A stretch of 57,680 bases of DNA, the filler included, from Platydemus manokwari (Eukaryota): the NCBI GenBank assembly GCA_037951405.1. It is 5 parts of 5 records of this genome, joined end to end, with 100 filler letters (N's around TTAATTAATTAA, not from the genome) between each part and the next. Parts side by side here need not be neighbours in the genome. Positions count along the whole stretch, not along the records: positions 1 to 11,540 come from JBBMOY010611105.1; 4 more parts are not named here. The stretch is one strand, 5' to 3'. The translations under genes were made by a program, and so were the position numbers. Positions within the stretch are counted from its first letter, which is position 1; the number at the start of each line of letters is the position of its first letter. This document shows, in pieces, positions 1 through 57,680 of this stretch. Under the pieces are notes generated by a model. It was not told the DNA's origin, searched no databases, and worked only from the letters and a program-made list of their open reading frames with translations.

Positions 1-105
1 TTCAAATGGTCTTTACTTTGAAACTTAATTGTTTTCCATTTGTTGTAAAATTATGTTTAAATTTTTAATAAAAAATTCGGAAAGAACTTTTGGTTCACCC
101 TAATA
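1..105 (+). mobile_element. 3' end of a mariner-type DNA transposon (transposase tail plus right TIR)
   Basis: 2-28 reads S-N-G-L-Y-F-E-T-stop, resembling the mariner C-terminus (NGxYF[E/D]). The segment ends in ...GAAAGAACTTTTGGTTCACCCTAATA, whose reverse complement TATTAGGGTGAACC resembles a mariner TIR with TA. A near-identical copy lies at 33757-33832. Confidence 0.75.
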
Positions 106-119
106 ATATATGTTTTAAT

Positions 120-1343
120 AATATCACGCTGGTAGGTCAGCAAATCAACAGTGTTATATCTCTATTAAACAATTTCATAGTTCGCTGGTTAGGGTTAAAT
201 ATTTTGATTCGCAGGAGCATCAGTAACTGGTATGAAGGCCGAGTTACTGGAAATTGAGTTAGTTCAATAAAAGGTCTGTTTGACAGAGGAACTGATGCTG
301 CTCTGGCCTGAAATAATTGAATTATGAATGACTGCCCAAGTTGGCACAAACAATGATATCCAAGATTTACGCCTCAAGAATATTTTTCTGATGACTCGCA
401 ATGCACCTTTCTAACCGATCTTACGAGTTTGTAGTAATAATCAAGGAGTAGTTACCTCACTGGATGCAATAATATTTATTTAAGAAAATACAAAAACAAC
501 AATTGATATGAATAAATACAAAATAAATAAATCCAATTGCTAGTACCTTACCTAAGCATTAACCAGCAAATCCTTAAGACGGATGAAGCAAAGGTTAGTA
601 AATTTAGGAGATGTTAATTATCAACACAATAGGTTAAATTATTAATAAATTAACTAATGATTATGAATGGGAAAGAATATTTAACAAAAAATAAACGAAC
701 CCTTACTATTGTCCTAATTCGTGTTGCAAAACAGTATTGATGCTAATCCGCGCCTGCTCCTGCTTGAGAATGACGAAAATTAACTCCTTTGGCTTTTTTC
801 AGACAAAAAATTTTGGTGAAATGGCTTCGCTTCGATATTTACCAATGATTTAATTATCTGTGTAGAGATTTGTCGTGAATAGCTAAACGAGAAAGTTGAA
901 TTGACCACAAATGATTAATATTACTATAGATTGCACTGATGAGTTTCAGTTTGCTGTCCGTCTATCGATTTGTGTTAGTGGTGCTTGGCTGAATCTCATC
1001 ACAATATTTATTGGCTCTTACGTCCTTACGCCCACGTCTACGTGATTTGTCGACCTTATTATTCAGCTAATTATGATAATTATTTCATTGTTACCAGTAA
1101 TTAATAACCTTGTTATATATTTATTTATTTTATCTTATTTCTGATATTTGCAATTTTTTTAGGCTAATAATTAATAAACTTTTATATATTTTTTTATTTT
1201 AACCATGTGAATTTCTTTATGGTTGAAATTTACAATTCGTTAATTACCTCCTCTTACTTATTTATATATCTTTTATTGATTTATTTTTCTCTAAATTAAT
1301 AATTTTCCAGTGTCGATAACCACTTCCCACATTTACCTCCTTT
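120..1343 (-). mobile_element. Probable 3' LTR of a Gypsy-like element with its polypurine tract
   Basis: On the minus strand AAAGGAGGTAAA (1343-1332) is followed directly by TGTGGGAAG (from 1331). An AT-rich U3-like tract and a hairpin-rich non-coding region follow. The far boundary is approximate. Confidence 0.5.
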
Positions 1344-1429
1344 ATTCTGCTTTTTATACAAACAGATTCCAAAATTAAAATATAATCAAACACGATAATT
1401 TTACAGATTATTGATTATATTAAAGTTAC

Positions 1430-2580
1430 ATTAAAAGGTACATCACAACATCTACACAAAATCATAATTATTGTCAAAATGGCCATACATGATAGGCACA
1501 ATATCACAAAGGACACAATATCATTGTTATACTGTTATTTGTGGAGACGATCACCAGGGATTTGCTGTTTCATGTTGAGGATTGATGAATTGATCGATGT
1601 TGTTGTTATTCCTTGCTCAGGTTCTTTGCTCGAATATCCAGAATCAAGATGTTGTTTATCTTATTGGGTTGGTGTTTGTTTTTTGTAAATAACTAGGTGT
1701 TTGCTGACTATGTACTCGTGGCTTTGTCATGGTAAATAACTATATGTTGGTAATTGTAGTGTATTTTGTAGTGGCTGGTACCATCAGCATCTCTGTAATG
1801 AACTATTTTGAGGTAAAATATTTGCTCAACAACTTCACAGTTTGTATGTTTTATTGATTATCCACGTAAAACATTTTACGGATTCCTTGTAGTTTTAATA
1901 TTAATTAATTTCATAATGTTGACCTTTATCTATTACTTTCAACTTGAAAAAAAAAATAAAAATTATAATCAAACAAACAATAGAAGCATATTATGTTTTC
2001 AGAAAAAACATTTTATTTTATTCATTTTGGTTGATGAGTAGGAAGTTCTAATATAGTTTAATGACTAAAACTAAATGTTAATGATTATCGCCGTAACGAG
2101 AATGTCAATTATTTTTGGTAATTGACGCAAGCTTATATTTTTTATGAGCGCTAATGAACCAATACAAAATATAGTACCAAAATTTATTTTCAATGCAAAT
2201 AAATGGTCAGATCAATTAATTACCAATTGTGGATAGAATGCTTGAGGAAATATCAATTTGACAATCAATAATGTGTTGTTCAGAAAAATTGAAGGTTACA
2301 AAACTGTATCATATTTCGATTGATCTTTAATTTCTCTAGTTTCCGTTGAACTTGTTGGTTTTTGTAAACGCGGGATTTGTCAAATTCCTATATGTGTGTT
2401 ACTGCATGGTAATATCTCTTTTTCAAGTTATCATTATCCGTCTAAATTTGCCGTGACTAGTTGATTGCTATTCCTGTATGATTGTGTAGAAATGCAAATG
2501 ATTAAAGTGCTAAAACAAGGGTTTCAAAGTACAAAACGGTTTTTGTTTTGCAAGATTTCGACTCGACTCAACACAACTAT
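1430..2580 (-). pseudogene. Decayed membrane-protein (env-like or accessory) ORF upstream of the PPT/LTR
   Basis: Broken frames give LSRVEILQNK..NPCFSTLIICISTQSY.., then a Thr-rich stretch and a C-terminal hydrophobic helix IVSFVILCLSCMAILTIIMIFV. Homologous pieces occur at 2630-2830, 12380-12770 and 40600-40900. Confidence 0.4.
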
Positions 2581-2629
2581 ACTAATCAGTACATGTATTA
2601 ACAATTTCAAAATTAATTAAAAATATGCC

Positions 2630-2830
2630 ACAAATCAAATACAAAAATGTATTGAGATTGACCAATTTCACACATGCAAAATTTTAAAAACCCAATAAGA
2701 ACATCGAAAAGCAAAGATCGAATCAGAATGTGATATAGCATGACATAAAAAATTACACACAGATTTCGAATATAAATATCTATTTAAAGATGGCCAACTG
2801 CTAGTTGGAAGCCAAGTTTTGTTAATACTT
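2630..2830 (+). pseudogene. Inverted fragment of the same Cys-containing ORF family
   Basis: Nucleotide similarity to the reverse complement of 12380-12560 (GAGATTGACCAAT..CCCAATAAGAACAT..AAGATGG.CAACTGC..AAGCCAAGTTT). Confidence 0.5.
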
Positions 2831-3459
2831 TGTAAAGTAAGTCAGATGTAATTACTTGTAAGTCGTACTGATAAGTACGCGATTGTAATACAGTTCTAGC
2901 CTTCTATTTTTGGATTCAGAGATTAGTTAATTGTCAAGGAGGATCCAACAATATAATAACCATAAAAATAATTGGATAAAAATAGCATTAATAAATTCTT
3001 ATTATAGAATAAAAATAAAAACAAAGAAAACAATTGATCAGTAAATAGATCAAAAGAATCGAAACGAAACTAAAATTGCCTTTTATCAAATCCAAATAAT
3101 GGTAGAAGTTTAAGAACCTCAATTGTTTCCGATAAATTCGTCAACTACTAAGGCTTGTGGATCATAATCAGACAAACTATTCTTATCATATATCCGATAA
3201 ATCATCATCTTACAAAACTCATCTTGATAAAGGAATCATTGTTAGCCCGAAACAATCGTTTATTATAAAATCCCCGTTAACTAAACATTGTATTTGACTT
3301 ACAAGCGTTTAATCTGAAGATTTATTAAAAATAATTCATTGATTCAAAACCCCACATTTTTTAAATATGTTTTCTTGTTTTATTTTGGTTCGTAAAGAGT
3401 TTCGGTAACAAATATTGAGGAAATAAAATTAAGATTTATTATTCATAAGAATAGCAGAT

Positions 3460-3900
3460 GGCAGAAGTCTTCAAGTCACCTTTTAAATTGAATTCCTAAA
3501 ATTGTTGTTTCTGAGATTCTGATTCGATATTTCTTCATTTGAAGTCTTCTCGTTCGGTTTTACAACATTGCCAAATAGCTCTGTTATACACTTGTTGTAT
3601 GTTGCGTTCTGTTTTTTCTTAACAGTTGAGCATGCGATGATTGCGGTCTCTGCCTTATATAGGCCACTGCGAGTCATTCGCAGATATTCTCTACTGATAT
3701 TTAATTTCCATTGTATATATGTTATACTGGAATTTATTGTGGCAGTGAGAAACTCTTTGAAATTAGTTCTACCATGTCAGAGAGAAATTCTCTGAGAATA
3801 AATGCATGAGGATTATTTTATTCGGCACGATTATTTTTTAGAATTTATTAAGCGCGATAACTATTTGTTTATAATTAATGACGGGTTTTTATTTATTATA
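3460..3900 (-). mobile_element. LTR promoter (U3/R) fragment, same family as the LTR at 49159
   Basis: The reverse complement shares AAAACCCGTC, AGAGAATTTCTCTC, AATATCTGCGA.TGA.TC and GCCTATATAAGGCAG (TATA box at ~3655-3661) with 49390-49675. Confidence 0.7.
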
Positions 3901-4039
3901 AAAGTTATTATTTAGATTTAATTTGTATTGTATTTTATTTCAGTTGATAATAAAACTCTGAATTTCTCATGAAATATTCAATACTACTTTTGATGAATAG
4001 ATATTTTTATACATACAATAAATATTGTACATTGACACA

Positions 4040-4205
4040 TATAGGGTTTTTTAAGTTTTAAAATAAATTTTGCACAATTTAAGATAATTATTTACATGAA
4101 TAAGAGAAATATTATTTGAAAATATTATTTAAACAATTCTCTTATTCATGTAAATAATTATCTTAAATTGTGCAAAATTTATTTTAAAACTCAAAAAACC
4201 CTATA
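4040..4205. mobile_element. Palindromic MITE/foldback element
   Basis: 69-bp inverted arms (4040-4108 and 4137-4205) with one mismatch and a 28-nt spacer. The ends TATA-GGG...CCC-TATA are consistent with a TA target duplication. Confidence 0.8.
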
Positions 4206-4601
4206 AATGTAGGTTTGTTATCATTGTCCTAAAATGGGTTCGGATTTACCAGCTTTGTCATAAATATTAACGAATTACAAATTAATTGATTTTGAACCAA
4301 ATTCTTTATATTTGTTGAATCTTTTTAATTTCGAATTCTAAGATAGAACCAATTTTCATTAAAAATTCATGAATTTTTAAATATAAAAAATAGAAATTTT
4401 ATGGTTTAGTTAAATTAATTATTGTTTAATAAAGAAATATATTGAAATATTTATGTAAAAATAATATTTCCATGTTTCCTTGATTATGAAATTTAATTAA
4501 CGTATATAGATTTATAAATAGCTTTAATTTGTTTATATATATCAAATATAATACTTTTTTATAAATTTTCAAAAATCTTGTTAATTTCTCTTGAATAAAC
4601 A

Positions 4602-5834
4602 ATGACTAGTAGCAAAACTTCTAATAACTACAACAGACAAAATTGGGAGCAATCAGTAAGTTTAGATATTAGTAATTAATTTATTATTTGGAATAACTAG
4701 GATTTCCCAATTGTATGTGAAACATGTTTAGGTGATAATTCTTTTCTTCGAATGACGAAGGAACCTTATGGGAAAGAATGTAAAATTTGTCAAAGACCTT
4801 TTACAATATTTCGTTGGCAACCTGGTTGTAAAGCAAGATTTAAAAAAACGGAGGTTTGTCAAGTTTGTGCGAAAACTAAAAATGTCTGTCAAACGTGTAT
4901 TTTGGACTTAGAATATGGACTTCCTGTACAGGTTAGAGACAATGCTCTGAAAATAAATCAGAATCTACCTCGAGGTAGTGTAAACCGTGAATATAATCAA
5001 CAGCAACTGGAGCAAGTGATGTCAACTAGTAGAGATGTAACAGCTCCCTATGGGGGTTTAGATGTCACTGGTAAAATAAGAAACAACGATATGTTATTGA
5101 AATTAGCAAGAACTGAGCCGTATTATCGACGTAATCGACCACATATATGTTCATTTTATGTAAAAGGTGAATGTAAAAGAGGAGAAGAATGTCCATTTAG
5201 ACACGAAAAGCCAACCGATCCTGATGATCCTTTATCGAATCAAAATATTAAAGATCGATTTTATGGATTGTCAGATCCAGTTGCACATAAGTTGCTGGAT
5301 AAATATAAGAGTATGCCTCAATTAAGTCCACCAGAAGATAAATCAATAACAACTCTTTATATTGGGGGTGTTCCTGAATCAATCGGAGAAAAAGAATTGA
5401 AAGATCGCTTTTACCAATATGGTGAACTTCGATCAGTGACAGTTTATCAGCGTCAGCGTTGTGCATTTGTCCAATTTGCAACTCGTGATGCTGCTGAAAG
5501 AGCTGCTGAAAAGAGCTACGATAAATTGATTATGGCTGGACAAAGACTGACTGTAAATTGGGGTAAAGCTCAACTTCAGAGCGAAATCGAGCATAATAAA
5601 CAAAATAATAAAGCCCTTCCAAGTGTACCGGGCTTACCGCCAGTTGTCATGACTTTCCCACCACCGCCTATTGCTTATAATTGGCCATTGATACCTGCAC
5701 ATTTCAATGCAATTAATTCAGCTGCTGTGATTCCCCCACCTCCCCCGCCACCAATGGTAAGTAGTAGCAATGATTCACGTCTGGGAGTGCACTATCCAAG
5801 CCAAGATCCCAACAGATTTGGTGCTGCTAAATGA
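4602..5834 (+). CDS. RBM22: Pre-mRNA splicing factor RBM22 (Cwc2/Slt11-like), 2 exons: 4602-4655 and 4701-5834, 395 aa
   Basis: Exon 1 [18 protein letters not shown] joins through a 45-nt GTAAGT..TAG intron to [21 protein letters not shown]. The protein has the N-terminal Cys-rich STL11-type region, a CCCH finger ([19 protein letters not shown]), an RRM (TLYIGG..CAFVQF) and a Pro-rich tail ending HYPSQDP. Confidence 0.97.
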
Positions 5835-6899
5835 GAAACTATGTAAATAAATAATTTTCAAATATCTTTATTATCTCCTAATTGATTAAATTAGGCCATA
5901 TTTTCAATAAATTGGATGTCTTTATTCAGGGTGGGGTTATAAATTTCACATCACAATTATTCTACTATTATTTATCATGCTTGATCCTTTCCTGATATAA
6001 CCACACAAATTGGGTCATTGTTGCCTCGAAGGACTTGTTTTTAGTATATTTGTTTGATTTAATTAGTGTTCTTATTTTTTACTAATTTTTTTATTTTAAC
6101 AATTTAAGAAATTTTGATTTTGGTCATAAAAACTTAGCTTGAAATCGAATAAGATTTGTATATTTGTTATAAATTGATGTTTAAATATTAAAATAGAAAA
6201 ACACTACATGATTAATTTATAAACTGAATTAAGTTAGACTTTCAATAATTTTACCTGAACTTTGTTTAAAACTGAATAACTGTGTAATCTGATTCGATGT
6301 AAGTCGAATATTTCCATTTTATTATGTTTGGCGATTTGCCTAGTAATACGAATAAAAATATTGCTCTTTACTGTGTAAACTTTCCGAAAAATATGTTATT
6401 TACATTGCATTGAAAACTACAGATTTGAGTTATCAAAATAATTGCTATGTGATTTAGTAGTTCGAATTAATATGTCACGAGTATGCATTATAAAAAGTCG
6501 CCTAAACAGGGATCTTCTTAACGTGTTGGAGGAATTCCTCATGGCGGCTTAATGAAAATTTAATACTGGCTTTTATTGGAGGTTACCTGTTTGGACTGGA
6601 AATCTTTTTATTTGACGAGAATACTGTACTGGTGCGGTCTAAGTGAAAGTGTAGGAAAGTAAATGTAAACAAATGTTAGAGCTCGGGCCAGTTCAATAAT
6701 ACTCTCAAAAACAAAATTTACAAAGCCAGTATATTTCAAATATATTTATGTTACAAATCCAGTCTTTGAAATGCAACTCCAGTGAACTTCAAATCTATTT
6801 TCATTTTTCAACTTCAAAACATTGATATAATAATTAAAATAATAAGAGATAAAGTGCTGAGAAAGTTTATTAATCCAGTTAAATATCTACAATAAAATG

Positions 6900-7140
6900 C
6901 AAAAAATATGATCAATAAACATGGTTAATTACCATAAAATGAGATATCAAGCAAGGATTGCCCACGCCGCCAACGCAACAAAATTAACATAAATAGTGGC
7001 AGGATTAACCATCGAACCACATACAACTTCACACTTGCAATATATTAGCACAAATTAGTACAAAAAGAAACACTGCAATACACAATCGAAAGGCTATCAT
7101 CAAGAATGTTGGCGACATAAATTATCAGTACATGCATTCA
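6900..7140 (+). pseudogene. Possible decayed gag fragment with a zinc-knuckle remnant
   Basis: KKKHCNTQSKGYHQECWRHK resembles a degenerate gag knuckle; the surrounding frames are broken. Confidence 0.3.
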
Positions 7141-10021
7141 TCAATTAATTCATCAATGTGAACGTCAACCGCGGATCTTTTGGTAACAGTTACAAAGCAG
7201 ATTTTTGAGTAATTAGAAATTTCGTGGAAAATTAACTTTTCGGATAGAAGTGAAATTAGTTATCCTTTTGCATTTAGTAATTATAATTTAATCTCTGATA
7301 CGTCATTAAAGTAAATGAAATTTAATTATTAAAATGATAATAATTTAAAAGATTTTTACAATGACATTTTGAATTCATGCCACATATCTTCTTCGTCAGC
7401 TTCGGACATTCGGTAACCCACTTATCTGATGCATCTTTTTTTATCTTCATTTTTCATTTTAATTGTATTTTAGGTTATTCTTCTTGATATAATAATCATA
7501 AACAGTTTTATATCAATTGTTAGTTGTGATTTAGAACAATATTAAATTGAATTATTTATTAGTTAAATTATTTTAATCAAAATTTACCTTTGTTGCATTT
7601 AGTCTAATTGCACTCAGTGCTCTACTATTAAATTTAAAACCAAAGTATAGATAACAATTCGCCGATAGTATTACCGAAACCGCTGGAAACCATAAATAAA
7701 ACCAGTACAATATTTAATGTAACTGTAGGGTGTTATCTGAATTTTCATATAAATTTTGGTTATATATTACTTGATATCATGAGTTCTTGATTACGGATGC
7801 TAGCGTAATGAACCTAGTTATTATTTTATTCTTAACCCCGCATAAATGAACTATATGCTGACAATAAGTGCGGAAACAGTGATGTAACTGTTACTAATCC
7901 AATTTTTAGTAAACCTGCTGGCACTGCTGGCAATGAACTAATGATTAATGATATTTTTATCAAATTATGATTAATGACCAACATTGCTTACTGCTACAAA
8001 TGTTAATACCGATACATATTAACACCAAATAAAATGATAAAACTACAATTGAATTTAATGTTACTAGACGACAATTATAAGGCCGACATACAATTCCTAG
8101 CTAAAGTTTATTGTAAATAAGCTCCACTCTGTTGAAGCAAAACCTTTACTTTTAAGATAGTGAGACAATGCTCGATAAGTATTATAAATGTCTTGTAATA
8201 CTAATACTATTTTACGTGAATATGCTCTACTGTTGATCTTCTAGTTGAATACTGGGCATATACAGATTCCCAATCGCCGACAAGAAATGGTTTTCCATCT
8301 GCTGGAAAGTAATCATCGTAGTATTGTATTATATTGTTATGGTTTTGTTACTTACCTAACAAAAGGCTTCAATAGCAAGTATTGAAGACTATACTATCGA
8401 AAAAAATCATCTAAATGATTTTTCTCAAATTTATAACTCACATTAAATGCAACTAAGACTGAATATGTTATTATTCGTTTTTCTCCAAATAGAATTAGAT
8501 TATTAAAACTGTTTATGGTGTAGCTTTATACTTGTACTCTACAATGTTTATATAAAAATTATAAATAAATTATTGGTTAAAAACTTTTATTTTTAGAAAT
8601 TGAAAAATAAACAAACAGTAAAACTAAGTAAAATTATTAATAGAATTCAATACCAGATGAGTCACGAAAGTGATTTATCGGTAGCCCAAGAGGATGGATA
8701 AGAAAATAATATTTGTTAATTAAATATGATGGAAATATTAATATTAAAATTATTGACATGGAAAACTGGTTGGGTACATGACACGTGAAATAATTACTAT
8801 TTTCGCTTTAGTTCACGAATAAAGATCCTCAAATCCTGAAGAACTTGATTAACACTAAATCAGCAAAAAGATGTATTTCTTAGCTACAACTGGCTCTGGT
8901 TCACTCGATAATTGAAAAGATAACGATACTGATTCACAATACTATTCTGTTGGGGAAATGAAAAATTCAGCCGAAACACAATAACAATTCTTGACAATTG
9001 ACAGTCATGCCTGATGGTATTTGTTTTTAGTGTAACAATTTTGTGTATAAAAGTATTAATTTTTATCTATGCGTTTTTTTGTAACAATGTAGTTACTATT
9101 TTTAGAGCTTGATCATTCAAGCGTTGTTAAATGTAACAAATTTTTGAAAAGCTTGATTAATCAAGCAGTGTATTTTATTTTATTATATTTTATTTTATTT
9201 GTCGAATCAAGCTTCTGACTGAATTTCAATTAAAATAATGATAATAATAATTATGATAATGATAATAATTGTTGTTAATAGATAATTACGGTTAATGGAT
9301 ATTTCTTTTTACACCTTTTAAGACTAAGAATAAAAATAATATTGAATTATTTATATTCCATCAATATATTATCGCAAGCAAATTTTATTTTGAACAAATT
9401 ATGGGGAAATCCTTAGGGAATTAATTTATCTGTATCAATTTTCGCCAATAATCCGTGACGATTAAATTCGTCTCCCGATTCGTATAAATAGGGGGAAAAA
9501 CGTCACAATCTTCGCCCGTTTTATTCTGAAACCACTAGCTCGTAGTGTGTTACAACCAAATCGTGTGAAGTCGTATTTTTATTCAAGCCATTCTGCTCGT
9601 TGTCGGATCCTGATCTATATTTGCGCCAATAAGAATCATACAAGCCTTTAGTTCAAGTATATGCCCTACGATACGTGAGTTAGATTAATTCTATAAACAA
9701 CTAATCGGTAGTATAGTAGTCGTGTATATTGTCCTATTGTAGAGTTTTATCTCAAACGTCTTGAAAGATGGTTTTGCTGCAAGAGTGTGCAGTCTATTAA
9801 CCGTAAATCTTCCCCAGAAGCTTGATAAGGTTGTTCGTTGTTTTGTATTGAAATTGTATTTAACCATATTAGTTTTGTAGTAATTTATATAATTGTTACG
9901 TAATATTCGTGTTAATAAACTTTTATAAAACACTAGTTTGTTATTAAATTTATAGTTATTGTTTAATTGAGACTGATAGAATAGTTGTTAACATAGGTAT
10001 AGAGATAGTTTTATTAATAAT

Positions 10022-10155
10022 TGATCATTGTTGCCGTTTGGTATTATCTTCATATAGTATTGAACGCGAGGCGAAAATAATTATAAATAGGTTCAATAGT
10101 TCGTACCTAGGGCTTGATCAGAACCACGAGAGACTGATTAAGACAACAGTGATCA
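10022..10155 (+). ncRNA. Structured cis-RNA element, copy 1
   Basis: Outer helix 10022-10033/10144-10155, hairpin CTTGATCAG/CTGATTAAG and AGG/CCT pairing, all covarying with copies 2 and 3. Confidence 0.6.
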
Positions 10156-10217
10156 TCAACAATAATAGTAAATAAGAGACTGATAAGATTAAGATTGGTA
10201 AGAAGAATAATATTTTT

Positions 10218-10350
10218 GGATCATTGTTGCCAATCATATTATCTTTATATAGAATTGATTTCGAGGTGAATAAGATAGCAATAAGGTTTTATAGATTGTA
10301 CCTTGGGCTTGATTAGGACTGATAGAGACTGATCAAAACAACGGTGATCC
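10218..10350 (+). ncRNA. Structured cis-RNA element, copy 2 (tandem with copy 1)
   Basis: Outer helix 10218-10229/10339-10350 with two G-U pairs; TTGATTAG/CTGATCAA hairpin; AGGTG/TACCT pairing. Confidence 0.6.
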
Positions 10351-10564
10351 ACAATAGTTGATAACATTTTTGAGACTGATTAAAACAAAATAAATTAATA
10401 AAGCCCAAAACACATCAGTTTTATTGTTCGCTGTTTTCTTCATTTTTCTTAAATAAATTTTTATAACCGACCATCGCATTCTTAATAATTACAACTTCAA
10501 TGATTATTGATTTATTAACTATTAATATATTATTTTGTACGTATAGTGTAAACCAGTTGTTACA

Positions 10565-10720
10565 ACGGGACCATTAATTCCTCATTGTAACAATCAATCT
10601 AATTTCAATATGATTTCCAATAGCTTCGTCTTCATACGAGATATCGAAGTCCTCATACCACCAGCACCACAGTAAAATAACAAAAACCATCCATAACAAT
10701 ATGAAAATCTGCTATTCATA
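10565..10720 (-). pseudogene. Weak BIR-like zinc-finger relic, antisense to the adjacent LTR promoter
   Basis: Across frameshifts it reads MNSRFSYCYGWFLLFYCGAGG / YEDFDISYEDEAIGNHIEI / DCY, loosely matching the BIR pattern GF...CxxC...H...C. Confidence 0.3.
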
Positions 10721-11540
10721 ACAATAAATATAAAAAATACAAATCAAATATTGCATACTCGTCAAAATACTCATAAATATTTCTGTTCTGCTTTTTTCGT
10801 TTCTTCTTGCAATGTATTTTCTAATTTTATATTTTTATTTTTAAATTTTATTCTTTTAATTTCTTCTTTTAACACTTAAAATTTCCCTTAAAAATTTCTC
10901 TTTATTTTTTTGCTTTTTACTACTTAATTTAGTATGGCGCTTTCTCCGGAAACGTATATGATCGCGAATAATAATCAATTTCAATTTTAAACGAATTTTT
11001 CTTAAGTTTCCCTTTCCTTCACTCAGAAATGGAAGTTTTTAAATCCATTTATTTATTAAAACCATGCAAATCTATATGCCCAGCACTCATTAGTAGCTTC
11101 TTCAGTTTTTGATTCATACATTTTAGAGTTAGACTCTTTTATCAGTTTTAATTCCTCGCTGATTTGTTGGGTTCCTAAATCTGTTTTAGATTATCTTGCT
11201 TGATTTACTGTAGTTGCAATATCTCGAGCAATTACTGGTGGTCCACCTTAATCTGCTATTATTGCTGATAATGGTGAAAGAAAAACTCCCTCAGATTTTA
11301 TAATTTTCTAATTTTGTTTACTTTCAATTATTTAGTTTAAATCATTAACATTTTTTAAATAAATATATTTTATATACAATCATTATATTCAAATGACTTT
11401 GGTTTAACATGTTTAAAATTTTTCTGTAAATTGTTTTCTACCACCTTTTTATTAATTAATTTTTATTTTTATTTTATTTTATTTGATTTTTATAATTCAA
11501 TTTAATATATATATTTATTTAAATAATTGGAGTTAAATAT

Positions 11541-11640
11541 NNNNNNNNNNNNNNNNNNNNNNNNNNNNNNNNNNNNNNNNNNNNTTAATTAATTAANNNN
11601 NNNNNNNNNNNNNNNNNNNNNNNNNNNNNNNNNNNNNNNN
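11541..11640. other. Assembly linker or gap
   Basis: 44 N + TTAATTAATTAA (stops in all six frames) + 44 N. Confidence 0.98.
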
Positions 11641-12379
11641 ACTTTAAAAGGTAAAAAATACAAGTATCAATTTTATTAATTGGTCAAAACCGGATTACGT
11701 ATTAAGAACGATAATTTATATTATAAATTTATTAACCATTTTTTCTACCTTTTCAAACATACCATGTTAATATGAAATAGTAATGAAAGAATTGCAATAT
11801 GTGTGTTTAGTTGATATTTATCAGTTAAAACAAGTAACATTAGTAGCCAATCAAATAAAAATCTCAATACTTATTTAAAAATAAATTATTATAATAATAT
11901 AAATGATTATATCGAAACTTTATTCAGCATATAATTGGAAATTAGCACTTCATATTATCATTATTTAAGAATCATTTGAGAATCAGTACTAAAAATATAA
12001 TTACCGTATCACAGCAATCCAATAATTATCATATTTACTTTCGATGAATGAAGATTGATCAGCAGACTTAACAATAGTGCTGTATTTTCGACACTACAGT
12101 TCTTCACTAACTATTTACATTTGTATTTCAAAAGTAGTGATAAAACATGAAGTATGAAATTTAAAGAATTTAATAAAGATTTTTGAGCTAAATTAGCGAT
12201 ATAATATATACCATATATATTGTACAAATAAATATTTGTAAAGAGAATATTGCTAAAATTTACTCTTAAACTCTCAATATTTTTGGGTAATTATAAAAAA
12301 TAAATAAAACTTGACTCCGATTCGAAGGTAAATATATTTCTTGGTGTATTGATTAATACACGAATTACAAAATCTCAAT

Positions 12380-12770
12380 CCAAACTTGGCTTTTTAACTG
12401 GCAGTTGTCCATCTTCATATCGATTTTTATATTCGCGAAATTTGTGTTTTTTGTGTCATATTTTTATTTGATATTTGTCTCTTCATGTTCTTATTGGGAT
12501 TAAAAGTTTTTACATGAGTGGGATTGGTCAATCTCTATGCGTGTGTTGTTGTGTAGCTATATCCATTTTTCAAATTGTAGTTCACTATCTAACTCCACTA
12601 TGATTGGCTGATTATCATGCATGTATGGCTGTGTAGGAATGGAAATGTTTAATGTGCCAAAACAAGGGTTACAGGATGCAATTTCGGTTTTCTTTTTGTA
12701 GAATTTAATCTCACTTAACAATATTAAAATTATCAAAAATAAAATTGAAGTCAAAACAAAAGTCAAAACT
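12380..12770 (-). pseudogene. Best-preserved copy of a signal/TM-led Cys-containing ORF family
   Basis: TFVLTSILFLIILILLSEIKFYKKKTEIASCNPCFGTLNISIPTQPY...EIDQSHSCK...NFANIKIDMKMDNCQLKSQVWIE, with internal stops and frameshifts; homologues occur elsewhere in the window. Confidence 0.5.
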
Positions 12771-13760
12771 CAACAAAAACCAAGGAATACAGAAATGAAA
12801 GGCGGAAAACAAGACTTGCTATAATTTCCAAAAACAAGGGCATATCGTTACTTGCTATACCTGAAACAGAATAAGGCTCATAGTGAGAAATGGCTCAATA
12901 ACATAAAGTGTAGCAGATGTCAATGTCGAGGACATCAAGAGAGAGAATGTTATACTTATTTGTAGAGAAGGGGACAACAAAGGTACAGCTGCCAGCAAGG
13001 TTCATCATTAAACCAGAGAAGGATTGACCACAGGCAAAGTACTATTAGAAGAAGTGCGATAAAAAAAACAGACAGAATTTCAATTGACAAATTTACTGAG
13101 TGGTGTACCGAAATAATGGACAAGTAGCTGTAATCGATCAAGAATCAGATTTAGAAAACAAAGGAAAAACACACAAAAAATAACGCGCTGACTCCCGGAG
13201 AGTGGGTCAGGGCAATACACTAAACAGTAAATCTAACTATGAGAAAGGTACCCAGAGTATAAGTAGCTATATTAGTATTTATAATATAAGTACTTTACAT
13301 AAAAAAAGAATAAAAAATAAAATAAAATAACAAATCAATATGGAGAATATAAAAATCAGAAAGTAGAAAAACAAATTGTAACCGGTAACAACAATGATAT
13401 AGAATCAATTAAGAGAGTACAATGGAAAGTTATAAAATAGATGATTAACAATGCCGAGGAGAAATATGAAGAAGAGAAAGAGGTAAGAATATTAACTATC
13501 AAGGAGTTAAAGCTTCCCCATATTTCTTATAATAAAGTTCAAGAAAGACCGATCAAAACTATAAAAATTGAGAACAAAGAGTTTAAATGTTTATTAGACA
13601 CTGAAGCAAGAGTAAATGTCATGTGTTAGGCGATGTTAGAGACACTCAAACAAGGAAAAATCGAATATACAAATGAAAGTAGTTGGTACAATAAGAATAA
13701 AAGTCAAGTTAGGAAATCATCCCAAGATGATATCATTCATAATAGTTAAGCACATGAAAC
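12770..13760 (+). mobile_element. Decayed Ty3/Gypsy gag-protease fragment
   Basis: CCHC knuckle CSRCQCRGHQEREC (~12908-12950) and a degenerate knuckle CYNFQKQGHIVTC. Aspartic protease-like KIENKEFKCLLDTEARVNVM (DTG site mutated). Confidence 0.8.
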
Positions 13761-13789
13761 CAAAGATTAAAGATTAAATTTTAGAGTAA

Positions 13790-14950
13790 TGTTGGGAACC
13801 AAAATATTATAAAATAAAAATAAACAAAATATAATAATAATAAATGCAATAATAATATTAATTAATCGCCCACGTACTACCCACATTAACGAAAAAATAT
13901 AATAATAATAAAAATAATAATAAAATTTATTACACATCACCATGGTGAATTAATACGTCACCATAGTAACAAGCATAATAATAATATTTATTAAATACAT
14001 CAGCATGGTGATTTAATAGATCACCATGGTAGCCTTAAATCAAATTCAAAAAATTAAAATTTTCGCAAAATTAATAATCAACTCCCACATACGCCCACCG
14101 GGAGATTCGCCGGAAATTTTTCTCCAATCATCAATAACAATCTTCAAGCGAAAAATTATTAATAAATTATTAATAAATTCGCAATTTGCTATCGTTAGGA
14201 CAATCTTCAATTACCTCGTCAAGTTGACACTATTGGAAAATTCACACCTTTGCAATCGTGGAATTCTTCAAGTGGAATTAGTGATAAATTCTCATCGTCG
14301 TAATCGTTAGAAAATTTTAAATTCCTCGAGCTGTCATTAAACCTCAAGAAACAGACTGATTATCATCAGGATTACTCTTCCAAATGCATACGGTAAATTT
14401 TTCTTGCATTCGTATAAGTATCGCACAAAATCGTAAGAATTTGTACTGATACTCATTCGCAAATTCATAGCGCGTGGTACACACCTCCTTTAGTTTATCG
14501 TCCGAAGGAAGGCGGCACCTAGTTCCTCACGTCACTTTGTTTTAAACCTCTTCAGGACACAACACTACTATCTGTCAAATTATTGCATAACACATTTGTT
14601 AATTTTTAGTATAATATACGTACTGAATTATCATTTTGTTTTTGCTTATATCATTATTATATCTATCAGTAGTATTACACCTGAATTATTACACGCAACC
14701 AAATCACTGATTAAAGTCAGATTATTGGTGGAGTCATCATTATTCAGGTTCTAATCATCATTGAATAGTGCACAGATAATTCATCGAGTTTTGCAAGTTG
14801 AATTATCTCTTATAACTAATCACCAGATACTACTTAGCACAGGCTAGTAGGATTCTATCAGTAATATTTATAATTTGCTAAGTGTTCAAAATGTAAAAAA
14901 ATAAATTAACTACCTTTTGTTGAAAAATTAGCCCTATTTCGGCTCTTTGT
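13790..14950 (+). mobile_element. LTR inserted between the gag-pro and integrase relics
   Basis: Starts TGTTGGGAACCAAAA; the first ~70 nt match the PPT-preceded LTR start at 55777. It has palindromic motif repeats in U3 and a hairpin-rich 3' part. The right boundary is approximate. Confidence 0.65.
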
Positions 14951-14989
14951 AGGTCTCATAAGTATTAAGGTTCAGAGATATATGTGACG

Positions 14990-15660
14990 ATCTCTCGGAG
15001 CATTCAGAATGGATAGGTGCAATGATAGTGATGGTGGTTTTATGATACTGATAGTGTTCTATTTCAGCCTAATATGCATCTCATCAGTGCATCTCATCAT
15101 CAGAGTGCATTTTTCTGATAACGGGAAACAATTTGGAGGTAAGTTTTTGGGAATCAAACAAGTGTGCATCTCACCATACCAGCATCAATCGAACGGATTA
15201 GTGGAGAGAGTCATCTGGACGGTACGGGATATGATAACAGCTTCCTTAAAGGGCAGAATTGTAGTCAAGGATAGAGTTCGGCCTCAACGCAACGCATCAA
15301 TGAAAAAAGAAGTTCTCGCCTTTCTAGATAAACTCTGGGTGGAAGATCAAAGTCCATACGAGCGAGAGTCACAAGAACGAGACTCAAAATTATATTGCAG
15401 CAAAACCTAGAGAAAATTCTAAAGTGGCAGCCAACATAATGTCTAACCGAGACAATGGGAGAAGAACACATCGAATTTTTCGGGTGGAAAGGAAGGTGCT
15501 AGTTCGAGAAGATCCCTATAAGAAGAAAAAGAATAAATACTATTAGCGAATGTTTCTACCGAACATTCAAACAGACAAGTGGAGATCCAATTCCCTCATG
15601 CGATAAAATCCAGGCAATAAGAGTGGCTGAAAGGAGAGGACCTTAAGAGGAGGTGAGTAA
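14990..15660 (+). mobile_element. Gypsy integrase (rve) relic followed by a purine tract
   Basis: SDNGKQF and ISPYQHQSNGLVERVIWTVRDMI match the DDE core motifs. AAGAGGAGG at ~15645 is a candidate PPT. Confidence 0.85.
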
Positions 15661-16312
15661 TATTGTTACTTATGAGGTATGTGAGCTAAAAAACAATTTT
15701 ATATTAAATTATATATCATCTTTGGTATTTTATCAAAAAATTAAAATAATTATACTGTACCTTTGGGGGTCTGTGAGTGAAAAGTGAAAAAACTTGAACA
15801 AATAGTTATTAGTTTGAAAAAGAATAGTAATTTCATAGAATCCGAACCACAGGGACCTATGAAAATTAGAAAGTAAAATGTGCAATAAAGTTTTCCTTTG
15901 CATTAATTTCATAATAATATTTAAATTAATGATAAAACTTCTTTAAAATTCAATGACCGATTTAAACGAAATTAACCTCTTATGTCGACATTTGAGAAAA
16001 AAGTAACAAAATAATGGAATTTTTATATTTAAGAATGATTTTTAATTTAAATTTAATTAGCATTCACCGATTCTGGCAATAAAAGTTTTAGTAATCTTAG
16101 ATAAGATGGTACCATAGTTATGTGATTTTAACTTTTTATGTCAAACTTCTAAAACCAATTTGAAAGCCAAAATCCAAAATATTAAAAAAATATCCTTCAT
16201 GTATAAATGATTTTATGATTGATTTTATATAGAAAAAATAAGTCTTAATTTGAAATATTTATTCGTACATCAACTTTTGAGATGCTAATGATCATGTTAA
16301 TAAGAAATTGTT

Positions 16313-17216
16313 CTAATCTTCTAATGGTGGTTCTCTGAAGGATTCACCTTTATATTGACTATGAATTATACCCATTGTGAAAGCAGGACTGCCTGGTAAG
16401 TGAGACGTAACCTTGAAAATTATGATTAAATGAAAGCTAAAATCATCAAATTACCTGTTCATGTTTATAATGAGCTGGACTTGGCGTAGACAATTTTGAA
16501 TCAGGCATTTGAGCTCCAGTTGACATTGTATATTTTGGAGATGATGTAAGATATAAATCTGGTGATCCAACTTTGTAATCAGAAGGTCCCGGTCCCTACT
16601 CATATATTATTTTTAATAAAACATAATATAATTACAAAACCTCTCTAGATTTGTCATAATGTAAATATTGTCCAACTGAATATTTAGGCGCACTTGGTTT
16701 ATCACTTGTCTGATCAGGTGGTGGCAATTTATATGCGTTAGGTGCTGAATATTTGAAACAAATATATTTTAAAATTTTACTTAAAATCTAACCTGGGGTT
16801 ATATTTGACGTTGACTCAGTTAAATATTTCCCAATTAAGTATTCTGGAGCCTTAGGCCATGCTATATTATTAGCCTTAGATGTGTCGTAATCACTAGGTC
16901 CAGGTGTTACATCCTTTACATATGGGTTTAATATTTGACCTATAGAATATTTCGGAACTGTGTGTAATCCACGATGGGTCAGTTTTGTATCTGGTCCGTA
17001 TGCAGCGGGTCCGGGACTTCTTGAATTAGTAAATATGTCAGTCTTTAAACCAAAAGAATAGGATGGTGCTTTAACGTGTACACTTCTAATATCATGACCC
17101 TTTTCTCCAACCAGTGGTGGGGCGCCATATATGGGACCAGGATTTGCAAATTGCGCGGCCACTGGCATTCTAGGTCTGGTATAAGGATAACCTTTGACTT
17201 CACCACTCTGCGCCAT
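16313..17216 (-). CDS. ODF3: ODF3/SHIPPO-repeat (CIMAP1-like) ciliary or sperm-tail protein, 4 exons: 17216-16793, 16744-16641, 16595-16455, 16411-16313; 255 aa
   Basis: Repeated (T/S)PGP..Y and AP.YS motifs. GT-AG introns of 48, 45 and 43 nt keep the frame (768 nt in total), ending ..GSPAFTMGIIHSQYKGESFREPPLED-TAG. The family call is solid; the exact paralogue is uncertain. Confidence 0.92.
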
Positions 17217-19045
17217 GATTACTTTGAAAAAATAATTTAAATATTGATTTATTGCTTATTTAAATCCCCGGTAATTAATTATTTTATAATTTGTTTTTTT
17301 TCCCAGTTGTAACGAATTTTAATCGGTAAATTTAGAAGGTCAACAAATTTTGAATGAAATAACCGGGAAATTAGTTGTTTGAAAGGGAAATATCCACAAG
17401 ATGAGATTTTTAAAATTTCTTTCATTTATAATTTAAATTTTGAGGTTTTCAAAACATGTAAATTCTTGAAGAATTTGTTGGTTAGCTAACTTTATTCCGT
17501 TAATCTTCTTAGAAGTTAATATCGCCTATCTAATTTTTTGGTAATTGGTTTGCTATTGAATGGTTTTTTTAATAAGTGATCATGATAAACTTGATTTCTA
17601 TGAAGTAATCAACAATTCCATTTGAATCGAAAAACAAAATAGTAATTTATTATAGTATTTCTTGAGATTGACAAAGTCAATCAAAATGGGAAAATTTATA
17701 TTTTTAATATTGCTATCTTTTTAAAATAATCCTGCACGTATTATTAAATTTGTTGAGCATATAACAAAAACAAACAATATTGTAAATATTCACACACTAA
17801 ATGACTCTCAAAGAACAGGTTTATTAACAATTAAGAATGGGATTAGCCCACGAATGACAAAATAGCGATACAAATAACGACCATACGATATGATCACACG
17901 AAGTAATCAAGTTAGATATAGAGTTACCGCCCATCAAAGTTTGGAAGTTAATCGCGAGTTTCAAATACTTTTATAGATTTGTCGTGTAAGTTGCCTGTCT
18001 TTTAGCTTTAAATTTTTATACACTGGAACCGCCAACTTAATAGTTTGTTATTTATGTTTGTTGCCCGTTATTAGTATGAACCAATTGATAATCGAATTCT
18101 ATTTATGGATTTGTATTTTGGAGGCACCTGATTGCTTTTCGGTATGTGCGCTCACCGGGTCTTCGTGTTTTGAAACTCTTAGGATACCAAGGTCTACGTA
18201 AATATATTGCTTGTCTTTGTTACATATTAAACATTTGTTTCTGTGGTAATTTTTGTGTGATTATTCAAGTGGCAAGTCTTTTATTGTCCTTATTTCTGTC
18301 ACTTTTCTAATGTTGATTGTTAACTGGCCTTGTTTTTGCGCGTATTTTAGAGAGTGAAAATGAATGATTTGATTTTAAATTATAGCATTGTGATTTATAT
18401 TTATAATTTTGAGAATATAGCATTAGTAGATATCTAACAAATCGATTCATTTAAAACAAATTGTTCTAAAATATTCAATTATTTTTTATTTTGTGATTTA
18501 TAGAAATATTAATGATTTTCTTCTAGAATATTTTTTTACAATTATTTAATCATACGTAATTCGTTAATATCATCATAGATATCTAATAGTATGTAACAAC
18601 AGGTTACAAATGTTTAAGTCCTATTACTCCTGAAAATTAAATCGGTTTAGAGATAAAGCAAAGCTACCTTTTCGGTATACCAATATTTAATCCACACATT
18701 GAGTCGGCAAACTAGGATTTATTTATTTATCAATTTTTTTGCTTAATTTCTTGATCAGCCTTTACAAGAAATTTATAAGAAATGACACTAAAATATTGAA
18801 TGGTGGCGTTACATTTAATCAAATTATTATATTATAATTCATCATTCAATAAAGCCATGATTAAATAAAATAATACCATTAATGTTCAAATGTTTAATTA
18901 CTCAAATAAAACGTCACAATACATAAAATATTATGGCACACATAAATGTCTCAATAAAATTAAATTATATCTACAATCGAAATAAAATTAAAACATCAAG
19001 ATCAAAGTTAATAGCACAATAATTGTCATAGAATATGTTAGTTTC

Positions 19046-19075
19046 ATATATATATATATGTGTGTGTGTGTGTGT
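19046..19075. repeat. Compound (AT)n(GT)n microsatellite
   Basis: Read directly from the sequence. Confidence 0.9.
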
Positions 19076-19389
19076 CTTAATCTGGATCATGAATTGATCT
19101 TTCTTTGGATTGTGTTACAATAAATTGAAATTATTAATTGGTAGGGTTTGAATTCAATATTAAAGGTTGTTCAGGAAATAGTCGTAATTATGACATCATT
19201 GCGTGAATTGCACGGGCTATGAAGTTCATTATATTGATTCTACTAGGTTACTCTAGAGATTTTCTTTATTGTGTGGTTCACCTTAGGTGTTTAGTAAAAA
19301 TTTACAAAAATTGGGTTGTTGATGTGTTGTGATGAAGAAGCGGTTTTGAAAATCAAGTTGTAACTCTGAAACTGAAACAAAAGACTGAT

Positions 19390-19650
19390 TTTATAGAATA
19401 GCTATGCTTCATCAAAATTTTATAAAAATTGTTTATCTGAAACCAGATGTCATGCGTTTTACAATCATGACCCACATTCACGACGTCATTTTCTGGAAAC
19501 ACTTGCGAAGATTGATTTTCAAAAATAAATTTCAGAAAGCAAAATTGAAAGCTGCGTCGAATGAACATCTGGAATACTAATTAAGAAGAGCAATCAATTC
19601 GATCAAACCAGATATCGATGAATTTGTTTCTCAGAAGCAAAATAACATTT
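19390..19650 (+). mobile_element. hAT transposase C-terminal relic (GTF2IRD2/EPM2AIP1-like subgroup)
   Basis: Broken frames give FYKNCLSE..TCED*FSKIN..SNEHLEY*LRRAINSIKPDIDEFVSQKQ, matching the hAT dimerisation-domain tail. Confidence 0.7.
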
Positions 19651-20919
19651 TTTTAAAAATTATTTTAATGAAAAATCGTATTTCAAACAATAAAGTTTTT
19701 ATTATTTAAATAACATTATCTCGTTTTCATCATTTTTGTCAAATGGTAGCTGTTGTTATGTGGTCAAAATATAACTATCTTTTGCTGAAAATAAGTCCTA
19801 TTTTGTCCCTCCATTGGCCACATTGGTATCTCGGACCAGAGGCAGATAAGACTGAAAAAAAATATAGAAAATAGCTATTCGTTTATATACTAATAGAGAC
19901 CAATTCATGAAATAATCCCAAATCCAAGACTATTATATTTTGGCTAAAAATATATATGTAAACACCGACATGATCTTAAAGCGATGACAGGCAATAAATT
20001 TTGACTCATTATTGCCGTCAGGACAAATGACGTTGAAATACAAAAACTTGTAAAAATCCAATTCATAATGGATTACAGATTGAGTTACGAGTATGAAGGA
20101 TGATTGTAGCTCAATCAGATAATTAATTAAAAATAATAATTATATTATAACTAATTATAATCAATTATAATTATTCTATAAAGTACATATTATCAAATTG
20201 TATAAATAGTTGAAAAATATTATATTTAAAATTACACAAAATTTTTGTTTAAATTCATTATTTTGGAATATTTTATTTTACATTATATTTTCAAATAGAT
20301 TCGGTACTTTAAATTTATTGTTTTAATTAAATAAACATTGTTTTATTTTGTTTTAATTCTGTATTCATTTAGTTCTTAACAGCTTCATTAACACTATACA
20401 TGAAGCATGACAGTTAAAGTGTTCTAAAGGATTTCATATTGTGCTTTATAAATAAAAAAATAAATTTAGAAATTTATCAAATTTTCCATTATATGGGAAT
20501 CATACTGTTTAAAAAAAATTTGCTCAAATAACAGCTTGTTTATACAATATTTCAATTGTTGATTTTAAATGTCGATTAATGACAACAATTTTAATGAAAA
20601 TAAATGCAATTTTCAATGAATGTGTTTATCTCAGCTTTTATTTAATACACCAGGCTAAGTTTTTGTTTATTATTTTAGTCAATGAGAAAATGAATTGAGA
20701 TAATATTTCACAAACTTTTAAATTGTTATAATAATCCTTTAAATTGAAATCATTTGATTGAAACAATAAGTAGTAACTTGTGATTTCTCAATATAGATAA
20801 ATGATTTTCGATATTAAGATGCGACTATAAAGAGTGATTGTTTTCATAACGTCTAACGATAGAGAAATGAAATTGATAATTTCAGAAGGTTTTTATAAGT
20901 CTTACATATATAACATTTT

Positions 20920-22435
20920 ATATTTATTTATATATGCTAAACTTCATCATAAATATATACATAAAGCGATCCTATATCCACATATGTACCATTTATAAAA
21001 TGCCAATCTATTTCAGTGCTTCGTTTTAAGCTATCCCCACTCTATTTATTATTTGAATTCTACCCACCATGACGAAAGTCAACTCTTTATAAGATCAACT
21101 AAACTCACACTTAATTTTTAAAAAAATTCAAAGAGCCAACACGATTGAAGAAATTAGACTGATGCTTCCTGCAAAAAATATCATACAGCCTCACAAAACT
21201 TCAATATAGTAGATCAATATTTTGAGTAGGCTACTTTATAAATTATCCCCAATTCAGAATGGATATAAAATTTATTATAATACATAGAAGTTTTCATTGT
21301 AGTGGAGGTTCGACCAGTCATGAGAAAGTGGGTTGCCTGACCCAAGGCAGTACTCTTACCTAGAATGAGCTTGTCCAATAGATGGTTATGAGCTCAATTG
21401 CTAGAAGGGAACTGATCCCCAACTAACCGAACAGAAGATTTAAAAAAAGGAGTGAAGGCTGGACTGATCGACCGGCTTCTCAGAAGTTGGATTGAGTTAC
21501 ATATTGAGTTCGATATTCCTGGATTCATCATTGGTTCAAGTTCTATGTTCCAATATTCTGCCCAGATCTGAGAGCTCTTGAATTTCCAGATTCTGATGGT
21601 CGGCTGTCCGGATTCTAGCTAGGCATTAAATCCTATTTTAGCGTTCTCATCTATGAATTTAAAATCACAAGGAGAACATATGTATTATTAAAATACAACC
21701 TAATATTTGTTGTCCATTTACAGACACATGGCTTTTGTCGTTGGATCATGGTTTCTGGGTGTTATACCAAAACCATCGTGAAATTGGGTATTACCTATAA
21801 TTGGTAGACTTGACCCTTCTTTCATATTGATTAGCACCTCCGTTTGATGGTGATGCCAGATCCGAGTGGATTTCCTAATGTTCGAAGCAGACATAAGTTT
21901 GCTAAGAATCTTAATATTTGTATCCGTTAAGCCAAGCACTTCTAGGACATTCAATGTCTTTTGTGGGACTGAACCTAATGAGCCAACAACTATAGTGGGT
22001 ACGGTGACATTATAGTTGGGCTTACGTTTTTTTACCAGATCGCAGAGTGGGCATAATGAGTCAGATTCCTTTCATCTGCCAGCACCATTTGTTTTTCCGT
22101 AACCAATGGATATTTAATGTCTCCGAGGAAAATTCGCTTATTTAAGCAATTTTCAATATAGGGATTCACTCTGAGTTTCACAACAGTGTCATATCCTACA
22201 AGATATGGTACTGTTTCATTAACATTTACCATAAGATCAGGAGAGTTTATAAACTCGTCTGTCTTTGTGTAATTAGATACACGGAATACATTTTTGCAGT
22301 ACATGGCTTAGAGACTCTTCGTCAACTGAGTATCGACGACACTTCCTTTTAAGTGGGTCTTTTTTATATGCAGCTGCATTCAGTGGCAAGAGGTTGAGCC
22401 TCGCTTGGTGTATGAAACGCCAAGCAAAGCCTGTT
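20920..22435 (-). mobile_element. 5'-truncated non-LTR retrotransposon with restriction-like endonuclease (NeSL/R4-like clade)
   Basis: AWRFIHQARLNLLPLN..KCRR..EESLSHVLQKC (CCHC-type), then DIKYP and TIVVGSLGSVP..LEVLGL..SKLMSASNIRKSTRIWHHH, followed by a 3' non-coding tail. The 3' boundary is approximate. Confidence 0.85.
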
Positions 22436-22564
22436 ATTATAACGTTTTATTATTATTTTATTAACATTTTATTATAACGTCTTGGGGGGTTTATTGGATT
22501 GTAGCAACTGACAATTGCGCAATCACTAATCAACATGCAATCAAACAACATACACACATCATAC

Positions 22565-22664
22565 NNNNNNNNNNNNNNNNNNNNNNNNNNNNNNNNNNNN
22601 NNNNNNNNTTAATTAATTAANNNNNNNNNNNNNNNNNNNNNNNNNNNNNNNNNNNNNNNNNNNN
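22565..22664. other. Assembly linker or gap
   Basis: 44 N + TTAATTAATTAA + 44 N. Confidence 0.98.
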
Positions 22665-22899
22665 AATTAATTTTGATACAACGAGAACTAATGGTTTGAA
22701 ACTCATTAATGATCAATTTTAATGTTTTACTGTGTTTAAGTTGTTTAATTGAATTTGGAAATTTCTTTTTGAAAATAAAAATATAAATAAAGTTACATTA
22801 TCGAATAATTTAATTATGTTCTTGTGTTACTCCAATAGAACAATAAATATATTCAGAAAAATTATTTTAAAAAGTGAATCAATTGCCAATTTATCGATT

Positions 22900-25800
22900 G
22901 TTTGGAGAAATTCTCTCACAATAAAATGAATTATCGATTAAAACAAATATCCCATACTATTATGTGGATAATTTTCCAACTCTTCAGCAACGTTTACAAG
23001 GCACGTTTAATGTTCACCAATTCTCGAATAACTTGAGTCTTAGTCCTGTAGTTTTTTCCAATCTCAATTCTCGATTCCTACTTTCTGATTGATGAATGAA
23101 ATTATAAAATTTTCAATTAAATATCATCGCGATAACTGCTGACAGACAACTGAAGTGAAACTGGTATAATGGTGTCCACAAGTAAATTTGTGGAACAAAG
23201 ATAACATAACATTAATAATATCAACAATTTGCTGCTATTTCATTGGCATTTGTGATAAACTATCAGAGAGTATTTCACAAAAATTAACAAAAAATTATTT
23301 TTTTTATTTTTTATATTGCCTTCTGCCTCCATATCTCAATAAATACAATAATATATATATATAATTATTAAAATTATTAATATCTACCATTACGTTCATT
23401 GCTATGACGTAATATCCAAAATTTTAGTTGCGATATAACAGCTCATCAACATGGAAATCGAAGTAATTCCAAAAAATTAAGTTAAATGTCAAATCATAAT
23501 AGGTTCAGCATCCGAAATTGCCAAACATAGTAGACTGCCATAATTCTCAAGAAACCCGTTTTATAGACTTATAGTGTATACTGATTTGTTGTCTTTATTA
23601 TTATCTTATCTTAAAACGTTCCTGCAATATCGATTATTCTCTTTATTTAAAAGTCTCACATTTTGAGTTGGTTACTAACATCTATCTGGAATTTCGTTAA
23701 ATTCTTGACGAGTTCGAAAGGTACGCTTCATAGGTTGTATTATTTTCTTCAAATTTTCTAAACTACTTAGAATATCAAATAGAGTAATTGCTGACCTCAG
23801 ACTCAATACTTCTGTCCTAATTAGATCTTAGTCCACATCAAAACTCCATCACATATTCATCTAAAACCACTGATAGCCTTAATAAAAAAATATTTAATCA
23901 CAACAAATTTGGGTGTCTACTGTGTCGATTGTTATGCTTATTATGTTGCATTCATCTCTGAGTCAAATCCAGAAGTCCTTGCCATCTATCCTTGTGTGAG
24001 CAGCAAAGAATTCAAGATAATAATACAGAATTCAGTAATAATATATAATTTTAAATTATAAAACCTAATCGCATCCAAAACATAGCCTTTGAAATTAATT
24101 CATTCGATCTCGCATGCACCCATTTTTTTCGAACCGTTCCTTGCTCCGAATAATGATCAAGCGACAGTTGACTAGAGTTCTGACATAAAAATCAATAGCA
24201 TAAAGATGGTTAATAACGTTATCACAGGAATTTATTTCATTAGGCTAGGAATGACTCGAGATTACACTAGGATTGACATACGCTGTCTTTGATTTCTATG
24301 ATGGAGAATTAAAATAAGGAATATGTTGAGCCTCTACTCCTTGGGCTTGATGCTTAGAAATTTGAGAACAATATACCAGGAAGACCTACTTTGTTTCAGT
24401 AATTTAAACGAATCTCCTTCCTAAACATTAAGAATATGAAATGTACAAGATAGTTCTCATCTGTACAATGAGGCGGGGTAACCAACTCTTTAAAATTTTG
24501 AGTTCTCTTAATGGTCACTGATCTCATCCATGACAAGAAAATAATTATATCTTCATCGAAACATTTCTTTTCAACATCTGCAATTTCGTCATTGTTTCCT
24601 GTACTTCCATGAATCTCGTTAATTTCTTTAAACAGATAGCTCTTAACTTCTCCATTCACATTGAAATCAAAATTATCATATTTTTTGATTAGGAAGTTAG
24701 TTACATCATTGGAAATATAAATCAAAATTGTTAATTATTCTTCAAAGTCCTCCATGATTCTCGTATGCTGTGCATCTTCGGATGCTACAAATTCTTCTTC
24801 ATTGTTTATACCATAGAAGTCTTTCTACCCAATAATTGAAAAGCTAGAAATGACTCAATAAAATTTATTTCTCGAGTCTCCCATTTTTTAACTATCTTCA
24901 TCAACTCTTCGAAAGCCTATCATATCGAATTTTCGTTCATTTTTAATTTGCATAAATTGATAAACATTCTCCATTTTCAAAACTTAATATCTTAACTTAA
25001 TCATTAATATTTTTTAAATGATAGCCATCTAAAACAATTATTTAATTATAAGATAGAAATTAAACATTCAAAAAAGGATTTAATAATGCATTTAAACAAA
25101 ACATTTCTTCATAAAACATTGAAATTTTTTAGATATAGCTCCGATCATCATTATTATCATGATATTGAACAAATTCTATGATAAGAAACAATCCCCGATA
25201 AACCAAATTAGTGATAGATTCGATACCATTTTTAATATCGCACTAATATAAAAATTTATTATTTCACCTTTCGAAAACACCGAATAATATTCAGGTGAAT
25301 ATAGGTTCATTAAAAGTGACCTTTAACAAAATATTTATTAGCATCGTTAATGTGGTAAAAATCGATAATCACGAGAATTTAATCTTTAAAATACACTTTC
25401 GTCTCAATTTTAAGCTTAATCATTTCCAATCATTTCAAACACCATACAGCGAAGATCAAATAACCGAAACTTACACATTTCTCCTGTTAAAATGTTATCA
25501 ACTGATTCAGATTTTATCTTTTCGATGTCTTCTATGTCAAATTCTTTATCAAGTCTAACCTTCCAAAACCCGTTTGTAATCATCGTCAAACTCAACGGTA
25601 TGTTTTTGCCGTAACTGACACTCGCAATTTATTTTCGGAATCAACTCATATTCTTTAGGATTGTTTTCACTGTTTATTTCTAAAATTATAGATCCATCAA
25701 ATTCGTTAGTATTTCGAACGTTCTTATCAGCGGTAAACACATTACATTGTTCATTCAAAGTTGTCTAATCTAGCTCTACTTTGACAACTTTTTTTAAGCA

Positions 25801-28700
25801 GAAAGATTTTATGCCTTTGAACACCTGTCATGAGATGATTAGCTGTCGTTCACTGTTGAAGGAGAAATTTTTCAGAGATTCTCAAAATTCTTTTGGATCG
25901 AATTCAATATTTGAGGTTTTTTGAATTAAATCATCATAATTTCGAAAATCTGATCTTTGTATATCTATTGAGATTCGGAAAAAAAATTATAAAGATATAG
26001 AAATTTTAATGGGTTCAGCCTTCTGAGAATGTTCACCGCATAAAATGCAGAATAAAAATTAACTCAAAATTCATACACCAATTCATTAGCTCTGAATTTT
26101 ACGATAAAAATGTATTGGAAGGGTTACGCTTACTTTGTCAATTTGCAGTTTTGAAGAGAGAATGTTTTTTTTGAAATCACCCCAGTAACTTATGCTTTTG
26201 ATTTGAATTTGCTTAACGGTTTGTTTTTCTGTCTTTTAAACACAAAATCAGTCTCTTAATAACCTTCTGATAATCCATTCTCTAATGACAATGTATCAGC
26301 AAACCCGAAAGAATTACCGTGGTATTCATTCAATGATAGTTCATCATAAATATCGAAATTTTCATTTTCTGCCTTACTGCTGGAGTTATTTTCCGCTTTA
26401 ATATTACAGTCTCCTTTAATCACCAATGACAAAATAATAAATAGCTTTGCTTCCCTAAATCTTTTCATTAATTAACGACTTTGTTCATTATAATAATTTT
26501 CTGCTCGAATTTTACTTATCTCCCTAACAAGAATCCCATGGTTAATTAAAGATTCGGCATCGTTAAATTTTTCCCTGCAATACTTGAGTGTGATCAACGC
26601 TTCACCGTTCTTTTACTTCAAAAGTTGTCGTCTAATTTTCTCGACTTTTGCTAATCAATGTTCATGAAAGATCTTCACATATATAAAACAATTTCAAGTA
26701 GTGGAAGATTCAGTCTTTCCCTTTTCCAGATAAGCCCAGTGAGTTTAAACACATTCCTGAAAATAAAATTAATCGTCATACATCTTTCAATACACAGAAC
26801 TAACAACATCACTGACTCTCAATTGCTAAACATAGCCATATTATCTCTAATTTTTTTCAGTTTTTTAAAAATTGTACTAAAATCAATCAGATTTTCTCAG
26901 TGCTCCTTTCAACCTAATTAAATTATAATCAGGATTTTCTCTTTATCCAAAATATCTATTTCCAATTCTCTACTATAAACTGTAGTCTAATATTTATGAA
27001 TTTCGCAAATATATTCAGTTCAGTATTTAGAAGCTCCGTAACATTTTCATTATTTTTTCCCTTTATCGCATAGAAAATACTCATAACAACTCCTCAAAAC
27101 GTGTAATCCAATTTTCCAATATATTTATTCACTATCAACTTCTTCTCTAAACCTTTTTCCTATAAATGTTTCATGAACTTTTGGGAATCATCTATTCCCA
27201 GTCTGTCAATCTAACGATTTAGTTTGTCTCTCATTACTGATAGTTATTTTTCAAATTCTTATAACTTTCTTTTTAAGAATTGATTGTTGGTATTTATTTC
27301 GATTTGAAGTTGATGCTTTTGCCAAGGGTCAAAAATTGCAATAGAAGTAACACTTGACTCGTCTTTTAATGTTGACAGTTGTTGTGGAAGAGATCTTAAG
27401 TATAACCTCTCATATCACAGAACAAGTTCGAGTTTCACTTTTATGTGACTCGTTTTGTGGAATAATTATATATACATGTTCACTAATAAGTTTTACAGAA
27501 AAAGTTTCTTTTATTACCACCTCTACTAGAACATTTTGATGGACAACTTATTTATGGCTCTTTGATGCTCCTTTTAAATATAGCGGTAATCATTGTAATA
27601 TTATTCGTTCTACTCATCTGTATAGAGAAGCATACATGAAGTAATAGATCATTAAATTCTCAAAATTTGCTGGAGCTATAAATAATACCTAACAATTTTA
27701 GTGAGGCAAACTTTGGAGCACGAAATCTAAGAAAATATGAATCACAACTCAGTAAATCCTAATCTAGTACAATAAATTAATAGAGATTTATTGTACTATA
27801 TAGCAGAGATAGCCAACTTTTGCGTACGTAAGATCGAATTTTCATTTGAATAACATCTCACGCGATCGACAAAAATTGACTTCAAGATCGACCGGTTGGC
27901 CACCACTACTATATAGGATGTACTGATTTGTGATTCATATTTTCTTAGATTTTTTGCTCCAACGTCTGGCTTACTAAAATTTTTGAACATTATTTATAGC
28001 TAAATATTTAAAGTCAGAATATTAGATCCAAATAGTACTCTTAAAACAAAAGTCAGCGTTTTATACTCAAAATTGTGCTCAAACAACAATAATAATTACA
28101 AGAGATAGAGTTTACAGACAATACCAAACTGGCAGTTTCTTTTGAGATACAACCCTTTTCTAAACTTGATATGAGCCTTATCTTTTTATTCGACAAACCT
28201 TATAAGGATCAGTTTATTGACAGATCCCCTTATATCTTCCATGTCATTGGTGTTTCTCAATGTTCGTTACTTGTTATTAGTTTGCGAATTCTATTTACCG
28301 TTGGATATTTTTTAGGTAGTTGATTGTCTTCTATGAAGCATTGTCGATGTATCGACCTTTTCAGAGTTATTCCATTATCACCGTAATTGTTTTGATGGTT
28401 TTTGTGCCATACTGATGAGGAGGAAGTATCAGTGAACATATCTATTGTTATAATTTATTATTTCTGCGGACTACTTTCTTAACTATTCTCTTTCTATAAT
28501 TTTTCTATGAATCTATTACATTCTTTTTCTTCAGGTTGAGAGGAACTTCAATGAAATTCAGATGACACGCTCTCATCAAGTAAGGCTTAATTGGAATTTT
28601 TCTTCTACTCCTCACCTATTCACTTACAACACTATAAAATAGTAAATATTTACTGGATTGAATAACCTCAATATTAGAGTAGCTAAGAAGATTAGCAAAC
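22900..28700 (-). pseudogene. Long decayed coding-like tract of unknown origin
   Basis: A chain of minus-strand ORF remnants (24396-24725, 25555-25758, 26256-26468, 28257-28439) with protein-like composition and no evident introns. No family was recognised. Confidence 0.35.
27674..28001. repeat. Foldback (inverted repeat) element with an internal hairpin
   Basis: ~88-bp imperfect inverted arms at 27674-27761 and 27914-28001. A perfect 13-bp hairpin (27765-27777/27786-27798) lies in the spacer. Confidence 0.8.
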
Positions 28701-29639
28701 GCTAGATTAGTAAATGCCAAACAGGATTATTAACTGAGGCTTTATATCTAGAAAATATTTTCGGAATAAAAAATTCAAGAAAAATCAATCGAATGGAAAT
28801 ATTTTATGGTTAATATCTTTTATAAAGTCCAAAATAATATTGCTACAAATAAACGGGAGAAATATTCCCAGTGGACTCAAGGTTTAGGATAATAAAAATT
28901 TTATTTTTAGTAATAAAATGAGTTAGAGATTAAAAAATATTGATTTAACAGTTGTTGTCGACAAAATGTGATCATTTGAAGAAATTAGTATTTGGGATTT
29001 TATTAAAATTGTCAACGTCAAATAGATTATAGAAACCTGTAGAAGCATTTGACCACATATTTTGGGAGTATAAATCATTTGTAATATTATTGCTATTCTC
29101 AATTTTATAACAAAAATTATGACTTCTGGTTTAAAAGTTAAGGAAAATAATTGGTGCATATAGTTAATAAAAAGTTAGTGAATAAAAATAATCTGGCATA
29201 AGCACCAGCCTGATTATAATCGCTAATAATATAAAAAATTCATTTTAAATTATCATAAAATTGTCTTTACTCTTGAAATACTCTAATTTTTAATGATTAT
29301 TTTATAAAAATAGTTAATATAAGATTATTATGAATGTTAGTAGTTTAATTACTCGATTTATAATTATAAAAATTTTAATTCAAAAATTCAAAAAATCATA
29401 TAGAAATGTTGCGATTTAAATAAGAACTTGGTTTGGCAATTCTATTTAGTTCTTATTAGACATCATAAAGTGTGTGATATAAATAATCTTTCACAAAATG
29501 ATAAAAAACCTCATAAATAAAACTAAATATTAAAAATAATTATTTAAAACTAGATGATTTTGTAACGCTATCTCTTTCTAATTTTAAAGTTGAGATGTGA
29601 CTAACATAGAGGAAAACTGCAAGATAAATATTAGAATTA

Positions 29640-29825
29640 AAGTATTAATTAATATTTAATTCATGATGGATATAACCGGATCAATTACTTTGAAGTTTTA
29701 TTTGGGGTCTTATAGATGGCTTCACAACTTAGTTTATCAACATAGTACTGTGAATCGTTTTAAATGCTTCGAGTAACTGAGACATTTGTCCTCAAAACAT
29801 TAAATTATAAATGGGTTCTCTGATA
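29640..29825 (+). mobile_element. Merlin (IS1595/ISXO2-like) transposase relic
   Basis: WI*PDQ..LGSYRWLHNLVYQHSTVNRFKCF..PQNIKL parallels the W.AY..L...GY.H.TVNHS..F......TQ.IE motif. Confidence 0.6.
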
Positions 29826-32800
29826 TAATTTAGCAGCTTTAATACTTTTTCATTTAAAATTGAATTTCAAGTCAAAATATGAAAAAAATATAGACTAAAA
29901 CATTACATTAAAATTAAGTCAACGGTCATTTTTCTTAATTTAAGCCTTTATTATTTTCAAAATTGTTCACAAGGCCACTTTGAGCAATATTTAAACAAAT
30001 AGATTTCAAACTCATTATGATTAAGTACTAAATCAATTTTGAAATTTAGTTAATTACAGGAGAGGAAATTAATTTTTATTACAATTTAATTGGTTGGTTA
30101 GTGTTGAAAAAAAATCTGCACCACATCTTTATTCCACAGTCAAAAATTGAAAACTCAAACAATTATAAATCCATCTCTCATTGAAAAATGTTTGTTAATT
30201 TTTTCATAATTTCAAAATTCCCAGATTTTAATGACGAATCTAATTATTTAGAAAGCTTTTCTATGAAAATGAATTAGCAATTGAATCATCTATGCAGGAT
30301 TTTAGGAATTTCTTATCGGATCAGATCAAATAAATCATTCTAAATGACAATACTAATTGTTTTTCATGATTCAAATGATTTGTAAATAACTTTAAATTGG
30401 TCATTGTTTCAGAGTTGATGTTATCAGTATTGTTACTTTTTTTTTATTAATAAATCATTGACTAAATAGGTATTTTTCGATAAAATAATTCTTTATTAAT
30501 GTTATTTCGAAAATATTTTTCGTATATTATTTTGATATTATAATATTTAAATCTACTTTAGAGTTATTTTACAATAAATTAAACTGATATGAAAATTAAA
30601 TATAAAGTTTAAAAATGCATTATTATTATCATTATTTATTAAGAAATATATTTAGACTAAAGAAACTTAGAACAGTATTTGATGGCATTAGTATTTAATT
30701 AAACATTTTATTTAATAATTATAACTTTTTCGTCAATTTACACTCGTGGTTTACCTTATTACGATTATGATGTTTTAAAATCAAACTTAACTTAAAAATT
30801 AATTAGAAGATTGTTTTAAGTTAAGAATAGGGATACTTTTTATAATGATTAATTTTCCTGTATAACTTAATTTTTTTAAAAATTTCAAAACAAAAATTAA
30901 TTTTATAACAAAAAATTGTATAAATGCATTTTTCTGGTTGTAAGTGCTATCTTGATAACCGAGACTTAGCAGGCAGCTGTAAGACCTCCAATGATTTGTA
31001 TATATAATTTATCAAGTCATATAAATCTTTAATTAAGTATAAAGCAATATTTAAAATGGTATTTTTGTCTCGATTTTATTACTGGTGATTTGACAAGATA
31101 TATGAACATGAACAATTTGTGATCACAGGTGGATATGTAAACAATGTATACTGCATTGATTCTTATTCGTTAAACTTGTCTTGAACTTTATACTATATTC
31201 ATAACTATTAATGCTTTCATCTCAAGTTTTAGTGAAAGTGATGATGATTAAAAATAATAAATATTAAAAGGTTCAAATTGTAAAAAGATTAATAAAAATA
31301 AATTAGTAATAGTTGATTTATAAACAAAAATAAACTTCGTCAATTTATTATAAATATAAGCTAAAATTGCAGGCAGTTAGTAATTTTATTCATAACGGAA
31401 TCAATAATAAAATAATCCTATCGCACCAAACATAATATTAAATTTAATAAGAATAAAAAGCTACAACTCCTGTTGTAGACTGGAAATAATAACCAATCAT
31501 TAAATTTACTATTTTTATCTCATAGTGAATTATTTAAAATGTTTATTTATGAAATTCCTTATCATTTTATTCATTAATGGAGTTCATATAATAGGGGACT
31601 TGTTAGGGATAAATCCGGGTTGTTCAAACAGGTTCTTATTCTGTTCATCACATTTCCTATATTTATGGCATTTCCTGCTGTATGATTCTTTGAATATTGA
31701 AAATTATAATTTCCAAATTAGCATTCACCGAATAGTGTACATGGAAACATTTTCTCCATTTTCTGTAAGACATCTTGCATATAATGTCTGTTGGGCTCTT
31801 TTTTACGACTTTTGTATTACCCCGATTAACGATATTTATCATTTTAGTCGGAGTAATTCTTTACAACTCAATTACCAGTTTTCGTCTTCTGTCATTCATC
31901 ATTTTCGTAACCAGTACAAAGAATTCCTTGAGTTTTTACTTTGTTTCTTGTGTAATGGTCTTGTAACTTTGACTACTGATATTTTCTTTTCAAATACTTT
32001 CTTGACTAGTTTGAGCACGTGCAACACGTAACTCCTGCACTGCAAGTCTACTTGTTATCTAACTGTTGGCAATCCTTTTAACATCGATTTAACATCTGGA
32101 ACAATTGCAGTAAACCAGACCCTGTTTGCGTGATATGTTACATCTTCCTTCTTCATACTAAACTCATTCCACCGGTCTAAAATTTCTTGTAATAACATAA
32201 AAAGCACAAATGATAACTTCATCTAGCTGAGGATGGCCAGAGATTTGTAACCAGTACTTCGTTTCCTGAGAAGATCAATAAAATCTTCCGTTTTTTGTTT
32301 CAAATTAGAAAATATCTTCCGACTTGTTCAAGTGAGTGCATTAATTTCTGTGTGGTCGTCAGTAAGAACACAACATGTGCTATGATTATATAAATAAAAT
32401 ATAATTTGTTAGATATATTAAATGAAATCAACATCAATAATCTTGATGCATTATAATTCATCTTAATAATGTTAATAAATAACTCTGGTATGTCTGGACT
32501 ATTTAAAACAATCCAGTCAAAACATAGTTAATTTATCTATTTTTACAATTTTTGCTGGTATTCTTGAAATTCACCCTATAACGAATTCAGGAATTGATTC
32601 CATGAAATATAAAGACATTGAGAAGTTCATATTTTTCGTTTGTCTTTATGATTTACAGTCTACTGATGTTTTTCTGTTTATGAAAGTACGAATTTTCTAT
32701 AAAGTTCGCAATTTAATGTTTGGAATTATCATTGGCCAATATCTTTCCGTTTATCAATGAAATTAATGTGACGTGGTTTGTGACGTAGCAGCAATACTAT

Positions 32801-33579
32801 ATATATGGTTAAGATAGAAATGGACTTCTTATAATTTAAAATAATGTATTGGACTTATAACCAGTTGAGTAATCTCGTATTGATTGCTTGATTCCAAGGG
32901 TGTAAATGGTTTGCAATTTCGAATTTCATCAAGACATAGCTGTTACTGGGAGTTTAGTTTGGAATTAGAAAAGTATAATTCAGCTATTGTAATGTATAAA
33001 TCAAGGAAAAAATAAAATTTTTGATGAAGATTGGAAATCAATATGGAAGACTATTTTACAAAAATGATGGACAAGGTTGATATGCCGAGAAACACAAATT
33101 CACAGCGGTAACGAACAGTTAATGGTGTAGATTTTTAAACATATATTGATGAATACCCAAACGGTATGATTTTGTCGTTTTATTTCTTGTTACTTAAATA
33201 TTCTGTTCAACGACGGTCTCGCTTATCGGAAAATCATTCTCAAAATTTCACAAATTTAAAAAATGAATAAGTTTTAAAAATGATTTTTCCACAAAAATAG
33301 TCAAACAAATAATCAATATAAAACTCAAACAATATCACATTTCGATAATGAAAAAAAATATGGTCTAATCAGTAATTTTCACATTTTGATAAGGATTTGG
33401 CTCGATATAATTGAGAAATTTGATTGATTTATGAGTTCAAATCGATATTCAATTCATTTCACATTTCTTTTATGTCATGCAGACTCATTAGTATCTTTAT
33501 TTTTGTTTAATTGCTTTCAATTTCTACCAGTTGGATTTCACGTTACACTTTATTAATTTCAAATCATAATCATCAACAC

Positions 33580-33656
33580 CAGGGGTCTCCAAAGTACGGC
33601 CCGCCAAGCTTACTATGAAACACACGAACATTATGACAAAATTAAGTGATACACAT
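33580..33656 (+). mobile_element. Left end of a hAT element, cut by the gap
   Basis: TIR CAGGGGTCTCCAAA; the first 51 nt match 37646-37696 with one mismatch. Confidence 0.85.
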
Positions 33657-33756
33657 NNNNNNNNNNNNNNNNNNNNNNNNNNNNNNNNNNNNNNNNNNNN
33701 TTAATTAATTAANNNNNNNNNNNNNNNNNNNNNNNNNNNNNNNNNNNNNNNNNNNN
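33657..33756. other. Assembly linker or gap
   Basis: 44 N + TTAATTAATTAA + 44 N. Confidence 0.98.
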
Positions 33757-33832
33757 TTGTTTTCCATTTGTTGTAAAATTATGTTTAAATTTTTAATAAA
33801 AAATCGGAAAGAACTTTTGGTTCATCCTAATA
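33757..33832 (+). mobile_element. Mariner right end, second copy
   Basis: Nearly identical to 29-105 and lies at a contig edge. Confidence 0.75.
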
Positions 33833-34029
33833 TTTTGCTGATAGTTTCCTCTTATTTAGCTATTATTTATCAATATTTCTCTTTATTAATAATAAAAACT
33901 CAACCAATAATATAATATTATTATTGATAATATATAAAATATTCAATTAATTATAATATTATTAATTAAACTACAAAGTGATGACATCAACCTAATTAAA
34001 TATAAGCCTTTAATCTCTGCTTTCATAGA

Positions 34030-34763
34030 ATGACTACCCATTTATAGGCGTAACATTGGACGCATATATTTTAGTCGATTTCCGAGTAGAAAAGACCTGA
34101 TTACATGCTCATCTGATGATAAACTTCTAGTTTTCATGGAGCAACTTAAAAGCGTTGAAGATCATATGAAATTGCTCTTGTCTGCTCTTGAAATTCTACC
34201 TTGGATCTTGACCCTTTTCAGATCACAGATTTATCGATGGACTTGTTCATTGAGATAGATCTTATCGACTTGAGAAACGAATTTGAACTGAAGCCTTCTT
34301 TTAAACGTCATATTTATCAAGAATTTTGACTACAGCCTACTATTTTATAAAAATTTCCTACATTGTGGAAAACAGCGAAATTGTTTTTAATTGCATTTCC
34401 AAGCTCGTATTTAGTAGATAAGGGTTTCAGCGTGGTGTCTCAGATTTTCAGTAAGTCTAGGAATCGCTTGGATATTGTAGAGAGGAGATCTGTGACTCTA
34501 CCATACGGCCATAGAGCCTAATATTGAAGAAACACCAACTTCATCCTTCTCATTAAATATATGTATTAAATAGAAATATAATGCTATTCAGGATTACTTT
34601 TCTTCTTTCATTTAACAAGTATAAGTAACTAAATGATAACCAGTAAATTAACGGGTTCAATAGTTATGAGAACTTACTTTGTATAAAAAAGAGAGAAAGG
34701 GTCCATGATTGAAGGAAAGCGATGAAAAGGGGTCTATAGTTTCAACAAGTTTGAGAAACACTG
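34030..34763 (+). mobile_element. 3' half of a hAT-Charlie (ZBED5/ZBED8/SCAND3-like) transposon: decayed transposase plus right TIR
   Basis: PWILT..KFPTLWKTAKLFLIAFPSSYLVDKGFSVVSQIFSKSRNRLDIVER..IEPNIEE..HPSH-stop (34556). Subterminal AGGG(G)TC repeats and the TIR AGTTTGAGAAACACTG end at 34763. Confidence 0.9.
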
Positions 34764-36972
34764 AATTAAAGCATCTAGATTGCACACAGATTCGGAAAGT
34801 TAATAATATTGTATTATGATATTTACTTGCCAATTTGGGAAAGAATAACACTCATACAAACATATATATACAACAATTTCTAAGTATTAACGCTCGTGAT
34901 TATTGAAGCGATTGTGAACATCAATTTAAGGATGCATTTGCTTACGATTTTGTTTTCGAAATTATAATTTTGTGTCTAATTTTATTCACAAATCATTCAT
35001 TTTCCAAATCTAGATATTATTTTAAATATCATATTATGTTTTCATTAAATGTTTTTTCCTAATCTAACCTTTTCAATCAAAAGCTTAATTCTGAAGAACG
35101 GGGTTTGTGAGGTTGATTATGAGATTCTCACTAATCAACCCGATATAACAGCTTATAGAGTATTATTGGTTGATAATAAAGATGTAATTATTGTATGTGA
35201 TTTATGGATTGAAAATTTAATCATTAGTTTTTCTACATATTTTTCATTTGATATTTAATAGTTATAAAAAAAATTAACTCACAGATAAAAGATGTAATTA
35301 CCGAGGTTTATAGATAATAGTCATGGGTAGATTCGACCTAAATACTCGAGGGGATTAATTATTTTAATAAGTGGAAAATAGAATCTGTTATCTTTGATAG
35401 AGTATGGGGAAGAAATAAAATTATTTAAGATTAAAATTCATGTAAGAGAATTTATTTTTGATAACTTTATCCGCGGATTACTTTGTCATCGATGGATTTG
35501 GAATTATATCAAAATAGTAGAAACGAACCAGATATATTGATCTCTGAATTACACTTAAATTAATACTTGTGTTATTTACAAATAAAAATGTGTGGAATCT
35601 GTAAGAGAAATGTAAAATCGAAATTCCATGAAATAAATTTTCTATGAGAAAATCAGGAGTTGTTGAATAGATTTCGAAGATAAAATTAAACGATTAGGGG
35701 GTTGAATAAAATGGTTACAAATTTATACCTTCAAGCAATACATGAGATGTTGTAATCAGAAATTCATATGTGATCATGCAATCTAGATGCGGTAAATATT
35801 ATTTAATTTTGATCTCGTTTCTTAAAATATTAAAAATCGATTCATTATCTTTGTAATTAATATAACGATACAATCCAACGATATGTTAATTAAATAAACA
35901 ATTTTGTATTATTTTTAGAGGTTGATTGAATGTCTTGTATTTATAGACAAAATAGCGTTCCATGTCTAATTTGTTTTATTAAAATTGTAGGAAATGTATA
36001 CGTTTATTCATATTAGAAAAAACTAAATGAGAGAAGAATGCTTTAAAAAATTGGTATTTTCGAATAAAATATGACTGAATTGGTCATTTGAATGGCAAAT
36101 TTTGGGAAATATTTATCAATTATCGATTAATTATAAATGATTTTTTTGATTTGATTTATGAATTGATTATATTAATGGGAATGATAAATCTAAATTTATC
36201 ATAATTGATATTATCGTCATTTTTAATAAAAAATACAACTATTTTTAAAATACTTAAAATTTAAAATATCGAATATTCAAAAATAGAGGGGGAAAAGGAT
36301 AAAAATAAATATATTAATGAAGAGAAGTTGTCATAATATATGTTTATAAAATGATAAATTCATTATTTATGTAGCAATATTATATTTTATTGTATTAATA
36401 ATTGTAAATAAATTTATAAAATCTTAAAAGGTGCAATTTTACTTTTCTGATTAGATCTGCCACATCTTATTTAAATGACGATGACATCGATTGTTTTGTA
36501 ATATTTATTTTATAAAATATAAATCAATAACCTTGTATCATGTATATATAATACACAAAAATAAATCTGAAAATAATTTATCCAATTTCAGAGAGGTTTG
36601 ATTAACTTCCTTTTCCTATATTGATAAATAGATAATATTTGAATGTGTATTGAGTTCTGTGTCTTTAGACTTTTATAGACCTGATGATAAAAAAACAAAA
36701 CAATTTAAATAAAATAATCAAATGATACATTGTCCAGATGCAGTTTTGTCAGAAAAATTCAACAGGAATTAATACTTTAAATGTCTGAGCTTTAAATCAA
36801 TTATTAAATTAATTCGTGCCTCAATGGAACTGAGTTATTCACCTTAAATTAAATTTCGAGGTATTTAAACTGCGTTATGCATTTTGCAGTACTTAATAAT
36901 TTATTTATAATTTTAATTGTTGTTGTTTTTCATTAAATTTGTATGGCTTTTTTTTATCAACGTCAATTTTAG

Positions 36973-37195
36973 ATCAGATTCACGTAAAACAAAAGAGAGA
37001 AGATCCAATAAATCCGATTCTCATAAGAATGACAGAAAATATCAAAAAAACAATAGTAGTCACAAAAGAAAACGAAGCAGATCGAGAGATCGACACGCCA
37101 ATGAATCAATGAAACATAATAAAATCGATCATGAGAATAATGAAAAACGTGATTCAAAGTATTCTCGGTCGTCAAAATATCATCATCGGAAATAA
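36973..37195 (+). CDS. Terminal exon of an R/S/K-rich (SR-related) protein; upstream exons not resolved
   Basis: A T-rich tract and TTTTAG acceptor at 36971-36972 lead into an open frame SDSRKTKERRS..HKRKRSRSRDRH..RSSKYHHRK-stop, with AATAAA overlapping the stop. Confidence 0.55.
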
Positions 37196-37645
37196 AGTCT
37201 AGAGACATTGTTTTCTGGTTGAATCTTTTTGTAAAATATATGTTTTGTATCATGCTGAATTAGATAATCGATTTCATTTGTTGTCTTTCAAATATTTGAG
37301 TGATAGTAATGAGTTTTGTGTTTTGGCTGAACAGATTTGATGATTTTTGTACAATTAAATTCTTATAATTTCTGAATTGAATATGAGAAATTAAATTCGA
37401 GATGCATATGACTTGTCAGAAATTAGGTTGTTATTTTTATTAAGAAACTTTATCTAAAAGGAGAAAGAAATAAATGTAATAGAAAATTATGAGTCTTGAT
37501 TGTTATGAGTCCGTTGTTAGTCGAATTCTATTCATGGATTTGTACAATTAAATTCTTAATTAATACATGATACATGGGCTCTGTTAGCGGCTAACACTTC
37601 TTCGTTTTTTATACTATATTCAAAAATATATTTCGTAATAAAGAT

Positions 37646-37913
37646 CAGGAGTCTCCAAAGTACGGCCCGCCAAGCTTACTATGAAACACACGAACAATAA
37701 ACAATAGTAGTCACAGAAGAAAACGAAGCAGATCGAGAGATCGACATGCCAATGAAACATAATAAAATCGATAATATTTAGTAATATGATAATCGCGGTA
37801 TTTTTAATGATGTTTCAGGATAATTAATAAAAAATATTTTGGCTAATTTGAACTTTTTGTAAACCTATCATAGTTTTGGCCCTCCATTTCCTGAAAAAGT
37901 TTGGAGACCCCTG
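37646..37913 (+). mobile_element. Complete 268-bp non-autonomous hAT element (MITE) carrying a captured host-exon fragment
   Basis: TIRs CAGGAGTCTCCAAAGT and AGTTTGGAGACCCCTG; perfect 8-bp TSD ATAAAGAT at 37638-37645 and 37914-37921. Internal 37699-37772 copies 37048-37129. Confidence 0.93.
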
Positions 37914-38244
37914 ATAAAGATCATTTAAACAATTTTTCCTTTAAAAATTATTATAAAATTATTCTTAACACATTTTAATTATTTTTAAAATAAATTATTT
38001 TTTTCAAATTTTGAGAGCTTACAACAATTGTCTGAACAAAATAACTATTAAATATTTTTAATATGGTAAATTAAAAATATTTTTGTAAATTATTAAATTT
38101 AATTTAATAATTTAAATATAAAATTATTTTATTTAATTTTTAAACCTCACAAGTACGACGAAATTTTATTAGCATAACATTCTAACGAATAGTTTATCGA
38201 TCTATCGAGAATTAAAAGATGTCTTATTATACCTATATGGCAAT

Positions 38245-38760
38245 GATGAGTAAAATTTTGTTTTTATAACCCGTCCAAAGCTATCTCGATAGCTGTGTAG
38301 TTGCTTTAAACTTATCTAAGCTCCACTTTATTATCTCCCATCTTCTTTTTTTAACCATAGAGGTGTCTCGCCAACTAGTTGGGCACACTTGAATGTTCTC
38401 CTGAAGGGTCTAGCCGTCCACAATAGAATTGTATCTTGAAGTGTATGTTAAAATCCGATTTATTGTTAATAAACTTATAGTATTGAATTCGTTTATTTAA
38501 CAATTTATTTTCATATTTTTCAGGATAAGCTCATAATTTACCTGTCTATTTATATCTTAACTATTATCTTTATTATCTTAAGAGAGTGATTCGAACACTT
38601 CCTACGTATCTGATTCGAGTGAATTCTGTTGGGAACAAAATCGAAACCTACTCTTATATTTTTAATCAATTCTATAGTTATATTCATCGTTCATTTATAA
38701 CACCAAAATTTCAATTTAATTTCATTTAAAATTAGACCTTACCATCATAAACCCCAACAT
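38245..38760 (-). pseudogene. Decayed ORF with a BIR-like Cys/His motif, homologous to 50621-51070
   Basis: FWCYK*TMNITIELIKNIRVGFDFVPNRIHSNQIRRKC, with a stop at the second-Cys position. The tail AIEIAL..TH is shared with the 50.6 kb copy. Confidence 0.45.
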
Positions 38761-40599
38761 ATCATCTGTGGATTGGTTCTCATTCAAATAAAGGATTCAC
38801 TTCTACCAAATAATTAGAAATAATCGCTAAGATCTAACTAGCTTCAATGCTTGACGTAAAAACAAGACCTTTATCACCCTCATCATTAATTTTTATGGCT
38901 GACCCATAATCCTAAATAAATATTCGAAAAAAGATCAATGCTTATTTGTTTATTGTTAATCAACTTGTATTCACAAACCATTTGCTATTGTTGATTTATA
39001 ATTGAAATGTGAATTATCAGGTTACCATGACAACTAGCAGGTAATATATAGTAACAATATGAAAGGTGTTATAGACTTTTTATTGGTTTACAAATTAAAT
39101 AACAAAACTAAATTAACCTTATAAGAGTATGAAAGATTGGACAGTAAGCACTTAAAATATCTTGGAAGTAAACCGAAAGAATTAGAATATCCGTATATTT
39201 TAAAACTATTTCACAAAGTCTCTGGCCACTTTTATTCACCATTGGTAGCCTTGTATATACAGAGGCAGTACCACGCCTTGTAACCTATTCGAGACTCATT
39301 CAATATTTATGTCATTGATATCATTTGTTCCGAGCGAATAAAATTTGCTGCTTGCTTTTTCGTTATACATTATATTATTATTATTATTCATTTTGATTAT
39401 TAAAATTAAATCCAATTTTACGTAACCTTATTTATCCTACTAGTTAAATATTGATGAAATTTAATCACTATCAACCGTTAGAAAATTTCAATTAAATACT
39501 TCTTCGACACTAGGTATTGTGGACACTTTTTGTTTCACAAAAAATTCATAGTTCAATCATATTTTACAAACCCATTGTTAAGGTCAAAAATCAGAAGAAA
39601 CTAAAATTATCCTGATATGTCTTACGAAGTAGTTCTAAAATTACAAACATAAATCCTGGCACAGAAATTTATTCTTAAAATGGAAATTTCTGAAATTAAA
39701 AGAAGTGGAATAAGAAGTTATCAGTTATTAGCCGTAAAAAAACGCACATCAAAATAATATAATAAAATTAATAATAAATAACTTAGAAAAAAATTTTTAC
39801 AAAGAAATTAGTTAATGAAGAACAAAAAGAAGTAGAACTTTTGGAATAAGAAATAAATAACTTACAGAAAATTGATTAACAAAACTAAATTTTATAAAAT
39901 CAAAAATAGAAAATTGTCTTAATGTAGGACTGTTGATCTAGACAACTAAATGCAAAGCATATTAATAATCATAATTAATATTAACGAATAATATTAATTT
40001 TCAAAATTTTCAAATAATCGTGCCAACGAGGTAAATCACCTTGACAATATAATAATTAGTATGGTAAAGATAACAAATGACTTATTAAATGTATTAACAA
40101 GTAGTATATAAAATAAAAACCCCTATTATATTTTCACACAATAATTTCACAGCAAATTCGTATTTCTTATGAGACTGTATTCGAACTTGTATTCGATAAT
40201 TCATTGAAAAAATTTATTCTTGCGTATTTGGATCAATTGTTTCATTATCAGATTTCATAAAACATGGTAAATTATTTACATTTTTAGTTCATTAAATTAA
40301 TATCAATCTCCGGTAGGACATTATTTACCAATTTGCAAATAATCATTCTACAAAGTCCAACAGGAGCCATAAAATCCAAAATCCTATTGTTTTACATCAA
40401 AGCAGATCGGTACTTAGTTCCTTTCGACGATTTTTCAATCGCCATAGTCCGAAGATTACAACACTTCTTACTTTTAATATTTTTGTGGTCCATAAGAATC
40501 GAAAGTTGAAATCTGTATTGCATTGGACAGTAATAATCATCAAATACACAAATTACTCTAAAATCCAACAAAACTCCATAAAACATTATAGAAACAACG

Positions 40600-40900
40600 A
40601 TATTAACTGGCTGTTGGTCATACTTACATCGGTATTTATATTTGAGATTTGTAAGTAGTTCGTGTATCCCGTTTTGATGTGATCTTTAATTTCTCAAGTT
40701 CCGATTGTATTTATCGATTTTGTGTACTCGGCATTGGTCAATTCCTATCTGTGTATTACTGTGAGGCCATTATTCGAATTAGAATTTTCTGTCTGTATGG
40801 TTATGTAGGTATGCAAATGCTTAAAATACTAAAATAATGGTTCCAAGGTTTATTCGTTTTTCTTTTGTGAGAATTCATCTTTACTCAACAATATTTTAAA
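40600..40900 (-). pseudogene. Further copy of the Cys-containing ORF family
   Basis: LSKDEFSQRKTNKPWNHYFSILSICIPT*PYRQ; nucleotide similarity to 2310-2580. Confidence 0.55.
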
Positions 40901-41199
40901 TTACACATTTGTTAGTTTCAAATTGATTCAAACCTTTAATAATTTATATTGGCTAGAAGCCGATAATTGATTTTTCCACCAAGGATCTGTGGACTAACAT
41001 ATAATTGAATGACTGCTTCTAATATAAATAAATAACAATACAGTATAATACTTTTATTGATAATGCGTCGTGACCACAAGAATGAAAAATTGACCGAGGG
41101 TACTTTGGCGATATACTTCGATATAAACACTAAAGAAATATATGATTTTTTATACCAACAAATTCTAATCAAAATCTATAGAGGACGCGATTAATATGT

Positions 41200-41744
41200 C
41201 TCAGCTAATCTCCTGTCGGGGATTGATGAGAGTGAACCAATAAAAATGGCAATAATAATAAATTAATTTAAAATTAATGAAGATGAAAATATATAACGTG
41301 TTTTGATCCTGACTGAATTATGGATGTATAATTTAAAACTGATCCTGGCTGAGTTGCAATGGTTAAATTGAAATTAATCCTGATATATTCCAAATGTGAG
41401 GAGAAATTTTGTCCAAATGAATGCTGATTACTTTTATACTAGTACAGATTGTGGGCTTTTGTAAGAGTTATTACTCATTTTACATTCTCTATAAAAATTC
41501 CCTAGGTTTCCATGGTGATTTGAAATTTAATATCGAATCACTATGATTAAGCATACTGTTTCCAAGGTGATATGAACTAATCATGGTGACTAATTTATTT
41601 TTATGAAATCTTATTGTCGCCCACAATGCGATTTTATATTTGTAAAATGTCTTATACCAATTTATAATAATGTATACTTTATTTATCATTATTATACTCT
41701 ATTATATATATATATAATGAAAGAGTAAGTAAGTAGATCCAACA
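41200..41744 (-). mobile_element. LTR 5' (U3) portion
   Basis: Starts TGTTGGATC on the minus strand and carries a cluster of palindromic CACCATGG-type motifs (41506-41590) like those at 13937-14032. The left boundary is approximate. Confidence 0.45.
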
Positions 41745-41997
41745 AGCACACCTAATTATCTATTATTTGCCAGATCCTCCGTGGAAATCTCAATTATCTA
41801 TTCCAAACTTTCCGTTTTAATGATTTCTTAAATCCTTGATAATAAATTCTTGATTTAAGTTAAATCATTCCCTTCATTGAATTTCCATCAGGACACTAGA
41901 ATTAAAATTCAAACAGGGTAATATTATGACACAAAGCCATAGAAATTAAAACAAAGCTGATAAAATTAAAAAAAAGAAATAATAATGATCATAAAGT

Positions 41998-43250
41998 TGT
42001 TGGATCCGCTTGACTCTAGACGCAACAAAGGCTCGTGACTTCCTCTTTAATTACCTATCTGACTCCAAAAGATAGACTAAGTTGTATTTATATTACAATG
42101 TACAAACAACGATTACACAAAAGGGCTTAACCCTTAATAAGGTTTAGTTAATCACGGAATGAATCCTCTCACAAAGTTGAGACTCTGGCCGTGGAGCTAC
42201 TCCTGGCCTATACTACGTACTAGACAGCTCAATAAAATTACGGGGCGCTCTACACTACATCTCTCTGACACAATACCGATATTCGCAATTCACTACCCCG
42301 AATATCCCAATAAATACGATATATATTTTACTTTTATTTACCAATATCAGGGATTCACTACCTACGAATATTCTACACTATAAATATAACAAAACAATAA
42401 CCTGCTCCTTGGTTCGCTAATCAATAGTTTCCTTGCAAAAATTTCTTCTTAAATTTTCCTGGCAAAAATCTTCTAATTTCTCGATGCAATAATCTGCTTA
42501 ATTCTTCTGGTAAAATTTCGTCTATCTTGAATTTTCTTCAATGTCTGTCGTTTTTCCTCTCTAAGTAAAATCTTCTGTCTGTTAAAATTTTCTGGCAAAA
42601 TTCTAGTTCTGTTAACTTTTTTTCTACTGAAATTCTGGCTTGCTTGTTTGGCTCTTCTTTAATAATGGTAATTTTCTCACTAGACTGCACTGTTCAAACT
42701 GTTATCTGGTTTCTCTGTTTTAAACCGTAATTTCTCTACTGTGTCGGTGTTTCTGGCGAAAATTATGGCAGTCAGCAACTGAGTGCCTTCACCTTTATAC
42801 TGCATCACTGTGCAGTGAACCAATTAACCACCACCTCGTGCTGGTTAACCACCAATTCGATGAATTGATGTTGTTTTGTCCTAAAATCGGTCGAAACCAT
42901 TTCGCCGATTGACTATCTTCCAGTCAGGCCAAAGTCCATTTTCCCACCAACTTCACTAGTTGGTACTTTGGTCCTGACAATATTCGAAATTCACGACCAT
43001 TTCCGACCTCGGAAATTGGTTTCTATTTTTAAATAAATGATTCAGTCAAACAAACCGAATTATTTAATAATTAATTTTATTCTTTATTTTTAATATTATT
43101 ATGCATAAATATTTATATTTCGAAAGAAATAATTTTATTTTAATAATTATTATTCTATTTTAGCTTTATTTATATATTTTCACATTTAGATAATTTCAAT
43201 TCAAACTCCTATAATCCCTTTTTTAATCAATCAATTTTTGTTATTTCTTT
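41998..43250 (-). mobile_element. Probable solo or 3' LTR
   Basis: On the minus strand: an AT-rich U3, the TATA-like GTATAAAGG (~42800), repeated TTTTGCCAGAAAA-like motifs, a hairpin-rich tail, and an end at ..GGATCCAACA (41998). Confidence 0.5.
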
Positions 43251-44399
43251 TCATTAACTATATCTAATTGGTTGGCTCTTCAAAGTAAACGAAAAACCAG
43301 CAAAAGTATCAGAAGAACAAACAAAGACTCTCAACAAAGTGTAATGGGCCGAACAAAAATCAAACATTAAAAAATAATCAAAAATATGACAAAACCAAAA
43401 AGACAGAAAGAACAAAGAACCGCAAAATACTCTCACATAAATAATTAATCAAACTCAAATTTAGATTGATTTTGTACCCAAGAAATTTTCACACCATAAT
43501 CCTTGTAATATGGCAGCCCATTATAAGTCATATTATTATATTATATTACAAGGATGATCTATTATCAGTACTTTGTTTTATATTGTGAATTTCTCAGACT
43601 ATATTTATAGAATCTAATTATTCCATTGCTCGTTTCGTTTCCCAAAAGGCCGTGAAAACGGTTTTGTGACATGGCATTAATTATTCAAATCTCTCTAACT
43701 CACATCATCTGCCATTTATTACTTTTTTTAACTGTAAAGATTTTGTCAGGACATTTTAGGTAGTACTGTTGACAATCGACTATATTGAGATATATGAACT
43801 TGAATATTTGCTAAATTTTTCAAAATATTGTGTGTAATTTGCTATTTATGAATATATCTTCTATAAATATTTATTGTTGGTTTTTTCACATGATTATTTG
43901 TGTATATCGAGCCTTCACTACTTTATACCTTTGAGGGGTTCGAGTCTAATCAATCAGTTGGTCAATTCTATAAATAGACAATCTTTGTATAATAACATGC
44001 ATTAGGACTCTTAATAAACTTCTAGTTATAATTTTATGATTTTGGTCATTGTGAGATATTTTAAATGAAATAAATTTTTAATTCAAATTTAATTCTAATT
44101 TTATATAAAATCTTATTTATATAAAATTTGTGATGTCTTGACTTTTTAGTTCGTTTTTAATGTGTGGTTTTTAAAATAGTTGCGGCTAACAGTCATAATG
44201 GTTTTATGGGTTTTTGTTAAAAGAAATTTTAGTTTAATAATATTCTAAATCTTTGAAAGATTAAGAATTAATTATAACTATAAATAAGTATAACAAACAT
44301 CTCTTAATAAAGTACATGTTATTAGAAAAAGTTGTAAATCATTTTATAAGCAATCTATTTTATCGATGTTTTATTAATTTACTTTTCAGCGTATTTTTA

Positions 44400-44910
44400 T
44401 CATTTATTGTAAAACGTCTATGAAAGGAAAAGCAAGTTGATTTATTAATAATATGGACGAATAGAAACCAACTACCAATTATTCTTACCCTATTATTTCC
44501 GTATGACAATAAAATAACAACAAAATGCTTTTGTTTAATCAATAGAAATAAAACATCCAAAGCCATTTATAATTCAAGAACCCAAGTGAAAACCCAGTAT
44601 AAATATGCTTGTAAACATCAGGAGCTTGCTCTCATTTGAAACTTCTATTAAATTATCCATTAATAAAACACCTATTGTCAAAGCTATCAAGGTTCGAGAA
44701 TTCGATTATACGTAGGACGATTAAGCTGTTGGACAACAACTATTTTCCCAATATATTACTGGAAGAAAGAATATTTTATTCTTTACCAATTGTCAATTTG
44801 CGATATTTGTCATTGCCATACATTCCTGTCGGAGGATCGTTTTATAAAATCAATATTCGTTTATCTATATTATCATATTTTTATTTATCGAGCTCTACTC
44901 AATCTTGAAT
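44400..44910 (+). mobile_element. Possible Penelope-like RT C-terminal relic
   Basis: IKLLDNNYFPNILL...RYLSLPYIP resembles the L..N.YP...YISLPYI motif between RT and GIY-YIG in Penelope-like elements. Confidence 0.4.
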
Positions 44911-45978
44911 TTTATTTTGCTCCAATATGTCACAGACTTTTCTGAGAAGTTATAAGTTGGTTTGTCGTGAAAAATCCGATTGTAAAATAATTTTATATGA
45001 CGTATTTTTATCACAGTAATTTGGTGTGTAAAATATATATTTTATAAATTTTCACCGTTGAACAGTGTCGATAATAGTGTTCACTTATTTATTACATAAA
45101 GCTTCGTCGTCATTGTCAACATTTATTACCAGTTATTACGCAATATCGGGAGTTTTTATAGATATTTTAAAGAGACATAAAACATAATCTTCATATTATC
45201 GCTAGAGTGCAAGGCGAAAGAAGACCATGCATATTTAATTCACCAGGATCTAATATTGACCTCACAGAGACAGATAGTAAAACAAAAGTTGTGTCAACAA
45301 TGAAATCGAAATTGATTAATAAAAATTCTAAAAAACCCGAACGTATCGCATCGGAGAAATTTAACAAGAGTCAATTCTAATAATGGTCATAAGTGTTGAA
45401 TAACTTTGTTCATTAGGAGACATTTTGATACCAAATCGTTAGTGATGGTCTTCGATGTAGACCAAGTGTTAAAATCCTAAGAGAGTTAACAAAATGTTTA
45501 GATTGTTTGATAAGTTCACCCATAAATCATATTTTAATATATAGTAACAAAATTAATATAAATATAAATAGTTATTAGGATTATGTGGGCTTTAAAGATG
45601 TATTTATTTGTAGACATTTATCGATAATACCTATTAAACCTTCAAATTAAATGTGAGAAATTAAAATTAATGATTATATGATAACTCACTGGGAATATGA
45701 GACTTCAGAAATTAGCTTGAGTTATAAATCGATTTTAGTTAGTTAGGGCTTATTATTTTTCCTGTCAGATGATTCGATAGCAACTGATTCTGACTTAGTA
45801 TTGTTGGGTATTAGAAGCCTATTCTATATAGAAATAAATATAAACAATAATAAATACAAAAGTTTTTCTAAAAATAAACCAAAAATAAAAATATTATTAA
45901 TAAAATATCATACCAGAAAGATGAGATCAAAAACCAAGAAGATAATAATAATAGACTAAATTAAATATAAATTAGAAA

Positions 45979-46078
45979 NNNNNNNNNNNNNNNNNNNNNN
46001 NNNNNNNNNNNNNNNNNNNNNNTTAATTAATTAANNNNNNNNNNNNNNNNNNNNNNNNNNNNNNNNNNNNNNNNNNNN
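45979..46078. other. Assembly linker or gap
   Basis: 44 N + TTAATTAATTAA + 44 N. Confidence 0.98.
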
Positions 46079-49000
46079 CAATTAAATTTATTCATTGAAA
46101 TACAAATTTTAACTCATTTTTGTAAAAGCCGGAATCATACTAATACACCTAATACATAAAATAAGCATGTAAAAGATTAATATTAATATTCAACTCGTGT
46201 CTGACTCCAAAGGCGTAGTAATAGAAACGATAAAAAACAATAATTTTAATCAAAATAAATGGAAATATATTATTCGATGAGAAATAATCAGGTTTCTTAA
46301 GTAAAGTTGTTTTATTAGATGCTATTGTTTTATGCTTTATTTTTCATAGTCCCATGTGCGAAGAGCTGCAAGGTCCTCAAATTTTAGTTTAAGATAGTTA
46401 GGACCTACAAAATCCGGCGACTATACAGTTAACCGATAAAGGTTAAACGAGTTTAGATTCTTACTGAAGGAATGATTGGATGAGGTTCAAGGCACTTAAT
46501 TAAAATTGGTAAATGATTTGACTTTAAAAAATAAAAAACTTGTTTTACTAATTAAGATAATAATTTCTCCGTTGTCTACTTATTATTTCCTGTAAGGAAC
46601 TTCTTAAATAGGAGTCCTTGGTTTGACTGTTGGAATAATTGTTTTCATAGTATAATAACCACTTAATAATAATCTGTAAGCGTTTGTAGCTTTCTGTTTG
46701 AAATAATCGAGAGATTAAAATAATTGTGGACTTTTTGTTGTAAAACAACAATAGGTTTATGGTTAAATCCTTGTGGGCGTTTATTGACTATTGTTTTTCT
46801 TTTTATATTGTGTCTTTTCTTCTTTTTATATTATTATTAATCTTTATTAGTTTTATATTTTATTTTTAGATTCCTGCACATTTTAGTTATAATTTCGGTA
46901 ACCTATAATTATTTTATCTATTTTTGGAAGGTTTTAATGTGTGGATTTTGAAAAATGTATATACTTTTATTGTCATTCATCTTGGAGTATTTCGGCACCC
47001 AACAACATTAATGAAAAATATTGATCTGGAATTCGTTAATCCAAAAACGAAATGAACATCAGAGACAATTTAACAATGCGTATCGAATGTTCAATATCAG
47101 ATGGTGTTTATATACACTTTGGTATTGACATTCACAACTCTAATATTGTTTATCTAGTTTTGAAACTGATAATATACAGCATGGTTTTGCTTTATAATCC
47201 CGGTGGGGAAATTCAAATTTCAAATTTTTCAAATTTTTCAATTTTTTCCATATAATAATGCACTCCAGAAGTATGGGTATTCTGAAAAATTGAACATATT
47301 CTAGAGATTCATTTCCGGTAATTCATTAGACCATATTTATGAGGTTTAAATGGAAATATTTTTTAGGGAGTTATAAATGCAGTAAAACAAATATCATGAA
47401 TAATTTTTATCGATTAATGTTGAAAAAAATTTGTTCTAAATTAGATTTGTTGAACAGAAACACGGTACGTTAAGCGAATAATTAAACGCTATAATAATAT
47501 CTATACGACTAAATAAAATTATATTTTGTAACAACCAAAACATATGGGCTTCTCTATAGAAATAGATCAACCCAAAGAACCGTAATATTTTAAAAGTAAT
47601 AATAAGTAATATAAATACATATATGTGCAATGCGCAAATGTGCGTGTGAATATATCACAATGAGGCTAAAATCAATAACATAACAAAATAAAAATAAAAT
47701 ATTAAAAAAAATATGATAAGATTTTATTTAACTCGGTGATTCATTGAGAATGGCGATGCAAATCATTGATAAAACTAGACAGTTTGATGAAATAGATATC
47801 AACAAATAAATGATAAATAATAAATTACCTTTATCGGGGATAATATTTCCATTGGAAACACAATATAATTACGCCACTAAGATATTAAATGTGGATGAAA
47901 TTGATTTGGTTGTTTTAGCAACAATTGAAGATATCGATAATAGAGAATTAATTTACTAGAGCGCTTTATCGAAACGATATTGAAATAGGTTTCAATAATT
48001 TTAAAATGGCTATTTACAACCTTTGATTTTCCGATGAATGAAACCAGTAAACAAATAAGAGATTCGCTATCTTAGAGTTTTTTGAAAAATCGAGAAAAGG
48101 TCAAAAAATATTTCATATAAAGGATTTAAAGACAAGATTAATTTTAATTTATATTATTATTATTACCTTGGTATGTTATGATAAAAACGAAACTATAATC
48201 ATTGTTGTTATCACTGTTAAAACCAACTGAAAAGTCACGACAATAAATTACATTTAAACTATATTTATTTTTAAACAAACTAATATTTTATAAAACTTTG
48301 ATTTTAAGATTTAATTCATTTTAAAATTCTCGCACTCCACTTTATTTAAAATCTTTAATTTTCGATATATTCCTAATTAAATATGCATCGAATTCTCTAC
48401 ATATTTATATAAATAAAAGTTTATATTTCTCTCTTCTTCATATTTTCTGTATATTTTTCACTAAATCTTTTCTATGCTTTCACTTTACCTTATCTATATC
48501 TTCTCTATATTTTCTTTACATCTTTTTGTATATTTTCTAAATTTCCCTACTTCTATTCTACACTTTCGTGTAATAGGTCTTCATGAAATGGAATCCAAAC
48601 ACGCGGTCGCCATGTAAGTTGCTATTGTCTTATAAAGCGCACATTTAAAATAAAAACTGAACAAAATTATTTTAAAAAATTAATATTTTATAAAAATCGG
48701 GTTTTAAATTCTTTCAACTGTCGATTCATTTTAAAATCTCCCAGCTATTATTAGTGGTGACATTTGTTTTGAATTCGAGCTGAAGAGATTCACTAACAAA
48801 TACATATCAGCACGAAATTTAATCAAATTATAAAAATTTTTATTGATGACGGACATTTCTTAAAAACCAATATATTTTTTGTTTAAATTTATCATTTCTA
48901 ATTCAAAGGCATAAATGTCTTAATATTCACAACTATTGTGGTAAAGGGTTATTATCATCACATAATCTCTGAGAATTCATTGAAGGTAACTGATATTTCA

Positions 49001-49158
49001 AAAAAATTAAAAAATAATTAAAAATTCATAAAGATTTATCAAAACCTGAATATATTCGACTGTGTGTGTTAAATTCTTTATTAAAGGCCATTGTTTATTT
49101 TCACTTAATATTTACTAATATATTTTTAGCTGTTTCTGGTAAATAATAATAATAATAA

Positions 49159-50400
49159 TGTTGGGGTTCTGGCCAAACTAGTTACTTTAAAACAATTGAT
49201 TTACATTGAAATATATGTGCATGACAGTACGTATCAAATGTGTATTAGTTTTTACTGTATTAATTTTTATTTTTATTAATGTGTATTTTTATAACCTTCG
49301 CTTTCTGGAGAAAAGACCTGTTTAAAATATTGATATTTATAATAATCATTATTTATATACGTGAAATAATATTTTCAATAAAATCCCCAATTGAAAACCC
49401 GTCGAAATCTTCTAGAAAAATAAATTAATTTATAAAATATTAACACGCAATGAGATATTGCGCATTAACAGCGACAAATAAATTGTTTCTGCGCATGAAA
49501 ATTCTGTAGCAGAATAAAATATATCACTCGATTAAATTTAATCGAGAGATATTTTCTCTGCCTAATAAATTTATTCAGAGAGAATTTCTCTCACCAGTGA
49601 ATAAATTCACTGGCATTAAATTTAATCGAAGACAATATCTGCGAGTGATTCACTGCCTATATAAGGCAGTGATTACAATTAACACAGACACTATTTTTCG
49701 CCATAATTCTCGTTTACAAATTACTGCAGTTATTGTCGCTGTATGTCGTTACATCAATTGGAGAAAACCCATCTTTTAAATTCGACGCACTCAAGAAGAT
49801 CATCTGGTACAGAAGACTAGTTTCCCTGTATTTGTCCGGTATTAGCTGGAAGACCCAAAGTAAGACGATATCTATAAAAAACTTATCTATATTATATACT
49901 GTATCTTGTATTTCCTATTATAGAGTTTTTGCTCCAAAATCTTTGGTAATCGACTTTAATCCAAGAGAAGGAGGTATAAACCGCTATCATCTTGAAATTG
50001 TAAGCAGTCTTGAAAACATCTTGGTGTATAGTGTAGTTTTTTTAACATCAACTTTTAATTTATTTATTTTAAGTTTGTTAATTAGTATTGGTGTCATATT
50101 TAATAAATATTTGTAGCATTAAAACTTTAGTTTTTCTTAATCATATAGGGATCGTAAAATTATAGTTCGTAATTATTGTAAAAGAAAATATAGTTAATAG
50201 TTTAAATAGGGTTATTTTTTGAGACTGATAATTAAGTTAATTAAACGTGTCACTACTGCCACATCTATTGTCATCATACAATAAGGCTGTGCGAGGTGTA
50301 GGAACAACAGTATAAGGTAAATTACACCTGTGGCCTTAATCACGAGCTCATAGAGACTGATTAAGACAGTAGTGGTATCAAATAGAGTTAAGCAAAAGAG
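49159..50400 (+). mobile_element. LTR (U3-TATA-R/U5 leader)
   Basis: Starts TGTTGGGG, with TATA box CCTATATAAGG at ~49657-49667. Homologous to 3460-3900 (-) and 9730-10390 (+). The right boundary is approximate. Confidence 0.65.
50247..50378 (+). ncRNA. Structured cis-RNA element, copy 3
   Basis: Helices GTGTCACTACTG/CAGTAGTGGTAT, GCCAC/GTGGC, AGGTGTA/TACACCT and CTTAATCA/TGATTAAG. Confidence 0.6.
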
Positions 50401-50620
50401 TTAAGTTAAAGAAAGAAAATAGATTCAGTATTTTACACTTCAACGAAAATATTTATTATAAATAATTTTATTACGAGGATATTAGCAAATGAGGTTATTA
50501 TATCAATACTCATCAAAAAATTATTGTCATTACCAGTTATTATAATCATGAAGTGAATTTATTATACGAAGATAGTTCAAGGAAACCTTATTTCCATTCC
50601 CATTTATTTTTCTCCGACTA

Positions 50621-51070
50621 TGATGAGTAAATTTCATTTTTATTATTATGTGCCCACAGCTATTTCAACAGCAAATTTATGTTATTGGATTTTTACAATC
50701 ACCACTAACCATTTATAGTCTAAATCTTACCTTTATTATTATCGGAAGTATGATTCCCACATATCTGAAAGGAACAGATATTATTCAGAACTAAACCACG
50801 GTCTTCACTATATTCGCTAATTTGTTATCAATCTCCGGTTGTCTTGTATCGTTTATCACATAACAACAAAATTTTCATTCTTTTCCATCTATACTTTTTA
50901 TAAAATTCCAATTATACAAACGATAATAGAACACCTCCTAATTTTCTGAAAAGATTAAACCAAACTGGGAATTAAAATCACAACCTTCATTTGTTTCTTT
51001 CTCGATACTCGAATAACACCAAGCCTTCGATTTTTATTCAAATTTATTTTATAATAACCCATCGCATGGT
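50621..51070 (-). pseudogene. Antisense BIR-like ORF relic
   Basis: AMGYYKINLNK / KAWCYSSIEKETNEGCDFNSQ / QKIRRC (frameshifted); homologous to 38245-38760. Confidence 0.45.
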
Positions 51071-51949
51071 ATACCTCTGAATGATTAATTATCATCTTGC
51101 TGTAATCCTTGTTAGATTTTTGAAATGAATTACAATTAAAAGCTTATATTCAGAATTTATTTTGATAATGTTAATTTGTTAAAATTATTGGTTAAATATA
51201 ATTTTATGTCATGTGGTTTTTCAATTTGTTTTCAAAATGTGATTTAGAAGTTTACAATCTCGATTATTTATTTATATATTATTACTGAAATGGTAATTAT
51301 TTATTTATGTTTATCAACTATCAGAGCCTCTCTGCCCATTGATTTTGTAAAATAAATTTTATTTATCTTTTATTTTATTTTGCTAAAGTGGATTTCTTAA
51401 TAATGCATGTTTCATTGAACAATGAATCTGTATTTCTCAATATTAACAATAAAGCAGGGATTAACGTTAATTAATAATGAATAGAAGTAACAACATAGTT
51501 AATAGAATATTTATTAACACAAAATAATAATAACAGTTGACAAGTGTTAAAGCGATCGTCAAGAAGTCCCTCGAAATCACTTGTGATATCAGTTGAATAA
51601 TTATAAATATATAATTATCATTTCAGTGAAACGCATAAGTATAAATACCACTTTTGTCTTTAAGAACAATAAGAATACTATTAGAGGATGGCTACGTCAA
51701 AGATGAAAAATTCATCATCTATTTTTAGGGTTTTGGTAATACAGTAGTAATAGTAATGCTGTCTCTCGATATCGTGTACGAAGTGCTAAAGAAATAAATG
51801 GCGAAAGTGAGTACTTAACAAACAAAAATCGATACACAAAATATTTTCAGTGTACATATTTATGGGTCTTTCATGAAATACCTTAATGGTCTACTTAATA
51901 TCCATCATGAAGAGTGAGGGGATCACAATGAATAAACAAAATGTGATAA

Positions 51950-54900
51950 ACTGAGCAAGACAAAGCAAACAAATTAGGAATATATATAAACCCATCTGCT
52001 CTTCATATGAAAAACCACGAGCTACTGCGGTCAACATAAGGATAAACAGCCGGAGAAAAATAAACAGGCTGATCCAAAAAAGGGATCAAGTCAGAGACAA
52101 AATCGCGGAACTCGGGATTGCAGAGCAACTATAAACATAAATGGAGAGAAAATAAAGTGCCAAACATGTGAGTTGGACAATCACAAAACAAGTGACGGCA
52201 CGAGGACTGGTCTGAAGTGTGAAGATTGCGGTAAAACTGGACACATCCAATCCACATGCAGAACCAAAAATAACCCACCCAAAAGGGACAGCAAGGAAAA
52301 ATCAAATGTTATCGCTGTAACCAGTTTGGACATGTGAGCCGAAGCTGCTCACAAAACGAACCAGAAAAGTCTACCTCAGCGATGATAGCACGAGAAAACA
52401 CTCCTCAGCCGAGCTTGACTTGATTAGAGCAGGAAAAAAGTCGCGTCGACAGACACCTTATGCAAAACGTATGCGGGATGTTACACATCTGTAAAGGTGA
52501 GGCCCTCGATATGAACCGAAGACCGAAGAAGCAAAAAGACACTCCCAAATTCGTTATGGATAAGAAATTAAGCAGAGGCGAAAAACAAAGGGTAAAAAAC
52601 CCAGTTTTGGAAGGCATCCTCACCAATCGAAATACCTTCAAAGGCATACTACGAGTACGACCACCGTGATTAGGCTGCATTCGCACCAACATTTGAAGAC
52701 GAAGAGCTTGAAGACCTGTCCTGGGAAGACCGTGAAGTGCTACAGGACGTAATGGAGAGACTATTCATATCTCCGACGGAAACAGCCTCAGTCATGTTAA
52801 CGGGAGTAAGGCAATATACACATGTGAAAATAGAACAGGCTGAGATACGCCAGCTGGGTTAGACCAGTACATCTATCAATATAACGAAAAGAAATGCATC
52901 ACCGGAGTTGATCCGCACCGGGCAGAGTCACTGCACCAGACAAAATCTCAGCAAATACCTTATCGCTAGGATACCGTATGTAGTCGACATAGAACACTAC
53001 ACTGTAGAATTGAGAGAATACGAAGGGTCGTTTAATATGGCCACAGATAAATAACGCAATACCCAGCTTGTTCAGCAAGGCATCACAGTTGCAAAGTAGA
53101 CGGAGATACACTCCTGTATAAAGCCAAACAAAGCCACTGTGTAGTATCATTTCTGCGACGGGTATCATTTATAACACTCCACGCAATAACGCTAAAAGAC
53201 GGGACTCAGCAAAAAGAAAAGTCTCCCAGGCACGATTGAGTAGAAAACTAGAGGAACACAATGCGGAAGAAGTCGAAATGCCCGTTGTATTGATGTCTAC
53301 ACATAAAATGGAAGCAGTCCGCTTCATTTGGAAAAAGTCTCGAGATATGTACGAACTAATGTTCGAAACCAATTACCAGGGACTATACCCCAGTAAAACG
53401 TAAGCTTTAGACGCATGCGTGATTCACAAACAAGACATTAAGTTGGCATCTTATCTTAATAATAAAATAGACTATGTCTATCACCAGCTCCAAACACAGA
53501 TTTTGGAGATATACCAGGAAACTAATTTTGGAAACTGCAAAAGAGACCGGGAGATTATGAGAAATCGAATGGCCATAGCACTCACTAAACAGGATTTGGT
53601 CACAGCAACTGGCCGGCAGGTATAATGCAACAGCACAAGAAGAGATCATTAGCATTCCACCCTGTCAAAGCCTATTAGATACAACGCAATACAAACAAAA
53701 TCAGTTAGGATTCACCGAATATTCCTCAATGGTACAAGAAACATTCAAACAACCGCAGCTCACAAAGATAAGGATAAGCAGACATTATGTCCGGAGCGGA
53801 TAAGACAATCGTCAATCCATGTATATTAAATCATAACGAATTAAGCTGTATGTAAGATACAGACATCACAATCACAGGAATCGGAGGAGAAATCGTACAA
53901 CCAAGTGAATTACTACCATGCAAAATCAATATCGCAGATCATACAATTATGGTAACAGTACGAGTGTGTGAAGAGTGTCCAATTGATTTTATAATTGGAA
54001 AAGATGCGGCGAAGCAAATGAAAGGAATAGTATACGAGTGCACAACGGGAAAACTGATCCGGATAACTAAGGAACACCGCAGTAAAAATCAAGACGTACA
54101 TATGAGCGAAGATTTCGTGGTCGAACAGAGCACAGATGTAATATGTTTTGAGCACACTAGGGGTCTGATGGTATCGATGTGGTATTCGAGCATAATGAAC
54201 AATTATGGATAAAAGCGGAATGCCCATTGGAGCATGTGTCGTAACAAAACAAGATGGGAGAATCCCGATTAGGATAGCTAACCCATCAAAGAAGCCCTTT
54301 CGTACTCTTAGAGCAAGGACGCATTAGACCCACCTTGGCGCTCACCTATAGTAATGGTGAAAAAGAAAGGTGGAGCTATGCGCATGTGCATAGATTCTCA
54401 TAAGGTAAACGAGCAAACACGGAAGGATACGTTTCCATTACCTCTCATCGACGAAGTGGTCAATCGCGTCAGCGGAGCCGATTTGTTCTCTACGCTGGAT
54501 TTACAAACAGGCTATAATAACATTCAGATGGAAGAGGAAGAAGGAAAAGGGATCAACGGCTCAAATATGCTATCGCTTACGTTAGCAGAGGACTCAAGGA
54601 ACACGCGAAAAACTATGCGGTCATAAAACTAGAACCCCTAGCCATAATGTATACAGTCGAAAGATTTTGCACCTTTGTCTATTAGCATTAAATACACGTC
54701 CTCACAGACCATCGACCGTTACAATGGCTACTACAGCACCGAGATACGGCATCACGCCTCACCAGATCTGCGCTGAAACTACAACAGTATAACATAAAAA
54801 TTTGTTATAGAAAAAAAAAGACAAACAGGAATTTCGACGCTCTATCTCGAGCAGACCCATGTGAATACGAAATCGATAAGGAAAATGTATTCATTGCCGT

Positions 54901-55776
54901 GTACTTGCTAACACATGACAATAATACGCTAAAGCAACAGCAAAAGGATATCTGAATGGGATAAGTTGCCAACTCCGCACCCTCGATGGAACAAACAAAG
55001 GCAAATCCAATCAATTAACTTCGGAGCACACTAATAGTTGTTAAGAAACGAGGATACCATGAAGTGGACCTGAACGTTTATCCAGTGGAACCAATTCTAA
55101 CACCGTAAGCCAGTGAAATCAGGAAAATCATCAAAAGCAATAAAACCAAGCATGGAACACCGGCGAGCATACAGCAGAGTACACCTCAAATGAAATCAAA
55201 GGTGGAAGTGAAAGATAAGCCAAAGGTCAAAGTAAAGGATCCAAGAAATTACCCCAGAAAACACCGGTACCAAAGGTAATAGTCAAAGTCATCATAGAAG
55301 ATGACAACGAATGGCTCTTCGCAGGGGTGCAGTACACTAATAAACGCACCAAAGAAAAAATGCTTCTCAAGTACGCAAACCCGAGATTGGAAATAGGCAC
55401 AGCAGACCAGACCCAGGAGGACAGATCTAACCGGATTCACAAAAGGAGACAAGGACGGAGCCAACTCCTCAAACTAGCAGAAGGGACTCAACTGACAATT
55501 ATTGTGATTCATCAGACTTTAATTATTGTGATCTCATCAGACTTAGTGATCTCTATTAGCCTTCTGTCTCTTGTTGCTATGTAAAGACTCTATTATGTGT
55601 ATGCATGTAAATCATTTTATAGTTTTATGATAATCAGTAAATATGATAGTCAGTATAAACAATCAAAGTATGTAAAGTGTTGTGTCCTATCTTCAAAACT
55701 GAATCTTGACCGTCTAATTTCTAATCTTTAAACTATAATTAATTTTTGGGACGAAAATCCTAAAAGAGGGGAGATA
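51950..55776 (+). mobile_element. Internally deleted Ty3/Gypsy element: gag, glycoprotein segment, protease, RT, RNase H, PPT
   Basis: Knuckles CEDCGKTGHIQSTC (52218-52259) and CYRCNQFGHVSRSC (52307-52348). Protease SGADKTIV..ITGIGG..DFIIGKD (~53750-54010). RT SPIVMVKKKGGAMRMCID..FPLPLIDE..FSTLDLQTGY (~54330-54545). RNase H LTDHRPLQWLL..LKLQQYNIKICYR..DALSR (~54700-54850). PPT AAAAGAGGGGAGA (55762-55774). Confidence 0.9.
52971..53668 (+). pseudogene. Chuvirus/herpes gB-like (class III fusogen) glycoprotein fragment
   Basis: YTVELREYEGSFN..CSARHHSCKVDGDTLLY..C, then AVRFIWKKSRDMYELMFETNYQGLY, then LASYLNNKIDYVYHQLQTQILEIYQETNFGNCKRDREIMRNRMAIA..EIISIPPC. This matches from memory the YxNxK..Y..helix..C..R..N.LA.A..E.I.I..C pattern of chuviral glycoproteins. 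Confidence 0.65.
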
Positions 55777-57160
55777 TGTTTGGAACCAAAAAATAATAAA
55801 ATAATATAAACAAAATATAATAATAATATAATATTAACAATATATTAAACCCTGCAAACAGTGTAGTTGTAAGGGCGAAGTGTATCGTATAGTAAAGGTA
55901 TATTGTATTGGTTTTAGCAGTGAGCTAAACCGGGTTTAAAACGAACTAAGCTAGTGATATGACAAAAGGTGTGATTACAATATATAAAAAAGTGAGATTT
56001 GTATTTTCTGGTGAAAAGATAAAAATAGTCAAAGGGCCCGCCCATATCATAATATATATCTTAAATTTATATAAAAGCAAAGGAGGTTCGATATCTGAGC
56101 CTTCCCTTGCTCACCACTTTTCTTTTAATCTGCGCGTTGTTAAACTGAGATATCGTTTGCTTGAACAACTAATTATGTTGGAAATTTTAAAGGGATTTTT
56201 AATAGTAGTGTAATACGACATTAACACTTGTACATTGTTGTATCAAAGAAATAAGTCTTATTAATATCTTTGACTTTTATTGTTATAGTTGTGTATTTAT
56301 TCGGTTTATTATTGACAAGAGCTATAAGAGCAAGCACATACCGGATTGACATTGCGCTTCAACGGGTAGTAACGAACTCAGATATATACGTTATAGGTTG
56401 ATCAAAGAAGCCCTAAACCACAACAGTAGGATGAATTATATTATTAGAGTAGTTTGCTCTGCAACAAGTGTAGTTGTAAGGGATTAGATAAATGTAAAGG
56501 TATTATTGTATCGGTATTAGCAGTGCGCTAAGCCACATAGAGATAAAGTATTGTTGTGTAATATTAGCTAGAAGATTCTGAGCTAAAATGTTCAGCAGAA
56601 GTGCCGGGACTCAGTCCTAGACTTATTAACTTTATAGGTACTTGTGTTCCCTCTGTGTTAATTATATAGCTATTGGGAAGACCATATGGGACGTTTGGTG
56701 CTCTACTCAGACAGTGAAGAGAGCGATGACGAAAACAAAAAGATCCCATACTCCATCAAGTCATACAATGAATTGAGAAAGCAGCTACCCAAGAAACCAC
56801 AACCACCACCAAGTAAACACCCGGGGTTTAAGAAACCAAAAACACCCCCCAGACAGAAACCCGAAAGACCCGGTACACCATTAATAGAGAGACCAGGCAC
56901 GGAAATAATAATTAAGTCCATAAAACCAAACTCAAAATGGGAAACGTGGGCCACCAAAAGCTGGAGCGTGGATTTAGACACTTGTTGTCAGCAAGCATTC
57001 AGCGAAAAACTGCGAATTCGAAACCAGACACTCCAGTAATCAATATAATAATGACTTATTGATATCTTAATGTTGACTTGATATTTTAATCTTGATATTG
57101 ATATTTTAAATGTGAATTTTTGTAATTATCTTGATTATGAATTTTGAACTTCGAATTTTT
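55777..57160 (+). mobile_element. 3' LTR of the Gypsy element (long; right end not identified)
   Basis: TGTTTGGAACC begins 2 nt after the PPT; TATATAAAAG at ~56068; the terminus is shared with 13790. Confidence 0.7.
56686..57039 (+). CDS. Hypothetical 117-aa acidic then Pro/Lys-rich protein within the LTR region
   Basis: An uninterrupted ATG-to-TAA frame ~600 nt downstream of the LTR TATA box; no family recognised. Confidence 0.4.
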   Translation: MGRLVLYSDSEESDDENKKIPYSIKSYNELRKQLPKKPQPPPSKHPGFKKPKTPPRQKPERPGTPLIERPGTEIIIKSIKPNSKWETWATKSWSVDLDTCCQQAFSEKLRIRNQTLQ

Positions 57161-57680
57161 GTAATTATAGGGTCCAAGATCAAAATATGACTTAAAATGT
57201 ATGAGAGTGATGGAAATTCCTAGGTACAAAGTACCGAATCTTAGCATTTATATGAGCTGATGGATTTCCATCACAATTCATTCTTAAAAATATTAATACG
57301 ATGATTTTCATTGCAGACAAGTGAATCAAAGTAGAGAGTAATAATTTCATAGTTGTTATTTAAACAAGAACATTTTGAGCTATAAAGGATCCCCTTTGGA
57401 GATATTTGCTTAAAATATATGTAAGGATAGGCCAAGCCCTAAATAAATAATAATAAAATAAATAAATTTTTTTGCCAATTTTCCGTCCACAAAATCCAAA
57501 ACCCAATAATTCTAAATTTAGGAATGACGATGTTCCTAAAAATAAAAATAAATAAAGCCAAAATTAAAGTATATATCTAAATATAGTCAACACTCATAAA
57601 ACTAATATGGAATTGAAAGAGATGAAGCCTTTCTTGAATGAAACACATGCACTTAAAACATACAATATATAAACTGGATA

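Follow-up and report, generated by a model that had tools for sequence, protein, structure and literature searches.

Can two neighbouring copies of a tandem repeat, long diverged from each other, testify to selection on RNA pairing, and what kind of RNA would they encode? The question is raised by a locus of the flatworm Platydemus manokwari (GCA_037951405.1) within a window of 57,680 nt, filler included, which is the whole stretch of DNA analysed; the piece carrying the locus spans its first 11.5 kb (positions 1 to 11,540, from JBBMOY010611105.1) and has a GC content of ~29%. A first-pass annotation had described here a tandem pair of RNA folds in the leader of an LTR element. The two neighbouring copies are indeed present in the sequence, arranged in tandem with a period of 195 nt, and a repeat search aligned 10042-10159 with 10237-10354 at 75% identity. 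Our comparison set was limited to these two sequences (n = 2; copy A, 10022-10157, and copy B, 10218-10352), leaving out a third copy quoted by that annotation; over their full length 100 of 136 columns agree (74% identity).

The RNAalifold consensus of the two copies is a four-way junction with 39 pairs, and the domain is probably a junction of this kind, ~135 nt long, in which the predicted outer helix P1 (11-12 bp) closes the three hairpins P2, P3 and P4 (Table 1). The outer 12-bp helix of the original description was recovered in both copies (A, 10022-10033 / 10144-10155; B, 10218-10229 / 10339-10350), its first pair changing from U-A to G-C, and so was the side hairpin (A, 10113-10121 / 10134-10142; B, 10309-10316 / 10329-10336), where two positions alternate between G-U and Watson-Crick pairs. 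Both helices, P1 and P4, are robust in the folding models. The 5' arm of P4 begins with GCTTGAT in both folds, P4 holds the internal 9-mer GAGACTGAT, and the invariant RNA motif GAGACUGAU, a loop or single-stranded element that lies in the P4 loop and 3' arm, recurs ~21 nt downstream of each domain; copy B carries an extra GACTGAT at 10317-10323. The central part of the domain is predicted with varying strength. The AGG/CCT helix forms a hairpin in both copies, as had been proposed, but its pair probability is moderate (0.67 in copy A and 0.35 in copy B), and P3 is graded accordingly as a moderate prediction, whereas P2 is strong in copy A only. The short GCC/GGC helix at the base of P2 is weak, with a pair probability of just 0.11 in copy A and 0.00 in copy B, and this element of the annotated fold was not borne out. 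When copy B is folded alone its own minimum free energy (MFE) structure prefers a private alternative for the central part, and in a 481-nt context the MFE structure retains fold A but displaces P1 of fold B. An additional helix crossing AGG/CCT had also been considered; our pseudoknot search in copies A and B found no helix of at least 4 bp between unpaired columns common to both, and the pseudoknot is therefore unsupported. On the other hand, the motifs CGAGG and AGAGACTGAT, annotated as invariant, are so in both copies.

Table 1. Coordinates of the folds, their predicted helices and the associated sequence motifs, counted along the window.
Feature	Position	Strand	Remark
Fold A	10022..10157	+	MFE -37.1; 159.7 bits to covariance model
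Fold B	10218..10352	+	MFE -36.1; 155.5 bits to covariance model
P1 (outer helix), fold A	10022-10032(33) / 10145(44)-10155	+	pair probability 0.97
P1 (outer helix), fold B	10218-10228(29) / 10340(39)-10350	+	pair probability 1.00
GCC/GGC (base of P2), fold A	10033-10035 / 10070-10072	+	pair probability 0.11, weak
P2 (long hairpin), fold A	10036-10047 / 10054-10065	+	pair probability 0.96
P2, fold B	10232-10242 / 10249-10260	+	pair probability 0.13; feasible, disfavoured
P3 (AGG/CCT hairpin), fold A	10088-10094 / 10103-10109	+	pair probability 0.67
P3, fold B	10283-10289 / 10298-10304	+	pair probability 0.35
P4 (side hairpin), fold A	10114-10121 / 10134-10141, plus 10113/10142	+	pair probability 0.89
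P4, fold B	10309-10316 / 10329-10336	+	pair probability 0.83
CGAGG	10067-10071 (fold A), 10262-10266 (fold B)	+	invariant
GAGACTGAT, first copy, 45 nt before fold A	9969..9977	+	exact match
GAGACTGAT, inside fold A	10130-10138	+	exact match
GAGACTGAT, between folds, 21 nt past P1 end of fold A	10176..10184	+	exact match
GAGACTGAT, inside fold B	10325-10333	+	exact match
GAGACTGAT, 22 nt past P1 end of fold B	10372..10380	+	exact match
AATAAA strings after last GAGACTGAT	10389-10394, 10397-10402	+	string match
Candidate repeat unit carrying the folds (largest extent, bounds uncertain)	9031..10564		TGTAACAA at edges
Palindrome GCTTGA-tcat-TCAAGC	9107-9122		upstream ~50-nt unit
Perfect 16-mer palindrome on GCTTGAT	9151-9166		upstream ~50-nt unit

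That the fold is specific to one strand is a direct observation. Folded singly on the + strand, copies A and B reach -37.1 and -36.1 kcal/mol (z = -3.49 and -3.36, respectively, with 0 of 200 shuffles as good in either case), and on the - strand -29.4 (z = -2.4) and -20.7 (z = -1.05). In the consensus fold all 78 pair cells are standard pairs and none is broken, and pairing survives in all 15 paired columns that changed, through four double changes and seven single changes to or from G-U; the double-changed pairs lie in P1 (one), at adjacent positions of P2 (two) and in P3 (one). The energy of the shared fold is -30.3 kcal/mol with a structure conservation index of 0.83 on the + strand, the corresponding figures on the - strand being -13.9 and 0.55. 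Two null models, in which the structure was re-derived each time, were set against these values: shuffling columns within conservation classes gave -10.4 ± 3.0 (z = -6.5; 0 of 500 reached -30.3), and simulating neutral mutation, with the observed 35 substitutions at random sites, gave -12.5 ± 3.6 and an index of 0.39, with 0 of 400 simulations reaching the observed shared-fold energy from either starting copy. These results uphold the claim that a multi-helix fold was kept on the + strand through sequence change, all changed pairs being preserved between copies A and B.

The structure of copy A alone is unbiased with respect to copy B. When it is taken as reference, copy B alters 14 of the 41 pairs of copy A, keeping 10 and breaking 4, against 11.1 pairs broken when substitutions fall on random sites (4 of 5000 as good) and 8.1 when the same sites receive random new bases (44 of 5000), that is, p of about 0.001-0.009. 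Support is weaker with copy B as reference (79 and 559 of 5000 as good; p = 0.016-0.11). Deviations within the helices, said to be mostly G-U on the + strand, amount to 11 G-U cells versus 1 A-C (binomial p = 0.006), and if G-U is forbidden the folds drop to -24.8 and -23.1, near the shuffled means of -25.05 and -24.41 that were obtained with G-U allowed. Columns that differ between the copies make up 15 of the 78 paired and 21 of the 58 unpaired ones (Fisher p = 0.03). With two rows, the pair-count shuffle test has a floor of 31 in 500. The pair was chosen in the first-pass annotation for its covarying look, and a look-elsewhere discount therefore applies to all these figures. The statistical signal for a shared fold, coming from two copies, is real.

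Outside the folds the two copies have little left in common. The spacers around them show 46% identity outside the 9-mer GAGACTGAT, versus 50 ± 5% for unrelated 52-mers of the same piece, and GAGACTGAT is the sole conserved block among the three spacers. The 9-mer has five exact matches in the 11.5-kb piece where 0.06 would be expected, all on the + strand: one in the interior of each fold, one at 21-22 nt past the P1 end of each fold and one at 45 nt before fold A, the latter being a remnant of a preceding spacer or of a partial unit. Since the spacers are at chance identity and the 9-mer is intact in five of five cases, neutral divergence must have reached saturation; the duplication is thus old, and the fold and the motif stand out as islands of conservation. 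The flanking 9-mer is in phase with the folds, which indicates that the whole 195-nt unit was duplicated. We also considered independent insertions of a MITE or foldback element, for which the 12-bp inverted ends are present, and discarded them on the lack of a target-site duplication at A or B.

The first-pass annotation had recommended a search of Rfam, and had itself failed to match the fold to hammerhead, HDV, twister or pistol cores. Rfam 15, searched at E ≤ 10 with the whole piece and with 9900-10450 (551 nt) alone, returned nothing relevant in the fold region, so that no known family was matched; this holds for the hammerhead and for HDV-like, twister, pistol and hatchet ribozymes as well as for exonuclease-resistant RNAs, and the search for a conserved pseudoknot, as noted for all of these but the hammerhead, was likewise negative. 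A hammerhead core pattern, which is a lead and no test, is absent from the whole piece. A tRNA or tRNA-derived SINE was rejected, ARAGORN reporting 0 tRNA genes in the piece and the unit being ~135 nt long with a 12-bp closing helix. A covariance model built from copies A and B recovered both of its input copies, at 159.7 and 155.5 bits, but no further copy in the piece, where the next-best score was 12.6 bits. Pattern scans of viral and genome contig collections gave 0 matches to the motif; four pattern matches in metagenome contigs were dismissed as chance (GC of 55-64%, no alignment). Exact look-ups of ORFs from the piece retrieved no record, and a protein word search with the 98-aa stop-free frame adjoining the folds gave no match. 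None of the RNA families described so far includes the motif, although its kind, that of structured cis-RNAs in repeat transcripts, is already known. The tandem element is probably a real, undescribed structured RNA, represented by two sequences.

Placement of the folds in an LTR leader found no support in the piece. A second LTR is missing both from the 9 kb upstream and from the 1.2 kb downstream, where the piece ends, and no direct repeat in the 11.5 kb is longer than the 118-nt tandem unit. Pfam searches with 20 stop-free frames, taken from both strands in the neighbourhood of the folds, detected neither a retroelement domain or gag/pol remnant nor a capsid or nucleocapsid gene, TG..CA ends with a target-site duplication were represented by chance-level candidates only, and no string resembling a primer-binding site was seen by eye after 10564. 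The TATA box reported upstream of the first copy corresponds to a TATA-like string at 9483-9491, 538 nt upstream of the folds, and is uninformative, as TATAAA occurs 47 times in the piece versus 41.6 expected. Similarly, AATAAA occurs 96 times in the piece and is therefore weak as a poly(A) signal. A retroelement origin of the dispersed repeat is plausible and unproven. The edges of the fold-bearing region carry the 8-mer TGTAACAA, found at 9031, 9080 and 9132 (+), in inverse form at 10557-10564 and again at 10586 (+), i.e. five times versus 1.05 expected, with matches nowhere else. Comparison of TGTAACAA and TTGTTACA at these edges revealed no convincing duplication and no similarity beyond the 8-mer. 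The TGTAACAA sites could possibly be TG..CA-type termini of a 1.4-1.5 kb unit; if the 8-mers do mark LTR-type ends, the folds would be internal to a unit of ~1.4-1.5 kb rather than part of a leader.

The surroundings of the folds show further sequence features. GCTTGAT occurs 10 times versus 1.25 expected, 7 of these within 9107-10313, and 9080-9170 consists of two ~50-nt tandem units, each with a GCTTGAT-based palindrome. AT-rich micro- and minisatellites (TATTT x6; 15- and 21-nt AAT/GAT units) occupy 9171-9200 and 9228-9269, separating the palindrome units from the TATA-like string. To the right of the folds, 10501-11500 has GC skews of -0.33 and -0.17 and negative AT skew on the + strand, which suggests a transcription unit on the - strand; Pfam searches with the short frames of this interval found no domain. 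Farther upstream, an intronless ORF of 360 aa at 4752-5834 (+) encodes the splicing factor RBM22 (STL11_N, CCCH zinc finger and RRM), its closest named relatives being flatworm proteins and its best match 88% identical; the profile match begins at position 16, so that a short upstream exon is likely. The inverted repeat at 4035-4210 (79-nt arms, 94% complementary, 18-nt loop) is a long AU-rich foldback, a MITE-like or hairpin-RNA locus, where plant miRNA families score below threshold only (e.g. MIR774, 32 bits versus a cut-off of 80). Finally, a stop-free frame at 1817-2038 (+) has a weak match to secretin-type 7TM receptors (E = 0.0096, below the Pfam cut-off) and might represent an exon of an adjacent receptor gene.

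How, then, is a conserved, strand-specific fold in a saturated repeat to be explained? The explanation that we tentatively prefer, at somewhat less than even confidence, is that the + strand encodes a cis-acting structured RNA domain, kept as old tandem duplicates, in which the 9-mer and the loops serve as repeated protein-binding sites. We infer that the + strand of the dispersed repeat would be read into RNA and that the fold would offer a repeated set of binding sites made up of GAGACUGAU and two conserved loops, CGAGG and UAUCUU; the putative partner would be a protein handling the transcript, either of the capsid or nucleocapsid type or an export or stability factor, after the model of the repeated packaging or transport elements of retroviruses, and duplication would raise avidity. 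The pair-preserving substitutions and the conservation islands behind this explanation are observed directly, and transcription, partner and function are the conjectural steps. Weighing against it are the small set of two copies, picked for their covarying look, the weaker support with copy B as reference, the disfavoured P2 and GCC/GGC of copy B, the displacement of the outer helix of fold B in the 481-nt context, TATA and poly(A) strings no commoner than expected by chance, the searches that found no relatives, and the absence of gag/pol, a second LTR or a primer site from the neighbourhood, which leaves a packaging or export role with no visible partner. The functions listed in the first-pass annotation (packaging, IRES, nuclease block or ribozyme) are guesses. 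It is rather improbable that the junction together with GAGACUGAU is the first known example of a so far undescribed family of structured RNAs in flatworm repeats, with an autonomous activity beyond that of a passive leader, e.g. as a new protein-recruiting module or a catalytic or processing fold.

Replication can, by template switching, create and maintain hairpins. The pair might accordingly be a neutral relic, namely a satellite or MITE-like foldback unit, with inverted ends of 12 bp, that was duplicated in tandem, its apparent compensation stemming from chance, from ascertainment or from the rewriting of arms by template switching, without selection on RNA. We regard this as doubtful but still deserving serious weight, for there are two copies only and the pair-count test has its floor at 31/500, support falls to p = 0.016-0.11 with copy B as reference, fold B is not robust in the 481-nt context, transcription signals are at chance level and no function-linked neighbours were found. 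Nonetheless, 0 of 400 neutral simulations reached the shared fold, the stems are 81% identical and never broken while the spacers are saturated, template switching yields Watson-Crick pairs and not a G-U/A-C asymmetry, and target-site duplications flank neither fold A nor fold B. Gypsy-type elements have leader repeats to which insulator or enhancer proteins bind, and GAGACTGAT and GCTTGAT could in the same way be sites for DNA-binding proteins. The locus would then be a regulatory tandem repeat comparable to those that serve as enhancers or insulators in the leader or U3 of insect LTR elements, and its hairpins would be a by-product of inverted sites. This would account for a 9-mer that is invariant within otherwise saturated spacers, for the excess of GCTTGAT (10 versus 1.25 expected, 7 in 9107-10313, with two forming perfect palindromes upstream) and for the ~50-nt tandem units upstream, but we hold it to be unlikely: protein sites in DNA are not expected to show pair-preserving double changes, only the + strand tolerates G-U wobble (11 versus 1 A-C), the shared fold of the - strand is far poorer (index of 0.55 versus 0.83) and all 9-mers have a single orientation. 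The strand asymmetry and the pair-preserving substitutions thus argue against both the regulatory DNA repeat and the neutral relic.

Flatworm genomes carry ribozyme-bearing repeats, and tandem units of ~195 nt that combine a compact core of several helices with loop nucleotides that never vary (CGAGG, AGAGAC) bring to mind a self-cleaving ribozyme or a retrozyme-like unit processing a multimeric transcript. The region of 551 nt nevertheless matched no Rfam ribozyme family at E ≤ 10, the hammerhead core pattern (again a lead and no test) is absent from the piece and there is no conserved pseudoknot; the absence of a known catalytic core argues against self-cleavage, which we judge very improbable, and the ribozyme idea of the first-pass annotation is left unsupported. 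Hardly any probability is likewise given to an array of small non-coding RNA genes (spliced-leader, Y/stem-bulge-like or similar) standing outside a longer transcript. The ends of each ~135-nt unit do pair together as in Y-type RNAs, the arrangement is tandem and GAG|GUGAAU in copy B resembles a splice donor, but Rfam gave no match to SL, Y or snRNA families, the single-stranded linker has no U-tract Sm-like site, no consistent T-run terminator follows both units, the donor-like position reads GC in copy A and there are two units only; the lack of terminators and of Sm-type sites thus argues against such an array. A mini-intron (donor-like CGAG|GY, branch-like CUGAU and AUAG| past each fold) was rejected on the same GC at the copy A donor, such strings being moreover common in DNA of 29% GC, and self-priming of the Tf1 type was discarded because the fold lies ~500 nt from any plausible transcript start and is duplicated.

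Among known systems, the closest to the preferred reading of a protein-binding cis-RNA are cis-RNAs that handle unspliced retroviral RNA (PMC5035971), namely the direct-repeat (DR) elements of Rous sarcoma virus and, in Mason-Pfizer monkey virus, the constitutive transport element (CTE). By analogy, DR and CTE and the flatworm motif would be alike as repeated structured cis-RNA units of ~100-150 nt that are duplicated by design. DR and CTE are thought to recruit host or viral proteins, a property in which the flatworm motif is likened to them by analogy only, and they sit in complete proviruses, whereas the flatworm motif has no visible retroelement genes or LTR pair; at the level of sequence or of Rfam (E ≤ 10) there is no similarity between them. 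Repetitive structural motifs also act as packaging signals in single-stranded RNA viruses (PMC8206606). Such packaging motifs and the retroviral psi regions, with their recurring short motifs for protein binding, may be compared to GAGACUGAU, a short invariant motif shown repeatedly, in loops or in single-stranded spacers, beside stable helices; unlike them, the flatworm case comes with no capsid or nucleocapsid gene in the piece, and GAGACUGAU might just as well act as DNA. The location of tandem units, each with its short invariant motif, downstream of a promoter-like part of a repeat is a feature shared with gypsy-type repeats, which act as DNA and have no conserved RNA pairing, whereas the flatworm substitutions preserve pairs on one strand only. 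Insect LTR elements of the gypsy type bear these tandem repeats, as insulator or enhancer sites, in their leaders or U3, and the 3' UTRs of flaviviruses contain duplicated exonuclease-resistant and dumbbell RNAs. The flavivirus elements are alike in being tandem, compact multi-helix RNAs whose sequence has diverged and whose fold is kept, but they need a pseudoknot around a three-way junction, and in the flatworm motif none is conserved and Rfam gave no match.

The genomes of flatworms have thin coverage in Rfam and harbour many giant, little-studied repeats. Should the fold fail in a larger alignment, the locus would be merely a tandem foldback repeat. As the case illustrates, a mere two tandem copies, if old and separated by saturated spacers, can be enough to expose selection on RNA pairing. 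A domain both real and widespread would constitute a new RNA family in the genomes of flatworms and would offer a handle on how the transcripts of their repeats are recognized.
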